IMG/VR virus record: IMGVR_UViG_3300010401_000033 | Location: 70,940-134,939 of that record | Length of the DNA: 64,000 nucleotides | Source of the DNA: a virus | Direction: 5' to 3' (one strand) | Part shown: one piece after another, positions 1 through 64,000 of the stretch | How the letters are laid out: each line of letters begins with the position of its first letter | Position numbering within the stretch: position 1 is the first letter of the stretch | Made by a program: the position numbers and the translations under genes | The notes under the pieces: model-generated | Told to the model about the DNA's origin: nothing | The model's input: the letters and a program-made list of their open reading frames with translations, nothing else | Database searches by the model: none

Positions 1-293
1 CGAAGGTCAAACATGTTCACACTGGATGCCGAATCATCAAATGGAAGCACCCCAGTCACTCCGACGATCTTATCAGGCACTAAGAGGTATTTTCGTGCAA
101 TATCCTGATCGGTGATCTGGTGCTTGAGATACAACTTCTCTGTCCCATCAAAGTGATAGTCGGTCCAAAACTCCAAGGCTTCATCAACACGGTCATCTAC
201 CTGGTCATCGTCAACGTTGACTTCAATGACTGGGTGCCCAAGTCTGCGCTTGCAGTAATCAATGTACTGTTGTCTAGTGGCTGGTGCCGACAT
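1..293 (-). CDS. gp13: T4 gp13-like neck protein (N-terminal part, runs off the window)
   Basis: Manual translation from ATG at 293: MSAPATRQQYIDYCKRRLGHPVIEVNVDDDQVDDRVDEALEFWTDYHFDG, the typical gp13 N-terminus; late promoter just upstream. Confidence 0.9.
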   Translation of the reverse strand, partial: MSAPATRQQYIDYCKRRLGHPVIEVNVDDDQVDDRVDEALEFWTDYHFDGTEKLYLKHQITDQDIARKYLLVPDKIVGVTGVLPFDDSASSVNMFDL

Positions 294-311
294 AGTGTTC
301 TCCTGTGCCTC

Positions 312-319
312 TATTTATG
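312..319 (-). promoter_or_regulatory. T4-type late promoter CATAAATA
   Basis: Match to the gp55 TATAAATA consensus, about 20 nt upstream of the gp13 ATG. Confidence 0.75.
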
Positions 320-467
320 TGATAATCATGATCCTGCGGCGGGCAGGCAAAGACTCATCCAGCAATTCTTTATCCCACCAACCATCTTGACTAACCTCAG
401 ACGTGAACCATGTGTTGGCTCGAACTTCTGGGTCAAACCATCCTTCGGCAACCGATCCTGCTGGCAT
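315..467 (-). CDS. small hypothetical protein, 50 aa (not in the ORF track)
   Basis: MPAGSVAEGWFDPEV...RRRIMIIT*; AAAGGTGA SD; fills the gap in the operon. Confidence 0.6.
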   Translation of the reverse strand: MPAGSVAEGWFDPEVRANTWFTSEVSQDGWWDKELLDESLPARRRIMIIT

Positions 468-476
468 ACATCACCT

Positions 477-1364
477 TTACCCTGTTGGTTCCCACACATG
501 AAGCCACGTACAACCGTCATGAATAAGGTGTGCTTGTAAGAGGTCTGCCTCTGCTGACCCATAGATGTTGACAAACCCATCCGCGTTCGTGGTAAACCAG
601 CCAGAGAGAATGGTCAATTGACGCACCGAGGTATCACTGGTACCCACGCCATTGTTGAAGAATCCTTCGGCGGAGGCCGCCCCGGCTTCCAACGTAGCAG
701 CGGTCACGCTGGTTGTCACGACACCAATTTCACCAATTTGCACGGCACTAGTGCAGCCGGTACCATCACCCGCACCGTTATCCGATGTACGAGAACTAAG
801 GAACTGAAACGACAATCCATTGGTTGTAGCACTACCACCCAGATGAGTGATGTGTGCCAAGAAATTGTACGTGCGGTTATTCATCACTCTGACAGAGAGC
901 CCCGGAATAATCTGACTAGTTAACTCCGAAAAACGAAGTCCCGAACTGCCGGCCCTCGCTCCGCGATTCATGACCACCTTTACGTTCAATGGTGCCACAC
1001 CTAACAACGGTTCATACTTCCAACCGATGCCCTCGGAGTATGATAGACTCTCCCCTGCCTTAAGTGTCGCACAGTAGAGTTCATAGATAGTGCCGTTCGC
1101 ATCATACTGAATATGCACCGTCATGGTGACAGTGGCATGGGCATTACGAACATGAATCGTCTTGACGTTGCGGGTCGTGGTGGCGGCTGGTGGATCAACG
1201 AGCCCTGTGTTACCGTTTCCAATGTTAATAAGTTGCCTACCCGCGGCCCCAATGGCACCAGTGGTTTGGTTCCTATCTGCATAGGTGGCCACACCGAAGA
1301 TGTTGCCCCCAGTCTCATCAAGAACAATTTTAATTCTATCTGTGGTGCTTGTAAGTAATAACAC
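477..1364 (-). CDS. putative virion/fibre-associated protein, paralog of 1377-2198
   Basis: Shares the N-terminus (ML.LT..TD.I, TTRN.K.I, YE.Y..TL.AGE.L.Y..G.G) and C-terminal WL.VW.PT with its neighbour. Confidence 0.65.
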   Translation of the reverse strand: MLLLTSTTDRIKIVLDETGGNIFGVATYADRNQTTGAIGAAGRQLINIGNGNTGLVDPPAATTTRNVKTIHVRNAHATVTMTVHIQYDANGTIYELYCATLKAGESLSYSEGIGWKYEPLLGVAPLNVKVVMNRGARAGSSGLRFSELTSQIIPGLSVRVMNNRTYNFLAHITHLGGSATTNGLSFQFLSSRTSDNGAGDGTGCTSAVQIGEIGVVTTSVTAATLEAGAASAEGFFNNGVGTSDTSVRQLTILSGWFTTNADGFVNIYGSAEADLLQAHLIHDGCTWLHVWEPTG

Positions 1365-1376
1365 AATTCTCTGCCT

Positions 1377-2198
1377 TTATGTTGTGGGTTGCCAAACACG
1401 TAGCCAGGAACCCTTTTTCACAATCAGTCCTGAGGCCACGGTCACCTCTGAGGTGGCTCGCATAGAGAATGTACCATCGGCACTTGGAATGATGAACCCT
1501 GAAATAATCGCTGGAACAATGGCGGTTGCCCCTGTGGTTTGTGCTGTGATGGCGGTATCTCGCGCAGTCACGGAACCGGCAGAATGGGCTGAGGCAGTCA
1601 CACTTCCTGTGACCGTGTCAATGGTGGAGATACGAGAATCGGAGGGCGCGTTTCCGATATTGTAGCCGAATTGTGAACCTGTGGTTGTGGCATTGTTGAT
1701 ATGATACAGGTGACACAAGAAATTATAGAGGACGCCGCTCAACATGGGAACTTGCAACCCTGTGATATCCGCAAACGTTGCGGCTGTGGCGTGTGTAGAA
1801 TCTGCTGTAACATACACCGTGCGTTCAAGACGTTGCGAGTTTGTTAAGTGAATAAACCCCATTCCATCAATGTATTCAAGTGTCTCTCCTGCTAACAATG
1901 TACATTTGTACATTTCATACAATGTTGCGTTTTGATCCAATTGTACGGTCAAGTCATTGGATACCGAGGCATCCAAATTCTTCATGAAAATTGACTTGAT
2001 ATTACGGGTGGTGCCAGTTGCGGGCCCGCCAACAATTGTTGTGGTTGTGGCAGTGAGGGGTTTTGACAATTGACGATCTGCCACTCCAACGGCGCCGCTC
2101 GTACTATCGCGTTCAATGTAACTCGCCACAACGGCAATATCTGCTCCTGAACTTGTGATGAGTGAAATTTTATCTGTATTGGCAGTTAGGACTAACAT
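1377..2198 (-). CDS. putative virion/fibre-associated protein, paralog of 477-1364
   Basis: Thr/Ala-rich; paralogous to its neighbour; GAGGA SD. Confidence 0.65.
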   Translation of the reverse strand: MLVLTANTDKISLITSSGADIAVVASYIERDSTSGAVGVADRQLSKPLTATTTTIVGGPATGTTRNIKSIFMKNLDASVSNDLTVQLDQNATLYEMYKCTLLAGETLEYIDGMGFIHLTNSQRLERTVYVTADSTHATAATFADITGLQVPMLSGVLYNFLCHLYHINNATTTGSQFGYNIGNAPSDSRISTIDTVTGSVTASAHSAGSVTARDTAITAQTTGATAIVPAIISGFIIPSADGTFSMRATSEVTVASGLIVKKGSWLRVWQPTT

Positions 2199-2223
2199 AG
2201 TAAATTCCTCTTAGTTGTATTTA

Positions 2224-2673
2224 TTATAGCATCGTGATGGCAATTTCGTTGACCGTACCAGTTACCACTGAGAATTGGAGTACCACATAATTGTTTGCCG
2301 GGATCGTGGCGTTCGTAAACGTTGTCGTGATTACTCCATTTGTTGTATTGGCACACACGGTGCTGCCTGTTATGTCCGTTCCGACTGTTCCAGTTGCCCT
2401 TGTATTGGCATAGGTCAGATTGAAGGTCACATTAGGAGTGGTGCCCTGCACGACTGAGACAACTTTTCTCACTGTGAGGGCGGTGTCAGTGTAGAAAAAA
2501 GTGATATTATCAGTGATAACTGGACTGATGACCGATATGCTCTTGGATCGTGATTCTAATGTGGCAACGGTACCGCTGTTAGCCGGTAGGGTCAGCACCA
2601 CTGATCCCGCAATAGCAGGTGCCTGGAGATCAACATAGCCCGATGTATCACCCGCAATTCTTAGTGTGGACAT
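2224..2673 (-). CDS. tail fibre accessory protein
   Basis: N-terminal G.TSG...L.APAIAG...LTLPA..GT module shared with the next two genes. Confidence 0.6.
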   Translation of the reverse strand: MSTLRIAGDTSGYVDLQAPAIAGSVVLTLPANSGTVATLESRSKSISVISPVITDNITFFYTDTALTVRKVVSVVQGTTPNVTFNLTYANTRATGTVGTDITGSTVCANTTNGVITTTFTNATIPANNYVVLQFSVVTGTVNEIAITML

Positions 2674-2687
2674 CTACGAATTCCTTA

Positions 2688-4178
2688 TTAGTCTTTCCAA
2701 TAGGTGATAGTGCCACGAAGGACTAATGTTCCACCAGTTGGAAAAGAAGTTGGGGTCAATTGAGTGAATGCTTGAGCCGAGGCGCTGCCTCGTATATCCA
2801 TTGTATTTGAGTTGGCTTCAATGTTACAAGTTAGGTGCGAGAATGTGGCACTCGTGACCCCACTATAACCCAAGGACCCTTCATGTCCGAGGCTGGAGAG
2901 CACCTTTGATGTGAATGGTAACCCCGTTATCTGGGCAATTCCAGATGCCGTGCTATGCGTGAACGTGCTTGTGACAATTGTAAATGTGAGGTCGATCTTT
3001 TTATCTGATATGGTGCCCCAGCCAACTTGAACGGAATACACGATAGTCAGGTTTCCTGGTGTGGCAAAGGTGAACACCGGAGTCCAGGAGAATGACATGC
3101 TGCCATTGATTTGATTATCCTTGGTGGTAGAACTATCCGTCACCCCAGTATTGGCATCATTTTGTGGGATTGTAAATAAGTTTTTTGCTGCACTTGATCC
3201 GAGGGACAATCCCGTTGTGAGTGTCCCTTCGTTGCTTACGATGGACCCACGGAATTGATTATTCGCCCCATAACACAAGATACCCTGCGTGGTGCCCCCG
3301 GCACCCCATATATCCCCCTCAAACATGTTGGCATAAATGGATGTGGTGGACGCTTCACCAATTGCCACCCCTGTGGTTTTGCACTTGTGAATACGTCCGA
3401 GCCTAAACTTATTGCCTATGATACCAGCGGTGGGGTTGACAAGAATAACTCCCTTGGTGCCAGCCACATTACTTCCATTGACTTCTATGAATTCAAATGT
3501 CGTTCCGAGAACAGCCGCGTTCGTTGCGTCCACCTTTACACAAATAGGATTTGTTCCACCCACTGTGGCAATATGATTGATACGGATGTGACTGTCTAAG
3601 CAACCAGGAACAAGATCATATGGAACATTGGCTGTAGGCTTAAAGAGGACGGCGGCATTATTGCCTGTGTATACAATCTGACCACTCCAAATACAATAGA
3701 CCATCATGCAGGAGTCAAATGTGACTCCATTTCCTGAGACTGCCGCAGTGAAGTTAATAGAACATGCCCCGATTTCTATGCGTTTATTTTGCATCGCGGG
3801 GAATGTAATACCAGTGGTGCAATTGATAACTGCTACGTCTTGTATTGGTGTATTTCCTTGAATCCCACCGCCGTACACATACAAATCATACCCATTTGCA
3901 CAGGCTTCATTGATCGCTTCCTGCAATCCACTAGTTGTAGACGCACTGATGTTGATGGTGTTTCCATCCGTCTTTCTCACTGTCCAGGTGCCTACACCTG
4001 TTCGTAACATTAACACACGACCACTGGATGTGATGAGCGTACCATTCGCTGCCGGAATGGTGAGCGTGGATGCCCCCATCACTGCGTCAGGTTGTATTCT
4101 CATAGAACCAGAGGTCGTCCCTGGCAACGTCAAACTATTGGCAGTGACACCTAATGTTCCGTCTATCAGTACGCTCAT
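2688..4178 (-). CDS. tail spike/receptor-binding protein, probable beta-helix
   Basis: Same GTTSGS..I.P.A......TIPAANGT module, then a G/N/V-rich beta-helix-like body and a C-terminal WTP...I.GLPFT fibre domain. Confidence 0.65.
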   Translation of the reverse strand: MSVLIDGTLGVTANSLTLPGTTSGSMRIQPDAVMGASTLTIPAANGTLITSSGRVLMLRTGVGTWTVRKTDGNTINISASTTSGLQEAINEACANGYDLYVYGGGIQGNTPIQDVAVINCTTGITFPAMQNKRIEIGACSINFTAAVSGNGVTFDSCMMVYCIWSGQIVYTGNNAAVLFKPTANVPYDLVPGCLDSHIRINHIATVGGTNPICVKVDATNAAVLGTTFEFIEVNGSNVAGTKGVILVNPTAGIIGNKFRLGRIHKCKTTGVAIGEASTTSIYANMFEGDIWGAGGTTQGILCYGANNQFRGSIVSNEGTLTTGLSLGSSAAKNLFTIPQNDANTGVTDSSTTKDNQINGSMSFSWTPVFTFATPGNLTIVYSVQVGWGTISDKKIDLTFTIVTSTFTHSTASGIAQITGLPFTSKVLSSLGHEGSLGYSGVTSATFSHLTCNIEANSNTMDIRGSASAQAFTQLTPTSFPTGGTLVLRGTITYWKD

Positions 4179-4188
4179 ATCCTGTTCC

Positions 4189-4986
4189 TTACCTCATGCG
4201 CCTGGCGCGTAAAATCCCATACCCTTTGAGAGATGACACTGAAAAATTCGCAATGGCATTCAAATAATAGACCGTTGAACCCGTGAGATTGACTTGTTGA
4301 GGTGCTAAGGTAAAAATAATACCTTCTCCGTTTGACCATGTGAGATTGACTGGGAATCGTGCTCCCCCATCGGCGCTTGGACTCTGAGCCGATACCGTTG
4401 AGAAGTTCCCTGCTAGCAATGTGGTCGCGGTCCCTGTACCCGTGACGAACCCCACAAATCCTGATACATCCCAATCCCCCGCGGTCAATGTGAGGTTCGC
4501 AATTTCTTTGACTACTCCGGTCGACAACGTTAAGGCGGCACCTGAGCCCACAGTCACAATAAGCAATTCACCAATTTTTCCTGCGGTGGCTACATCGCTG
4601 GTAGCGGTGCCTGATATGTCATTGGAGGAAAGCGTCACCACTCCTGATCTTCCAGCGACAGAAATGACATTGGCTGTGCTCACTAATGCTATTGTTCCGT
4701 TCGTAGCCGGGAGGGTAATGGTGGTCGCCCCAGCAATGGCAGTAGGAATCAATGTGATGGAACCGCTCGTGGCGCCCAACAGGATCAACCCATTGGCATT
4801 AACACCTGCGCCAGAGGACGTACCAATCATCTGCGTCATGCCATTGGTGAACTTGACACTTAAAATTGTATTCCCGGTGCTATCTAAGGTTGTATAGAAA
4901 ATCGCCTGGTTCGCCGTAGGTGCCGCGGGTGCGCTCGCCTGAATGTTAGGGATTAAAATTGTTTCAACAGAAAGTTGTCCTGGCAT
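4189..4986 (-). CDS. tail fibre protein
   Basis: GATSGSITLIPTAIAG module, V.SVAGRSGVVTL motif, C-terminal A.AG.IGE...LTAGDWDV...ARRMR fibre domain. Confidence 0.7.
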   Translation of the reverse strand: MPGQLSVETILIPNIQASAPAAPTANQAIFYTTLDSTGNTILSVKFTNGMTQMIGTSSGAGVNANGLILLGATSGSITLIPTAIAGATTITLPATNGTIALVSTANVISVAGRSGVVTLSSNDISGTATSDVATAGKIGELLIVTVGSGAALTLSTGVVKEIANLTLTAGDWDVSGFVGFVTGTGTATTLLAGNFSTVSAQSPSADGGARFPVNLTWSNGEGIIFTLAPQQVNLTGSTVYYLNAIANFSVSSLKGYGILRARRMR

Positions 4987-4995
4987 AAAATCTCC

Positions 4996-7900
4996 TTACA
5001 GAATCACCCAACGTGACCCTGATGGAACTGTCACAATGACGTTTGTATTTATGGTGATCGGGCCCGTAGACATCGCGGATCGCCCTGTGGCAATCGCATA
5101 ATTCGCTGTCACATTTTGGTCATTTTCATAGAACACCCTGTCTGTGCCTGTTCCCTTCGCGCCTGCTTCAAAGGTCACGGTATCTGTGGTAGCATTCGTG
5201 GTGATCGTCATACCGTTTGCTGCCACGATAGTCAGTGTGTCTGTATTAGAATCTGCTACAACATCTGATTGCCCTGCTACCGTGATCGTGACAAAGGAAT
5301 TCTGTGCTGCCCCGTTGGCTTTATCACGCGCATATTGATCCGTGGAAGTCACAGTGGAAGCAATCGTGATGGAGCCTTTGTCATTGGTAATAGCGATGCC
5401 TGTGCCCTGACTGAGTGTATTCAGATCATAACCACCGGAGACCGTGTTGCCAATGAGGATTGCGCCGTTGACTAAGGAGGCGGCGGTTTGACCAGTACCT
5501 CCACGTCCGACGGCTAATGTGCCCGAGGTTATAGCCGCAGCAGAAATGGCAATCGCAGTATTCGTAACGCTCGTGACGTGCCCATTGGAGTCCACCACAA
5601 CTTTAGGTACGGTTGCAGCATCACCGTAACCAGAAGCCGTGACCCCTGAGGTGGCATGAGAAATGACCCCAGTGGTGGAATCGTAATTGATTGGTGCCGT
5701 GTTAGAAATGTTGGCACGGATTTGTGCCGCGGTGTAAATTGCGGTGTTGCCATTGGCATAGGCAGCGTTGGCGCGAGCGAATGCAGCATCAGCATTAGTG
5801 GTCGCAATGTTCGCTTTTGCAAAGGCGGCGTTGGCTTGCGCTTGAGCAAAGGCATCGGAGGAGGCAATCGTGATTGAGCCTTTATCATTTGTGATCGTGA
5901 TGTTGGTGCCTGGGGTGATCGCATTGACATCAAACCCACCAGAGACCGTGTTCCCAATTAAGAGGGACCCATTCACTGTGATCGCAGTTTGCCCAGTACC
6001 CCCACGTCCGACGGCTAACGTACCAGACGTAATGGCGGCCGCAGAAATAGCAATAGACGTGTTGGTGACACTTGTGACATGTCCTTTATCATCTACCACA
6101 ACTTTTGCGACTGTCGCAGCATCACCATATCCTGACGTTACAGCGCCAGAGAGCGCATGGGAGATGACTCCCGTTGTCGGCTCGTAGTTGATCGGAGCCG
6201 TGTTAGAAATGTTGGCACGGATTTGTGCAGCAGTATAGATGGCGCCATTGGCTTTGTCAAATGCCGCCTGTCCGGTCGTTGTAGCACTATTCGCAGTGTC
6301 CCTGGCGAATTGATCTCCAGTTGATGCAATCGTGATGGTATCATTTGGAGCATCAGTGATAATTGACGTGTAGGTACCCGCTACAAGAATTAAGGTATCA
6401 GCATTTGAGTCGGCAATAACATTGTTCTGCCCAGCGACATTGATCGTGACGAAGGAGAGTTGCGCCGCCCCATTGGCTTTCGCAAAAGCAGCGTCGGCAT
6501 TCGTGGTCGCAATGTTGGCTTGATTATACGCAGAGGCAGCAATGATCCCATCGGTGTTCGCCTTATCAAACGCCGCCTGACCAGTCACGGAGGCACTGTT
6601 GGCAGTATCACGGGCAAACTGATCGCCTGTGGATGAGATTGTGATGGTATCGTTGGCATCATCAGTGGTGATAGAGGTGTATGTGCCAGCAACCAAGATG
6701 AGTGTGTCGGAATTTGAATCCGCTACAATGTTATTTTGTCCAGCGACATTGATCGTGACGAAGGAGAGTTGTGCTGACCCGTTGGCTTTATCAAATGCTC
6801 CTTGAGCAAGATTATTTGAAGAATTGGCTTTGTCAAATGCAGCGTTTGCCTGATCCCTTGCAAATTGGTCCAGTGCCGATCCACCTGTCGCCGCAATCGT
6901 GATGGAGCCCTTGTCATTCGTAATAAGAATTCCGGTGCCCTGGGTCAATGGGTTAACATCAAACCCACCAGACACGGTGTTACCAATGAGCAGTGAGCCA
7001 TTGACGGTGATGGCAGTTTGTCCTGTTCCCCCTCTATTCACCCCCAAGGTACCCGAGGTGATCTGCGATGCACTAATGGCAATAGCAGTGTTCGTGACAC
7101 TTGTGACGTGCCCATTGGAGTCCACCACAACCTTTGCCACCGTTGCTGCATCACCGTAGCCAGATGCCGTGGCACCAGATAAGGCGTGACTAATAACTCC
7201 TGTTGAAGGATCATAATTGATTGGTGCGGTGTTGGAAATGTTCGCACGAATCTGTGCCGCGGTGTAGATCGCGCCATTGGCTTTATCAAAGGCGGCGTTT
7301 GCCTGATCCCTCGCAAATTGATCGGAGGAGGCACCTCCTGTTGCGGTAAATGTGATGGTGTCGTTGGCATCGTCTGTCGTAATGACCATGCCTGTTCCCG
7401 CCACCAAAACTAACGTGTCGGTGTTGGAATCTGCTATGACATTGTTCTGACCCGCTACATTAACAGTGAGGAAGGTATTTTGTGCCGCTCCATTGGCTTT
7501 GTTGCGAGCATACGTATCAATTGAGGAGAAACCATTTATCCCAACGGGGCGCCAATTGGCTTTGAGGCGAATGTTCCAGTTTGTGAGGGTGCCTAGTACG
7601 TTTGGGTTCCCTGACGATTTTGTTGGAACGATAAGATTGCCCCCCGCAGCACTGATAAAGAAGTACGCATTGGCAGCATCCACCGCCATGTAATTGAGTG
7701 CATAGGTTGAGGAGTGAAAGTTACCCTTTGCTTGAATAACATCCCCGATAGACCACCCGAACAACCCTTCACCTGTATCCGCCACGGCAACCAAGTCTGC
7801 ATCGTAAGAAGTTGGAATACCTCCAAGTCCATGAGGCACCGAGATAACAAATAATCCGCTACTGAATGCTTGCAATGAGGATACGAAATCCCAGTCACCA

Positions 7901-9681
7901 TTAGAAAGGGCAGGTGAGGTGACCGCAATCGTAATGGTATCATTTGGTGCATCAGTTATTATAGAAATCCCGTTACCACCAACCAATACGAGTGTGTCAT
8001 TATTTGAATCCGCGACGATATCGGATTGCCCTGCGACATTGATTGTGACAAAAGAATTCTGTGCTGCTCCATTGGCTTTGTCACGCGCATATTGATCTGT
8101 GGACGATCCGCCGGTCGCGGCAATGACAATAGAACCTTTGTCGTTCGTGATGGCAATACCAGTGCCCTGTGTCAAGGTGTTGACATCAAACCCACCAGAG
8201 ACCGTGTTGCCAATTAAGAGGGAACCATTCACCGTAATAGCGGTCTGTCCTGTTCCACCTTTGGAGACCGGTACTGTCGTGAGTGAGATGACGCCCGATG
8301 CAGGGTCATAGAGGATCGGAGTGGTGTTGGAGATATTCGCTCGGATTTGTCCTGCCGTATAGATCGCGGTATTCGCGTTTGCGTAGGCAGCATTGGCTCT
8401 GTCAAAGGCACCTTGTGCCAAGGTTCGGTCGATGGCAACATTAGTTACCGCAGTGACATGCCCGTTTGAATCTACCGAGATAGAAGGTACAAAATTTGTA
8501 TTGCCGTAGGTTGTCGCGGTGACTCCTGAGAGAGCATGGGAAATTATGCCTGTAGAAGGGTCATAATTGATCGGAGCGGTGTTTGAAATGTTGGATCGTA
8601 TCTGCGCTGCGGTGTAAATCGCACCATTGGCTTTGTCAAATGCCGCCTGGCCAGTGACGTTTGCGGTATTTGCCTGATTAAATGCAGCGTTAGCAATATC
8701 CCTCGCAAATTGATCCGTGGCGCCTGCCCCGGTTTGGACTGCTACGTTGCTCACCGAGGTAACATGTCCGTTTGCATCCACCACAAACACAGGGATATGG
8801 GACGCATCACCGTAGCCTGATGGGGTCACCCCGGACGTAGCGTGACTGATAACTCCTGTGGAGGAATCGTAATTGATTGGTGCGGTATTAGAAATGTTGG
8901 ATCGTATCTGCTCGGCAGTATAGATTGCGGTATTCGCATTCGCATACGCGGCGTTGGCTTTGGCAAAGGCAGCGTCGGCATTGGTGGTCGCTATGTTCGC
9001 CTGAGCATAGGCTGACGCCGCAACAATTCCATCAGTATTGGCTTTATCAAATGCGGCTTGGGCGGTGACGTTCGCAGAGTTGGCTTTGGCAAAGGCAGCG
9101 TCGGCGTTCGTGGTCGCTATGTTGGCTTGATTGTACGCTGAGGCAGCAACCGTATTGGCAGTAGTGGCTAATGTAAAATCTGTATTGGCTTTATCAAACG
9201 CAGCCTGGCCAATGACGTTCGCGGTATTTGCCTGATTAAATGCAGCGTTGGCTTGATCTCTGGCGAACTGGTCAAAACTTGGAGGGAGCGCAATGGCTGT
9301 ATTGGTGATAGACGTGACATGACCCTTGGCATCCACCGTGATGGTCGGAACAAAGGTCGTATTCCCATAGGTCGCCGGGGTAACTGTAGAATCTGCGTGG
9401 CTGATAACCCCAGTGGTTGGGCTGTAATTGATTGGTGCCGTGTTAGAAATGTTGGCACGGATTTGCGCCGCGGTGTAGATCGCGGTATTTGCCTCAGCAA
9501 AGGCAGCGTTGGCAGTGTCATAGGCAGCATTCGCCTGATCAAATGCACCAGCAGCCACATGGCGAGCATATTGATCGTCGCCTGCACCGGCGCTCGCTGA
9601 TGTGGTAACAGAAGTAGGTTTTCCCCCCTTCACCTGAACAAGAATAGGTGGTGGGTTAGTGATTATGATTTTATCTGGCAT
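4996..9681 (-). CDS. long repeat-built tail fibre, 1561 aa
   Basis: 7x AIYTA.QIR.NISNT.PI.Y, 5x VAGQ...ADSN.DTL, 4x GGTGQTA modules, ANAAFDKAN coiled linkers; C-terminal DRVFYEN...GPITI...VPSGSRW motif. Confidence 0.85.
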   Translation of the reverse strand: MPDKIIITNPPPILVQVKGGKPTSVTTSASAGAGDDQYARHVAAGAFDQANAAYDTANAAFAEANTAIYTAAQIRANISNTAPINYSPTTGVISHADSTVTPATYGNTTFVPTITVDAKGHVTSITNTAIALPPSFDQFARDQANAAFNQANTANVIGQAAFDKANTDFTLATTANTVAASAYNQANIATTNADAAFAKANSANVTAQAAFDKANTDGIVAASAYAQANIATTNADAAFAKANAAYANANTAIYTAEQIRSNISNTAPINYDSSTGVISHATSGVTPSGYGDASHIPVFVVDANGHVTSVSNVAVQTGAGATDQFARDIANAAFNQANTANVTGQAAFDKANGAIYTAAQIRSNISNTAPINYDPSTGIISHALSGVTATTYGNTNFVPSISVDSNGHVTAVTNVAIDRTLAQGAFDRANAAYANANTAIYTAGQIRANISNTTPILYDPASGVISLTTVPVSKGGTGQTAITVNGSLLIGNTVSGGFDVNTLTQGTGIAITNDKGSIVIAATGGSSTDQYARDKANGAAQNSFVTINVAGQSDIVADSNNDTLVLVGGNGISIITDAPNDTITIAVTSPALSNGDWDFVSSLQAFSSGLFVISVPHGLGGIPTSYDADLVAVADTGEGLFGWSIGDVIQAKGNFHSSTYALNYMAVDAANAYFFISAAGGNLIVPTKSSGNPNVLGTLTNWNIRLKANWRPVGINGFSSIDTYARNKANGAAQNTFLTVNVAGQNNVIADSNTDTLVLVAGTGMVITTDDANDTITFTATGGASSDQFARDQANAAFDKANGAIYTAAQIRANISNTAPINYDPSTGVISHALSGATASGYGDAATVAKVVVDSNGHVTSVTNTAIAISASQITSGTLGVNRGGTGQTAITVNGSLLIGNTVSGGFDVNPLTQGTGILITNDKGSITIAATGGSALDQFARDQANAAFDKANSSNNLAQGAFDKANGSAQLSFVTINVAGQNNIVADSNSDTLILVAGTYTSITTDDANDTITISSTGDQFARDTANSASVTGQAAFDKANTDGIIAASAYNQANIATTNADAAFAKANGAAQLSFVTINVAGQNNVIADSNADTLILVAGTYTSIITDAPNDTITIASTGDQFARDTANSATTTGQAAFDKANGAIYTAAQIRANISNTAPINYEPTTGVISHALSGAVTSGYGDAATVAKVVVDDKGHVTSVTNTSIAISAAAITSGTLAVGRGGTGQTAITVNGSLLIGNTVSGGFDVNAITPGTNITITNDKGSITIASSDAFAQAQANAAFAKANIATTNADAAFARANAAYANGNTAIYTAAQIRANISNTAPINYDSTTGVISHATSGVTASGYGDAATVPKVVVDSNGHVTSVTNTAIAISAAAITSGTLAVGRGGTGQTAASLVNGAILIGNTVSGGYDLNTLSQGTGIAITNDKGSITIASTVTSTDQYARDKANGAAQNSFVTITVAGQSDVVADSNTDTLTIVAANGMTITTNATTDTVTFEAGAKGTGTDRVFYENDQNVTANYAIATGRSAMSTGPITINTNVIVTVPSGSRWVIL

Positions 9682-10014
9682 TTAGTGGGTGGCTCCAGGG
9701 TTCACCACGACAATACCTTGGATCAATCGTTGGCGAATTCCCGCATTTGAGGTTGAAACTACATCATAGACGTAACGACCTGGGGTGAGTAGTCCAGTGT
9801 TTGCCGCAGTCATAGAAAGGGTAATTTCTCCATTACCTGCATCAGTGAGTACTGTGGTGATGGTGTTGGATTTTGCAGAAAAGAATGATTTGCGAAGTTC
9901 AGTGTTGGCATAGAACCCAAGAAGGTTCTGTGCGGCTCCGTTGGCAGTCCGAACCGTGATGACCCGTGTAAAATCCGAGAATTGTTCAAGTTCTAAGGGA
10001 ACGTATCCAGCCAT
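9682..10014 (-). CDS. conserved small T4-like virion structural protein
   Basis: L.LEQ.SDF...ELRKS..S...G.ITLS.TA..T..L.PGRYVYDV pattern typical of large myoviruses. Confidence 0.7.
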   Translation of the reverse strand: MAGYVPLELEQFSDFTRVITVRTANGAAQNLLGFYANTELRKSFFSAKSNTITTVLTDAGNGEITLSMTAANTGLLTPGRYVYDVVSTSNAGIRQRLIQGIVVVNPGATH

Positions 10015-10039
10015 CGTACACCTCGTTGGTTATTCAGTC

Positions 10040-10047
10040 TATTTATG
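10040..10047 (-). promoter_or_regulatory. late promoter CATAAATA
   Basis: Intergenic, upstream of the 10014 start. Confidence 0.7.
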
Positions 10048-10057
10048 TGTTCATTGA

Positions 10058-11974
10058 TTAGAAGGTGATGCTTGTCACATACGCATAGTAGCCCAGCCCC
10101 TGGGGGTTGCAGTATACAAAATTCCAACCATCCTGTGTAATCAACCCACTATATGTCAATTGGAACGCACTACCAGGCACCCCACACGGAGTTTGACCTC
10201 GGCTGAGGGTGTCGTTTCCAGAATTTCCAAAATTCATCTCAAAGGAATATCGGCCCCCAATGGCAAAGTTTCCTCCAAAGGTAGCGTTATAACTTCCTCC
10301 AAAGAATTGTATCGTGCAGGGAATTGGAGGGACACATGATTGGAGAGGCATCGGTTGGAGTCCTGTTGTCGCCGTCGAAGTAAACACCAGCCAATCAGGA
10401 TCAAATCCTGTCACCATTGTTCTATTCTGCTGGTGATATTCCTTAAAATTACTTGATGCGTTATTGTTGACATAACTAATGAGACAGTATTGATTATACC
10501 CGCTTGGTAGAACAAGTCCAGTATTATTTTCCTCCATACTGATCTGAAAAAATAGGTCTTGGGGCCCGGCTCCAACTCCTGTCGCATTCGCCGCAACCTT
10601 CCAGGTGCTGGTCACCACATTCCAGATACGACAATCTCCATATCCAGAATTGATTGTCAGATTTCCGCTGGTGTATCCAACGTTCGCCATCCAGTTTTGT
10701 TGCCCAGGTCCAAGAGGTGCCGTGTTTCCTGTGAAGGCAATGGAATTGGCAGTATCAGCCACCGCGGTTCCAAAATCTCCCTCTGCCACGATATGATAAC
10801 GATTTCCTGCACCGAGTGTGGCAGTCGTATCAAAAACAAATCTGAATTGAAATGGGGAAGTGGGAACAGTCTGTACAGATAGTCTCTGTGAAGTGCAAAG
10901 AATACCTCCATCCGCATTACCTGTTCCATCATCCCCCTCAATAGAAACCCACACATTACCCGTTGGGGTCAGGACTTTCTGGATTCTCACGTCTACAGAA
11001 GCCAAATTGCCAGTTCTGGATGGAACAAAACTTTGCGTAACTTTTGTGCAATACCTCATGGCAGGAATGGTCAGGGCGGTGTCACCTCTCCTCAGATACA
11101 CCAGTTGCGAATCTGTGGCAGGCCAATTAGCATCCAGCACCCTATCAAGCATACGGTGGAGGAGCAGAGCCCTTGCGCCTGTACTGCTATTCCGAATGGC
11201 ATAAACCTCATACCACGTACTGGCGGCCTCTACACTGTTAGCATCACGCCCCCCGGCACCGGAGATGGTAATGTCGGCCACGAGGTTATTCCAATCAGGG
11301 ATATATTCCCCATCCTGCATCGTGATGCCGTCAGCGTGTTTCAACAACACCTGGGAGGATTTTTTCGTTGGATCGTAGTGTGTTCCAATGAATACTCCGG
11401 TGGCCCTCTGACTACCGGACACGGCAAACCAACTCTGCTTCACAGAAGAACTTGCATTCACGCTCAACACTTGACCATCACTTCCCACAGGAAGCCGATG
11501 GGCCGTATTCGCAGCAAACCCTACCAGCAAATCTCCTGTGGTGACGAAAATGTTTGCTGTGTTGTCTGGACCCGTACCTCCCGAAATTGTGGCGACAGCA
11601 TTATCCACATAGAATTTTGATGCGATGCCACTATTTGTGGTTGGGCTTCCTGTCACATACCCAAAGGTGATTGTGGCATTCGTGATAATGGCGGTGTTGA
11701 TCGTGGCGATACCGATATTCGCTACATTGATGAGTGCAGTGGAAATGTTCGCAGTGTCAAAGAACCCATTCTCAAACACTCCATTGGTGACATTCAATGA
11801 TTCAAATTCATATACCACATCATAGGATGAATTGGCCGTGTTATAACGAACGGTTCCACCATAATCTACGGTGTTTGCCACAGTATGTACGGCATAAGTC
11901 ACCTCGCCGGCTGGTACCGGAACGGGAAGGATAGGAATTGGAGTCGTAGGTTTATTTTGCCAGACAAATCCCAT
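10058..11974 (-). CDS. fibre/spike paralog 4 of 4
   Basis: GDLLVG..RLPVG.DGQ, WYEVYAIRNSS, Q.F.P, LP.GY.Q.CLISY motifs shared by four tandem genes. Confidence 0.75.
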   Translation of the reverse strand: MGFVWQNKPTTPIPILPVPVPAGEVTYAVHTVANTVDYGGTVRYNTANSSYDVVYEFESLNVTNGVFENGFFDTANISTALINVANIGIATINTAIITNATITFGYVTGSPTTNSGIASKFYVDNAVATISGGTGPDNTANIFVTTGDLLVGFAANTAHRLPVGSDGQVLSVNASSSVKQSWFAVSGSQRATGVFIGTHYDPTKKSSQVLLKHADGITMQDGEYIPDWNNLVADITISGAGGRDANSVEAASTWYEVYAIRNSSTGARALLLHRMLDRVLDANWPATDSQLVYLRRGDTALTIPAMRYCTKVTQSFVPSRTGNLASVDVRIQKVLTPTGNVWVSIEGDDGTGNADGGILCTSQRLSVQTVPTSPFQFRFVFDTTATLGAGNRYHIVAEGDFGTAVADTANSIAFTGNTAPLGPGQQNWMANVGYTSGNLTINSGYGDCRIWNVVTSTWKVAANATGVGAGPQDLFFQISMEENNTGLVLPSGYNQYCLISYVNNNASSNFKEYHQQNRTMVTGFDPDWLVFTSTATTGLQPMPLQSCVPPIPCTIQFFGGSYNATFGGNFAIGGRYSFEMNFGNSGNDTLSRGQTPCGVPGSAFQLTYSGLITQDGWNFVYCNPQGLGYYAYVTSITF

Positions 11975-11982
11975 GATGTTCC

Positions 11983-13791
11983 TTAGAATAAAACCGCAGT
12001 GGTGTAGAGTCTACAATTGACGTTTTGCATACGAGCGAGCACAACTTGTTCTTCAACTACAATCATCCCGTAGGGGCCTAGGGTCGGATTGGCTACTGTA
12101 GTCAATTGATTTCGTGTGTTACAGGTGACTGAACCAGGGGTGCCGCTTCCAGCGATTTCAATGATGGGCATATCTGTGGATGCCACCCCTCCAACAGGCA
12201 CATGAGTTTTTGGACTTCCTCCGGTGAGCCAGTGATAGAATTGTACCGAGCATGTCACTGGGGGCACGTACCCCGACAAATCAACCGCCTCAATGAGCCC
12301 TGTGAGGGAGGTAAAGCATCGCCAATCAGAGGAGACCCCCATAACCATTGTGCGGTTTTTCTGGACGTATTGTTTGAATTTTCCGTTACTGTCATTATAA
12401 ACATAACTGATAAGGCATCGCTGGTCGTACCCAGTAGGAAGCGTCACGGCCGTAATTGGAGTGCTGCGTATGAATGTTTTGAACCAGAAATCACTTGCTC
12501 CCCCAAGGGCTGATCCTGTTGCCCATGTGAGGGTGCTGGCCTCTTGTTCACTGGCTATTCCACTGGCATATCCACCGGCAGCAAGACCACTTAAGGATGT
12601 ATAGTTCGTGTCGCTCGCAGTATAATTTCCATGATAGACAATGTGATACGTGGTGCCGATGGACACACTGGTATTGGTGTCAAATAAGAACCGCATTCGG
12701 GCTTTATCCGTAGGCAGCCGAGACACATCCATCACACGACTCGTTGCCAGGACGGTGCCGCTAGGAAATGGGGTATTATCCGATTCAAGCGTGACCCAGA
12801 TCAATCCTGTTGGGCTCCCCGTTCTTGCCACTTCCAATTCAACGCTGGTAAGAGGACCATTGGCAGCCGGGACAAAACTCTGCGCCAATAGTGATTTCCC
12901 ACCAGTGATTTTATTCAATGGTCGTGAGGTGTCAGAAGCAACCACAAAGGATTGATCCAGGAGCACCTCCGTAGCGCGATGGAGGATAAGGCTATTCGCA
13001 CCATTACTACTATTCCGAATGGCATGGACCTCATACCAATGCGAGGCACCTTCAACCCCTGTATCCAATCCCCCTGCACCAGAAATTTCAATATCCGCAG
13101 TCTTATTTTGCCATCCAGATGTACGAGTGCCATCATTCATGATGATTTCTCCGGCATAACGAAGAATCACAACATGATCGTTTCCAGAAAGATCGTAGTG
13201 AGTTTGAACCCAGAGATTATTGAATACCTCTTGCCCAGCCACATCAATCCAACGTAACCCAGTATTGGGAATCGTGCTATCAGCGATAAGGATTTGTCCA
13301 TCAGTTCCCACAGGTAATCGTGTGGCGGTGTTTGGACCCGTACCCACTAGCAAATCACCTTTAGCGTCAATGATATTTTGCAGATCACTGCCTCCCGATG
13401 GAACGTTTGCCATCGCCGCATCCACATAATGCTTTGAGGCGATGCCAAGATTTGATGTAGGATCGGACCCTACAAAACCATAGAGGATGTTGGCATTCAT
13501 GATATTGGCTGTGGTGATACGTGCGACATTGATCGTCGCGGTAGAAATGTGTGCCGTGTTGATCGTCATGTTGTTGAATTCAACATTTGTGAATGTGGCG
13601 ACATTGATATTGGCGGTTGGCAACTCATACACAATGTCGTATGACACATTTGGAGTATTGTACGAGAGAGTGCCCCCGGCATTCACCAGATTAGCAACGG
13701 CTTTTTGCTCATAGGTGATCTCTCCCGGTGGGACTGGGATGGGAAGATCGGTTGATGGAGGATTTGGTTTATCTGTCCATTTGAAAGGCAT
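11983..13791 (-). CDS. fibre/spike paralog 3 of 4
   Basis: Same shared architecture. Confidence 0.75.
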   Translation of the reverse strand: MPFKWTDKPNPPSTDLPIPVPPGEITYEQKAVANLVNAGGTLSYNTPNVSYDIVYELPTANINVATFTNVEFNNMTINTAHISTATINVARITTANIMNANILYGFVGSDPTSNLGIASKHYVDAAMANVPSGGSDLQNIIDAKGDLLVGTGPNTATRLPVGTDGQILIADSTIPNTGLRWIDVAGQEVFNNLWVQTHYDLSGNDHVVILRYAGEIIMNDGTRTSGWQNKTADIEISGAGGLDTGVEGASHWYEVHAIRNSSNGANSLILHRATEVLLDQSFVVASDTSRPLNKITGGKSLLAQSFVPAANGPLTSVELEVARTGSPTGLIWVTLESDNTPFPSGTVLATSRVMDVSRLPTDKARMRFLFDTNTSVSIGTTYHIVYHGNYTASDTNYTSLSGLAAGGYASGIASEQEASTLTWATGSALGGASDFWFKTFIRSTPITAVTLPTGYDQRCLISYVYNDSNGKFKQYVQKNRTMVMGVSSDWRCFTSLTGLIEAVDLSGYVPPVTCSVQFYHWLTGGSPKTHVPVGGVASTDMPIIEIAGSGTPGSVTCNTRNQLTTVANPTLGPYGMIVVEEQVVLARMQNVNCRLYTTAVLF

Positions 13792-15707
13792 TAGAATTCA
13801 ATTCCTGCGATATATAATTCACCCAACGTACTGCCTCCGCCATGATTAACATGGGCATTAAACTCCACAAGGATCGGCCCAAGGGCTTTTGGTTCTCCAC
13901 TACCTATTGATGCACTCAATGAGCCACTGATTTCTGATACCAAAGGTTGGACGGGCAATTCAGTACACGCAAGATTGCCGTGCCCGAACACCGCTTCTCC
14001 AGATGCCGCAGTCAATTTATAAATCCACACCAGGCATGGTACTGGTGGGACATATTCCCCCATGTGGATGGGTTCAGGGAAAGCAACCTGAGCAGAATTA
14101 TTCGCCCCAGGACTTTCTGCTCTTAGGGCATTTGACCCACCATTCTGATAATACATCCACTCATAGTGATAGGACATGGACATTTTATAATCACGCTGAT
14201 GATACTCACGGAGCGTTGAGTGAAATGTTGTGGAGCAATAACTTACTAAACATTTCTGATCGTAACCGGCCGGCATGGTTACTGAGGTGCTGTTGGCTTC
14301 CACAAACGTTCTGAAATAGAGATTGGACGGACCCTGGGTTCCGTCAATTCCGGCTCCACTGTTAGACATCGCCCATCCGTTGGTATTTGCATTGAAGAAC
14401 TTACAAACACCATTGGCATACGGAAACGAGGGGGTGGCGCTATCTCCAAAAATTTTAATATAATTTATATTCGTTTGTACGTTGCCTTGTGTATAATCTG
14501 CATGAACAACCGCCCAGTAGGTGGTGTTAGAGGTGACATTGGCAGTGGTGTCAAAGGGGAACCGTGTCCTCACAGAATCCGATGTGAGATTGCCAATACG
14601 TCCCGCTGAGACTCTTCGGCTGGTTGCCAGGATCGTTCCACTAGCGTTATTGGTTGCATCGTTGGTTTCCAGCGTTACCCACAGATTCCCCACTGGGGCA
14701 CCTGTGCGGCCGATCGTGAGGTCAATACCCAAGAATGGTCCGTTGGATTGGGCGATAAATTTTTGCGCGACATTGATTGTGACGCTTTGGGTGGCCCCAT
14801 AGACAAAATTGATGCTTCGTGAAACGGCTGCTGTAGGTGCATAATGAATATCAACTCGTGTATCCTTCGCACGATGCAACAAGAGGGCCTGGGCACCGGA
14901 GGAACTATTGCGAATGGCATAAATTTCATAACAGGTATTCGGAAGAATGGTGCCCGTATCAATGCCTCCGGCACCTGAGAGCGAGGTATCCGCTACAAGA
15001 CCATTCCATCCAGTTGAGATTCTTTGCCCATCATCCATCACAATTTCATCAGTTTGAAGGAGAACAATTTGACTGTTCCTTGATCCTCCAGACCAGTTCG
15101 TTCCAATTACCATACCTCGGTGAGAAGAGGTGGAGCCTATTGGACCCGTCCAACGCATACCGGTATTTCCAGAACTTGATTCCGCCATAAGCACCTGCTT
15201 GTCAGTGGTGCCCACAGGAAATCGTTCGGCGGTATTATCCGAGACTCCGACAAGCAAATCACCCGCAGCGAGAATCAATAATTGGAGATTGCCACCAGTC
15301 GGTGTGGAATTGGCAGCGAGGGCATCAACATATTCCTTTGTGGCAATCTGATCGTTTGAAGAGGGATTAACGCCCATCACTCCATTGGCAATCGTGGCAC
15401 TCACGATATTGGCAGTGTTGATTGTGGCTACATTGATCGTGGCAGTGTTGATGGAAGCGTTGAGGTGAACCTGCACATTATCAGCCTCGAGGTGCGTCAC
15501 ATGAAGATCATGGACGTTGAGGCTTGGGAGGGTATAGAGAACATCGTACCCGACATTGCGGGTGTTGTAGGAGACCGTACCCAGGATAGGGCTCACGTTG
15601 ACGGTGTTAGCGACAACGTGAACCTCGGTGGAGACTTCCGTGGGCCCAATAACGGGCGCTTCAACGGCTTCGGGAATGCGTGGATCGTTCACCCATACAA
15701 ATGGCAT
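13791..15707 (-). CDS. fibre/spike paralog 2 of 4
   Basis: Same shared architecture. Confidence 0.75.
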   Translation of the reverse strand: MPFVWVNDPRIPEAVEAPVIGPTEVSTEVHVVANTVNVSPILGTVSYNTRNVGYDVLYTLPSLNVHDLHVTHLEADNVQVHLNASINTATINVATINTANIVSATIANGVMGVNPSSNDQIATKEYVDALAANSTPTGGNLQLLILAAGDLLVGVSDNTAERFPVGTTDKQVLMAESSSGNTGMRWTGPIGSTSSHRGMVIGTNWSGGSRNSQIVLLQTDEIVMDDGQRISTGWNGLVADTSLSGAGGIDTGTILPNTCYEIYAIRNSSSGAQALLLHRAKDTRVDIHYAPTAAVSRSINFVYGATQSVTINVAQKFIAQSNGPFLGIDLTIGRTGAPVGNLWVTLETNDATNNASGTILATSRRVSAGRIGNLTSDSVRTRFPFDTTANVTSNTTYWAVVHADYTQGNVQTNINYIKIFGDSATPSFPYANGVCKFFNANTNGWAMSNSGAGIDGTQGPSNLYFRTFVEANSTSVTMPAGYDQKCLVSYCSTTFHSTLREYHQRDYKMSMSYHYEWMYYQNGGSNALRAESPGANNSAQVAFPEPIHMGEYVPPVPCLVWIYKLTAASGEAVFGHGNLACTELPVQPLVSEISGSLSASIGSGEPKALGPILVEFNAHVNHGGGSTLGELYIAGIEF

Positions 15708-15715
15708 AGTAAGGG

Positions 15716-15723
15716 TATTTATG
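15716..15723 (-). promoter_or_regulatory. late promoter CATAAATA
   Basis: 8 nt upstream of the 15707 ATG. Confidence 0.65.
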
Positions 15724-15730
15724 AGTCACT

Positions 15731-18040
15731 TTAGAAGGTGAATGACGAAATATAAAACTTGGTTATCGCAACTCCTACGTGAACCATCATGGCTTGCTGC
15801 TCAATCCAAATTGGAGGTGTTGGCATGTAACCGATTGAACCTTGCGTCCCTGCCCCTCCATACACAAACCCTCTATTTTCCATACCAGCGTTGGTGTTAT
15901 TTGGAATATCCAAAGCGTCCAACGAACCATAATTTGCAAAATTGATACCCCCGGAGGCTTGTATGGCAATGAATACAACTTCACAATGAATTGGAGGAAC
16001 AACATTTGTGAGATCAGCCACCTCTGGATTTGCAATTTGTTTGGTAGCAAACCCCATCCACTGATAACTAGTGAAGGTATTGATGGTTCGGTCGCGTTGA
16101 CGGAATTCTCGTAATTTACTATTACCGTCTGTGGCAACGTACCCAATCAGGCATTTCTGATCGTAGCCAGTCGGGAACGTAACACTGGTACTATTGGCTT
16201 CCTGATATGTCTTAAATGTCAATACTCCAATACCAGGGGTCAGCGTCACATACGAACCACCATTAAAACCTTTAACAACCCCTGTTGTGTATGCCGTCGT
16301 TGATCCCTCAAGAGTTGTGAAATTGGTATCGCTCGCAGAGTAATCAGTTTGGTAGACCCAGAAATATGAGTTACCAGCAACTACGTTTGCTGTGGCGTCA
16401 AATACAAATCTCACGTTCATATGTGCTGTTTGTGCTTTGGCCACATCATATTTTCGGCTAGTGGCTAATGCGACACCACTCGGCGCCTGTGCGGTGTTGG
16501 CTTCCAAGGTGAGCCAGACGTTACCCACTGGGGTGCCTGTCTTGAACATCTGAATTTCAAGGCTGGTGAGTGGCCCAGAAACATTCGGTGTAAAACTCTG
16601 AGCAACCTTCACATTTGGACTGGTGGTTTTGTTCACCGCTAGCGTGGTATTATATGCGAATACAACAGTGTTTGTGGTATTCTGATCCACATTACGGTCA
16701 AGCGCACGGTGGAGGATAAAATTCTTCGTTCCATCTGAACGCTTACGAATTGCGTATACTTCGTACCAAGTGTTTGCGAGAACCACACCCGTATCAAGGA
16801 ACCCTGCGCCGTTTGAAGTGATATCAATGGTTGCTGGCACCGTCCAACCCGTCACCACTTCCCCATCGTCCATCGTGGCTTCGTCCAGTTTATACACGAT
16901 GATTTGGTTTCCGTTTGCCACTTTGTCGGCTTGAGATGTACCCATAGAAAGACCGCGGAATCCTTGCGCTGGTCGTCCTGAATAACGCATCCCTGTTGTT
17001 TGGGTGGTGTCAACGATTAGGACTTGTCCGTTTGATCCTGCAACGAGTGTTGCATAGGTATTGGCGCCAGTACCAAGAATCACGTCACCCTTGGCATTGA
17101 AGGAGAGTTTGTTAACCAGATTCGCCCCTGCCCCAGTGTCCACATAATTTTTCGTGGCGACTTGTAGGTTTGACGTTGGGTTTGCGGTGACTGAGATGGA
17201 ACCTGATGTGATGTTCGTGGAAGCGATGTTCACAGATACAAGGTTCGCCACATTCGCAAAGAGATTGGTGATGTTTGCCGTAGAGATATTCGCGGTGCCC
17301 ACGGTCTCTGTGGTGATGTTGGCAAATGTGGTGCTGAGAGATACCAACCCAGTCAACGTGGTGATGTTCGCCGTAGAGATATTCTGTGTGCCGACGGTCA
17401 AACTGGTGATATTCGCAACGCTAGCATTCAATGTTGCCACAAATGAATTGCTGATGTTTGCCGATGAGACGTTGATGATTCTGGCATTAGCATTGTCTGT
17501 GGTGACCAATGTTGCAATCAAGGCTTGGTGTTGTGAGGTACCCGACACAGACAAATCTGTGACATTGGCAAAACTGACATTCAACACAGGAACCGTGAGT
17601 TCCGATACAGACAATGACGTGATGGCTACTGTTCCGATGTTCGCGTATTGGATATTCGCCGAATACACATTTGCACGGTCACTGACCTGTAGCAATCCAG
17701 TGATGTTCGCATTGGCAGAGAGATGATCGGTGCTGATGACGTTGGTGATCGTCGCTCCAACGATGTTGGCAACGGTGACATTGGCAGTAGAGATGTTGGA
17801 TCGTCCTACAGTCTCATTCGTGACATTGGCTTGCGAAGCATTAAGCAGGCTGATATTCCCGGTGCTAATCAGCGCCGTGTTGCCGACGTTGATCCCGACC
17901 CCTGGGTTCGAGAAGGTCCAGGCAGCATTCGTGACTACTTGTGGACCATCGGTCAAGTTATTGGCAACCGCAATCATCGCCGACACCGCGGTGACTAACT
18001 GACCAAAGGTATTCGCTGTAGAAATCTGATTGATAGACAT
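15731..18040 (-). CDS. fibre/spike paralog 1 of 4, with a long ANIT pentapeptide stalk
   Basis: Distinct N-terminus (ANTFGQL...), about 250 aa of AN(I/V)xx repeats, shared C-terminal domains. Confidence 0.75.
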   Translation of the reverse strand: MSINQISTANTFGQLVTAVSAMIAVANNLTDGPQVVTNAAWTFSNPGVGINVGNTALISTGNISLLNASQANVTNETVGRSNISTANVTVANIVGATITNVISTDHLSANANITGLLQVSDRANVYSANIQYANIGTVAITSLSVSELTVPVLNVSFANVTDLSVSGTSQHQALIATLVTTDNANARIINVSSANISNSFVATLNASVANITSLTVGTQNISTANITTLTGLVSLSTTFANITTETVGTANISTANITNLFANVANLVSVNIASTNITSGSISVTANPTSNLQVATKNYVDTGAGANLVNKLSFNAKGDVILGTGANTYATLVAGSNGQVLIVDTTQTTGMRYSGRPAQGFRGLSMGTSQADKVANGNQIIVYKLDEATMDDGEVVTGWTVPATIDITSNGAGFLDTGVVLANTWYEVYAIRKRSDGTKNFILHRALDRNVDQNTTNTVVFAYNTTLAVNKTTSPNVKVAQSFTPNVSGPLTSLEIQMFKTGTPVGNVWLTLEANTAQAPSGVALATSRKYDVAKAQTAHMNVRFVFDATANVVAGNSYFWVYQTDYSASDTNFTTLEGSTTAYTTGVVKGFNGGSYVTLTPGIGVLTFKTYQEANSTSVTFPTGYDQKCLIGYVATDGNSKLREFRQRDRTINTFTSYQWMGFATKQIANPEVADLTNVVPPIHCEVVFIAIQASGGINFANYGSLDALDIPNNTNAGMENRGFVYGGAGTQGSIGYMPTPPIWIEQQAMMVHVGVAITKFYISSFTF

Positions 18041-18279
18041 TAGCCTCTACTCCTCAAGACGCTCAATTCACCCACAATCTTTTTCAATGTTGCCATTTCC
18101 AGTTCAATACTCTCAAGACGTTGCTTCGTCTCTTGAAATTCTTTACGTTGTGCCAGAACTCTTCGTCTCTGTGCTTGATAGGTCTGTAACCCCTGAACAT
18201 CCGTATTGAGCACGGCTTGCGTGTTCATATCCCGTACCAGTTCAGTGTTTTCAATCTTGACAGTATTTAGCATTGACAT
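18040..18279 (-). CDS. small conserved coiled-coil protein of T4-like phages
   Basis: VKIE...LVRD..T.AVLNTD pattern typical of the gene next to the large virion protein. Confidence 0.6.
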   Translation of the reverse strand: MSMLNTVKIENTELVRDMNTQAVLNTDVQGLQTYQAQRRRVLAQRKEFQETKQRLESIELEMATLKKIVGELSVLRSRG

Positions 18280-18286
18280 GTTAGCC

Positions 18287-21200
18287 TTACGAGAGTGCCG
18301 GGAGGGCCACTACTCTGAAATCTCTCACTCGCGGTACCTTTGTGGTATCCGTTGAAGAGAGGACAACCTTGATGGCGAAATACTTGAAACTGACGAATGA
18401 ACCATATTGCACACGGTCGTCTGCGATATTGTTTGAACCTGGGGCGTACACGAAATCCTTAAAGTCTAGTTGGTTCTGAGAGACATTATTCTGCCCCTGG
18501 ATGATCGTCATGCGCTGGTAACTCTTGTTATCAAACGTATCGGCATCATCGGCAGAGAGAATCTTGTAATACACATCAATGTTTGCGTTGATTGGCGCAT
18601 AGGCTGAGAAGTAGACGCGGAAATCTCCGGCGTCCAATCCATCTGCCAACGTCACCATGCGGGTGATGTAACGTGCCACAGAAGGTCCACCAAATGGATG
18701 ATCTTCTCCTGCACAACTGATATTTGCAGTCAGTGAAGTGTTGCCCGAGAGCGTGACCGTCGGTGCTGTCGTGTAACGGCTACCCTCTGAATCCACCACC
18801 ACATTTGCGAGGACTCGGTTGTTACTATCAATCTGCGTGTTTGCCACATACGCATTCGCACCACTTCCACCACCCCCTGAGATTGTCAAGGTGAGGTTAG
18901 CCGCCGTCTGCCAATTGGCGCTTGAACTGAGGACGACCATGAGGCTATTTGAGAGCCCCAAGTTATTCACAAGATTTTCTACTGCCAACACTGAGAGACG
19001 ATCCATGTCAATGACTGGTGCTACGTCAATGTTGGTGGTTGAGAGGAGGATTCTCAACTTGAACGAAGCATTGTCGCTGGTGCAGACTCGGCGACCCAAA
19101 AGGTCGTCAAAGTAGACATTTTCTCCCATTTCAAATTCCTTGGCATTTTCCTTGACTCCGGCAGCCGTCGTGGTTGCAAAGAAGGATTGAATATCTGTGT
19201 TTGGCAACAAGAGGTTGCCAGAAGTGATATAGAATGTGTCCAGCGCCACATTCGAGGTGATGCCGTTACCATCGGATAACTGGAATTCCACATTGGCAGT
19301 CACCGTGGTATCAAACTGAGCGTAAAGGATACGCATGGTCAAGTCTTGTTCCTGGATTGGGTTCCAAGTGGTGGAGTTCTGAGACTTGAACAAGACACCC
19401 AGATATGGTTGCTCTGAGATCAGTCGGTTCGTACCAATGATCTTGCTGCCCATGTTAGACACGTAGACTTCATACTTCACTGAGTTGGCGAGCAACACGA
19501 TGCAGTATTCCGCTCCTGGCTGCAAGTAGACCGGTCCCACGAAATTGATTTCGGTGTACATCGTCGCATCGTCCATCGGATTGCGTCCCGCGGCATATGC
19601 GGCACCCAACGTGGTTTCATCCACAAGGGTGATATCACTTGGGTTCACAGCGATGTTGGTGCCCGGAACAATCTGTGAGGAGTGTGGGAAACCATTGACC
19701 ACTGGTCGTAATTGCACTTCCACAGGGATGTTGGCATCCTTGTCCTTGAACAAGAGACGGACCCCTGTCAACATGACACCAGATGGATGGAATTGCTGGT
19801 CCACTAAGAATGTTTGAGCGAGAGGATCGTAGTAGCCGATGTTCTTTTGCCCAATGACTGCACTGGTCACCTTGTCTGTTACGACGGTGCGGTTATCCGT
19901 GACCGAAGTTTGTTGGATACTTGGTGAACGAGTTGAGACGATAGTGTTTTCTACAGTCTGCAAGAGACCGGAAGCAAAATACTTCACTGATCCATTGGTG
20001 CCTGAACCTTCAAGCGTTCCAGAGGACGAGTCCACCAGGGTAAATTGACGTTCTCCTGTACGGAAACTGATATTCTCTGTGGAAGGAATAATGAAGATAC
20101 CTGCCACTTCCCCGCGGTAGTCACTGGCAAACTGACCAATTGAATAGGAGGTCTGGGTGTTCGGTGTTACACTGACAGATGGAGTAAAATGCACATTGCG
20201 TGTCGTGAAATCATAAGAATCAATTGTCGCACTCTGTCCAAGTCCATTGGCAGAGGTAAAGTAAATGGTCTGTCCAAGGATTGTGGTATTGGAAATACCA
20301 ACATTGGAATTCGCAATGTCATGTGACAAGAGGATGCTGCTCACGTTCGGGTTCGTGACGAATCCTGAACGGTGGTAGTATCCAGAGATACGAGAGTTCG
20401 CGCCACTGGTTTCTCCCACTAAGAATGTCGCATTGCTGCTGTGGATGAAGTACGCATTGGCCACGTTGGAATCATCGCCACCCTGCACACTCACGATGCT
20501 GACGTTGGTACCGTCCGTTTCATTACGGCTGAGAACCACGACCCCTGTTGCGGTATTCGCGCCACGGGCTGGATCATACACACGAACGGTTTCCCCCTGC
20601 TGATAGGTGTCTGTGTAGACAATGGTGTTGTCCGATACCTTAACGATGTTTGGTCTGTTGCAGTAAGAGGTCACGGCACTATCGTCAAAGAACGCATAAA
20701 GGTTCGTGTTTGGACGGAATAGTTTGCCAGTGAACAAGACACCACGCGAGCGCATACGTGCAATCACAGATGAATCAATGATCTTGTCACCAATAGAAGT
20801 CTGGATTGTTTCAGGTGCAAAGGCAGTTTGGATACCCGTGCGAACCTGCTTTTGTGTTGTTTCAGTCGTGGTACGCTTTACTACGTTGCCGTAGGCTTGA
20901 ACAACGTGGCCAGGACCAGGCATGTGTCCGACATAGGTTGGGTTAATGATCGTGCTGGATTGCTGCACCCCAGTCCAAGTGGTCTGCCATGAGTTCCACT
21001 GGGTACCAAAAATCTTCCCTGGGTTAATCTGATTGACGGCCGCAGTTAACGCTGCCCAACCATCGTTATCCCCTTCAAGGTTCACATGCACATCTGGCGC
21101 ACGGTTCGTATCCACCCAAGTATCAGAAGAAGGATCAAGTTTGATCTGTCCAATGAAGGAAATGGTGTTGAATGGGTTCACATTGATTGCCAGTGCAGCC

Positions 21201-24200
21201 CAAGGTTGATCTATCAAGGTTGTGACGGTGTATGGAGGCGTAACCATCGCACCAGTACGCTGATAATTTGAAGAATCTGTGGTGCTCAAATCAAGCAAGA
21301 GGTTCAACAAGGTGAACGGTGGACGCATTTCCTGGTTCTGAGTGTCCATCGCGCAATGATAATCAGGATTGAGCACGTCACCGATCTTGTGTCCAGTGAA
21401 TGGGTCAACCAAGATACCATTCTTGAATCGGTTGGCACCTGTATCATCCACGATTTCCTTGCTCTTCGCGGCTTGCTCAAGCAAGTTCAAAGACGTATAG
21501 TATTCAAGGTTCGTGATACGCTTTTCCAATGTCCCGATATCACGCATCGTGTAGCGACGGTTATCGGTGTAACGTTGACGGATATCCGCGGTGTTAGCCG
21601 TGAACGCTGGCAACTGTAGAGTGTACAGTGTCATGGCGTTGTCTTTGTCTGGCGGTGGAACAGGGTTCAATGAAGAAATGCCCTGCAACACTTCAAAGGT
21701 CTTATCCTTCGTCAAGACCACTTTGTCCTGTCGTGCGAGGAAGTAAGAGAAGTCTGTCTGGAATGCTGTACCTGAAATACCGAAGATTTCTTCCGCGTAG
21801 ACACCAGCAAAATCTCCATCCTGTCGGCGCGGGCGGAAATCAATGCAGTCACGCAACTGGTATACATCCCCGGTGGTTGCAGAGATGTAGGCTGGAATGT
21901 TGGCATAACCAATGTTAGCAGAGGTGTAGGAATCCACTGTGAGGTATCCCAATCCTGAGTGGGAGAGATAGTCCACATAGACGACCACGTTACCCGTTGG
22001 TCCTGAGAACCCTGGCTTGAGGGTGATGGACCCGTGATCGTAAGCATTGTCACGCTGTCCACTGTCAAGAGTATAGTGGGAGGTGATATCCTGAGCGATA
22101 GCCACATTACCATCTTCAATCAAGTTCGTCCCAACGTCATAGACTTTGCGAAGTGCGATAACATCGGATGTAAAGATGGATTGGCTAACGGTTGGGTTCT
22201 TAAGGTTCAACCAGGCAGCCGAGTTCGCATAGAATGTGATCTGAGCACCGTTGGCTCCACCCGCTTGTGAATACCACTGAACTAATCCACTGTTGGCATC
22301 AGGAATTTGGACACCACCGGAATTTAATCCGCTCGCTACGTTTGCGATACGCGCTGTTTTGGTGCGGAGTAACGATCCGATTTGATCGGCGTATGGGAGG
22401 TTCACCTTCACATAGACATCGGCAGCCGAGGCGCTGTTCATTCCAGGAACCGTGATGGTCCAGGTTGAGGTGTTGCTGACACTGGTGATGGAGACGCTGT
22501 TGCCTGCTGGATTGCCAGAAGAGAAGTTGACGACTTGGTTGTTGCCAAGGCTGGCACCCGTAGCATTACGCACAACCACAAGAATGTTGTCTACTGCATC
22601 CGATCCAGACAATGGTGAACCATTGATAACGGAAGTGATGCCCGCGGCACTTGTAATACTAGTGACGTTTTGTGTGAAACTCTGTCCTGTGTAGGCTTTG
22701 CGACCAAAGTATTCACTTGCCGAAAGAGGAATACCACCGACCACACCCTGAGGGGCGGTCCAATCATACGGCAACTGCATGATGGCTCGGTTGAAATTCG
22801 TATCCGTGAGGAAGGCGCCTTGGTATTGATCCACCAAGAAGGCATCCTTGCTGGAATCGGCTACATCCATTGACGTTGAGAATAGGTGTTGAGATGCCGT
22901 GTTCGCATAGACCAACGAATCTGTATCCTTCAATTCAAAGTCAAGACGGATTTGTGTTGCTGGACTTGGAGTACCAAAGGCAAAGGTTTCTGTCCCTTGA
23001 AGGGTGGCTTTGTTATTTGGACCATCGTAACTTCCGATAGTGTGGTGTTCATTGACAGTCACGCCTGCGTGGGTGGTGATGGTGAACTTGACACCCGCAT
23101 AGGCATTGCTGATTGGGGAGAACATGACTGGTAAGTAGATGGTGTTCGCGGTACCTGTTCCGTTGCTGTTGCCTGTCACGCTGTTTCCAACGGTGACACC
23201 CTGGACATAGGCTCTCCACACGGCCGTTTGCATAGAAGAACTATTCGCACCACTCTCATATTCCAATGCTCGGATGCTCATGGTTCCGATGGTGGTGTTG
23301 CTGGCAACCGCAGTGTTTGAGAGGGAGATACTTGCTACGTTGACGCAATGCAACAACCCTGCTTGGAGGGTCTTGAATGGAATTGGACCATTCATATTGG
23401 TCATTTCAATCCAGTTCTGGAAATCAATAGCGGTGTTGTATTGATGAACGTTGGCGGTATCACGCGCACGTTCAGCCTTCAAATAGAGGGGAGCGATTGT
23501 TTCAAATTCATACCCCTGAATGTAGGCTTTCCCGGCTTCCACCACGATGCTATACGCATTGGCGAAGTCTGGGTCAGAGTCAAACGCAATCTTGAATGGG
23601 CGAACGGTGAACGAACCAGATTGGTCATTCATGCGTCGGGCCATGGTGGCTTCAATGTTGGAATAGGTTGGATAGATGATCTTCTTCGTCAGGTTGCCGT
23701 TGACAACACGGAGCAATTCAATAAACTTTGTATCGTCAGTGGATTCAAGAGTACGCTTAGTGAAGGTCAATGAGATTTTGTAGCGAGTCGCCCCAGGTGC
23801 CTGGAAGTTTGTGGCATCCTGAGCAGGGTCAAGTAACGAGGCATCCATTGTTTCGTCTACAATGGAATCCTCTGTCTCAAGACCAACGCGGAACGAAGGG
23901 GTAGTGTCAAACGCATCAAGAATGATCGTTTGCGGTTCAACTTGAACGAAGTAGCCATTAACAAAGAACACCCCGCTATCAATACTGCAAATAGAAGAAT
24001 CGCCTGTGGTGTTCCCGCTTGTGACATCAGTGAAATTGATCGGGGAAGTTACGCTTGGAAGAATGGTTGCGCTGTACGCTCCATCTTCGGTCGCAATAGG
24101 CTGAATGCTTGCTGGGTTGAAAGGAAGTCCAGACGTGTACTTGACCACTAAGACTGTTGGGGCGGTCAAGGTGGATTGAGCACCTGCAATGACGTAGGCG

Positions 24201-24520
24201 CGAATTCCCGCACCATCGCCGTCAACAACAAACTGACCGATGAAATTATCTACGTCAACGGCACTACCATTTGGATCGGTGTCCTCAAGGCAGACATAAT
24301 GCACTTGATTATTTTCAAGTGTGGTCAACCCACCAGTGACGATGGAACCATTCTGAAAAATGTTATTACCGAACTTTGTGATTTGATCCTGGAGGATGGT
24401 CTGACTCTGAGTGAGTTCTCTGGCTTGGACAGCGTAACTCGGGCGATACAGAATCTTGTGGAAGTGTTTTGTTGGATCAAAGTCGTCAAAGTACGGATTT
24501 TGTGTTAGGTCAATAGCCAT
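18287..24520 (-). CDS. large virion structural protein (DUF4815/VrlC-like), 2077 aa
   Basis: N-terminal PYFDDFD..K.F.KILYRP..AVQARELTQ.Q; RYTMRDIG.LEKRI..LEYYTSL; DPLAQTF. Confidence 0.85.
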   Translation of the reverse strand: MAIDLTQNPYFDDFDPTKHFHKILYRPSYAVQARELTQSQTILQDQITKFGNNIFQNGSIVTGGLTTLENNQVHYVCLEDTDPNGSAVDVDNFIGQFVVDGDGAGIRAYVIAGAQSTLTAPTVLVVKYTSGLPFNPASIQPIATEDGAYSATILPSVTSPINFTDVTSGNTTGDSSICSIDSGVFFVNGYFVQVEPQTIILDAFDTTPSFRVGLETEDSIVDETMDASLLDPAQDATNFQAPGATRYKISLTFTKRTLESTDDTKFIELLRVVNGNLTKKIIYPTYSNIEATMARRMNDQSGSFTVRPFKIAFDSDPDFANAYSIVVEAGKAYIQGYEFETIAPLYLKAERARDTANVHQYNTAIDFQNWIEMTNMNGPIPFKTLQAGLLHCVNVASISLSNTAVASNTTIGTMSIRALEYESGANSSSMQTAVWRAYVQGVTVGNSVTGNSNGTGTANTIYLPVMFSPISNAYAGVKFTITTHAGVTVNEHHTIGSYDGPNNKATLQGTETFAFGTPSPATQIRLDFELKDTDSLVYANTASQHLFSTSMDVADSSKDAFLVDQYQGAFLTDTNFNRAIMQLPYDWTAPQGVVGGIPLSASEYFGRKAYTGQSFTQNVTSITSAAGITSVINGSPLSGSDAVDNILVVVRNATGASLGNNQVVNFSSGNPAGNSVSITSVSNTSTWTITVPGMNSASAADVYVKVNLPYADQIGSLLRTKTARIANVASGLNSGGVQIPDANSGLVQWYSQAGGANGAQITFYANSAAWLNLKNPTVSQSIFTSDVIALRKVYDVGTNLIEDGNVAIAQDITSHYTLDSGQRDNAYDHGSITLKPGFSGPTGNVVVYVDYLSHSGLGYLTVDSYTSANIGYANIPAYISATTGDVYQLRDCIDFRPRRQDGDFAGVYAEEIFGISGTAFQTDFSYFLARQDKVVLTKDKTFEVLQGISSLNPVPPPDKDNAMTLYTLQLPAFTANTADIRQRYTDNRRYTMRDIGTLEKRITNLEYYTSLNLLEQAAKSKEIVDDTGANRFKNGILVDPFTGHKIGDVLNPDYHCAMDTQNQEMRPPFTLLNLLLDLSTTDSSNYQRTGAMVTPPYTVTTLIDQPWAALAINVNPFNTISFIGQIKLDPSSDTWVDTNRAPDVHVNLEGDNDGWAALTAAVNQINPGKIFGTQWNSWQTTWTGVQQSSTIINPTYVGHMPGPGHVVQAYGNVVKRTTTETTQKQVRTGIQTAFAPETIQTSIGDKIIDSSVIARMRSRGVLFTGKLFRPNTNLYAFFDDSAVTSYCNRPNIVKVSDNTIVYTDTYQQGETVRVYDPARGANTATGVVVLSRNETDGTNVSIVSVQGGDDSNVANAYFIHSSNATFLVGETSGANSRISGYYHRSGFVTNPNVSSILLSHDIANSNVGISNTTILGQTIYFTSANGLGQSATIDSYDFTTRNVHFTPSVSVTPNTQTSYSIGQFASDYRGEVAGIFIIPSTENISFRTGERQFTLVDSSSGTLEGSGTNGSVKYFASGLLQTVENTIVSTRSPSIQQTSVTDNRTVVTDKVTSAVIGQKNIGYYDPLAQTFLVDQQFHPSGVMLTGVRLLFKDKDANIPVEVQLRPVVNGFPHSSQIVPGTNIAVNPSDITLVDETTLGAAYAAGRNPMDDATMYTEINFVGPVYLQPGAEYCIVLLANSVKYEVYVSNMGSKIIGTNRLISEQPYLGVLFKSQNSTTWNPIQEQDLTMRILYAQFDTTVTANVEFQLSDGNGITSNVALDTFYITSGNLLLPNTDIQSFFATTTAAGVKENAKEFEMGENVYFDDLLGRRVCTSDNASFKLRILLSTTNIDVAPVIDMDRLSVLAVENLVNNLGLSNSLMVVLSSSANWQTAANLTLTISGGGGSGANAYVANTQIDSNNRVLANVVVDSEGSRYTTAPTVTLSGNTSLTANISCAGEDHPFGGPSVARYITRMVTLADGLDAGDFRVYFSAYAPINANIDVYYKILSADDADTFDNKSYQRMTIIQGQNNVSQNQLDFKDFVYAPGSNNIADDRVQYGSFVSFKYFAIKVVLSSTDTTKVPRVRDFRVVALPALS

Positions 24521-24542
24521 GAATTATTCCCACCTTTTGATC

Positions 24543-24550
24543 TATTTATG
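24543..24550 (-). promoter_or_regulatory. late promoter CATAAATA
   Basis: Intergenic, upstream of the 24520 start. Confidence 0.7.
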
Positions 24551-24559
24551 CACGATTTC

Positions 24560-25897
24560 TTAGAAGTTCAAAACAATCTTGATGAATTCGGCTTGACCAA
24601 CGGTCCTAGTGACTGGCGCACGATTTTCTGTGTAGACCAGGTCACCAGATTCTTCATCAAGGTCTGGATTCGTAGAATGCACCACGGTGCGTGAAATGCC
24701 TGATGTATTGCCAATTAGGAGGTCGCCAGGGATGATTGTACCATGACGATGGGAAGTCTCAATGGCATTCGTGAATACATCCGATACATTGGCTGAGAAA
24801 GTCGCGTTCGCCACACTATTTCCCTGATACACCAATTCATCCTTAAGATAGGATGGTCCAGAAGTCAGAACGATTTGGGTGACCATTGTAACCGCGATGT
24901 TGGCATTTGCCGTGGTGACTGCGGTGTTCTCTCCATATTTATGTGGGTTTAACAAGACCCCTAGTTGTCGGAAGTCATTGTTCGCGGTGATCTTCCCATC
25001 CTCAGTAGAATCCACTTCACCAATCTTGACAGAAATCATGACGGCATTAGCACCCAGTTCTCTGGCTGGGTTGAATCCGTGACCGCCATATGGAGAAAGA
25101 ACCGTGCGAATTGTAGCATTTGCCCCGGACCCAACCACCATAACTCGGTTGTTATTTCGGAGATATCCTGATCCACGGTCATTTAAGGTGATCGCAATAA
25201 CATTGCCATTGGCATTGACATTGGCTGTGGCATTTGCCGAAGTTCCTGATCCAGTGATTGAAATAGTGGTGTTGGTATTTGAGTACCCTGCGCCACCGGC
25301 TGTGAGGATCAAACGCGAGATCGTTCCAGATAATAGGTTGTTAGCAAATCCAAAGTAGGCAGAAGTCTGGGTCAAGGGCACAGGCATCCAGGCTGTTGTG
25401 AGGAACTTGCTGCTGCTCGGAACCTTGTACATATACTTCCAGGTGTACCCGTCTCCTGGACTGGTGAAACCATTCGCACTTGTATAATTATTGGCTGGTT
25501 CAATAGTGGAGTACGAGCCATTCGCATTATCCAAGCACTTGTAAACATTGCCCCCTGAGGTGTAGATGTACATGGAATTGGCAGAGGAGAAGAGGGTATT
25601 GCTCTCATCGTCATATTGCGTCCAAACCACATTTGCTTGCCAATTTACGCGAGGGATCACCAAATAGACATCGTTTCCAGTGATCTTCTTTCCCCCAAGG
25701 AAATTGTTGTAGGTATCAAAAATGCTGTTCTCGGTATCGTAAATAGCGGGAACGGTATCGTTCGCATCCCAGGCGATGTTACGGCCGATCATGATGTACC
25801 CTACTGGTGCATCATTGGCGGTCGTGAGAAAGCCATTGAAGAAATTCAATGCGCGTTCAAATCCAAGGCGGCGCGAGACGTTAGCAAAATTCGGCAT
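24560..25897 (-). CDS. gp8: baseplate wedge subunit gp8
   Basis: VIPRVNW, VYKCLDN, DGYTWKYMY, NDFRQLG, C-terminal ENRAP..R...Q.E.IKIVL.F. Confidence 0.88.
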   Translation of the reverse strand: MPNFANVSRRLGFERALNFFNGFLTTANDAPVGYIMIGRNIAWDANDTVPAIYDTENSIFDTYNNFLGGKKITGNDVYLVIPRVNWQANVVWTQYDDESNTLFSSANSMYIYTSGGNVYKCLDNANGSYSTIEPANNYTSANGFTSPGDGYTWKYMYKVPSSSKFLTTAWMPVPLTQTSAYFGFANNLLSGTISRLILTAGGAGYSNTNTTISITGSGTSANATANVNANGNVIAITLNDRGSGYLRNNNRVMVVGSGANATIRTVLSPYGGHGFNPARELGANAVMISVKIGEVDSTEDGKITANNDFRQLGVLLNPHKYGENTAVTTANANIAVTMVTQIVLTSGPSYLKDELVYQGNSVANATFSANVSDVFTNAIETSHRHGTIIPGDLLIGNTSGISRTVVHSTNPDLDEESGDLVYTENRAPVTRTVGQAEFIKIVLNF

Positions 25898-25923
25898 AAA
25901 GTTCCTCAGTTACACAAGTGTTC

Positions 25924-25931
25924 TATTTATA
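25924..25931 (-). promoter_or_regulatory. late promoter TATAAATA
   Basis: Exact T4 consensus, overlapping the gp7 stop, upstream of gp8. Confidence 0.7.
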
Positions 25932-28275
25932 CGCTCGCCTGGTAGGTGTTGGCGACATTGGCTGTGAGCCCACTGGACCCTGGAATATCTGATTCCACCA
26001 CATATTCTCCCCATAACTGTACTCCCGCTGGATGCACAAGGTCTTTCAAGATACTCTTATACTTAACCAATTCTGTTTGGGAACGAACCACATAGGAGAA
26101 ATTTGTATAGTATCCCTGGCTCTGGAGTTTCTGGTCGGCGCTCAAGAATCCCTTGGTGCTCTGGAATCGCCCCGGCGCATTAAAAATGTTGCTCAACATG
26201 ACAGCAATCGCATTGGCTTTTCCGTTACCACTACCAGTCAAGTCAATCACTGGAGGCGTTTGGTACCCGTATCCATGATTCGTGATTCTGATACTCTTGA
26301 TCTTTCCCACTGGCTCCTCAGTCTGTGAAGCGAGTAAGAATTCTGCACCTCCTGAGAGTACCAATTCCACCACAATGTTTGCACCCGTGGCCGTTGGACT
26401 ACCGGAACTGACTGTCACGGTGGGAAGAGAATTCTGACGATAGTTCATACCACCAACAAAGTACATCCCATAGCGTCCCAATTTCCTGCTTGTGGAATCC
26501 CTGGTGAAGGCAGTGTTCACGATCAAATGATTGTTATTGGTGATGCTAGTGACATACGTGGACTCGCTGTTGACTTCAATGTGATCGTTCGCCAGCAATT
26601 CTGTGGTGAAGGATGTACCCACTCCGATGATCTCAACATTGGAGACACCGGTGTTGATCGTCACATTTCCACTGATACGCGCTGGGCGCCAGTTCACGCT
26701 CTTGATGCCTGAGTTGGCAAGATGGACACTCGTAACTTCTCCCGCTGCTCCAATACCAAATCCTACACCAGGGATGTTCTCAAACTGGAGTTCATCACCA
26801 ACTTGATAATTACTTCCCCCAAACTGCACATTCATGCGACCCATGATCCCGAAGTAATCCAGAGGGACGTTGGCTGTAGCCACGTTACCATTCGCGGTAT
26901 TCCCTGTCACGACAATGATCGGTGGATCAACATGGAGCGTTGGCGGGGGATTAAAGACCGCGGTGCTTGATGTAATCACTAAGGTTGAAATCGGACCGAC
27001 GCGCTCAATAGGTTCTCGCCCTAAGAGAAAATCAGTGAACGCGATTGACATGAGCGTATTGACATTCTCTGAGACCCCTGGGGTAAAGTAGAAGTCGGGG
27101 TCCGACATTGCCACGTTTCCCCACAACGAGATTACGTCTTGGTTGATCGGATAATTATTCGGGTGGATGGCTTCGGACGTATCAACGCTCAGGACGAATA
27201 CGTTAAGACCTGTATTTGGTGTTGAAGTAATGTACGCTCGCTGACCTGGCTGATACCCCACTCCACCATCCAGCACCGTAATGTTAGAAATCAATGCAGA
27301 GAAAATAGAATCCACAACTGCGGTGGCAGTATTCGCTGGTGAGCCCCCAGTGATAATCACCGGATCACCCACGTTGTAACCGAGTCCACCATCAATCAAT
27401 GTAATAGAAGAAAGATAGGAAACGAGACGCCCGTAGATATCAACATACGCACCGCTGTCTATATCATACACCCAACGACCCTTCACCACTTCATATTGTG
27501 TGAAGGTTCCGCGAGGAGAAGAAACACGTAAATCCACTTGGGTGATCGTATCCGCAATGATGGACTGTAATGTTTCTGAGACGGCTGATGCACCGGAAGT
27601 CTGCCCAACGAATCGTGCGACAATCGTATTGGTGTCAAATACACCCGAAAGTTCACTCCCCACATAATTGACCTTGACTTCCACTCCCGCCCCAGGTGCA
27701 GTATCAAAGATTATCCACGGTTCATTGGGGGAATGACGATAGCCAGAGGATTGCAATACACCATCCAGGTACACCACTGGGGTGACCACTAGGGCAGTCT
27801 CTAAGGCACGAAATCGTGTCGTGGTGGCATCCCCGAATGCAATCGTCCACATGGTTGGGTCAAGACGAAGTGAAGGAGTTTTTGCCCATTCGCTTGTCGA
27901 GGCTCGAAGGACGGCATCCTTGGGATAGAATACATCAATATCCTGGTCATAGAGCAATCGGAAGAAGAGACGTACTGCCTTTGCTGTACCCTTCGTGCGA
28001 TAGAATTCTTTCGCGTGTTGAATAAAGAACGCAGGGTTCGTTAAACGATCCGGTGGAAACAAGGGGAGAAATTGCTTCGTGAAGAATTGGATAAATTCAT
28101 TCAACGAAGTATCCAGGTCCATATAGGACGGAATGTTTTTGCTCAGATCAATAGCGTTCCCTGTCTGGTCCATCCAAGCGTAGTACGCCTCAACGAACGT
28201 GACAAAGGTATCAAAATCTGAACGAATGAATTCTGGTAGTTGCTGCCGTACCAGTAATGAAACGGTGTTTGCCAT
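25927..28275 (-). CDS. gp7: baseplate wedge initiator, gp7-like
   Basis: QLPEFIR..F.TFV.F..AYY, KEFYRTKGT...LFFRLLY, C-terminal YY..FSYVVRS...LVHPAG. Confidence 0.8.
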   Translation of the reverse strand: MANTVSLLVRQQLPEFIRSDFDTFVTFVEAYYAWMDQTGNAIDLSKNIPSYMDLDTSLNEFIQFFTKQFLPLFPPDRLTNPAFFIQHAKEFYRTKGTAKAVRLFFRLLYDQDIDVFYPKDAVLRASTSEWAKTPSLRLDPTMWTIAFGDATTTRFRALETALVVTPVVYLDGVLQSSGYRHSPNEPWIIFDTAPGAGVEVKVNYVGSELSGVFDTNTIVARFVGQTSGASAVSETLQSIIADTITQVDLRVSSPRGTFTQYEVVKGRWVYDIDSGAYVDIYGRLVSYLSSITLIDGGLGYNVGDPVIITGGSPANTATAVVDSIFSALISNITVLDGGVGYQPGQRAYITSTPNTGLNVFVLSVDTSEAIHPNNYPINQDVISLWGNVAMSDPDFYFTPGVSENVNTLMSIAFTDFLLGREPIERVGPISTLVITSSTAVFNPPPTLHVDPPIIVVTGNTANGNVATANVPLDYFGIMGRMNVQFGGSNYQVGDELQFENIPGVGFGIGAAGEVTSVHLANSGIKSVNWRPARISGNVTINTGVSNVEIIGVGTSFTTELLANDHIEVNSESTYVTSITNNNHLIVNTAFTRDSTSRKLGRYGMYFVGGMNYRQNSLPTVTVSSGSPTATGANIVVELVLSGGAEFLLASQTEEPVGKIKSIRITNHGYGYQTPPVIDLTGSGNGKANAIAVMLSNIFNAPGRFQSTKGFLSADQKLQSQGYYTNFSYVVRSQTELVKYKSILKDLVHPAGVQLWGEYVVESDIPGSSGLTANVANTYQASV

Positions 28276-28277
28276 AG

Positions 28278-30317
28278 TTACCTAATCACAACAGAGATGT
28301 TGATGGCGCTGGCGTCATCTTCGTCAAGGAAGAGGAGTTGGTTCTGCTGAGTCTCAATGATTGAGGCTTCCGGTTCGACACTGATTCTGATATCATCTGT
28401 GTCCGTAAGCGATTGCACAACTGTCAGATCGGAAATAATGAGTTCACCTTTGAAGTAGTCAATGGTTCCGATGGTGGGGTTGATATCAACCTTCTCAGAA
28501 TTGCTGTTGTAATAGAACAAACGTAGGGTGCCATACTTGGACTGGACCACAGCGGATGCTGCACCAGCCTGGCCTCCACCTCCTGAAATCGTGACCAACG
28601 CAGAGGTATATCCCGTTCCACGCTTTGTGATTGTGATGGTATCAATACGACCATTGACGATTGTGGCAACCGCTGTCGCTCCGGTTCCATCACCGGTGAC
28701 GGTCACGGTTGGAGGATCAATATAATTGTACCCAGGGTTCGTGATGGAAATAGAATCCACCCCGGTTGAGGAGTTGAATACTTCTTCCAGGTATGCCGTG
28801 CGTAACACATTTGAGGAGTCGTGCACCGTGAACGCAGAGGACTTGAGCGCACGTTGAATTGGTGCATGGCGTAATTCAGTGGCAAAACTGACCGTGTACG
28901 TTGAACGCACATTGAATGAAGGACTGATACGTTTCTCCAAACGAATTTGTGTGTCTGATCCCACGATGGCTGCAAGCGAATCATCAACAGCACGACTGAA
29001 TTTGGATGCGGTGAAGATCGCACCAAACTGATTGAAGGTCGCCGCGGCATACGCAACAATGGCAGTTCTCACGGTTGAGGCAATCTGTGGAGAAGTCAAG
29101 AGTGTGAGTTTTCCGTCCACCTCAACTGTAGTCGCAAACTTGAGGTACACATAATCTGGATCAACCAACTCTGGTGTAATAGTGAGTACGGCAATTGGAC
29201 CGAGAATCTCTGAGGCAATTCTAACCTTCTCGGCATCATTGATAATCACACCCAACTTTGGAGCAATGGACACAAAAACTTTTCCAAACACTGGTGGAAT
29301 GTTATCTTCGCCACCCCACACAAAGATACTCTGGATGTTTGGATAGAGTGCCTTGAGAAGGGATTCGTAGTCTTTCTGCGTTACGGCGCGATTCTGAGAT
29401 GTATACGCTAATGGCGCATGAACTCGGATAGAATCATCAGACTCACGTTCCGCTCCACCCGAGGCGGAGGAGACTGAGGCGATAGCGACATTTGAGAAGC
29501 CCCCAATTGATCCAGTGGCAAAAGAATTGGCTTTGTTGGCATCAGGACCCGCGGTCGACAAGTAACTGGCAATCACAATGTTACCATTTGAGAGTGCGAG
29601 GGAGATGGCATCATCACCAAAAGTCAATTGATATTTGTTGCTAGTGGAGGTGCTCAGGTAGTAGACGGCGCTGTTAGAATCGGACTCTGTGATATCATTA
29701 GAGAGAGTGAACACCTGTGAGGAGGTATTTGTACTGGATTCTTGTACTGTCACAAGAAGTGTACTAGTGTCAATATCATCATTTGGCAACTCAAACTTAG
29801 ATGTTGGATTGCTGGTCGCATCATAGGTGAAGGTGGTGACTTGAGGAGTGCCCGCCACAATTTCCAAGGATGAGAATGTGAATACACCCGCCTCCTTATA
29901 CACAGTATGCGCCCCAGTGGTAACGAAAGTGTAGTTCACACCATCAATGGCTTGGGATTGAAATTCTGTGAAACGATCCATTGTCAGGACGGCTTGGTTG
30001 TTTCCCCCAGGAGGTGTGACCACGAGGTCCACAATGGCAACTGGTGCACGACGGCTGACAGGCGTATAGTTCAAGGCTTTCGCATGGGAGAGCAGTGAGT
30101 TACGCACCTGTGCAGAGTCAATGAACAACTCGTTGGCAACCATGTTGGTGTAGTACGCATTGTAATACGTGTTGTAGGCGAGCAAGTTGATGAGGATTGA
30201 CAATGCAGAACCCTCAAAGTTATAATCCAGGAATGTGCTTTGAGAACTCAAGAAGGTTTTGAGGTTCGTCTTGATCGTCTCAAATTCTAAGTCGGTGATA
30301 ATTAGTTTCTCAGCCAT
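28278..30317 (-). CDS. gp6: baseplate wedge subunit gp6
   Basis: LEFE.IK.NLK.FL, DYNFEGSALS, QNRAVT..DY, WGGEDN.PP.FGKV. Confidence 0.93.
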   Translation of the reverse strand: MAEKLIITDLEFETIKTNLKTFLSSQSTFLDYNFEGSALSILINLLAYNTYYNAYYTNMVANELFIDSAQVRNSLLSHAKALNYTPVSRRAPVAIVDLVVTPPGGNNQAVLTMDRFTEFQSQAIDGVNYTFVTTGAHTVYKEAGVFTFSSLEIVAGTPQVTTFTYDATSNPTSKFELPNDDIDTSTLLVTVQESSTNTSSQVFTLSNDITESDSNSAVYYLSTSTSNKYQLTFGDDAISLALSNGNIVIASYLSTAGPDANKANSFATGSIGGFSNVAIASVSSASGGAERESDDSIRVHAPLAYTSQNRAVTQKDYESLLKALYPNIQSIFVWGGEDNIPPVFGKVFVSIAPKLGVIINDAEKVRIASEILGPIAVLTITPELVDPDYVYLKFATTVEVDGKLTLLTSPQIASTVRTAIVAYAAATFNQFGAIFTASKFSRAVDDSLAAIVGSDTQIRLEKRISPSFNVRSTYTVSFATELRHAPIQRALKSSAFTVHDSSNVLRTAYLEEVFNSSTGVDSISITNPGYNYIDPPTVTVTGDGTGATAVATIVNGRIDTITITKRGTGYTSALVTISGGGGQAGAASAVVQSKYGTLRLFYYNSNSEKVDINPTIGTIDYFKGELIISDLTVVQSLTDTDDIRISVEPEASIIETQQNQLLFLDEDDASAINISVVIR

Positions 30318-30318
30318 G

Positions 30319-30708
30319 TTAGCGCACCCTTTCGAGGATAAAGTCTACTTGCAATGGATTAGCAGAAGAGTTGATGAACACTCTCAACTTAATGTTGTAG
30401 AGGTTATGATCTTCGTCCGGTGTCACGATCAATGACTGAATGGTGCATCGTGGTTCAAAGTTCTCAATCGTCTCTTGGATGAAACGTGATAAGTCACGAG
30501 CGGTAAACTCCGTGACATTCTCAAACAATAACTTACGGATGTTACACCCAATTTCAGGATGAAACGGCACCTCATAGTGGTTCGTCTGGAGCAAATTTTT
30601 GATCGCACCAACCACCGAATCGGCGTTTTGCTTCAACACCAAATCCTTACGGATCGGGTGAATGGTGAAATCTAATGGGAAATCTTGGTAAACAATTGCA
30701 GTAGCCAT
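30319..30708 (-). CDS. gp25: baseplate wedge subunit gp25
   Basis: AIKNLLQT...E.PFHPEIG, I...IENFEPR. Confidence 0.9.
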   Translation of the reverse strand: MATAIVYQDFPLDFTIHPIRKDLVLKQNADSVVGAIKNLLQTNHYEVPFHPEIGCNIRKLLFENVTEFTARDLSRFIQETIENFEPRCTIQSLIVTPDEDHNLYNIKLRVFINSSANPLQVDFILERVR

Positions 30709-30716
30709 AGTTCCTG

Positions 30717-30724
30717 TATTTATG
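30717..30724 (-). promoter_or_regulatory. late promoter CATAAATA
   Basis: Immediately upstream of gp25. Confidence 0.7.
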
Positions 30725-30729
30725 CGCTC

Positions 30730-31509
30730 TTAAATGATGGGCTTACTCAAGATGTTCATGAGCCCACCGGGGTTCCTGTTGGAAATCTGATCCAAGACAA
30801 AGTGAGCACAGGGATTGGAGTTTAGGGCTTCCAGCGTCAACGCGACTGCCGCAGACTGCAATTGATTCACGCAGTTCTGGAGAAATTGACTATCCTTGCT
30901 GGCAATCCCTTTGATAAGGTTTGAGACTTGGACCATCGTGTTCGCAATATCCGCAATCGTGGCAGCCCCGCGTTCCATCTTGGCGAGGACTCCCTCAACG
31001 GAGCCTGTGAAACTATTAAAAGCATCCTGAGAGAAGAGTCCGGTGCATCCACCAATCACAGGCAAACACCCCTTTCCGGCTTCCAAGAGTGTCATCATAT
31101 TCTGCATCTGTGTGCCGATTGACATGATCTGTTGGAGTCCAGGCGCCTGAATCCCCTGGCTCTTGAGGAGCCCAGAGAGACGGTCTGTGTGCATCATGAA
31201 ATTACCCATTGACGTGCGAACGTCCTGCAAGGGATCGGTGGAGAGATATTGTGACGCATCGGCTTGAGTGATTGATTCATCAGTTAAATCCCCACTTGAA
31301 ATACTCTTGAGTCTCGTTTCCACACGACCAATACTGTCACCGAGGACGTTGACGGAGTTAATCATTGGGTTCGCAAACAAACTCCCTGGGTCTGTGGTAA
31401 TCTTATCTACCAAAGATTTTGAGATATCAGAGATACCTGTGGGTGATGATGGTAGCGTAGGTATCGGAAGGGTAGACGATATGTGTGAGAAGTCCAAATC
31501 AAACGCCAT
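30730..31509 (-). CDS. hypothetical helical protein between PAAR and gp25
   Basis: Start reassigned to MAFDLDF at 31509 (AAGGAG SD); no recognised family. Confidence 0.6.
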   Translation of the reverse strand: MAFDLDFSHISSTLPIPTLPSSPTGISDISKSLVDKITTDPGSLFANPMINSVNVLGDSIGRVETRLKSISSGDLTDESITQADASQYLSTDPLQDVRTSMGNFMMHTDRLSGLLKSQGIQAPGLQQIMSIGTQMQNMMTLLEAGKGCLPVIGGCTGLFSQDAFNSFTGSVEGVLAKMERGAATIADIANTMVQVSNLIKGIASKDSQFLQNCVNQLQSAAVALTLEALNSNPCAHFVLDQISNRNPGGLMNILSKPII

Positions 31510-31517
31510 AATACTCC

Positions 31518-31820
31518 TTATCCTGCAAAGACTGTTGCCGACCCCATCAAGGCAACGGAACCACAATCAATAGGGTCCGTGACGCGCATGAGGGGTGCGC
31601 CATTGACCAACACAGTTGGCGATCCTCCAACTCCTGTACCAGGATGCACATTGATAAGATTGGTGTGGGGGGCCCAAAGGTCGCCGACACGTACCACAGG
31701 AATCCCTTCGCAGAATACATCAGGCGATCCCCCGACCGCTGGGCGAGGGGTGAAATACGTGGGTCCTGCTGGATGCCCACTACACAAATCAATGCCAATT
31801 CTGACAACAGGCAGTCCCAT
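31518..31820 (-). CDS. PAAR spike-tip protein (gp5.4-like)
   Basis: D.CSGH, GSPDVF, GSPTVLVNG.P..RV.D...CG; follows gp5. Confidence 0.9.
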   Translation of the reverse strand: MGLPVVRIGIDLCSGHPAGPTYFTPRPAVGGSPDVFCEGIPVVRVGDLWAPHTNLINVHPGTGVGGSPTVLVNGAPLMRVTDPIDCGSVALMGSATVFAG

Positions 31821-31827
31821 GTGATCC

Positions 31828-32787
31828 TTAGTTCAACGTGATAGGTATACCCTTGAGTGCTACGCCTGCTGGCCCCGTATGTGACTGAGAGGTGCCTGCA
31901 AGTGTGGTAATCCCGGCACCCGCAGTGACCTTATATTCAAGCCCCGCTTCTATGGTGATGTTTTTGGCTGAGAAAATGTTGATGTCATCCAATGAGGTGA
32001 TATTCAGTTTCCCCTTCACAAGGATGTTCTTGTCCGAGAGAACAATCTCATAGGCATCGTTATTGATTCGGGTGACCATCGTTCCATCTGGGTGCATTTC
32101 CTGAAATGTCCCTGAACGATGGTAGATATGCACACGTTCGGCACCTGGAGTATCATCAAATTCAAGGACATGTCCAGACTCCGTTTCCATCACACGATTA
32201 TACGGATAGACGGTTGCGTACGGCGTCTTGGGTTCCGTCCATGATCCTCCGCCCGCAGTCACCGCAGTAGAGACAGAGGATTTCTTTGATTCTATAATCG
32301 TCTCGCTAATCTTTTCGTTTCGTGCGAGTCGTGAGAAGGTCGGTTCATTCAAGATTGCTGGATAACGAGTTGGCACACCGTCAACAATTTTTACTCCACC
32401 TGGAACAGGCGAAAGGGATGAAGGCTTTCGTGGTGCAGATGATAGTTCTCCATCGGTGCGCGGGTCACTGAATCCCTCCGAGGGTGCGGCTTTGACCTTT
32501 GGAATACCAGGAAGAATACCCATCACCACGGGCACCTGTTCTTCTTCACCGTCCAGATAGAACCCCATCACATAGTCACCTTCTTTGATTTGAAGGGATG
32601 CACTACTGCTGAGAGGGATCAAGCACTGGGCCCATGGGAGATTTTCAGTTGGCACATGTGATTTATTTTCTGAATGTGACCCGACGATACGGACGCGGCA
32701 TCGCCCGACCTTCAATGGGTCTTGACGATCCTCCACCACACCAATCCACCACAAAAAATTTGCACCAAGGTTGTTTTCCATCGCCAT
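31828..32787 (-). CDS. gp5: baseplate hub/spike gp5, no lysozyme domain
   Basis: WWIGVVEDRQDPLKVGRCRVRI.G.H, LPWA, YPYN.V.ETESGH..EFDDTPG.ER.H.YHRSG. Confidence 0.93.
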   Translation of the reverse strand: MAMENNLGANFLWWIGVVEDRQDPLKVGRCRVRIVGSHSENKSHVPTENLPWAQCLIPLSSSASLQIKEGDYVMGFYLDGEEEQVPVVMGILPGIPKVKAAPSEGFSDPRTDGELSSAPRKPSSLSPVPGGVKIVDGVPTRYPAILNEPTFSRLARNEKISETIIESKKSSVSTAVTAGGGSWTEPKTPYATVYPYNRVMETESGHVLEFDDTPGAERVHIYHRSGTFQEMHPDGTMVTRINNDAYEIVLSDKNILVKGKLNITSLDDINIFSAKNITIEAGLEYKVTAGAGITTLAGTSQSHTGPAGVALKGIPITLN

Positions 32788-34100
32788 TAGGATTGCCTCA
32801 ACTTATTCATCGTGGGGTTACCCTCAAGAGGACCAGGGAGGGGGTTATCCAACGAATCCTTTGAGAGTTCAACGATACAGGAGTATTTTACACGGTCGAT
32901 CTTGTGACGAATCGCTGTAATGAGGTAATTGCCAGAATACAAACGATCCATTGGTTTCTCTTCTCTACGACCGATTGACGCTGCGGGAAGGTTGAGTGTA
33001 ATCACCTGACCCACGCGCATGTTCATGTTTCCTGGAAGAGATACCTGCACCTGGAAGGCATGAAGTGCAGCAAGATACGCATTGCGCTGGAGCATCCAGG
33101 TTTCCACTTTGTTATTATCCACCGCAACACGATAATACGCATCATGTTGTTCGGATTGAAGCAAATTCAAACGATTCTTTGGGTCAAGCAGGAACGTATT
33201 TCTATTAGGGTGATTCGTCGTATTAAAGAAGTCCACACCAGCCAACACAGATTCTTTCACCTGTTGGTCGAGAATGTTCACCCGCATGAGTTTGCTAGCG
33301 AACTGTCCAGTGTTAATTCCGTTCAAGGTATCCGGGGTCTGAGTGAGTTCAATATCCTCGGCTGATTGCAAACGAATTTCTGTATCTGAGTTATCTTCCT
33401 TTTCCCCAGTTTGTCCCGCCATATTCATCGGGGCAAAGTTAATCACCTGGATAGGCTCCTGGGTGACCATTGACTCAATGGAATTGAAGTGAAACCCGCG
33501 ACTATCCTCAAAGAACACAAACGAACAACCTGGGAAGTTGGCAGTTCGTGCCATACGTGCCAGCCAATTGATCGTAAAGAATGGGTCCCAAAACGGAACC
33601 ACCACATCAAAGTTGCCGGTGGTTTCAATCAGTTCGGACGCCGGAAACTTCTTTGGATCAATTTTCATGAAGTTCAGCGTGATATCTTTAATCATCGCAG
33701 ATATCTTCATTTGCTTGTAGGACGTGGAAATCTTGATTGACTGATTCAGGATCACTTCTTCGGAACAGAAATGCAGGACGTAATCTTCTGCACCCGGGGT
33801 GTTCTTTCGGCGGTCTGAAATCTTATAAATGCGGAAGGTCTTTTGAATTCTCCATGTGGTAGAAGGTTTCACTAATGTCAGCACCAGATATTCGTTACCT
33901 GTGATGGGTAGCAGGTTGATTAAGTCCTGCGTGTCATTCATGAACACACTACCCGTCATAGCGTTGCTAAACAAATCCTCATAGATGTTCACTTCGCGCA
34001 TAATTTCACGAATGTCTACTGTACCCCCGCTTGCACTAACGATAGTGAGGGAGTCCAGTTGAAATTGCGCTGCGTATTGAAGTCCATCAGATTGTGGCAT
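32787..34100 (-). CDS. baseplate hub protein (gp27-like)
   Basis: IYEDLF...MTG, LPITGNE, FFED..GFHF, SG.YLITAIRH; lies between gp53 and gp5. Confidence 0.75.
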   Translation of the reverse strand: MPQSDGLQYAAQFQLDSLTIVSASGGTVDIREIMREVNIYEDLFSNAMTGSVFMNDTQDLINLLPITGNEYLVLTLVKPSTTWRIQKTFRIYKISDRRKNTPGAEDYVLHFCSEEVILNQSIKISTSYKQMKISAMIKDITLNFMKIDPKKFPASELIETTGNFDVVVPFWDPFFTINWLARMARTANFPGCSFVFFEDSRGFHFNSIESMVTQEPIQVINFAPMNMAGQTGEKEDNSDTEIRLQSAEDIELTQTPDTLNGINTGQFASKLMRVNILDQQVKESVLAGVDFFNTTNHPNRNTFLLDPKNRLNLLQSEQHDAYYRVAVDNNKVETWMLQRNAYLAALHAFQVQVSLPGNMNMRVGQVITLNLPAASIGRREEKPMDRLYSGNYLITAIRHKIDRVKYSCIVELSKDSLDNPLPGPLEGNPTMNKLRQS

Positions 34101-34714
34101 TATGACGATAGGCTCTCAAGTTCAGTGACGATTTGTGGGAGGAAGTTTGGCTGCAAGAGTTGAATGCTACGCTTGGATTCGTTGAGGTCAATCTCATAGG
34201 TGTAATTATCCACCGTTGCCCGCGTGGTAGTAAGGGTCACAGTCGCGCCACTGGAGAACGTTGTCACCACAGGAGTTGGGGCACTGAGTGAGTCGTACTT
34301 GGTTACATCAATTATGTAGGTTGCGGTACTGGAGTTTCCGAGTGAATCTACCTTTGTTTCTGTCATGGTGTAGTGATGGATCGACCCTGCGGCACTAGCC
34401 ACGGACCCGTACTTGTTGACAATGAATCGCACCAGATTGGCATAACTCTTGGGCCAGTCCAGAAGAGGATCGGTGATGTTATTCAGGAGCGTGACGACCC
34501 AATGATATTTCGTTGATCCATAGACACGGTCCGCGATCATCTCAGGGGTTTCCCCATCCGCAATCAAGTAGGTATAGAATACCTGCTTATTCTTGAGGAG
34601 GTCAGTAATAGGAGCCGTGCGACGGAACACGTCCGTCACCCATTGAATGTCAGTGTTGGCCCCGGTTAACGAGTAGCCAAAATATGGAAAGTTATCAAAA
34701 TAGGCGGATGGCAT
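34100..34714 (-). CDS. gp53: baseplate wedge gp53
   Basis: YF..FP, DGETPEMIADRVYG...YHWVV...NNI.DP..DWP, YE..LNE.KR.I. Confidence 0.9.
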   Translation of the reverse strand: MPSAYFDNFPYFGYSLTGANTDIQWVTDVFRRTAPITDLLKNKQVFYTYLIADGETPEMIADRVYGSTKYHWVVTLLNNITDPLLDWPKSYANLVRFIVNKYGSVASAAGSIHHYTMTETKVDSLGNSSTATYIIDVTKYDSLSAPTPVVTTFSSGATVTLTTTRATVDNYTYEIDLNESKRSIQLLQPNFLPQIVTELESLSS

Positions 34715-35790
34715 TAGAATCCCTCGTTTATCAATTCTTTGGTGATGAATTCAAGTTCCTTGAATTGCAAGGTCATGCGGGTGTAGACCGGACGATCATT
34801 GGAATAGAACGCTGCGCCAGAGGACGCATAATCCAAGGTGATATTCTGGAGGACACATGTTGAGATGCGACCAATCGTGCTGACAGAGAATTCAATATCA
34901 AACTCGGATGGGGGCACAAAGTAACGACCAATGCCAATGCCACCACTCAACATTTCTGGTGCCGCATGGAACTTGAATTGCTTGACGATCTCTGCCACAT
35001 CCTCGGCTTCACCTTCTGAACGTGGAGCAAACAGGAAGTCAAACATAAATTCTCGCAACGATGGACTTTCATAAATCACATCCACCTGTGGGTTCAAGGC
35101 GACACCAATCGCAGAGAGGGCACCATTCACACCTAATTCAGGCACGGCTTGTCCCACGATTTCTGCTAATGGTCCAGATGCCGAACGCATGGCCGGCGAA
35201 TCAAGGCTTGCAAGCAATCCCATGATTGATCCATCCTGGTGGCTCTTGGTCATAGAATCGTGCAATGCAGGAATAGACGCAATGGCAGACGCAATTCCCA
35301 CACCAGGCAATCCAGAGAGGTTTACGTCCCTGAATGAGTTAGCAAAACTCCAACTGAGAGTATCAGGCATATAGAGGCGGATGGCAAGTGCCGTGCGGTG
35401 TGTTTTGCGTCCAAACCCAATCTTTGTATCCTTGATATTTTTTGCAAGCGTACGGCTCTTTCGTGCATTGATATCCACGGTGGAGAGAGGCGCTGGACCC
35501 TTGGAGGCTTCCTTCTTGAAATGGGACAAATCCTGTTGGTTGATATAGAACGTGATATAATATGGTTTGCGTTGTCCCTCAGCAAGGTCGGATGGGTATT
35601 GTAACACTTTATAGTCGTAATTGGTCTGTAAGGCTTTCTGCTCGTCCGCCCAACTCTTTGTCTCGGGTTGGGTGAGTTTATTCAAGGCACCTTCGGCCGC
35701 CTTTGAAAAGTTCTGCACGGTCGGATTCGTGAGGATGTTGGTTACCCCATCACTCAATGCTTGTCCTGGATTGAAGTCTAGCAGCCCCAT
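34714..35790 (-). CDS. gp48: baseplate tail tube cap gp48
   Basis: LQYP.DL, I.LYMP, NP....YE.P.LREF.F.F.FAPRS..EA, F.ELE.IT; start reassigned to 35790. Confidence 0.85.
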   Translation of the reverse strand: MGLLDFNPGQALSDGVTNILTNPTVQNFSKAAEGALNKLTQPETKSWADEQKALQTNYDYKVLQYPSDLAEGQRKPYYITFYINQQDLSHFKKEASKGPAPLSTVDINARKSRTLAKNIKDTKIGFGRKTHRTALAIRLYMPDTLSWSFANSFRDVNLSGLPGVGIASAIASIPALHDSMTKSHQDGSIMGLLASLDSPAMRSASGPLAEIVGQAVPELGVNGALSAIGVALNPQVDVIYESPSLREFMFDFLFAPRSEGEAEDVAEIVKQFKFHAAPEMLSGGIGIGRYFVPPSEFDIEFSVSTIGRISTCVLQNITLDYASSGAAFYSNDRPVYTRMTLQFKELEFITKELINEGF

Positions 35791-36437
35791 TAGTATTTCT
35801 CCTTCGAGTCTTTCCAAACTTGTTCTTTACGAATCTGCGCTACTCGCGCCTTATGGGCTTCCATCGCATCGTTGCGCTGCATCTTCTTCTGCTCTGCCAC
35901 AAAACTCTGCACAGGTAGCGCCGCGGCAATATCCCATTCTGTAGGAGGAATTTCAATGAAACGTGAACGAATATGACCCTTCAAGTATCGTTTAATGCAC
36001 GGTGTCGCACGATACGCAGTGTGCATCGCTTTGAGAATTGGATACGTGAGGCGCAATCGTGTTCGTTCGTCTCGCAATGACCCGGTGAGGGCTTGACTGA
36101 GTTGTTGCAAGAGAATCAAACGATCCTTGGGGTAAATATAATGCAAGTTTAGCCCAAGGAATCCATCATTGTGCGGCATAATAGGAATCACCATCGGGAA
36201 ACGATCCCAATATGGAAGCACCTCTTTCGTCTTAGCGTTATACATGAAAAAGTACATGCGCCCGAGCATAACTCTGTTTCGTTGTTGCTCCTGGTCACGG
36301 ATAATTTCCATACGATCTCGGTAGGTTGGACTGAGCCTTGCCATCTTTTGGAGTAGCCAGGACCGGCCGAACGCTGACGAGGTATCAACCTGTTTCGTGT
36401 CTGCTTGTTCTTTTATTCTCTGGATGATTGTAGGCAT
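35790..36437 (-). CDS. gp2: DNA end protector gp2
   Basis: GRMYFF.Y.AK.K..LPYWDRFP, GFLGLNLHY, PCIKRYL. Confidence 0.9.
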   Translation of the reverse strand: MPTIIQRIKEQADTKQVDTSSAFGRSWLLQKMARLSPTYRDRMEIIRDQEQQRNRVMLGRMYFFMYNAKTKEVLPYWDRFPMVIPIMPHNDGFLGLNLHYIYPKDRLILLQQLSQALTGSLRDERTRLRLTYPILKAMHTAYRATPCIKRYLKGHIRSRFIEIPPTEWDIAAALPVQSFVAEQKKMQRNDAMEAHKARVAQIRKEQVWKDSKEKY

Positions 36438-36442
36438 GTGTC

Positions 36443-36450
36443 TATTTATG
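36443..36450 (-). promoter_or_regulatory. late promoter CATAAATA
   Basis: Just upstream of the gp2 ATG. Confidence 0.65.
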
Positions 36451-36458
36451 CTGTCTTT

Positions 36459-36899
36459 CTAACAGAATGGATGATCCTTTTCTGTCACGATCTGGAACTC
36501 CCAGCCCTGGTCCTTACAAAACTTCTCAGCGGCCTCCCACTTCGCACGGTTCACCGCATAGGTTGCCACTTCGGTGAGATAGCGTTGGGTCTTTTTGGCA
36601 GGTACCCTGAGTTGCGTCTCCGCGTAGGGTTTAACCTCAATGAGGTAAGTGGTCACCTTTCCCTGCTTATCCTTGACTTTGATTGTGAAGTCTGGAAAAT
36701 AACGATGAATTTCTCCATCTACTGGAGAACAATAGGGAATCGCAAGTCCCTCTGAATTCCAGAGTATAACGGATTCTGTGGTGTCAAACTTAATCATGAG
36801 TTGTCGCTCCCACCCTGAGCGATAAACAATCTCCCCTGCATTGCCAGCATATTTCTTTGGATTGGTGGGAGTAAACCAGCCTTGGTGATATTTTCTCAT
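36459..36899 (-). CDS. gp4: head completion nuclease gp4
   Basis: P.NPKKY.G, YRS.WE, W.SE, IHRYFPDF, LIEVKP, N.AKW.AA. Confidence 0.93.
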   Translation of the reverse strand: MRKYHQGWFTPTNPKKYAGNAGEIVYRSGWERQLMIKFDTTESVILWNSEGLAIPYCSPVDGEIHRYFPDFTIKVKDKQGKVTTYLIEVKPYAETQLRVPAKKTQRYLTEVATYAVNRAKWEAAEKFCKDQGWEFQIVTEKDHPFC

Positions 36900-36915
36900 A
36901 GGTTCCTCAAGGTGA

Positions 36916-36923
36916 CATAAATA
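36916..36923 (+). promoter_or_regulatory. late promoter CATAAATA
   Basis: Upstream of the plus-strand gp54-26-51-29 operon. Confidence 0.7.
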
Positions 36924-36959
36924 AGCATCGTCTACTATTTATCGCGTGAAAGGAACCGT

Positions 36960-37622
36960 ATGTCAGGGGTATACACTGAATTTTTCGCACATCTGAATAA
37001 ACTTGGGGTGGCAAAAACCTCCCATTTCAGGTTCTCACTCCCTGTGGGTATCAAAGGAACTCGGTTTTCCGACATAGTGGGAAATGATAAGATTTTTGGA
37101 CTCCGTTGCGAAGCCACAGAACTCCCAGGGCGTCAATTGGTGTCAAACGACTCACGCACCTATGGTCCAACCTACAAGACACCGTACCAGTCACTCTATC
37201 AAGAATTCACCGTGAATTTCCTTGAAACCTCAGATTTTTTTGTGCGTGGATTTTTTGAAACCTGGATGAATCAGATTTTCAATTCAAGCACCAATCTCTT
37301 AGAGTACCCGGACAATTATCGTTTTGACACCACATTGACACAGTACGATGTCATGCTTAAGGATGAAAAAGACCCCGCGTCATCTCTCAGACAGGTTGCC
37401 GTCTGGACATTATTTAATACCTGGCCCACGGCCGTGAACCAGATGCCCGTGTCCTGGACAGAGGATGGATTGCATCGTACAACGGTCACCCTGGCATTTG
37501 AATGGTACTCGCTGTCAACCGCTGTAGAACCCTTACCGAAGGGCGCAGCACAGACCAAATCCGCAACAGTTCCACCAAAAGGTAGCAGTGGAGGATTTTT
37601 CGGTTCCCTTAATCCCTTTTAA
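36960..37622 (+). CDS. tail tube initiator (gp54/gp19-fold)
   Basis: CEATELPGR, FFE.WM..I, L.N.WPT.V....SW; lies before gp26. Confidence 0.75.
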   Translation: MSGVYTEFFAHLNKLGVAKTSHFRFSLPVGIKGTRFSDIVGNDKIFGLRCEATELPGRQLVSNDSRTYGPTYKTPYQSLYQEFTVNFLETSDFFVRGFFETWMNQIFNSSTNLLEYPDNYRFDTTLTQYDVMLKDEKDPASSLRQVAVWTLFNTWPTAVNQMPVSWTEDGLHRTTVTLAFEWYSLSTAVEPLPKGAAQTKSATVPPKGSSGGFFGSLNPF

Positions 37623-37633
37623 CAATGGAGTGA

Positions 37634-38383
37634 ATGATTATGTCTTTGCCTAAACTGGATGTCCCGTATTATGAAGTGGTGTGCCCATCAGGTCTGAAAG
37701 TGTCGTTTCGCCCGTTCCTGGTGAGAGAAGAGAAGTTACTCATGATTGCTTTGCAGTCCAATGAGTCTACTACAATTCTCCAAGCCGCCAAACAAATCCT
37801 TGAGAATTGTGTGGGGAAAGTCTCAAACATTGACATTGATAAATTGCCCTTATTTGATGTGGAATTTTTGTTCCTCAACCTTCGCGCCCGAAGCATTGGT
37901 GAAGAACTTGCTCTCAAGTATAAGTGCAATCAGCAAGTGTTGGACGCAAACACAGGAAACACAGTGGTCTGTAATGCGGTGTCAGAATACCCAGTTGACC
38001 TTCTGAGCATTAAGCCAACCTTCGCCGAGGGACACAACAAATACATACAACTCACGGATGAAGTCGGTGTGACATTACGTTACCCAACATTTAAGTCCTT
38101 CCGAAGCATCGCTCGAAAGGATTTGCCTGCTGAGGATGCTTTTGCGTTTTTGGTAGAATGTATTGAGTCAATCAACAACTCACAAGAGATAGTCATGACG
38201 AAGGATGTGCCAGCATCGGAGGTTGCCGAGTTCGTTGATGACCTTAGCAAAAAGCAAGTAGATAAAATGGATGCCTTCTTTGACACAATGCCAAAGATTG
38301 AAAAGGTGATTCAATTCAAATGTCCAAAGTGTAGGTATGAAGAGGAAATCAAGGTCAAGGGGCTAGACAATTTTTTCGTCTAA
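37634..38383 (+). CDS. gp26: baseplate hub assembly protein gp26
   Basis: LPK...P.Y, FRPFLVREEKLL, FDVEFLFL.LRARSIGE, C-terminal CPKC...GL.NFF. Confidence 0.9.
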   Translation: MIMSLPKLDVPYYEVVCPSGLKVSFRPFLVREEKLLMIALQSNESTTILQAAKQILENCVGKVSNIDIDKLPLFDVEFLFLNLRARSIGEELALKYKCNQQVLDANTGNTVVCNAVSEYPVDLLSIKPTFAEGHNKYIQLTDEVGVTLRYPTFKSFRSIARKDLPAEDAFAFLVECIESINNSQEIVMTKDVPASEVAEFVDDLSKKQVDKMDAFFDTMPKIEKVIQFKCPKCRYEEEIKVKGLDNFFV

Positions 38384-38577
38384 TCCTGTCCCATGATAAT
38401 TTGGCGAACTTCTACACCACACAGTTCGCTTTGGTTCAGGATCACAAATTCCCGCTCTCAGAACTGGAGAACTTGCTCCCCTGGGAACGTTTGATCTATT
38501 TGAGCCTAGTGACCCAGCGAGTTGAAAAAGAGAACGCACGAATCAAAGAACTCAACGCACAAAGGAATAAGCGATAA
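38371..38577 (+). CDS. gp51: gp51-like hub assembly chaperone in the -1 frame of gp26, with no ATG
   Basis: FRLILSHDNLANFYTTQFALVQDHKFPLSELENLLPWERLIY...KR*; frame is open from 38341 with no ATG; begins at T TTT TTC. Confidence 0.8.
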   Translation, partial: FFRLILSHDNLANFYTTQFALVQDHKFPLSELENLLPWERLIYLSLVTQRVEKENARIKELNAQRNKR

Positions 38578-40442
38578 TGGCTGAGGACAATATCCCTGAT
38601 ACACTGAAAGATTTGACCGACCAATTCAAGGAAATGCACGAAAGCCTTGACAAGTTGGCAGAGAGTCAAAAGCCTGTGGTGGAAGAGGCGAAGGTTCAAC
38701 TCGCCCGTACCCGCCGACCTGCTCATGCACCGACCCAGGCACCAAAGGTGGAATTTGGAAAAGAGACGCGCAAAGATATTCTCGCGGCTCTCAAGGGGAT
38801 TCGTCAACAGATCGTTGTCTCTCAGCGCAAGGAAAACACCGCAGCCGACGTGGCAGCCGAGCACCTGGCTGCTGGTGGGGGACTCGCAGGAGCCGCAGGT
38901 GAAGCCATCGCGTTCAAAGCGGGGAAGTTCAAAGCCGCATTCAAGCGTAAGTTTGACCCACTCAACATTGTCAATCGTATCAGCGGTGGATCAAAACTTG
39001 CGACTGCGCTTGCTGGCAGACTCATGGGTCGTTCAGAAAAATCTATTCGCGCTGCCTCTGGATTGGGTGGTGGACTTCCTGGAATGGAAATGCAGGATCA
39101 GTATAATCCATCTCCGTACACCCAACAGGACAATGCACCTTCTGCCGTCTCCTCTGAAAAAGCCACAGGGTTGTTGGAACAGATTTCCTCCACCATGTCT
39201 GCTATGTTAGACCAAATGACGGAATTGAATGCCTCCATTTCCAAGATAGAAGATTACTCAAAGGAAACCACTAAGTTTGCGGAGGATCAAGTCAAGAGTA
39301 CCGACCAATTAAAGGATGCAGAGGCAGCCGAACGGGTAAAGAAACAACAACCATCGCAAGTCCGTACTGCCATCGCTCCAACCACGAAAAAAGAAGAAGC
39401 GGGTGGTGGGCTCTTTGGTTCCTTCATGAAGGAACTATTTACACCACAGGGTCTTGCCATTGCCGCCGCGGTTACAGGTATTGTGGCAGCAATCTATTCG
39501 GTGGTGAAAAATTGGGAGGCACTCAAGGATGCAGTAGCGGATATCTACGAGTCCATCAAGTCTGGATTTATGGCAGTGAAGGATTGGATCGCCAATAAAA
39601 TCACTGGGGCTCTTGACTCGGCACTTGACACGGTGGATAGTGTCGTTGATAGTATCAAGGATATTGGTAACTCCATCAATCCATTTGCGGAGAAGGTCAC
39701 CCCTGAACAGCGAGCCAAGGAGAAACACACTAGACGAGTCCAGGCGGCCGCCGCGGGCTCGGGTCATGCTCAACGCGCATTGGAAAAGGAAGTTCGTTCA
39801 TCAGAAGATTCCAGTGAGGTACTCAAGAAACTTGCCCCAAACTACATCAGCAAAATTCCAAATGAGAACAGGGACGCATCGGTCGCCTCACTACGCAGTG
39901 GAGAATTAGTTGATTCTGCGATGAAGTCTCTGAAAGGTGAGGAACCGCCGAAGGGAACACCAGCACAAGTCTCAACTACGAATGCACTCACACAGATGGT
40001 GGGGAAAGCCTACGGAGAACTCTATAAGGATGCTCAGGGTAATGCTCTACGCCCATCACAGGACAAAAATGTTGAGGCACGGCTACCTTCACTCATGCAA
40101 TCTGCGTCACAGGCGCTGGCGGAAGCGACGACTCCACAGGGTTCCCCTGCTCGGACCTCTTCGGTAATTGGTGCACCAATGATGGCACCAGTACCCTCCG
40201 CCCCAATGATGCTACCTCCACCTCCCCCTCAGACTGGCCAACTCCTGAACCAGTCGGCGGAGAATCAGAGGAATGCCGCCGCCAGCGGAGCGGGAACAAA
40301 TAATGTGGTCGCCCCAGTCATCAATCAAAATAAAACGGTAAACAACACGTCACAAACCACCATCCATCAGAATATGCCCCCTGCCCGTAGCGGGGAATCC
40401 AGTTTTCTACGCTCTCAGGATGGTAGTTTCGCCCGTGCCTAA
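38577..40442 (+). CDS. probable tape measure / hub protein (gp29-like), 621 aa
   Basis: Ala-rich and helical; follows gp26/gp51; C-terminal N-rich NNVVAP...NN tail; size similar to T4 gp29. Confidence 0.6.
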   Translation: MAEDNIPDTLKDLTDQFKEMHESLDKLAESQKPVVEEAKVQLARTRRPAHAPTQAPKVEFGKETRKDILAALKGIRQQIVVSQRKENTAADVAAEHLAAGGGLAGAAGEAIAFKAGKFKAAFKRKFDPLNIVNRISGGSKLATALAGRLMGRSEKSIRAASGLGGGLPGMEMQDQYNPSPYTQQDNAPSAVSSEKATGLLEQISSTMSAMLDQMTELNASISKIEDYSKETTKFAEDQVKSTDQLKDAEAAERVKKQQPSQVRTAIAPTTKKEEAGGGLFGSFMKELFTPQGLAIAAAVTGIVAAIYSVVKNWEALKDAVADIYESIKSGFMAVKDWIANKITGALDSALDTVDSVVDSIKDIGNSINPFAEKVTPEQRAKEKHTRRVQAAAAGSGHAQRALEKEVRSSEDSSEVLKKLAPNYISKIPNENRDASVASLRSGELVDSAMKSLKGEEPPKGTPAQVSTTNALTQMVGKAYGELYKDAQGNALRPSQDKNVEARLPSLMQSASQALAEATTPQGSPARTSSVIGAPMMAPVPSAPMMLPPPPPQTGQLLNQSAENQRNAAASGAGTNNVVAPVINQNKTVNNTSQTTIHQNMPPARSGESSFLRSQDGSFARA

Positions 40443-40502
40443 CCTCTGACCCATCCTTCTCCCAACGACCCCTCTGAGACCCTTTTTGCCCCTCCAGAAG
40501 GT

Positions 40503-40541
40503 AAAAAAAGAGCCATGAAGTCCCGAAAGACCTCATGGCTC
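40503..40541 (-). terminator. intrinsic terminator after gp32
   Basis: GAGCCATGA/TCATGGCTC stem followed by T7 on the minus strand. Confidence 0.8.
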
Positions 40542-40574
40542 CAATTCCCCTCTCGTAAAGGTATGTACTGCTAC

Positions 40575-41498
40575 TTACTCTCCGTCGGCAGCCAATCCTT
40601 CAAAAAACTTCAAATCCGCATCCTCTTCGGGATCGGTAGAAGCGGCAACCACAGGTCCGGTTGCTGGTTTGGACTGGACTACGATGCCGGCATCAGGATC
40701 AGAATACGTCTGTCCCTCTGTCTGTGCGGCACTTGCGGCGAGCGGAGCGGAACCCAAGACCTTTGCCAAGCGTGACTTGGTTTGTTCGTGAGTCTTGAAA
40801 TTCTTGGCAGCAATGATCTCTGCCAACGAATGTTCCTGCTTCCAAATCTCTTCCAACTTCGCCTCATCGGCGCTGACGGCGCTGGGTGCTTGAAATTCAC
40901 TGGAATCGTAGTTGCGGTAATCGGCAACCTTACGGGCTCGAAGTTTGAAGTTCGCGCCTTCCCACAAATCAAACGGATTCATTGGCTGCTCACCAAAGGC
41001 TGGGTCTGGGTGCATCTTCTCAAACACCTTGTCCCAAATCTTCTTACCGAAGCGGAACAACTTGACCTTACCTTCGTTCTCTGGCTTTGCTGGATCAGAA
41101 ACCACAAGAATGTTCACAGTGTAAGACAACTTACGCTTGCGATCACGCGCAATTGCTTTGTTGGCTTCAATGCCTGAATTCCAGAGCAAACTATTCGCTT
41201 CGCAAATAGGACACTTCTGGTCTACCGTGGTAGAACACAAATCAATCAACCAGCCGCCTGGTCCACGAAATGCGTGTGAGAATGTACGCACCCAAGGCAA
41301 ACCATCTTCACCATCCTGCGGAGGAGCCGGAAGGAAACGAATAATGGCATGACCATTGCCAGCCTTATCAACTGACAATTCCCAAAAACGGTCATCTTCT
41401 CGCTTGGCTTGTGAGGATTGCTGGATTGCGGCAACTAAGTGCTCTGCGGTACCGCGGGAACGTTTAAGAGCGGAAAAACTGGTGGGTGTAACTGACAT
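40575..41498 (-). CDS. gp32: single-stranded DNA-binding protein gp32
   Basis: DDRFW.L..DKAGNG.AIIRFLPAP, CPICE.N..LWNSG, FD.WEGANFKL, acidic tail. Confidence 0.96.
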   Translation of the reverse strand: MSVTPTSFSALKRSRGTAEHLVAAIQQSSQAKREDDRFWELSVDKAGNGHAIIRFLPAPPQDGEDGLPWVRTFSHAFRGPGGWLIDLCSTTVDQKCPICEANSLLWNSGIEANKAIARDRKRKLSYTVNILVVSDPAKPENEGKVKLFRFGKKIWDKVFEKMHPDPAFGEQPMNPFDLWEGANFKLRARKVADYRNYDSSEFQAPSAVSADEAKLEEIWKQEHSLAEIIAAKNFKTHEQTKSRLAKVLGSAPLAASAAQTEGQTYSDPDAGIVVQSKPATGPVVAASTDPEEDADLKFFEGLAADGE

Positions 41499-41542
41499 AT
41501 AGAAACCTCCTGTTATATTATGGGAAACCCATATAAAGTGAT

Positions 41543-41571
41543 AGTATACACTTTATTTAGGCATTTGTCAA
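41543..41571 (-). promoter_or_regulatory. sigma70-type promoter for gp32
   Basis: TTGACA-17-TATACT. Confidence 0.75.
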
Positions 41572-42174
41572 CTTGGATTTTACCAATTCACGAACTTTTT
41601 TCTTATCAATGCCGAGGAAAGGTTCGTAGGCAAGACACTTGTGTTTGAATACCGGAAAGAGGATCGTGTCATTGAGTTTTTTCTCCCACACCGGCAAGAA
41701 GTTAATCGCGGTATTCAGAGCAATCAACGTCTCTACCGCAATGTCACGCTGCTGTGCCATTTCCAATAGTCTGGGTGCTTGACCATCACCAACTCGTACT
41801 ATTTCCTTCATTTGCTCCACGGCGCTGCTTTCATGGGAAATCAGATAGGCGAGGTCACCTGTCATGATATAATGCAGTGATTCTTTGACTCGGAGTTTTT
41901 CACGGTAGATATCCTCGGCTTCGTTGCCCAGGAGGTCGCGCACCCACAGTTTGTCGCGCTGAAACATGTTGGCGGCAATAAAAAAGGCACACTCAGATTC
42001 ATCCGAGTGTACCTTAGAAAGTTTATGAAAGAACCAGCGATCCTTGCGGGTCTCAAAGTTCTGCGGGGTGATGTTCTTGACTTTTCCGTGGTACTTGAAA
42101 AAATCGTAGGTGCCGGGCGTGAAATGTAATTTGAGCGCCGTGTACATGACGCACGTATCAAACCCTGTGAGCAT
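41557..42174 (-). CDS. gp59: helicase loader gp59
   Basis: Y.ALKLHFT...YDFFKY.GK, F..RKD..FF.KL, ETL..L. Confidence 0.9.
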   Translation of the reverse strand: MLTGFDTCVMYTALKLHFTPGTYDFFKYHGKVKNITPQNFETRKDRWFFHKLSKVHSDESECAFFIAANMFQRDKLWVRDLLGNEAEDIYREKLRVKESLHYIMTGDLAYLISHESSAVEQMKEIVRVGDGQAPRLLEMAQQRDIAVETLIALNTAINFLPVWEKKLNDTILFPVFKHKCLAYEPFLGIDKKKVRELVKSKLTNA

Positions 42175-42179
42175 AATTC

Positions 42180-42416
42180 CTAGATCGGTAAACGACCAGC
42201 CTTTCGTCCTCGCACCTTGAGGAGATTCATGTCTTGGACTTCCACGGTCAAATCTGCAAGCACGGCTTTCGTGAGGAGACTCGCGGCGACTTCCTGCTCC
42301 ATGCCCGTTGTCTCACAGTACAGCAAGAGCGCATCCCACAGGCTCAATTTCTTGTGTTCCGCGTACTCACGAAGCATTAGAGAGAAATTCTGTATCTCTT
42401 CTTTCGTAGGCATCAT
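42180..42416 (-). CDS. gp33: late transcription coactivator gp33
   Basis: FS...E, DALL.YCE, E...MNLLK....LPI; lies between dsbA and gp59. Confidence 0.8.
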   Translation of the reverse strand: MMPTKEEIQNFSLMLREYAEHKKLSLWDALLLYCETTGMEQEVAASLLTKAVLADLTVEVQDMNLLKVRGRKAGRLPI

Positions 42417-42532
42417 TTGCCTGCTTTCTTTTCGTTGTCCATCAAACGCTTCAATTGCCCGGTGAGCAATGCAAGCATCGCGGTCAATTGTTCAATCGTT
42501 TTCAGGATTTCCTTGACCGCGATGTTGCTCAT
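42413..42532 (-). CDS. small hypothetical protein, 39 aa
   Basis: MSNIAVKEILKTIEQLTAML...; translationally coupled to both neighbours. Confidence 0.45.
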   Translation of the reverse strand: MSNIAVKEILKTIEQLTAMLALLTGQLKRLMDNEKKAGK

Positions 42533-42533
42533 G

Positions 42534-42806
42534 TTACTTTACCACCGTCTTGTACATCTTCTCAAAGGCTTCGTGCTCTGCCACGACCTCATCAAAATTC
42601 TGTTTGTGGTAGGTTGCTGCGAGCGCCTTGACCAACTTCTTAGGAATTTTCAAATCCTCAGAAATCTTCTTGACCACTTCACTGAAATACTCAGTCTCCG
42701 CCTCGGAACGAAGTCGGCTGTCTGCGGCATCCTTCAATGCCTTCTTCAAACGCGACTGCTGTTCCTCGGTCAAATTTTCTGCATGAACTACTTTCACTGC
42801 CATCAT
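42534..42806 (-). CDS. dsbA: T4 DsbA-like double-stranded DNA-binding protein
   Basis: IPKKLV..LA.TYHKQNF.E...E.E.FE..Y; T4 synteny rnh-dsbA-33-59-32; GGAGG SD. Confidence 0.8.
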   Translation of the reverse strand: MMAVKVVHAENLTEEQQSRLKKALKDAADSRLRSEAETEYFSEVVKKISEDLKIPKKLVKALAATYHKQNFDEVVAEHEAFEKMYKTVVK

Positions 42807-42928
42807 AAACCTCCCATTGTTATCCGACACACATACTGAATCAGGGTCCAAATGCCCCACCCACTCACAACCACCATCACACCGACGATCACGTAGAATG
42901 CCCAATTTGTTACACGGTCATTTGGCAT
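42803..42928 (-). CDS. small membrane protein, 41 aa
   Basis: MPNDRVTNWAFYVIVGVMVVVSGWGIWTLIQY...; one hydrophobic segment. Confidence 0.45.
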   Translation of the reverse strand: MPNDRVTNWAFYVIVGVMVVVSGWGIWTLIQYVCRITMGGL

Positions 42929-42930
42929 GA

Positions 42931-43512
42931 TTAGTAAATCGCCTCTCCATAATGATCCACTTTAATAGTGGGATCACACCAAACAGAGAATCCAGAATTG
43001 CGTGACTGATTACAAAACCACGCATCCTCCGATTCAAGAACTTTGCCATCAGCACCCAAGATTACATGAAACCACGGCTGTTGAATTTTGGAAAATACTG
43101 ACATTTTAATTAACATACACCCTGTTGGACCGATCGCACACTCAAAAATCTCTTGTGGAAATTCATCAATAAGTTTTCCATCAAGACCCGTGACCAATGA
43201 CCTCTGTGTGGTAATGTGACGATTGTTATACTTCCCAAAAACAATATCCCTCTTGTGGGCGAAAAGCCTGCTGAGTGTATCGGGGGCAAACACCACGTCA
43301 TGATCCATGAAGAACATGTAATCCGCGCTTCTTTCAAGCGCCATTCGTGCGAGTTGTTCCCGATTACTCTGAATATACGCACCCTCAACCACATGTAAAG
43401 AAAAATCCACATCAGGCGTAGCGAACATGGTTCTGATAAGTGATATCACGGATTGCGACTTCATCGTATACATCGGCAACGAGACGGCAACTGTTGGCAT
43501 ATTCTGATACAT
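42931..43512 (-). CDS. glycosyltransferase, GT-A fold
   Basis: RE.LA..AL...ADY.FF.DHD (DxD), GCMLIK..VF, ED..FC, D..I...H.G. Confidence 0.8.
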   Translation of the reverse strand: MYQNMPTVAVSLPMYTMKSQSVISLIRTMFATPDVDFSLHVVEGAYIQSNREQLARMALERSADYMFFMDHDVVFAPDTLSRLFAHKRDIVFGKYNNRHITTQRSLVTGLDGKLIDEFPQEIFECAIGPTGCMLIKMSVFSKIQQPWFHVILGADGKVLESEDAWFCNQSRNSGFSVWCDPTIKVDHYGEAIY

Positions 43513-44057
43513 TATCGTTCTCTCTGTTCTCCGTAAAACAGGTGTCTATCAATCTTACCGAGGAACACTTTTGACTTACGCCACTTAGGGTGCACGTAGT
43601 CAGCATGATAATACAAAGCACTCTGATACTGGGATAGTATATCACGTTTCCAGTACGATTGCAAGACACGATGGGCGATTTTTTGTGACTCGTTCCATTG
43701 TTCCTTATTCGGTTTGTACTTGGGAGAGCACCAGAAGGAAAATTGGCAGATTTTACGATCATCTACGACATGGGCTTGAGCAATGACACCGCAGATCGTC
43801 TTTGGGCGCTTGTGAGCACCTACCCGATTGAGGACCACCAACGCCACTGCTTCCTTACCGATCTCGGATTGGTTACCGGCTTCGTAGTAAATGGCTTCCG
43901 TCAAACACTTCTCTTCCTTAAGGGTTGCCACGACTTTGTAGTTACGCTCAACCAATTGAGTGCGTGAGAGGTCAACCAGGACGGCTTGTTCGTCATGAAT
44001 GGATGGTCCCAAGAGGAACCCCGCACATAGAATCGCTGTAGAAAGTGTTTTTTTCAT
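43512..44057 (-). CDS. SleB-like cell wall hydrolase (Hydrolase_2)
   Basis: CL.EAIYYEA, AVA.VVLNRV, CQFSFW, YYHADYV.P.W, I..H.FY; N-terminal signal. Confidence 0.88.
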   Translation of the reverse strand: MKKTLSTAILCAGFLLGPSIHDEQAVLVDLSRTQLVERNYKVVATLKEEKCLTEAIYYEAGNQSEIGKEAVALVVLNRVGAHKRPKTICGVIAQAHVVDDRKICQFSFWCSPKYKPNKEQWNESQKIAHRVLQSYWKRDILSQYQSALYYHADYVHPKWRKSKVFLGKIDRHLFYGEQRER

Positions 44058-44737
44058 TTTGCCTCCTGCTCCATGTAATACTGAGCAATGCAATTATCCA
44101 ACACTGGGAGATAAGCGTCTTTCTTCTTCATGGTGATCGTGCCGTGCAACTCACCTTCAATGGCCGTCGCTAACACAACTTTATGAACCGGAATCCCTGT
44201 GCGTTCCTCAAACATTTCCGCATAGGCAGAGGTTTGAACAAAGTAGTTGAGAATCCACTCTTCGGGTTTCACGTAGCCTGCGGTTTTGATATCCAGGATG
44301 ACGATTTCCCCATCCCACACAACAATCGCGTCACAGCGACCGGCAAGACGGAGACGATCAGAGTACAGGGCTTGTTCAATGCAGTAGACCTCGGAAATGT
44401 GCAGGTCAAAAAACCTTTTAACTTGAAGGAAGAGTTCCTTCATGGAAGGCATCATGCCGAGGCGCTCTTGCATCGTCATGGTATTCAGGAGATATTTTTC
44501 GCACAAGAGGTGCACGTAGGTTCCGCGGTCCGCACCCTTCTTGGTTTTCTTGTCTGCGGCTTCGGCCCCCACTCGCGCTCGCCATTTCGCAATGGCTTCA
44601 CGGCTGAGCATCCCTGCAACGGTTGAAGCGGAGGGATAACGTTTCCCTGTCGGAGTCTCATACCAACGACCCATATCCGTAGTGACGGTGGGGAGTTGGT
44701 ATTCCAATCCAGGAATTTTAGTATGCTTAAACGCCAT
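44054..44737 (-). CDS. PD-(D/E)XK exonuclease (RecB/Cas4-like fold)
   Basis: R.Y.TP.G.RYPS..TV, RGT.VH, AGRCD, D.KT, Y..Q...YA.M. Confidence 0.85.
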   Translation of the reverse strand: MAFKHTKIPGLEYQLPTVTTDMGRWYETPTGKRYPSASTVAGMLSREAIAKWRARVGAEAADKKTKKGADRGTYVHLLCEKYLLNTMTMQERLGMMPSMKELFLQVKRFFDLHISEVYCIEQALYSDRLRLAGRCDAIVVWDGEIVILDIKTAGYVKPEEWILNYFVQTSAYAEMFEERTGIPVHKVVLATAIEGELHGTITMKKKDAYLPVLDNCIAQYYMEQEAK

Positions 44738-44997
44738 CAGACTTGTTGCTTCCGTTCGCTGAATTTGGACTCACGGCGCTTGCCGAAATAACGTTTCTCA
44801 ATAGGAGCAATGATATGGTTCACGAAGTCAGAAGGGGGACGCTGGACACCCAGAATCACTGGATCGCCAACCTGCATCTTGAGGAAGGTCACTTCATACT
44901 CCGGGTTCTCTGCCAGGAAGGTGTCTAACTGAGCAATCGTCATGAATCGCTCCGTTACTTCTCCCGTTGGCTTATGTAGGATATCGTAGTTAGGCAT
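44737..44997 (-). CDS. conserved small T4-like protein
   Basis: MP.Y.....TGEV.E.FM.I..LD.FL..NP. Confidence 0.65.
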   Translation of the reverse strand: MPNYDILHKPTGEVTERFMTIAQLDTFLAENPEYEVTFLKMQVGDPVILGVQRPPSDFVNHIIAPIEKRYFGKRRESKFSERKQQV

Positions 44998-45143
44998 TAG
45001 TACACCTTGACAAACGCAGGTGCCGTCACCACTTGCTTGTAGGTCGGATTGTCAGAGAGAAATTTCTGTAAATCTGTCCAAGACATTCGTGGAAGATCGC
45101 TTACGACTTTTGTTTCCGTATTCTCAACAACATACATTGGCAT
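44997..45143 (-). CDS. small paralog of 44737-44997, 48 aa
   Basis: MPMYVVENTETKVVSDLPRMSWTDLQKFLSDNP...; same MP.Y...L..FL..NP pattern. Confidence 0.55.
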   Translation of the reverse strand: MPMYVVENTETKVVSDLPRMSWTDLQKFLSDNPTYKQVVTAPAFVKVY

Positions 45144-45145
45144 GG

Positions 45146-45484
45146 TTATTTCTCCTTGTAACCTTTCTTCTTTTTGTCTGCAACTAACTTATTGAAAATT
45201 TCGTTCGCCTGAACGAGTCCGACTGGGGAATCATTCTTGATCCCCTTTTGGTGGGTGCCTCCAACACGACCATATTCAAACCGCACCTCGTAGAGACCCT
45301 TGACGGCCGCAATCTGCACGATGTACTCTTTGTTGGAACTACCCTCTTGAAAGACCAGGTGAGTCTTGCGAAACCCGGTCGTCTGAACATCGGGCATCTT
45401 GACTTTTTTGGCTGGTGCCGGAAACTTCTCCGGCATCAGTTTTTGAAGTTGTCTTTGGAGTGCTTGTGAAAGACTGTCGTTCAT
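45146..45484 (-). CDS. WGR-domain protein
   Basis: S.KEY, V.FEYGRVG, F.KLV..K.KKGY. Confidence 0.8.
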   Translation of the reverse strand: MNDSLSQALQRQLQKLMPEKFPAPAKKVKMPDVQTTGFRKTHLVFQEGSSNKEYIVQIAAVKGLYEVRFEYGRVGGTHQKGIKNDSPVGLVQANEIFNKLVADKKKKGYKEK

Positions 45485-46134
45485 AAATCAAACACCGTCA
45501 CAGGGTTGCTGGGCTGATAGTGAACATCACAAATACACACATTGTAGAACCGTGTGGTCCAGGTATCTCGGATGTATGATCCGTAGGCTTCGTGGATATG
45601 CCCGAAGATATGGACCCTCGGTAACCCACGTTTCACATGATACAAGAGATTCACGTCACCCACATGCGGGTCCTCACCCACATGAGGATCAAAGACCCGA
45701 TCCAGGATACCCTTTGGGGGTCCGTGTGTGATAAGAATATCTATGTTGTCTGGAATCTGTGACCAGATCGCTTCTGAGCGGGGTCCCTTTGGGTTATAAT
45801 CAAAGGACCAAGGGGAAGGCTCATAGATTGAACTGGAATACGGGGAACCAAACACACGATATCCATTGACTTCCTTCTCTTCGTGACAGAGGTAGGTTGC
45901 AGGGGCAAACTCCTCTCGCGCAAAGTGAGGGTCCGTTTCGCAATACACGTCATGGTTTCCAGGTACAATGACCTTGAACTGGTGTGGTTGCTTATTGAAC
46001 CATTCGGCGAACTGTGTCACCTCAAAGTTCTTGGCTCGCATTGAGAAATCACCGGCGCAAATGAGCATGTCCCCATCGGGAATACCCATACGGCGATGAA
46101 ATCCGTGGCTGTCTGAAAAGGCTACGATTCTCAA
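45481..46134 (-). CDS. metallophosphoesterase (MPPED-like)
   Basis: DSH, GD, GNHD, THGPP, GHIHE; TTG start after AGGAG. Confidence 0.9.
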   Translation of the reverse strand: MRIVAFSDSHGFHRRMGIPDGDMLICAGDFSMRAKNFEVTQFAEWFNKQPHQFKVIVPGNHDVYCETDPHFAREEFAPATYLCHEEKEVNGYRVFGSPYSSSIYEPSPWSFDYNPKGPRSEAIWSQIPDNIDILITHGPPKGILDRVFDPHVGEDPHVGDVNLLYHVKRGLPRVHIFGHIHEAYGSYIRDTWTTRFYNVCICDVHYQPSNPVTVFDL

Positions 46135-46149
46135 AATACTTCTCCTGTT

Positions 46150-46325
46150 GGACGGTCCGGTGAGAGGTTGCGGTACTTACTAAGTTGGCTATGCGCCTAT
46201 CCTATTTAATTTGCAACCCTCACCCGACTCCACCCGGTAGACGGTATCGTAGAATTTCACAATCCGAGTACGGACCGATGTTTGGACACTCAGCCGGAGG
46301 ATTGTGTTGTCTACGGGACTCTACC
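46150..46325 (-). ncRNA. two tandem structured RNA candidates
   Basis: GGTGAG(A)GGTTGC/GCAACCCTCACC stem; GGTAGA..CGTAGA..CACAATCC/GGATTGTG..TCTACG..TCTACC rod. Confidence 0.5.
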
Positions 46326-46330
46326 AAAGA

Positions 46331-46645
46331 TCAACCCGCGGCAACCATCAGGTCGCTAGCGGAAAGAACAACGGCTGGGGGAGCGATTAAACCACGTTCC
46401 TGCGCGTAGGCAGTCATGGCTTCAACGTTTACTAACTGGTATGAGACGATCTTGCGACCGACTCTATTGCGCTTGATCTCAGCACCGATCTGCTTCAAAT
46501 CCCATAGATAGGCAGAAAAACGATTGAGAACAATGTGGGAACTGAGGAGAGTTTCAATCTCTCCGACTGGGGCTTCATGCCCATCCAACAGCACAAGCAA
46601 AATCTTCTCTGCTTGAGCGGTCTTTTTATTTTTACCTCTGGCCAT
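46331..46645 (-). CDS. putative winged-helix-like DNA-binding protein
   Basis: EKILLVL, R.S.YLWDLK, G.....YQL.N; start at MARGK with GGAGA SD. Confidence 0.55.
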   Translation of the reverse strand: MARGKNKKTAQAEKILLVLLDGHEAPVGEIETLLSSHIVLNRFSAYLWDLKQIGAEIKRNRVGRKIVSYQLVNVEAMTAYAQERGLIAPPAVVLSASDLMVAAG

Positions 46646-46672
46646 GTCGATTGTCTCCATTATGAAGGTGAT

Positions 46673-46701
46673 AGTATAGCACAACTGCGGTACATTGTCA
46701 A
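46673..46701 (-). promoter_or_regulatory. sigma70-type early promoter
   Basis: TTGACA-17-TATACT with extended TG. Confidence 0.8.
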
Positions 46702-46704
46702 GAC

Positions 46705-46920
46705 TTACTTTTTCTTCTTTTTCTTTGCCACTGCCTTGACTTTTCGTGGCTTTCTGAGGTGCTTGGGTCGTAGAACCTTCGGCGTCTCAGGGCTTCGGAA
46801 GTTCAATGCGACACCCTCCGGGCATTGCGTGATCTTCCCACCATTCTTTTCCCATTCGTCCACTAACGCTTTCAATTCAGCGCGGGTGATTTCCTTGGGT
46901 GCTAACAAATCCTTATTCAT
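46705..46920 (-). CDS. small basic hypothetical protein
   Basis: W.K.GGKIT.CP motif; Lys-rich tail. Confidence 0.6.
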   Translation of the reverse strand: MNKDLLAPKEITRAELKALVDEWEKNGGKITQCPEGVALNFRSPETPKVLRPKHLRKPRKVKAVAKKKKKK

Positions 46921-47095
46921 CGTCTACTTCTCCTCGTTCATCGGCAGACTGCGCTGCCTTCTGGTCATGATAAGTTCGGTTGCCTTCACACCACGAACAA
47001 CGCCCGTGGTTGCGACAACTGCCGTCAAATGCCTTAGACTTGCGGTACGGCTTCCGCTGTTCCTTCTTGTGTTCTATCGCTTTGTCCAGGCTCAC
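46913..47095 (-). CDS. conserved small Cys/His protein
   Basis: GTG start; SLDKAI..KKE.RKPY..SKAFD.SCRNHG.C.WC..NR. Confidence 0.6.
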   Translation of the reverse strand: MSLDKAIEHKKEQRKPYRKSKAFDGSCRNHGRCSWCEGNRTYHDQKAAQSADERGEVDDE

Positions 47096-47258
47096 GGACG
47101 TTCTCCCTTCCTCTTCCAGCATACTCCTGCTGGATTGCAAGTTTCGCAGCGGTCGGCATGTGCGAATACTTTGTATAGGTCATGCCTTTCTTGGTTGAAA
47201 GCCACGATCCAAATACTGATCTCGTTCCTTTTCCCTGCGGAGAATCTGATTGTGCCAT
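47034..47258 (-). CDS. hypothetical protein
   Basis: ORF with SD; overlaps the next gene. Confidence 0.4.
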   Translation of the reverse strand: MAQSDSPQGKGTRSVFGSWLSTKKGMTYTKYSHMPTAAKLAIQQEYAGRGRENVREPGQSDRTQEGTAEAVPQV

Positions 47259-47261
47259 CCC

Positions 47262-47402
47262 TTACTCCTCTACTCGTTCACCGTCAATTAACACATCAAT
47301 GCTTCCAGCGGAAACATCGCATCCATCCTCTAACTCAGCCATCTTCGTAATCCACTCACGGTCAGTGAGTCTACGGGTTGGCTGTTCCTTGGGGTCTACC
47401 AT
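47262..47402 (-). CDS. small hypothetical protein, 46 aa
   Basis: MVDPKEQPTRRLTDREWITKMAELEDG...; fills the operon gap. Confidence 0.45.
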   Translation of the reverse strand: MVDPKEQPTRRLTDREWITKMAELEDGCDVSAGSIDVLIDGERVEE

Positions 47403-47596
47403 TCGGCTTCCCCAACACGACCAGAGACAATATCCTCAATATCGTCAATATCGTTCACGTCAAAGTCCCTACACAATTTGTCAACGTCCTCTTGACTTTC
47501 AAGGATCGCCAGCCGTTCTTTCTTCACAGGTCGCGGAGAAATCTTTGCGGCTTTCGGGAGTCTCTTACCGACGCCCCTCTTTACTGGCCTAGACAT
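47396..47596 (-). CDS. hypothetical protein
   Basis: Coupled ORF with a basic N-terminus and acidic C-terminus. Confidence 0.5.
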   Translation of the reverse strand: MSRPVKRGVGKRLPKAAKISPRPVKKERLAILESQEDVDKLCRDFDVNDIDDIEDIVSGRVGEAEW

Positions 47597-47792
47597 TTTT
47601 GATAATTCCCTTCACTCTGAGACGGGTTTTCAGTAACGGACTATCAAGATCAATCGTTTTGGACTTCACCTCATGCTTGGAAAGCCACACCTTCACACGT
47701 CCAATTCCATACCCGACGCCTATTCCCAAACCTGTACTCACCAATAACGCCATCCAAACCATCATGTCCTCCAAGTGAACTACCACGAACAA
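47589..47792 (-). CDS. small membrane protein
   Basis: Hydrophobic segment WMALLVSTGLGIGVGYGIG. Confidence 0.5.
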   Translation of the reverse strand: MFVVVHLEDMMVWMALLVSTGLGIGVGYGIGRVKVWLSKHEVKSKTIDLDSPLLKTRLRVKGIIKNV

Positions 47793-48292
47793 TTATTGTA
47801 GCAACGGACCCACAGGTCATGGTCGCCCTTTTTCAGCACTTGTAACAGTGCCAATTTCTCTCTCATGTAGACTTCTGCAAACTTCGGATCGTGCTGAACA
47901 ATTGACTTCGTATTGGAAATCAAATCAGCCAATTTGACTGTTTGGGCATCAGCGGGCGCTTGTGCCAAATACTCACGATCCAATTCCTTGCGAGCCTCGC
48001 GGTTTCCATGCTCCGCTTCCCCTACCTTCGTCAACCACAAAACAAGGTTAGCGACCTCAGGACCAAACTCTTCCACAAGCACCTCAAGGGTAACTTGCGT
48101 ATCCTCAATTACGTCATGGAGATAGGCAGCGGCAACCATTTCAACAGTATGCCCAGGCACACTCTCAACGATACCTGCCACCTCAATAGGATGGACGATA
48201 TAAGGCTCACCCGTATACTTACGCACTTGTCCCACCGCAGCATGAGCCGCAGTGGCAAACAGCAATGCTCGCTCTTTCGTGTTTCTCAACAT
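47780..48292 (-). CDS. HD-domain hydrolase, SpoT/Mesh1-like small alarmone hydrolase
   Basis: AH..Q.RK..GEPY..HP..VA, AA.LHDV.EDT, VKLAD..SN. Confidence 0.85.
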   Translation of the reverse strand: MLRNTKERALLFATAAHAAVGQVRKYTGEPYIVHPIEVAGIVESVPGHTVEMVAAAYLHDVIEDTQVTLEVLVEEFGPEVANLVLWLTKVGEAEHGNREARKELDREYLAQAPADAQTVKLADLISNTKSIVQHDPKFAEVYMREKLALLQVLKKGDHDLWVRCYNNCSW

Positions 48293-48298
48293 GATATA

Positions 48299-48345
48299 AT
48301 TATAGCATATCCCAGGGGATTGTCAAGTGTCTAAGTGGTTGATTT
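48299..48345 (-). promoter_or_regulatory. early promoter with upstream 14-mer; leaderless transcript
   Basis: AAATCAACCACTTA-N5-TTGACA-16-TATAAT, then TATATC-ATG. Confidence 0.75.
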
Positions 48346-48353
48346 GATTGGGG

Positions 48354-48578
48354 TTATGAAATAGTTTGGACCAAATACTCATAAAAATCGCCGTGATAGG
48401 TCTTTTTTAGGAGCGTGATATCCGCTAACTGGCAGAACCGAGCAAATTCATCGTGGAAGGTGTGATCGTCTGCAAGGATAACTAACTGATCGCCCTTGTG
48501 CATCAGGTTGAGTTTCAAGCGCACCTGGATGATGGGCATGGGACATACTAATCCGCGGCAGTCTAGGGTGGGTGTCAT
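48354..48578 (-). CDS. TusA/SirA-family sulfur carrier
   Basis: LDCRGLVCPMP (CPxP), G..L.ILADD. Confidence 0.85.
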   Translation of the reverse strand: MTPTLDCRGLVCPMPIIQVRLKLNLMHKGDQLVILADDHTFHDEFARFCQLADITLLKKTYHGDFYEYLVQTIS

Positions 48579-48669
48579 ATTGGAGTTCTTTTTCATGATA
48601 ATTTGCAATGGGCGTCACACGGGTCAACGCCCAAAGAACCCTCACCACACATGGTAGCGGGGCCAGCCT

Positions 48670-48852
48670 TTATCCGTTCAACAGGGTACGGGAATCTCCG
48701 GTGGATTCAGCGACACGTCTGCGCTTGATCTCTTCGTACTCACCTTCAAGACCTCGAAGCCATTCACGCTTACGCACCACTTCCAATTCGGCTTCTGCAA
48801 GGTTATCCTTGGCAGTCCGAATCATTTGACCTATCACTTCATCACTTCCCAT
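48670..48852 (-). CDS. small coiled-coil hypothetical protein
   Basis: ORF with GGAGG SD. Confidence 0.5.
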   Translation of the reverse strand: MGSDEVIGQMIRTAKDNLAEAELEVVRKREWLRGLEGEYEEIKRRRVAESTGDSRTLLNG

Positions 48853-49003
48853 AATTTTCATCCTCCCACATATCATAGCCACGTTTGGTGGCCATTTGCT
48901 TTTGCTGCTGCTTTTTTCTCTGCTTATCCCGTACTTCTTCTTCGGCTTGCTTTCTGAACTTCGTTTTCGGAGCGGGCTTCTCCAACTGTCTCGACTGAAA
49001 CAT
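48842..49003 (-). CDS. small basic hypothetical protein, 53 aa
   Basis: MFQSRQLEKPAPKTKFRKQ...; AGGAGG SD. Confidence 0.5.
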   Translation of the reverse strand: MFQSRQLEKPAPKTKFRKQAEEEVRDKQRKKQQQKQMATKRGYDMWEDENYGK

Positions 49004-49011
49004 ACATCCTC

Positions 49012-49668
49012 CTACAGGATTTTTGTGAGTATACCATCGGCTAACTTATACTTGATCGCTTCCTCTGCGGTCAGCCACGCATCGGATGGTTGTAACAATT
49101 TGTCCTTAATCTTCTTCTCGGTGATCCCACAACGTTTCGTGAGTAGGTTGTTCACACGGGCTCTGCAATATCCCAATTCAATCATAGAGGCTTTCAACTC
49201 GTGTTCCTTACCCTCCATGTCGGAATAGAATTCGTGCATCATGATCCCAGTGTGTTGCGCCACATAACGGTGTCCGGCTTCTCCACATGCGAAGATCAAT
49301 GCAGCGGCAGACATGATGTTACCAATACCCACGGTGTGAACAGGAATCGTACTTACCATCATCATATCGACCAGAGCGAAAGCGTTGTACAGGTCACCCC
49401 CTCCCGAATTGATGTATAAGGTCAGATGATCTGGTCGTTCGGTGTTCGTATGCTCAAAGACGATCCACTGGATGGCACGACTGATATTCTCATACCCAAT
49501 ATCCCCAGTGAGGAAGTGGGTGTGGTGTCCAAGTAACCCCTGGCCGATCATGTCGGCATCTGCCATAGGTTCTTGAACGATTATGGTTGTTTCAGAAGGT
49601 TCGGCGTTGTGGTTTGGTACAACCACTGTGTCGGCTTTTTGCTGATCGGGCTTCTTTGTTCGTGCCAA
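49012..49668 (-). CDS. clpP: ClpP-family protease
   Basis: LYINSGGG, MSAAAL (Ser), IMMHE (His), D.WLTAEEA..Y.LAD. Confidence 0.9.
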   Translation of the reverse strand: MARTKKPDQQKADTVVVPNHNAEPSETTIIVQEPMADADMIGQGLLGHHTHFLTGDIGYENISRAIQWIVFEHTNTERPDHLTLYINSGGGDLYNAFALVDMMMVSTIPVHTVGIGNIMSAAALIFACGEAGHRYVAQHTGIMMHEFYSDMEGKEHELKASMIELGYCRARVNNLLTKRCGITEKKIKDKLLQPSDAWLTAEEAIKYKLADGILTKIL

Positions 49669-50372
49669 GGGTACTTCCTCTCCCCAGTGTAGGCTTGTTC
49701 GGACAATTTATTACCATGCAGAAACATGTCTTGTGTTGCGCGACTCGTCTCACTACCTAACCGATAGTTCACGGTATGTTGCATGGTGCACCCAAACTCA
49801 GGTGCCGCGGCTTTGACGGCTGCAAAGAATTGTCTATCTGCACCCCATTGTCCATACCAATTATGTCCGACCTTCACTGCCAATTCTCTTGGGATCGCAA
49901 AACATCCTGTATCAATATGGTGTCGTGTTCCTCCGCTAAACGACACAGGCCAGTGACCCAGGCTTTCACAGTTATCAGGTCCAACTAACGTACCATTTGC
50001 ATTCACAATGTTTCGGAGCGTGTACGCCCACCGATATTTAGGATCAAAGAATACTCTCTGGAACTCCTCAATATAATTGGGTTCTGCGAAGTTATCTTCA
50101 TCCAGGTAACACAGCACGTCCTCGTTCACTAGGAATGAAGCCGCAGCATATACCCGATGCCCATACCATTCCTTCCCCACATTCTCATCTAGGGAAATGA
50201 TTTTCATTTGCTGAGTCACCCCAGCACGGATCAACACACGATTGATCTTGGCAAAATGTTCCCTGCCATCCATCACAATGTAATGTGTACAATCCTGGCC
50301 ACGAAGAGACAATACGTTCTCTCTGAGCGCATCCGACCCAATCGTGGGAGTAATAACAGCAAAGGACTTCAT
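49581..50372 (-). CDS. glycosyltransferase family 2
   Basis: VITPT.G, YLDEDN (DxD), IDT.C, WGADR.F. Confidence 0.8.
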   Translation of the reverse strand: MKSFAVITPTIGSDALRENVLSLRGQDCTHYIVMDGREHFAKINRVLIRAGVTQQMKIISLDENVGKEWYGHRVYAAASFLVNEDVLCYLDEDNFAEPNYIEEFQRVFFDPKYRWAYTLRNIVNANGTLVGPDNCESLGHWPVSFSGGTRHHIDTGCFAIPRELAVKVGHNWYGQWGADRQFFAAVKAAAPEFGCTMQHTVNYRLGSETSRATQDMFLHGNKLSEQAYTGERKYPWHEQRSPISKKPTQWLYQTTTPNLLKQP

Positions 50373-50373
50373 C

Positions 50374-50898
50374 TTAAACCTTGATCGTGGCGCCTTCTGT
50401 CTTAACAACCTTGGCTTCACCCTTTGGAGGAGACACAGGTTCCGTAGTGACTACTTCAAATGGCAATTCAGGGAAGGCTTCCTTGACCAACCGAGCGGTC
50501 AAATAACGGACTTCCAAATCTTTCTTAAAGCACTTCACCAAGAGGGCGGCTTCATCCTTATGGACTGATCCAAGCACAGCATTCAAGATTCGCGCTTCTT
50601 TCTTCGCGTCCAACTTTGCGGTACGCTTTGGGTGCCCGGAAATAAAGATGTAGAGACGGCGCATCTCATTACTGAGACTGGAGTAACACACTCCTGCTGG
50701 CTCAACGGCAGGCTTGTAGTTTGGAATCTGAGAGATATCAAAGTGAATTTTGGGATTGAACGCATAGTTCAGGAATTCCTTGAACCAGATATTTTTTCCG
50801 TACTTTTGGAGGACGGCAACCCTCTGCTCTCGGTTCCTGGCTTTGTCAAATTCCTCAATAATCTCATTAAACAATACACTGGCGTAATTCATGGTCAC
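50374..50898 (-). CDS. conserved T4-like hypothetical protein next to rnh
   Basis: EI.E, P.YKP, L..E.RRLY.F, LV.EAFP pattern. Confidence 0.65.
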   Translation of the reverse strand: MTMNYASVLFNEIIEEFDKARNREQRVAVLQKYGKNIWFKEFLNYAFNPKIHFDISQIPNYKPAVEPAGVCYSSLSNEMRRLYIFISGHPKRTAKLDAKKEARILNAVLGSVHKDEAALLVKCFKKDLEVRYLTARLVKEAFPELPFEVVTTEPVSPPKGEAKVVKTEGATIKV

Positions 50899-50906
50899 CT
50901 CATTGG

Positions 50907-51758
50907 TTAAAAATCTTGTACGGCCTCTGTCAGTTCCTTCAAACCACTTGCCACCAGGTATTGCATGAAAAATCCACGCCCCTTGGGAATAGCGGCCTCA
51001 TAGGAGGTATTTATCCTGCCTTTTATCTCTGCGGGAATCTGTTTGAGGTCAATCAACGTCTCATTGCGCCTAAAATTTCTGAGCATATCTCCGCTGGTGC
51101 AGAAGAGGTCAATCGGCATATTGATCCACTCAATTAACTTCTTTTCCATGATGGGCTTCTGGCGTCCACCAGTGACAAATACATCATCCGGTGAGAGGAT
51201 GTTCGGCACTCCATCGCCTGTGTCTCCTCGAATGATCTGCTGCTTGAGAGTCGCATTCGGGAACTTATCCACGATCATTTTCTTGAGAAGCGGGGAGTAT
51301 TGAGAGACGTTCTTGTACACCTGGAGTTGGGCGAAATCCTTGTCACCTGAGACAATCATGACCTTCTCAGATGGACCATGCACATGCGCCAGGTGACCGA
51401 TGATATCGTCGGCTTCACACCCCTCAGCGTACACTACTTTGTAGGGAAGGCTTTTTTGGAGTTCTTCTTTGAGTTCATCCAGACACAAAAAGATTGAAAC
51501 CCAATTGAATCCAGACTTCGCTCGGTTCTTTTTTCGGTTGGCTTTGTAGTAGGGGAAAATTTCAGTGCGCCAATAGGTTCGGGCATCGTAAGCGATAACC
51601 ACTTCTCCATACTCACGCTTGAAACGCTTGATATTGGCACGAAGAGAATTGAGAATGACATGGCGAACCATATCAATGTTGGCATCGGCTTGTTTGGTCT
51701 GAGCGAGGTGCTCAAGGATGCAGGCATAAGCGATCTGTGAAAAATCAATCAAAACCAT
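50907..51758 (-). CDS. rnh: T4 RNase H (5'-3' exonuclease)
   Basis: LID.SQI, YWR...FPYYKA.R, EADDIIG, SGDKDF.QL, GD.GDGVPN. Confidence 0.95.
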   Translation of the reverse strand: MVLIDFSQIAYACILEHLAQTKQADANIDMVRHVILNSLRANIKRFKREYGEVVIAYDARTYWRTEIFPYYKANRKKNRAKSGFNWVSIFLCLDELKEELQKSLPYKVVYAEGCEADDIIGHLAHVHGPSEKVMIVSGDKDFAQLQVYKNVSQYSPLLKKMIVDKFPNATLKQQIIRGDTGDGVPNILSPDDVFVTGGRQKPIMEKKLIEWINMPIDLFCTSGDMLRNFRRNETLIDLKQIPAEIKGRINTSYEAAIPKGRGFFMQYLVASGLKELTEAVQDF

Positions 51759-51814
51759 TATATAATTCCTTCTTAGATAACCGCATTGAAAGCATTTGCC
51801 AAGCAAGAAAATCT

Positions 51815-52918
51815 CTATGCAATGACTCTCACCAATAGGGTTTCTTTGTTGACTCGCCCAGTGACCTTCGCATCCTTCGTAGTGAGTCCATCAAACAGAT
51901 TCTTCAATGCCACTTTCCCACTCGACAACACTTGCGGAAGAATTTCTTCGGGTTTCCTAAGTTTCTTTGCGCGGGATTTTTGTTTGGAGTAGTTGAGAAT
52001 CGCGCATCCCTTGGCACCCAATCCATCCGCATTGTCTGCGGCATAGAATGTCAGCATACGATTACCACGATGATAGGTCCAAAGTCCTTCACTGCCTATC
52101 ATACGAGTCGCCGGAACGGATTTGAGTTTCATTGCCTTATCTTCTGTACAAAACTTGAAAGACTTGACTTGCTGTTCGGGGGTTCGGGTGCGTTTCTTGC
52201 GGGGGGCTTTGTCTGCGTTCAACTCACCCATGACGGTAAGTGTATCGGAAATGATCTGATCGTAAAGGGCTTCCATTTTCTTCATCTGAGGTTCGGTATA
52301 GTTGCTATACCCCTCATTGACCTGTTCATCGGTTCCAGCAATGGCAAGGCGGAATTCGTCTCTGCAACGCTTGAAATGGTTGACGATAGAAGGGCCTTGG
52401 AGGGCTTGTACGCCCTTTTCTCGCATAAGTTGGAGTGTATTGGGGACTTTCTTGAAATCTGACAAAATAAGGGAATCTACCGCACCTTCCAGCCATCCGA
52501 TACTTTCCCTTGATTTCTCTTTGAGACGGTCTTGGATTGTGACGGGCTTTGCTGGTTTTCCAATGGGTTTATCGGTATCAACCTTCTCTTCAACCAGGGT
52601 GCCTGACATAGATTTGAGGTGCTTGGAGAGCCAGGCCATGGATTTGTTATCCAGGATTGCGCCTCTGGAAAGCATACGGCAGACAAATCCCACTGTGGCG
52701 ACCTGCTGTTCAATCTGCTTGGCGCTGGCTTTAATCCCCTGTGACTTGCAGTATTCAGTGAGATATTTGTAGGAAACTTCCTTTTCCTTAAATTGGTTAT
52801 ACCAATTCAAAGCAAGGTTGAGTTCCGCTTGTGACAACTCCATGAAGCCGAACGTCGGTTCTTCCTTCGAGAGGAGTTCATTGACCCGCTGATTTGTAGT
52901 CTGGCGCTTGAGTTTCAT
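51815..52918 (-). CDS. conserved T4-like hypothetical protein
   Basis: ALNWYN, D....EGY, KLRKPEE.L, GR.N..T.L. Confidence 0.7.
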   Translation of the reverse strand: MKLKRQTTNQRVNELLSKEEPTFGFMELSQAELNLALNWYNQFKEKEVSYKYLTEYCKSQGIKASAKQIEQQVATVGFVCRMLSRGAILDNKSMAWLSKHLKSMSGTLVEEKVDTDKPIGKPAKPVTIQDRLKEKSRESIGWLEGAVDSLILSDFKKVPNTLQLMREKGVQALQGPSIVNHFKRCRDEFRLAIAGTDEQVNEGYSNYTEPQMKKMEALYDQIISDTLTVMGELNADKAPRKKRTRTPEQQVKSFKFCTEDKAMKLKSVPATRMIGSEGLWTYHRGNRMLTFYAADNADGLGAKGCAILNYSKQKSRAKKLRKPEEILPQVLSSGKVALKNLFDGLTTKDAKVTGRVNKETLLVRVIA

Positions 52919-52989
52919 AATACCTTTCAGGTTGCACGACTATTTAGTGAATAGTGTATCACACTGGACTCGGTAAAGCAAGAACTTTT

Positions 52990-53397
52990 TCAGAGCGGTA
53001 GGTCAGCATGGAATTTAGTGTAACGATCTCGAATCATGCGCTCAAGGTCTGGATCGCGGTACCTGTAGTTATCCGGTATCTGTAGACAGATTACTGGTGT
53101 CTTGAGTTTCGCCGCAAATAATCGTTCCTTGACCTCATCAGCCTGGTCGTCTGTCATACAGACGAATTCATCCGCCCATTCGAGTAGCACGTCATCCAAT
53201 GGAATAAGGGCAAACTCCGGCGTGATCACTGCGGCACGGGTATTGAAGTTCCAGGGTTCGCCAGCAAGCACGACGGCTGCGGTGGGGGACCGCAGCAATC
53301 CTGCCGAGCAGACACATACCACTCGCTTGTGTTCAGCGATATTTTGATATCGATTTTGGCAGTTGCCTAATCGATTCATCAGAAATGGGTCCATCAT
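52990..53397 (-). CDS. low-molecular-weight phosphatase-like protein
   Basis: CSAGLLRS (CX5R), L.IPD.Y.YRDP.L. Confidence 0.8.
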   Translation of the reverse strand: MMDPFLMNRLGNCQNRYQNIAEHKRVVCVCSAGLLRSPTAAVVLAGEPWNFNTRAAVITPEFALIPLDDVLLEWADEFVCMTDDQADEVKERLFAAKLKTPVICLQIPDNYRYRDPDLERMIRDRYTKFHADLPL

Positions 53398-53495
53398 TGT
53401 CCCTTTCCAAAATACTCTCGATAGACTGCTGAGAGCGCATAAAGTATAACCACAATGAATGCGGTGTTCACAACAAATTCAAGGAACAATCCCAT
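53394..53495 (-). CDS. small membrane peptide, 33 aa
   Basis: MGLFLEFVVNTAFIVVILYALSAVY...; coupled to both neighbours. Confidence 0.45.
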   Translation of the reverse strand: MGLFLEFVVNTAFIVVILYALSAVYREYFGKGQ

Positions 53496-53496
53496 G

Positions 53497-54669
53497 TTAT
53501 CCTTTCACGCACAAAATCTGGCGAAGTTGCGCGACGACCCTCACGAGGTCATTTTGATTTTCCATGACCCGGTCGATGTCCTTGTACGCCCCAGGCAATT
53601 CATCCAAGATACCTGCATCCTTACGACACACGATACCCGCCGTCTGCTTCTCAGCATCCTCTAAGGTAAAGGCTGACTTTGCCTTTGAGCGCGACTTGAC
53701 ACGACCTGCGCCGTGTGAGCACGAACAAAACGATTCAGGGTTTCCCAAACCTTCAACGATATAAGATCGGGTGCCCATCGATCCAGGAATAATACCAACA
53801 TCACCAATGCGAGCACGAACAGCCCCCTTACGGGTAACAATGACATTCTCGCCATAGTGATTTTCCTTTTCCGCATAGTTGTGGTGACAGTTCACCATGA
53901 GTTCAGGACCCATGTCGGCATCCTTGATATCCGTGCCAAAAATCGTCTTGGCCACTGCATCACGCACCAAGCGCATCATGAGTTCGCGGTTCTTCATCGC
54001 GTACCTCTGTGCCCACTGCAAATCACGCCAGTATTCATCATACAACACAGAACCCTCCGCAAGGTAGGCAAGGTTCGGGTCATGTAACTTTATCATATAC
54101 TGGTTCATGACTTCCTTCGCACGATCAATGTAGTAGTTCCCGATCTTGTTACCAATACCGCGGGAACCCGAGTGCAACATGATCCACACATTATCTTCCA
54201 AGTCAAGGCACACCTCAATGAAGTGGTTTCCGCCACCCAAGGTGCCTAACTGCTTCCCAATGCGCTCCGGGTTATCCTGAACCTTCTTCGGGAGGTGGCT
54301 CACGTCAACCAAATCAACCATAGAATGATTGTGCATATCCTGTCCAACGGGAACCGCCTTGCAAATCGCATCGTAGACTGCCTGAATGTTATCTGATACA
54401 CGCTTCCAGGGGCGCGGCATACGAGCCGCCATCATACCGCATCCAATATCCACACCCACACACGCCGGGACAATGGCACCCTTCGTGGCTACCACAGACC
54501 CTACAGTCGCCCCGATACCATAATGCACGTCCGGCATGACAGCCACATGCTTAAATATGAACGGGAGAGACGCCGTGTTGCGTAACTGATCTAACGCCGA
54601 CGATTCAACTTCGTGGATCGGCGACCAAATCTTAATTGGCTTATGAGTTCCGGTCTGTAAAACGTTCAT
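53497..54669 (-). CDS. rtcB: RtcB RNA ligase
   Basis: MPDVH.G.G, VGVDIGCG, GTLGGGNHF, HSGSRG, HHN, IPGSMG, SHGAGR. Confidence 0.96.
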   Translation of the reverse strand: MNVLQTGTHKPIKIWSPIHEVESSALDQLRNTASLPFIFKHVAVMPDVHYGIGATVGSVVATKGAIVPACVGVDIGCGMMAARMPRPWKRVSDNIQAVYDAICKAVPVGQDMHNHSMVDLVDVSHLPKKVQDNPERIGKQLGTLGGGNHFIEVCLDLEDNVWIMLHSGSRGIGNKIGNYYIDRAKEVMNQYMIKLHDPNLAYLAEGSVLYDEYWRDLQWAQRYAMKNRELMMRLVRDAVAKTIFGTDIKDADMGPELMVNCHHNYAEKENHYGENVIVTRKGAVRARIGDVGIIPGSMGTRSYIVEGLGNPESFCSCSHGAGRVKSRSKAKSAFTLEDAEKQTAGIVCRKDAGILDELPGAYKDIDRVMENQNDLVRVVAQLRQILCVKG

Positions 54670-54677
54670 GATACTCC

Positions 54678-54872
54678 TTAGAAAACGTAGTTCTTCTTCT
54701 TGCGCTTGTAATCTTCCTCAATCCACTTCACTTGTCGTGCTGAGAGGAGAGGGGAGACAAATCCTGTGACAGTGGAGTACAACAGCGTCCCCTCGGTCGT
54801 CACAACCTTAAGGTGCTCGCCTGTGCGGCTCCAATCCAGTAACATATCAATATCTGAAATTTTCTCTGCCAT
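54678..54872 (-). CDS. hypothetical protein
   Basis: Operonic ORF. Confidence 0.5.
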   Translation of the reverse strand: MAEKISDIDMLLDWSRTGEHLKVVTTEGTLLYSTVTGFVSPLLSARQVKWIEEDYKRKKKNYVF

Positions 54873-54873
54873 C

Positions 54874-55317
54874 TTATTTCTCCTTCGGTAACTGATTCAA
54901 AAACACGTCCATTTCATGCTTGTAGGCACCCTGTGCCCACTTCATTCTCTTACGACCCTGATCTGTAGACATGAAATAGGTCCATGACTCAGCCTTATTT
55001 AAGCGTACAACTTCCAGCAATGATAACGCCATAACTAGATCGGCATGAAGCGCCTGATACTTCGCCTGTTGTTCTGTGGCTCTCTTCTCAAGTTCATGCG
55101 AATGGTCTTGTGCTGCCCTCGCCTTGGACCTCGCATCCTCTACATGCAATTGAAGTTCAGTGAGCGCCTTTACTTCTTCGGGGGCAACCTTCGCCGGCTT
55201 GTCGGAATAGGCTTCTTGCAGTTCCCGTTCGAGCCGCGCAGTCTCTTTCTGTGCGTCGGCAAGGTCTGCCTTGAGGTCCGCAATCTCTTGAGCGGTTTCA
55301 TCCATGACGTTATTCAT
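54874..55317 (-). CDS. coiled-coil hypothetical protein
   Basis: Start reassigned to the ATG overlapping the ligase end. Confidence 0.55.
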   Translation of the reverse strand: MNNVMDETAQEIADLKADLADAQKETARLERELQEAYSDKPAKVAPEEVKALTELQLHVEDARSKARAAQDHSHELEKRATEQQAKYQALHADLVMALSLLEVVRLNKAESWTYFMSTDQGRKRMKWAQGAYKHEMDVFLNQLPKEK

Positions 55318-56467
55318 AATCACGTACAGCAATGCCGACAGGGAAAATCGGAATGCCATCGTCACTCAAACATTGATAGCGAACGGTCAGTTCCTTCCCA
55401 AAATAACTCTTACGATTCTGCCATTGTTCCTCACGGACTGAATCCTCGCCTTTGCATCGCACGTCAAATTCCTGCTTGTTCTTTGTTTGGCAACGGAAAA
55501 TGGCTTTCCCTTCATCCTTCCCTGTACCTTCTTTGCACCCGACAATCACGAATTCATCGTCAATGAAATCCTTATGCTTCTGCAATTGGTTATCACGGTA
55601 CTGAAAGTTGTAGGCTTCATTACCACCAGAGCGTATAATGGAACCTTCGTAGCCTGCTTGTGTGTAGGCACTGTGTACCTTGTCAATGTCCTTTGGAGAC
55701 AGAATCTTGATCGTCTCGACCAACCGGAGATAGTTCAACCCATTCGGAATCTGTGAACGATAACTGAGGTAACGGTCCGCAAATCCCCACTTGAGGGTGG
55801 TTGGACGATCATAACAATGGAACTTCACGTATCGCTTCAATTGCTCAACGTCCGGGTGCTTTTCATCCTTAATCAGCGACATAAGTTGCTGGAAGGTGAG
55901 TTCTCCGTGGTTATACATTTCCCCATCAAGGATATCCCCATCCTTCATGAAACTCAAAAACTCCTGCTCCATATAGAGATTGAAATTCTTGTACTTCTTT
56001 GCCTTGCGGGACCAGAAGGTAATTGTGTCACCTGTACGCTGAACGAGGCAACGGACTCCATTCAACTTCGGCTGAATGAAGGCTGGCCAGACGATATACT
56101 TGGCTCGTTCCTTGTACTTCTGTGCCAACATGGGCAGTAACTTGAGTTCAATCTTGGCATCCGCCGAAGGCTTTGTCTCCGTATAGTTCTTGTCGTGCTG
56201 TTTCTTCCACTTTGACTCTGCCTCTAAGAGCGCCTGCTCATAAGGGGTCGTCTCATTGGCTTTACCAGTGTTCTTTCCCTCACGAATCGTCTCAGGTGAC
56301 TCCTGAATCTTACCATCAAGTTGTCCATGACGAATCATGATAACCGGGGCATTGGAATGCTTCTGGACACTGATCTCCCATACCTTTATCACACCCTTTG
56401 AGGAAGTGCCATAGAGGGTGGGGAAGGTATCAACCGTTTTCGTCTTATTGCTTTTGTAAATCGTCAC
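55310..56467 (-). CDS. ATP-dependent DNA ligase
   Basis: PMLA, QPKLNGVR (motif I), LDGE.Y, EG..IR, K.K, P.FPV...RDYE. Confidence 0.9.
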   Translation of the reverse strand: MTIYKSNKTKTVDTFPTLYGTSSKGVIKVWEISVQKHSNAPVIMIRHGQLDGKIQESPETIREGKNTGKANETTPYEQALLEAESKWKKQHDKNYTETKPSADAKIELKLLPMLAQKYKERAKYIVWPAFIQPKLNGVRCLVQRTGDTITFWSRKAKKYKNFNLYMEQEFLSFMKDGDILDGEMYNHGELTFQQLMSLIKDEKHPDVEQLKRYVKFHCYDRPTTLKWGFADRYLSYRSQIPNGLNYLRLVETIKILSPKDIDKVHSAYTQAGYEGSIIRSGGNEAYNFQYRDNQLQKHKDFIDDEFVIVGCKEGTGKDEGKAIFRCQTKNKQEFDVRCKGEDSVREEQWQNRKSYFGKELTVRYQCLSDDGIPIFPVGIAVRDYE

Positions 56468-56859
56468 TTTGATTCTCCTGGAAAAAGGTTTCCACCTGTG
56501 AATATATTCAACAACTGTCTCTTAGCCTGTAGCAACTCTGCTTTGGCATCTAAGGCAGCATCTATCTCTTTCAAAAACCATGATATTTGGTGATTGTTGC
56601 GAGCCGTCAACTCCCCTTCAAGGAATCGCTTCTCAAGTTGCTGCATAAGGTGGTTATACTTTCCACCATCCCCACTTGGTCCGGTGACCGTCGCATACAA
56701 CCTATTCAAATCCTCAATACGTTGCCTCAAATCCGTGATGGCACGGCAGGCAATTTCATGAGTCGGGGTCGCCAACATTTGGTTAGCGACCTGTTTGCGA
56801 TATTCCGGGTCGTCGTATCGGCTCACATTTTGATCGACAAAAGGCATCTCATTACTCAC
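56464..56859 (-). CDS. hypothetical protein
   Basis: Operonic ORF. Confidence 0.55.
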   Translation of the reverse strand: MSNEMPFVDQNVSRYDDPEYRKQVANQMLATPTHEIACRAITDLRQRIEDLNRLYATVTGPSGDGGKYNHLMQQLEKRFLEGELTARNNHQISWFLKEIDAALDAKAELLQAKRQLLNIFTGGNLFPGESK

Positions 56860-57781
56860 ACTTCAAAAGATGTAACAACAGACTATCCACTAGTGCACCG
56901 TCTACCTCTTCGGGTAACGTAGAATTCTTGGAGAGCAATTCTACTTCTTCCATGAGGGTATCAAGTTTGGGGGCCACTTCGTTTACAAAATGCAGTGCCC
57001 CACTCTTTACAGCACGGAGAAATTCTGTCTCAGGCAACGGATAGGTGAAATCCCCATCCTTAAGGATACCGCGCACTTGATACGCCGCCCTGAACGCATG
57101 GCTTATGGCTTTCCAGTCTACCCCTTCGTTCGTCTCGGCTTGTTTGGCACGGGCGCCATAATTCTCCACAAAACGCTCCACCATAGATACATAATGTCCA
57201 GTGGTTGCATTCAGGGTCATTTTCTTTCCGCACATTTCATAGAACGTTACACCCTCAGCGGTCATGAGTCCACAATGCTCACCCGTAGGGAGCGTGAGAC
57301 GAACATCATTTACCTTTGTATCTGGGTGGTTCGCTTTGAGGATATCCAATACTGCCTTGGCTTCCGCAAGTCGTGAACCCTTCACCCCATACTTTGCGGC
57401 TTGCTTCCGAGCATAGCCTACCAATGAGGAGAGATTCTTGGTGTAGAACATCCTGCGGTTAGCAACCAAACATTCCCAATGCCAGGTATAGGATAACCAG
57501 GCAGACTTGGGTGCATGGAGCATATCCAGGGCAACGGTTTCCCCCTTCTTGGCTAACTCCAAAAAGTAGTGCAGGGAATACGTTTCCTTGTCGGTGTCCT
57601 CAGAGGTATTCTTTTCGTTGGAATTCAACTTAGTGTTTTCGTTGATAGACTTTGGGAACCTTCCCAAAAGCATATCATCAAAAGAAGGCATGTACACACC
57701 CTTGTAGTCTTTGTCGGACGAGGGGCTTGACGTGCCGTAGAGGTGGGAACCGAAAACCATTTCAACTAGATTCGTTCGCAT
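56852..57781 (-). CDS. Pol-beta-superfamily nucleotidyltransferase (T4 NrdC.11-like)
   Basis: FGSHLYGT....SD.D.KG, YA.KQA.KY..KGSRL, DWKA.SHA.R. Confidence 0.85.
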   Translation of the reverse strand: MRTNLVEMVFGSHLYGTSSPSSDKDYKGVYMPSFDDMLLGRFPKSINENTKLNSNEKNTSEDTDKETYSLHYFLELAKKGETVALDMLHAPKSAWLSYTWHWECLVANRRMFYTKNLSSLVGYARKQAAKYGVKGSRLAEAKAVLDILKANHPDTKVNDVRLTLPTGEHCGLMTAEGVTFYEMCGKKMTLNATTGHYVSMVERFVENYGARAKQAETNEGVDWKAISHAFRAAYQVRGILKDGDFTYPLPETEFLRAVKSGALHFVNEVAPKLDTLMEEVELLSKNSTLPEEVDGALVDSLLLHLLKCE

Positions 57782-57790
57782 TATGATATA

Positions 57791-57839
57791 AGTATAACAG
57801 ACTTAGAGGGAGTTGTCAAGTGGGTTAAGTGGTTGATTT
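57791..57839 (-). promoter_or_regulatory. early promoter with upstream 14-mer; near-leaderless transcript
   Basis: AAATCAACCACTTA-N6-TTGACA-17-TATACT, then TATATCATA-ATG. Confidence 0.75.
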
Positions 57840-57884
57840 TATTGAGCATATGGGGACGTATCGGATTAAATACATCAAAAGAGT

Positions 57885-57892
57885 TATAAATA
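57885..57892 (+). promoter_or_regulatory. late promoter TATAAATA
   Basis: Exact consensus upstream of the plus-strand fibre cassette. Confidence 0.75.
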
Positions 57893-57924
57893 GGAGAGTT
57901 TCGTTTTGGTTTGCTGAGGATACC

Positions 57925-58122
57925 ATGTCAAATGTTACCTACCGAGTATTCCTTGAGAAATTAGGCGGAACTGATCCACTCACCTTCATCGGAAATCATG
58001 GTGATCTTTTCTATGATCCCTTTGATGGGGTCCTGAGAGTATCAAACGGTGAGACCCAAGGCGGCACAACGATTAGTGGTGCCAACGCATCCATAACAGT
58101 AGTTGACGGAGGACTCTTCTAA
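57925..58122 (+). CDS. small fibre protein (Mtd_N/hyaluronidase-N-like), ending in DGGLF
   Basis: FIG..GDLFYD...LRVSNG.T.GG; start at 57925 with GAGGA SD. Confidence 0.65.
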   Translation: MSNVTYRVFLEKLGGTDPLTFIGNHGDLFYDPFDGVLRVSNGETQGGTTISGANASITVVDGGLF

Positions 58123-58676
58123 TGCAAATTCAAATTAAACATTCAGCAAATACCGGCAATACTCCTGTCTCTCTTGCAAACGGTGAATTGGCACTTAACT
58201 TTGCCGATCAAATTCTCTATTACAAACACGCCAACGGGTCTATCATCCAATTAGCGAATGGCGCTCAATTAGGTGTAGACGATTATGCTCGCCTCCGTGC
58301 AAACGGTGCGTTTGACACTGCCAATGCAGCCTACGACAAGGCGAATGGTGCCGCGCAGTTTTCATTCTCCACAATCAATGTGGCGGGGCAATCCGATATC
58401 GTCGCGGATTCAAACAATGACACACTGACTCTTGAAGCCGGAGCGGGTATCTCCATCACCACAGATGCCCCAAACGATACCATCGTCATTTCATCCACAG
58501 CGACCGCCCCAAACATTTTCCAGACCTTTGCGGTTGCTGGACAAAACAATGTGGTTGCAGACTCCAATACGGACACTCTAACCCTAGTGGCAGGAGAAAG
58601 TATCAGCATCATCACCGACCAAGCGAATGACTCAATCACCTTCGCGGTCACAACCATAGATGGTGGTACATTCTAA
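58122..58676 (+). CDS. short fibre protein sharing modules with 4996-9681
   Basis: IKHS...P.SL.NGELA.N N-terminus, two VAGQ..ADSN.DTL modules, DGGTF end. Confidence 0.75.
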   Translation: MQIQIKHSANTGNTPVSLANGELALNFADQILYYKHANGSIIQLANGAQLGVDDYARLRANGAFDTANAAYDKANGAAQFSFSTINVAGQSDIVADSNNDTLTLEAGAGISITTDAPNDTIVISSTATAPNIFQTFAVAGQNNVVADSNTDTLTLVAGESISIITDQANDSITFAVTTIDGGTF

Positions 58677-58756
58677 CACTTCATGGTCGTCAAAGTCAAG
58701 CATTCTTCCAACACCGGGAATACTCCTGTCTCTCTTGCAAACGGTGAATTGGCACT
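58158..58756 (+). repeat. 38-bp exact direct repeat (58158-58195 and 58719-58756)
   Basis: aatactcctgtctctcttgcaaacggtgaattggcact occurs in both fibre gene starts. Confidence 0.9.
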
Positions 58757-59297
58757 CAACGCCATTGACCAATTGCTGTACTACCGCCATGCGAACGGCG
58801 CCCTAGCGATCCTAGCGAACGGCGCCTCACTCCTCACCTTTGCCACCGCACAGGTGTCCAGCAATCAGAATCAAATCCCTGCAAATACTTCCGCCTATAA
58901 AGTCACATTCAACTCAAATGATTTGTTAATTGGTGTATCTCACACAATAGGTGACTCTCGCATATTTGTTTTGTCAAACGGGTGGTACAGAATTACAGCA
59001 TCGGGTAACTATCTTAAGAATACAGGGGGCACTACATTCAGGATCGTGGATTGCTGGGTGCGAAGAAATAATGTGGATGTAACAGGCACTACAACACGAA
59101 CCCCTATTCTTAATGCAATGGTGGATATTCCAATGAACATGGAGACATTATTGAGGTTAAATTCAAATGATTATATTGAATTGGTTCAGGCGATAGATTC
59201 TACAACAGGAGGGGCTGGTTTGAGAACTGCGGTTGGATTAAGTGGAGCACCGGACATACGATCTGCGTCTTTAAGTATTACAAAGATTGCGAATTAG
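58683..59297 (+). CDS. fibre tip protein with a C1q/TNF-like C-terminal domain
   Basis: Same N-terminus as 58122; V.FN, G.Y.I, W.R.N..D, L...DYIEL. Confidence 0.65.
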   Translation: MVVKVKHSSNTGNTPVSLANGELALNAIDQLLYYRHANGALAILANGASLLTFATAQVSSNQNQIPANTSAYKVTFNSNDLLIGVSHTIGDSRIFVLSNGWYRITASGNYLKNTGGTTFRIVDCWVRRNNVDVTGTTTRTPILNAMVDIPMNMETLLRLNSNDYIELVQAIDSTTGGAGLRTAVGLSGAPDIRSASLSITKIAN

Positions 59298-59300
59298 GTT

Positions 59301-59375
59301 TGGTGCACCGCCCAGGAATTGCACCCGGTTCCCCTGGTTAAAAGCCAGGTAATCATCTACTAAATTTTGCGGTGC
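59301..59375 (-). tRNA. tRNA-Lys(UUU)
   Basis: Cloverleaf; CCTGG-CTTTTAA-CCAGG; CCA encoded; T-loop TGCAATT. Confidence 0.85.
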
Positions 59376-59380
59376 GTATA

Positions 59381-59454
59381 TGGTCGACCCTACAGGTTAC
59401 GCTCCTGTCTCTCCACAATGTCAATGTGGCATCTTGCTAATGGACGAAGGGTCG
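59381..59454 (-). tRNA. tRNA-Val(GAC)
   Basis: CCACA-TTGACAT-TGTGG; CCA; T-loop AGCGTAA. Confidence 0.8.
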
Positions 59455-59457
59455 TCG

Positions 59458-59534
59458 TGGTCTCCCTGACAGGACTCGAACCTGCATAATCGCTGGGTCG
59501 AAACCAGCGTGGCTTCCATTGCCGTCACAGGGAG
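59458..59534 (-). tRNA. tRNA-Arg(UCG)
   Basis: GCTGG-TTTCGAC-CCAGC; canonical T-loop; CCA. Confidence 0.8.
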
Positions 59535-59535
59535 G

Positions 59536-59937
59536 TTAGATCAAAAAGTCTCTCCACTTGATATCAAAAATACAATTCTCAGGAGCCCCACGAAACATCG
59601 GGGCGATCTGTGCATCCGTATATCCTGCCAAGCCACAACCTATGCGGGTGACAAAAAATACCTCATGCTCGTAGTATCGTGCGTATTCTAAAAAATCCTT
59701 CACCTGATGGTGAATATACTCCAATGCCAAAACATCAAGGTCTGCGCCCTTGGTAGGAATCGCATAGGATTGCCCGGTGAGTCCAATCCCTACTCCGTTC
59801 TTTGCTCCATAGTTCTCACGGGCACACTTCGCGGCTCCCGCTCCATGACGCCCTGCGAGGTTCGAGCCAAACACAAAGATACAGTCCTTGTACGCGGAAG
59901 AATGCCTTGGATAATCTTCATCAAAAAATAACATCAC
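59536..59937 (-). CDS. conserved phage protein, possibly macrodomain-like
   Basis: IFVFGSNLAGRHGAGAA, SYAIPTK, VTRIGCGLAGY; function tentative. Confidence 0.65.
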   Translation of the reverse strand: MMLFFDEDYPRHSSAYKDCIFVFGSNLAGRHGAGAAKCARENYGAKNGVGIGLTGQSYAIPTKGADLDVLALEYIHHQVKDFLEYARYYEHEVFFVTRIGCGLAGYTDAQIAPMFRGAPENCIFDIKWRDFLI

Positions 59938-59945
59938 ATCCTTAA

Positions 59946-60022
59946 TGGTGCCACTGGTGGGATTCTAACCCACAATTTCCCGCTTAGGAGGCGAGCGCAT
60001 TGTACAGTTATGCTACAGCGGC
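59946..60022 (-). tRNA. tRNA-Arg(CCU)
   Basis: CTCGC-CTCCTAA-GCGGG; CCA; T-loop TTAGAAT. Confidence 0.88.
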
Positions 60023-60023
60023 G

Positions 60024-60227
60024 TTAGTCCTTCATCGTGGGCTTAAACCACATGAGCGATTCAACACACTCCTCAAACATTTCGTCCGTAATCAATCCCT
60101 GCAATTGCATGATATGAAACGCATTCATCAGGAATCCCCACTTCTGCCACTCCAAGTCCTCGCGGATACCTTCATCCGTAAAGTCCTGTGGGTTTCTGAT
60201 TTCACGTTTAATCTCGGTCAATCGCAT
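60024..60227 (-). CDS. hypothetical protein
   Basis: MRLTEIKREIRNPQDF...; AAGGA SD; lies between tRNAs. Confidence 0.55.
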   Translation of the reverse strand: MRLTEIKREIRNPQDFTDEGIREDLEWQKWGFLMNAFHIMQLQGLITDEMFEECVESLMWFKPTMKD

Positions 60228-60242
60228 AATGTTCCTTTGGTA

Positions 60243-60318
60243 TGGTCCCCCTGGCAGGAGTTTAACCTGCGGTCTCCTTGTTAGAAGCAAGGCATGTTGT
60301 ACGCTACACCACAGAGGG
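60243..60318 (-). tRNA. tRNA-Arg(UCU)
   Basis: CCTTG-CTTCTAA-CAAGG; CCA; T-loop TTAAACT. Confidence 0.88.
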
Positions 60319-60327
60319 ATAACTTAG

Positions 60328-60410
60328 ATGGTAGAGGTCATCACTCCTCACTTATCCCACCCCAGCCTCATCGACCAGACTATGGGCTTCGTAGATTGTA
60401 TCCTACCATC
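60328..60410 (-). ncRNA. unknown multibranched small RNA candidate
   Basis: GATGGTAG/CTACCATC closing stem with internal hairpins. Confidence 0.45.
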
Positions 60411-60420
60411 ATAAAAACGA

Positions 60421-60478
60421 TGCACAGAAGAGGAATCGAACCTCAATATGGGGCGCCCCATAATGCCCAGTCTGTGCA
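60421..60478 (-). ncRNA. mini tRNA-like RNA lacking an anticodon loop
   Basis: GCACAGA/TCTGTGC acceptor; GAGG-TTCGATT-CCTC T-arm; TATGGG-GCGC-CCCATA arm; no D-stem and no CCA. Confidence 0.65.
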
Positions 60479-60483
60479 ACGAT

Positions 60484-60557
60484 TGGTGCTCCCACCGGGT
60501 GCTGCCCCCGGCTCTCCAGATTGAGAATCTGGCGATCTACTGATAATCTATGGGAGC
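60484..60557 (-). tRNA. tRNA-Glu(CUC)
   Basis: CCAGA-TTCTCAA-TCTGG; CCA; T-loop GGCAGCA. Confidence 0.8.
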
Positions 60558-60625
60558 GTAATGCTAGGGGCCCCACTTGAGGACCCCGTATGCTCATTTC
60601 CTACACATGGTAGGTGAGCGGTGAT

Positions 60626-60960
60626 TGGTGGAGCCGCCGGGAATTGCACCCGGGTCCAAAAACAACGTCGAAGGGGATTTTCATGCTAGACGATCTAACT
60701 GGATTGCCAACAAGGATCGTCAACCTGTTGGATATCGGAGCGAACATCCATCTAACCGTCCACGTAAAGGATGGGAACTTTACGATTTGACCTATAATGA
60801 CGTTTCCCCACATATAGGTGTCTGTGGTTCAACGGGCGGGGATTATGCCGCCATTGCAAACTCGCGTTCGACAATTCTGGTTTTCTAAGTTTTTACAGGG
60901 CCCTAGTCCCTGGCATGTCCTGTGCTTCTCTGTACGTCTCTGTCGATCCTGTGCGACCCC
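60626..60960 (-). ncRNA. ssrA: tmRNA
   Basis: 5' GGGGTCG..TCGAC and 3' CCGGGTGCAATTCCCGGCGGCTCCACCA with a G3-U Ala pair; tag ORF VEREFAMAA* at 60843-60872. Confidence 0.92.
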
Positions 60961-61056
60961 TTTCTCTGATTAAATAATTCTTCTAACTTACCTTCGCGGT
61001 CGAGTCTATCACACAACTCTGTAATTTGATTCACTAGCGCAAAGTAAGTACCCATG

Positions 61057-61284
61057 TTACCAACTATCGTAATCCGTCAAATCAATTACCGCGCCAGTAA
61101 CAGTATTCTCAACCTTAAGCACGGTGCCTATCGACGTGGGGGTAAAGTGATACGTGTACGCCCCGCCTATCGCTCCGTAGTGAGGACACTCACAACCTTC
61201 TTTGGTGGCCTGCCAAATCTTGTCCTGCTCCTCTATAAATGCGTTAATCTTTTCCTGTTCCTCGGGCGTCACATGAAACTTCAT
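61057..61284 (-). CDS. conserved hypothetical phage protein
   Basis: GAIGG.Y.Y.FTPTSIG....V, DLTDY..W. Confidence 0.65.
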   Translation of the reverse strand: MKFHVTPEEQEKINAFIEEQDKIWQATKEGCECPHYGAIGGAYTYHFTPTSIGTVLKVENTVTGAVIDLTDYDSW

Positions 61285-61616
61285 AATAAATTCCTTCTTT
61301 GCTTCCTTCGTTTATTCCCCTCTTCTAATGCCACTTTCCAAGAAGGTAGTTTTGTCAAATCCAAAACATTTTCTCTCGGAGTACCCCAGTATAAATGCTT
61401 TGGGTTGCAACAGAGGCTATTATTACAAGCGTGGCATAGGTATACTCGACCCATTCCCTTTGGAATGGTTGTTCTCAACTCATACGCCAGAAGGGCCCTG
61501 TATTCCGTGGAACATCTACCACCCAGTTCGATACAAGGTTCACTAAGGTCAAGGTGCGCTTGTCGCTCCTTTAGTTCCCTTGTGATATAGGTATAAATGT
61601 TCTCAAAAATCAACAT
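61281..61616 (-). CDS. HNH-type (His-Cys) endonuclease-like protein
   Basis: CHACNN..CCNP.HLYWGT..EN..D. Confidence 0.75.
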   Translation of the reverse strand: MLIFENIYTYITRELKERQAHLDLSEPCIELGGRCSTEYRALLAYELRTTIPKGMGRVYLCHACNNSLCCNPKHLYWGTPRENVLDLTKLPSWKVALEEGNKRRKQRRNLL

Positions 61617-61624
61617 AATATGAG

Positions 61625-61715
61625 TGGCGGAGAGAAGAGGACTTGCACCCCAACGCTTTTTACACGTCGATCTGCTTTCAAAACAGTCCCAATACGCTTG
61701 CCTGGTTTTCTCTCC
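61625..61715 (-). tRNA. tRNA-Ser(UGA)
   Basis: Loop TTTGAAA; long variable arm; G73; CCA. Confidence 0.85.
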
Positions 61716-61717
61716 AT

Positions 61718-61807
61718 TTATTGCATTTTCAGAATTTCAGTGAGAGCCAACACCAATCCCATGAGCACCGCGGCTCCAAACCACACTAACACTTCTTTCC
61801 AACTCAT
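61718..61807 (-). CDS. small membrane peptide, 29 aa
   Basis: MSWKEVLVWFGAAVLMGLVLALTEILKMQ; AAGGA SD. Confidence 0.5.
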   Translation of the reverse strand: MSWKEVLVWFGAAVLMGLVLALTEILKMQ

Positions 61808-61815
61808 TATATCCT

Positions 61816-61903
61816 TGGCGGAAGAGACAGGATTTGAACCTGCGTGGCTGTTACACCGCATCGCTTTCCAAGCGAGCACCATTAGCCTCTCGGTCACTCT
61901 TCC
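61816..61903 (-). tRNA. tRNA-Ser(GGA)
   Basis: Loop TTGGAAA; long variable arm; CCA. Confidence 0.92.
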
Positions 61904-62311
61904 TTAAAATCGTTTCTGATACACTCGCCAAATCTTTTGTGCCACATCCAAATTAAAATGGGGCTTCTTATCTCTTACTTGCTTTTCATCTTCATCTGTC
62001 AACAGATATCGTGCCAATCCGACGGCGATGCCTGCGGATCGTGACATGCCTGCTTCACAGTGAATCACAATTCTATCAGAATCTAACAACCACTTCTCAA
62101 CGAAGTCTGCCACTTCAACCGCTTGGGCGTCTGAGAACCCCTGTTCATGCACTTCGTACCGCATCGTGTCTTTGAAGTGAAGATTCAGCCGTGCCAAACA
62201 ATCAACAGACTGGCGCGGGTGCTCTCTTCCAGGTGATACAATAGAAATCACGATATCACGGTTCGTGATGGGCTCAACACGAAATTCCTGCTCTGATAAC
62301 ACTCGAATCAT
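61904..62311 (-). CDS. PTP/dual-specificity phosphatase-like protein
   Basis: IHCEAGMSRS (CX5R). Confidence 0.8.
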   Translation of the reverse strand: MIRVLSEQEFRVEPITNRDIVISIVSPGREHPRQSVDCLARLNLHFKDTMRYEVHEQGFSDAQAVEVADFVEKWLLDSDRIVIHCEAGMSRSAGIAVGLARYLLTDEDEKQVRDKKPHFNLDVAQKIWRVYQKRF

Positions 62312-62323
62312 AATGTATCCTGC

Positions 62324-62411
62324 TGGCGGAAGGCTGAGGTCTTGATCCCCACGGTGTTACCCGCGATTCGCTTTCGAGGCGATCCCGACGCGCCCGTTCG
62401 GTTAACCTTCC
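62324..62411 (-). tRNA. tRNA-Ser(CGA)
   Basis: Loop CTCGAAA; long variable arm; CCA. Confidence 0.85.
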
Positions 62412-62418
62412 AAATACA

Positions 62419-62484
62419 GACCGCGTAGCAAGGTTCCTCTGGTCCCCTTTGCCGCATTCTCCTGTTCGGCGTGAACCCGCGGTC
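62419..62484 (-). ncRNA. unknown small structured RNA candidate
   Basis: Nested GACCGCG/CGCGGTC, GGTTC/GAACC and GCCG/CGGC stems. Confidence 0.5.
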
Positions 62485-62489
62485 ATTTA

Positions 62490-62576
62490 TGGCGGAAGAG
62501 AGAGGACTCGAACCCCACGGTGTTACCCGCGATCCGATTAGCAATCGGTCCAGTTACCCTGCACTGGTTCTCTTCC
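62490..62576 (-). tRNA. tRNA-Ser(GCU)
   Basis: Loop TTGCTAA; long variable arm; CCA. Confidence 0.9.
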
Positions 62577-62579
62577 AAG

Positions 62580-62656
62580 TGGTCTCCTCGGGTGGACTCG
62601 AACCACCGATCTCCACCTTCGCAGGGTGGCGTCTTATCCATCTGGACTACGAGGAG
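62580..62656 (-). tRNA. tRNA-Arg(GCG)
   Basis: CCACC-CTGCGAA-GGTGG; A20; CCA. Confidence 0.9.
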
Positions 62657-62668
62657 GTATGTGCTGAC

Positions 62669-62715
62669 AAGAGTAGCAATTATTTACCGGTGTCGTTATC
62701 ACACCCGCTACTCTT
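62669..62715 (-). ncRNA. small hairpin RNA candidate
   Basis: AAGAGTAGC/GCTACTCTT stem enclosing a GGTGT/ACACC hairpin. Confidence 0.45.
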
Positions 62716-62718
62716 ATA

Positions 62719-62793
62719 TGGTGCACCGCGTAGGAATCAAACCTACTTGATCCTGCTTGTAAAACAGGCGCCTATTCAATCGGCCTGCGGTGC
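62719..62793 (-). tRNA. tRNA-Val(UAC)
   Basis: CCTGT-TTTACAA-GCAGG; CCA; T-loop TTTGATT. Confidence 0.85.
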
Positions 62794-62798
62794 GTATA

Positions 62799-62874
62799 TG
62801 GAGCCCCCTGTCAGAATTGCACTGACCATCTCGACCTTACCAAGGTCTTGCCCCGCTCACTGGGCCTAGAGGGC
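62799..62874 (-). tRNA. tRNA-Thr(GGU)
   Basis: Loop TTGGTAA; CCA; T-loop TGCAATT. Confidence 0.85.
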
Positions 62875-62880
62875 GAATTT

Positions 62881-62950
62881 GTGATAAGTTGCTAAGTTAG
62901 ATTACTTTTGCCCGTTAGGGATTAGAGTTGCCAAAATAACAACTTATCAT
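62881..62950 (-). ncRNA. small structured RNA candidate
   Basis: 13-bp TGATAAGTTGTTA/TAGCAACTTATCA stem with inner TTTTG/CAAAA and CCC-TAAC-GGG. Confidence 0.45.
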
Positions 62951-62958
62951 ATTTAATA

Positions 62959-63236
62959 GGACAAACGATAAGCGGCGTTCTGTCGTGAACTAACATTTAT
63001 CTAGGAGTGTAATTACTCACACCCTCCAGCCTCCTACCCGCCAGATCGTATGCGAACAGCACACTGGCTTATTTGGAGTTGCACCGGATAGAGATTGCTG
63101 GTTTCACTTCCCCCTTGCGGGTTCTTCCTCACTGTGGCTCTAATCCTCGGATTACTCCGGGTGGTCGTTAGCCACTATCCTGTTCTCTGGTGCGCCGACT
63201 TTCCTCTGGCTTGCGCCAGCGTTAGTTTGTTTCTCC
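62959..63236 (-). ncRNA. rnpB: RNase P RNA (compact bacterial type-A-like)
   Basis: GAGGAAAGTCGGCG ... ACAGAACGCCGCTTA (P4); P2 CTAACG/TGTTAG; P3 with GCAA loop; P6 GAACAG/CTGTTC; L15 GGU; P18 with GTAA loop. Confidence 0.92.
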
Positions 63237-63242
63237 TATATG

Positions 63243-63320
63243 TGGTGCCGAAGGTGGGACTCGAACCCACAAGAAACTGGTTTTGAATCAGTTATGTCTG
63301 CCAATTGCAATCACTTCGGC
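63243..63320 (-). tRNA. tRNA-Leu(CAA), short variable loop
   Basis: Loop TTCAAAA; D-loop AATTGGCAGA; A73; CCA. Confidence 0.85.
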
Positions 63321-63562
63321 GGTAAAACTGTTGTGACATACTCACAACCTAATCCGTAGACAACGGTGATAATTCGTCCTCGTAATTCAACTTGAACAAT
63401 CTTTTGTTTCTTCTCCCCTAATGCTTCGAGGAGCCCATTACCTAATTTGGCACATCTACAGAGGTGCTCATAATCTGCCTTTGAGAGAACCATGCTGTAG
63501 CGTTCCTGCAAACGCTGCTTCGTGTGCTCAAATGAGTAGGCTCTGTCTTTCTTCGTTTTCAT
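63311..63562 (-). CDS. hypothetical protein; stop codon lies inside tRNA-Leu(CAA)
   Basis: MKTKKDRAYSFEH..RL.ERY....TTVLPPK*. Confidence 0.6.
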   Translation of the reverse strand: MKTKKDRAYSFEHTKQRLQERYSMVLSKADYEHLCRCAKLGNGLLEALGEKKQKIVQVELRGRIITVVYGLGCEYVTTVLPPK

Positions 63563-63563
63563 A

Positions 63564-63641
63564 TGGTGCCAGAGAAGGGACTCGAACCCCCAGGCGCTTC
63601 GTTTTAAGTGAAGCAGGTCTGCCAATTGCACTCACTCTGGC
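63564..63641 (-). tRNA. tRNA-Leu(UAA), short variable loop
   Basis: Loop CTTAAAA; D-loop AATTGGCAGA; CCA. Confidence 0.85.
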
Positions 63642-63645
63642 GTCA

Positions 63646-63720
63646 TGGAGCCCTTTACTGAACTTGCATCAGCCTATCCTGCTTACGAAACAGGCGCCTC
63701 GCTATCTAGGCTTAAAGGGC
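63646..63720 (-). tRNA. tRNA-Thr(CGU)
   Basis: CCTGT-TTCGTAA-GCAGG; CCA; T-loop TGCAAGT. Confidence 0.85.
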
Positions 63721-63724
63721 ATTA

Positions 63725-63802
63725 TGGTCAGGGAGGTGGGATTTGAACCCACAATCACTCGCTTCCGAAGCGAGTAGAGTAACCAGATTCTCCTACTCCC
63801 TG
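63725..63802 (-). tRNA. tRNA-Pro(CGG)
   Basis: CTCGC-TTCGGAA-GCGAG; C1-G72; CCA. Confidence 0.9.
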
Positions 63803-63813
63803 TTATTCTCGGT

Positions 63814-63893
63814 TCCCCCTCCTGTTACTAGCGGATGCAAGTTTCCTTGCCATGCAAACCTCCGCGCGGTCGGCACTCCTTACAGGAAGGGGA
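63814..63893 (-). ncRNA. unknown small structured RNA candidate
   Basis: TCCCCTTCCTGT/ACAGGAGGGGGA stem; GCGGA/TCCGC; GCAAG-GAAA-CTTGC GNRA hairpin. Confidence 0.55.
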
Positions 63894-63895
63894 TA

Positions 63896-63969
63896 TGGAG
63901 CGAGCACCGGATTCTGCCACCGGGACTGCGGGTTGGAAGCCCGCGGTTTTTCTTGTAAACTATGCTCGC
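63896..63969 (-). tRNA. tRNA-Gly(UCC)
   Basis: GCGGG-CTTCCAA-CCCGC; U73; CCA; T-loop GGCAGAA. Confidence 0.82.
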
Positions 63970-63976
63970 GTATGTA

Positions 63977-64000
63977 TGGAGCGGGTGACGGGTAACGCTC
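63977..64000 (-). tRNA. 3' part of a tRNA, probably Gly, truncated by the window edge
   Basis: ...AGCGTTACCCGTCACCCGCTCCA; Gly-type acceptor end. Confidence 0.6.

Follow-up and report, generated by a model that had tools for sequence, protein, structure and literature searches.

Does a large phage encode its own RNase P RNA, and what would such a ribozyme do among the tRNA genes of a virus? To our knowledge, RNase P RNA is regarded as a universal and strictly cellular (plus organellar) ribozyme. The question is raised by a 64,000-nt stretch of DNA (the window), the final 64 kb of a 134,939-bp IMG/VR virus record, in which a sequence-only reading had proposed a compact, phage-borne RNase P RNA within a tRNA cluster. 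That identification is borne out: the RNA is a clear class-A RNase P RNA homologue in a viral genome, although it lacks the P13/P14 helices. Our preferred account, to which we assign a probability of about three in four, is that this RNA serves as an accessory booster of tRNA maturation together with the RnpA protein of the host.

Genomic context and identification of the gene

The virus record, from an uncultured soil phage, is linear and about 80% complete (CheckV). Its predicted proteins indicate a T4-like phage contig. They include T4-type baseplate wedge proteins (phrog_219, E 4.7e-153), and other PHROG matches are to a tail protein, a tape-measure-like protein, RtcB and DNA ligase. By gp6, the nearest cultured phages are Pelagibacter phage HTVC008M (42% at the amino acid level) and the Melnitz phages. 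The features of the window around the gene are:

59305-64000, minus strand: tRNA/tmRNA/RNase P array on a single strand, ending at the contig end (cmscan and ARAGORN)
63243-63320, minus strand: tRNA-Leu(CAA), its CCA encoded; the RNase P RNA begins 4 nt after it (ARAGORN, Rfam)
62953-63238, minus strand: RNase P RNA gene, class-A-derived, without P13/P14 and P19 (RF00010 and covariation in six phages)
62875-62952, minus strand: 78-nt spacer with a hairpin closed by 13 bp, separating the RNase P RNA from the tRNA that follows
62799-62874, minus strand: tRNA next downstream of the spacer, its T-loop of the G55 type (UGCAAUU) and its CCA encoded (RF00005, 41.3 bits)
60626-60960, minus strand: tmRNA with T-loop UGCAAUU (RF00023, 78.6 bits)

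A cmscan search of the whole window against Rfam 15 returned a single RF00010 (RNaseP_bact_a) match, 286 nt at 62953-63238 on the minus strand; RNA numbering used below takes 63238 as position 1. The score of 191.5 bits (gathering threshold 100; E 2.1e-60) and the coverage of model positions 1-367 of 367, untruncated, were reproduced in a second cmscan. Thus the Infernal search that the sequence-only reading had suggested as a check gives a match to the full model, far above gathering. The interval given in that reading, 62959-63236 with no strand, lies inside the match and stops 2-6 nt short at its ends. RF00011 (bacterial RNase P class B) has no matches at E <= 1 in G000 or in the related phage genome G050. 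It is almost certain that this is a genuine, conserved phage RNase P RNA gene.

The gene is about 760 bp from the end of the contig, beyond which lie the upstream portion of the array and the promoter. A CCA end is encoded by all 16 tRNAs of the window (59305-63969, minus strand) and by 84 of 88 tRNAs in four relatives. A scan for sigma-70 promoters found seven sites where 5.8 were expected, the level of the shuffle background, and a terminator scan of the array was likewise at shuffle background. The 78-nt spacer folds well (MFE -21.8 kcal/mol, z -5.3; none of 200 shuffles fold equally well), but its hairpin shows no sequence conservation in relatives, and we rejected it as a conserved element 3' of the gene.

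Two small open reading frames were identified in this region. One, of 135 aa (61904-62311, minus strand), lies inside the tRNA array and matches phrog_5614 (E 1e-15); its similarity to dual-specificity phosphatases (PF00782, E 2e-6) is weak and below the cut-off. This frame is a strain insertion/deletion: contigs from X2 and X24 run directly from 61903/61906 to 62323/62324, leaving out 416-420 nt. The other, P0001, of 83 aa (63311-63562, minus strand), starts 1 nt past the CCA of a tRNA and has no Pfam or PHROG matches. Homologues of P0001 occupy the equivalent place in the relatives G053 and G050; the arrays fetched for G051 and G052 have none. A role for P0001 as a dedicated RNase P cofactor was rejected, given its occurrence in G050, which has no RNase P RNA, and its absence from the fetched G051 and G052 arrays.

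A class-A fold with a reduced S-domain

The conserved regions and core helices had been described as recognisable, and every structural statement made in that description is correct on the sequence and the cmscan alignment. The main elements are:

63193-63205, minus strand: CR-I and the 5' strand of P4, AGGAAAGUCGGCG (RNA 34-46; the bulged U is position 41)
63182-63185 with 63054-63057, minus strand: P6 pseudoknot, GAAC with GUUC (read from the sequence)
63091-63145, minus strand: reduced S-domain core, comprising P10, P11, J11/12 (CR-II), P12 and J12/13 (CR-III), without P13/P14
63031-63078, minus strand: P15-P16-P17, with the L15 GGU at 63036-63038 (RNA 201-203; sequence, cmscan and covariation)
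63005-63024, minus strand: P18 hairpin (RNA 215-234), an 8-bp helix with a GUAA (GNRA) loop
62969-62983, minus strand: CR-V and the 3' strand of P4, ACAGAACGCCGCUUA (RNA 256-270; sequence, cmscan and covariation)

P1 is formed by pairing of RNA 1-11 with 271-282, P2 by 12-18 with 245-251, and P3 by 20-24 with 29-33 around a GCAA loop; P5 and P7 to P11 are present in the cmscan alignment. The segments GAGGAAAGUC, ACAG..., GUGAAA, CCUAGAUAAAUG and ACAGAAC.C.GCUUA match the upper-case consensus positions, so CR-I to CR-V are intact. In P4, 5'-AAG-U-CGGCG (RNA 38-46) pairs with 5'-CGCCG-CUU (RNA 262-269) and the bulged U is retained. The Rfam consensus here is CCGGG/CCCGG, from which two pairs differ by a swap; these are the compensatory changes (GUCGGCG/CGCCGC) that had been noticed earlier, and pairing is kept. 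The P6 pseudoknot joins RNA 54-57 to RNA 182-185, the latter inside the P17 loop.

The reduction is concentrated in a few places. P12 is a stub, CCC-GCAA-GGG, at 63112-63121 (RNA 118-127), as proposed before the alignment was made. The absence of P13/P14 and P19, which had also been suggested, is evident in the cmscan alignment: in place of the 43 P13/P14 consensus positions there are 0 nt, and twelve consensus positions are deleted in the P19 region, between P2 and CR-V. The gap between P10 and P11 is just 3 nt, with no P10.1-like insert. According to the text available from PMC1874661, P13/P14 are among the elements with which the S-domain of class A recognises pre-tRNA. Without them, substrates could be bound less well, or the RNA could depend on some cofactor.

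Pairing is maintained across related phages

We compared the RNA with its homologues in related phages (six clade sequences, 70-80% identical to the window RNA), with P4 and P6 entered in the structure as pseudoknots and P12 excluded because of its unreliable alignment. Standard pairs occupy 97.4% of 496 cells, and changes on both sides are present in 46 of 83 pairs, values reached by none of 500 column shuffles. When the 3' partners are slid by 1-3 columns, 34-40% of cells are paired and only 4-9 pairs are double-changed. Among individual helices, P4 has double changes in four of its eight pairs with 100% of cells paired, and five of the eight pairs of P18 are double-changed. In P6 one of four pairs is double-changed, GAAC/GUUC becoming GAGC/GCUC in three of the six sequences.

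CR-I to CR-V are mostly invariant in this phage clade. CR-I itself, normally fixed as GAGGAAAGUC, is GAGGAACUUC or GAGGAAGUUC in L218, L219 and L220 (from the relatives G056, G052 and G054). There AAAGUC becomes AACUUC or AAGUUC, and the 3' strand of P4 compensates, with GCUUA becoming GGGUA or GGCUA. Since these CR-I changes are matched on the other strand, the base of P4 covaries in the clade. The sequence comparison thus indicates that the RNA is selectively maintained. It is a derivative of the bacterial class-A ribozyme, minus P13/P14 and P19.

Relatives with and without the gene

Relatives were found through the gp6 homologue of the window (28278-30317), which led to 79 related viral loci, and 26 records were searched with RF00010. 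Five contain a match (177-208 bits, 284-330 nt). Two of these carriers, G051 and G052, have direct terminal repeats, and three, including G053, are rated 100% complete; the gene is present in three of the four records that are at least 90% complete. In G051, G052 and G053, whose arrays were fetched, it has tRNA-Leu(CAA) on one side and tRNA-Arg(GCG) on the other, the arrangement of the window, and in the fragments G054 and G056 it lies among tRNAs of the same strand. P13/P14 are missing in all five relatives (43 positions to 0 nt in G051 and G056, with equivalent collapsed blocks in the others). P12 ranges in these relatives from a 3-bp stub up to a long hairpin.

G050 is a complete 178.6-kb terminal-repeat relative with the same array order and without RNase P RNA. 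Neither RF00010 nor RF00011 matches anywhere in this genome, and there is no RNase P among all Rfam families in its array, where two tRNAs and tRNA-Arg(GCG) come after tRNA-Leu(CAA) within about 180 nt. Because a complete close relative lacks it, we conclude that the gene is accessory and not essential.

The location of the gene about 760 bp from a contig end could suggest that host rnpB was mis-joined to phage DNA, or that the host flank of a prophage was included in the record. Some IMG/VR records do carry host-like rnpB without tRNA arrays, three provirus records among them (368-369 nt, 266-274 bits). However, an assembly artefact is ruled out by the five relatives that hold the gene inside their arrays, two of them terminal-repeat genomes, and by the compensated pairing across six sequences. 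A Logan contig of 4,553 nt from run X1, the likely source, covers 58719-63271 with zero differences, and of the 30 bins of 57000-64000, 28 are independently covered by X2, a soil run from a second study, among them both gene bins and the flanks; run X3 yields fragments only (12 of 30 bins). Also against host origin of this DNA, the G+C content of the gene is 0.51 (0.46-0.51 for the window), and the RNA falls below the length range (325-571 nt) of the 46 RNase P RNAs identified in 45 of 50 arbitrary bacterial genomes. The CR-I/P4 18-mer of the window has 106 exact matches in 185,579 species genomes, none of them in an RNase P RNA (motif test, nhmmer). We consider an artefact extremely improbable. 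A decaying copy is likewise ruled out, given the five relatives with the gene at the matching array place and the 46 of 83 compensated pairs.

These phages provide a testable contrast: sister genomes with and without the gene, their tRNA arrays otherwise matching. G050, set against the window and G051, G052 and G053, is a natural knockout for the value of a virus-borne ribozyme.

Protein partner and predicted function

No rnpA (PF00825) match was obtained at E <= 1 in the entire 134,939-bp record or in four complete relatives; a control search with PF00825 was positive in 10 of 14 genomes. The absence of rnpA first noted for the window therefore extends to the whole record and to the four relatives, which makes the suggested use of a host protein plausible. 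Bacterial RnpA proteins are exchangeable across species, according to the text available from PMC4919922. Since the phage and its four complete relatives encode no RnpA, the host protein is the likeliest partner, and we consider it moderately probable that the RNA uses it.

The RNA is probably catalytically active, as judged from the core that its sequence retains: CR-I to CR-V, P4 with the bulged U, and P6. The L15 GGU is also kept. In the part of PMC4919922 available, pairing of this GGU with RCCA is linked with genomically encoded CCA, and here the GGU matches the 3' CCA encoded by all 16 window tRNAs.

We propose the following sequence of events. Because the gene is on the strand of the array, the RNase P RNA is probably co-transcribed with the tRNAs and tmRNA, and may be released by the same processing as the tRNAs. 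It would then assemble with host RnpA and cut the 5' leaders off the polycistronic pre-tRNAs and pre-tmRNA of the phage. The effect would be to add or secure RNase P capacity while dozens of phage tRNAs are expressed, and the gene would act as a dispensable, accessory booster. In metatranscriptome X24 (about 5% of words present), short tRNA-like pieces were identified and most of the gene has no coverage.

A different role would be that of a decoy or regulator without catalysis, a mimic that sequesters host RnpA or competes for pre-tRNAs and so favours phage transcripts. The lack of rnpA in the phage and the reduced S-domain would fit this, as would the precedent of camelpox virus: its RNase P-like RNA, the sole earlier viral case found, does not cleave pre-tRNA in vitro (PMC3001073, in the portion available). 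However, the elements that are conserved and covary are catalytic ones (P4 with its bulged U, CR-I, CR-IV, CR-V, P6 and the L15 GGU), and a decoy has no need of a match between GGU and the CCA of the phage tRNAs. We therefore judge a decoy very unlikely and prefer the booster that works with host RnpA.

tRNAs with unusual T-loops

Non-canonical T-loops are real in this array. Eight of the 16 window tRNAs lack TTC at positions 54-56, and the loops of these eight are UGCAAUU, UGCAAGU, GGCAGNA, UUAGAAU, UUAAACU and UUUGAUU. It had been suggested that the RNase P RNA is a processing ribozyme co-adapted to tRNAs with a rewired elbow. On this view its S-domain would have evolved for tRNAs with G55, A56 or U56 T-loops, which host RNase P would process poorly. 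The tmRNA, with its UGCAAUU loop, and an S-domain altered by the loss of P13/P14 are in keeping with such a specialist.

The distribution of these loops speaks against it. The highest share of G55-type loops occurs in G050, which has no RNase P RNA (10/22), and the carriers have fewer (G053, 7/21; G052, 5/24; G051, 3/21). Among tRNAs detected by ARAGORN, which favours canonical tRNAs and under-detects odd ones and so weakens this comparison, G55-type loops are absent from 12 of 13 unrelated RNase P-bearing phage arrays. The exception, L133 (3/9), also has an RNA without P13/P14, in line with the specialist idea, but five of the six P13/P14-less RNAs (L126, L128, L130, L131 and L135) are in arrays with no detected G55-type loop. 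In addition, J11/12 and J12/13 stay near the bacterial consensus and are almost unchanging within the clade. Co-adaptation is thus unlikely, and the attractive idea of a ribozyme that serves unusual tRNA elbows was removed from our account as unsupported. The general booster of tRNA maturation remains the preferred reading.

RNase P RNAs in other viral records

RNase P RNA had been described as rarely found in viruses. This holds for the literature searched: neither full-text searches nor the available parts of a 2024 review on RNase P, the 2020 paper on huge phages and a paper on rnpB annotation mention an RNase P RNA encoded by a phage, although such genes could be listed in supplements. None is present in the text available from PMC7162821, PMC11143913, PMC3001073, PMC7191817, PMC6582537, PMC4919922 and PMC1874661, and the camelpox RNA (PMC3001073) is the only viral RNase P-like RNA in the portions of this literature that were available.

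The description does not hold for IMG/VR. A scan with a degenerate CR-I motif matched at least 114 stretches; a 19-mer ending in A gave no matches in the viral scan because relatives have U there. From the matches listed, 49 records were searched with RF00010, which scored above the cut-off in 22. Sixteen of these 22 (among the matches listed) have at least four same-strand tRNAs within 1.5 kb; most of the others are proviruses or short contigs in which the gene is host-like and measures 340-369 nt. Separately, an nhmmer profile detected sequence resembling RNase P RNA at 49 of the 114 loci among the matches listed. Copies embedded in arrays occur at no fewer than 25 viral loci (25/114 among the matches listed), each with at least three tRNAs within 2 kb, invariably on the same strand. 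As far as the searched literature goes, these other phage-array RNase P RNAs are unpublished.

The array-embedded RNAs vary in structure. Six of ten examined lack P13/P14 (L126, L128, L130, L131, L133 and L135), and in L135 P18 is missing as well; L116, L122 and L124 are full-size and keep P13/P14. In the records among the matches listed, identity of other phage-array RNase P RNAs to the window RNA is at most 59%. A far more reduced form than that of the window was identified within a tRNA array of a 190.7-kb viral record (L137 in G040, 1501-1707): this RNase P RNA of 207 nt (118.5 bits) has neither P12-P14 nor P15-P17.

In an IQ-TREE phylogeny of 55 sequences, 30 of them bacterial, the window clade has support of 100/100. 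It groups with seven other viral-contig RNAs (98/93), separate from all 30 bacterial rows, although the base composition of the window clade deviates from the alignment, so the deep grouping should be taken as a lead rather than a result. Five of the seven were examined (L126, L128, L130, L133 and L135) and all five lack P13/P14; the other two are L132 and L134. The phage RNA L118 nests within Actinomycetota, and there has thus been more than one acquisition. No donor lineage can be named from a tree with 30 bacterial sequences, and the 106 matches to the CR-I/P4 18-mer, with no RNase P RNA among them, were rejected as pointers to a donor and are chance matches.

Searches of GenBank with blastn gave few matches. 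The window gene has none in 50,697 phage records. L118 matches 11 records only: unannotated faecal 'Bacteriophage sp.' contigs, two Acinetobacter phage MD-2021a contigs and one Salmonella WGS record. Among these L118 matches there is no annotated RNase P RNA in a cultured phage. An alphaproteobacterial MAG reached via L284 (G113) has two full-length RF00010 matches on different contigs (267.8 and 251.2 bits), possibly a second copy or bin contamination.

The array-embedded RNAs without P13/P14 may form a distinct structural class carried by phages, long maintained and passed between large phages that are unrelated; its members would act as portable boosters of tRNA maturation, used with host RnpA or a phage cofactor. 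We offer this broader interpretation tentatively, as somewhat less likely to be right than wrong.

Comparison with known systems

The closest known relative is the bacterial class-A RNase P RNA (rnpB/M1, RF00010). The window RNA shares with it CR-I to CR-V, P1-P12, P15-P18, the P4/P6 pseudoknots, the L15 GGU and the GNRA L18, and matches its model over the full length above the cut-off. Unlike the bacterial RNA, it is encoded by a phage within a tRNA array, has no P13/P14, P19 or accompanying rnpA, is 286 nt long (325-571 nt in 46 bacterial examples), and has a P4 sequence unseen in cellular RNase P RNAs by exact-motif scan. It is a naturally minimised ribozyme, with a bacterial C-domain and an S-domain lacking P13/P14, and thus a probe of the contribution of those helices.

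Archaeal type-A RNase P RNA, in which P18 is also absent and which has several protein partners, resembles the phage RNA in lacking P13/P14. Unlike the archaeal form, the phage RNA has P18 and the bacterial L15 GGU, and scores best with the bacterial model. The absence of P13/P14 in archaeal type-A RNA is taken from the available text of PMC4919922.

The other RNase P RNAs of phage arrays in IMG/VR are similar in their setting, in large phages with same-strand tRNA arrays, and six of the ten examined are without P13/P14. They differ from the window RNA in that some keep P13/P14, L135 has no P18 and L137 is only 207 nt long.

The camelpox virus RNA is also virus-encoded and has been compared to RNase P RNA (PMC3001073, in the portion available). 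Its similarity is a loose structural one only, whereas the phage RNA is homologous to RNase P RNA in full, with a high score, and its catalytic core is conserved. HDV-like theta ribozymes adjoin tRNAs in gut phages, and so are phage-encoded ribozymes tied to phage tRNA genes (PMC10879173, in the text available), but they have an unrelated fold and cleave themselves in cis rather than acting in trans as a 5' maturase. The known viral translation set, which comprises tRNAs, tmRNA and RtcB, is now extended to a catalytic RNA of the kind that matures tRNAs.
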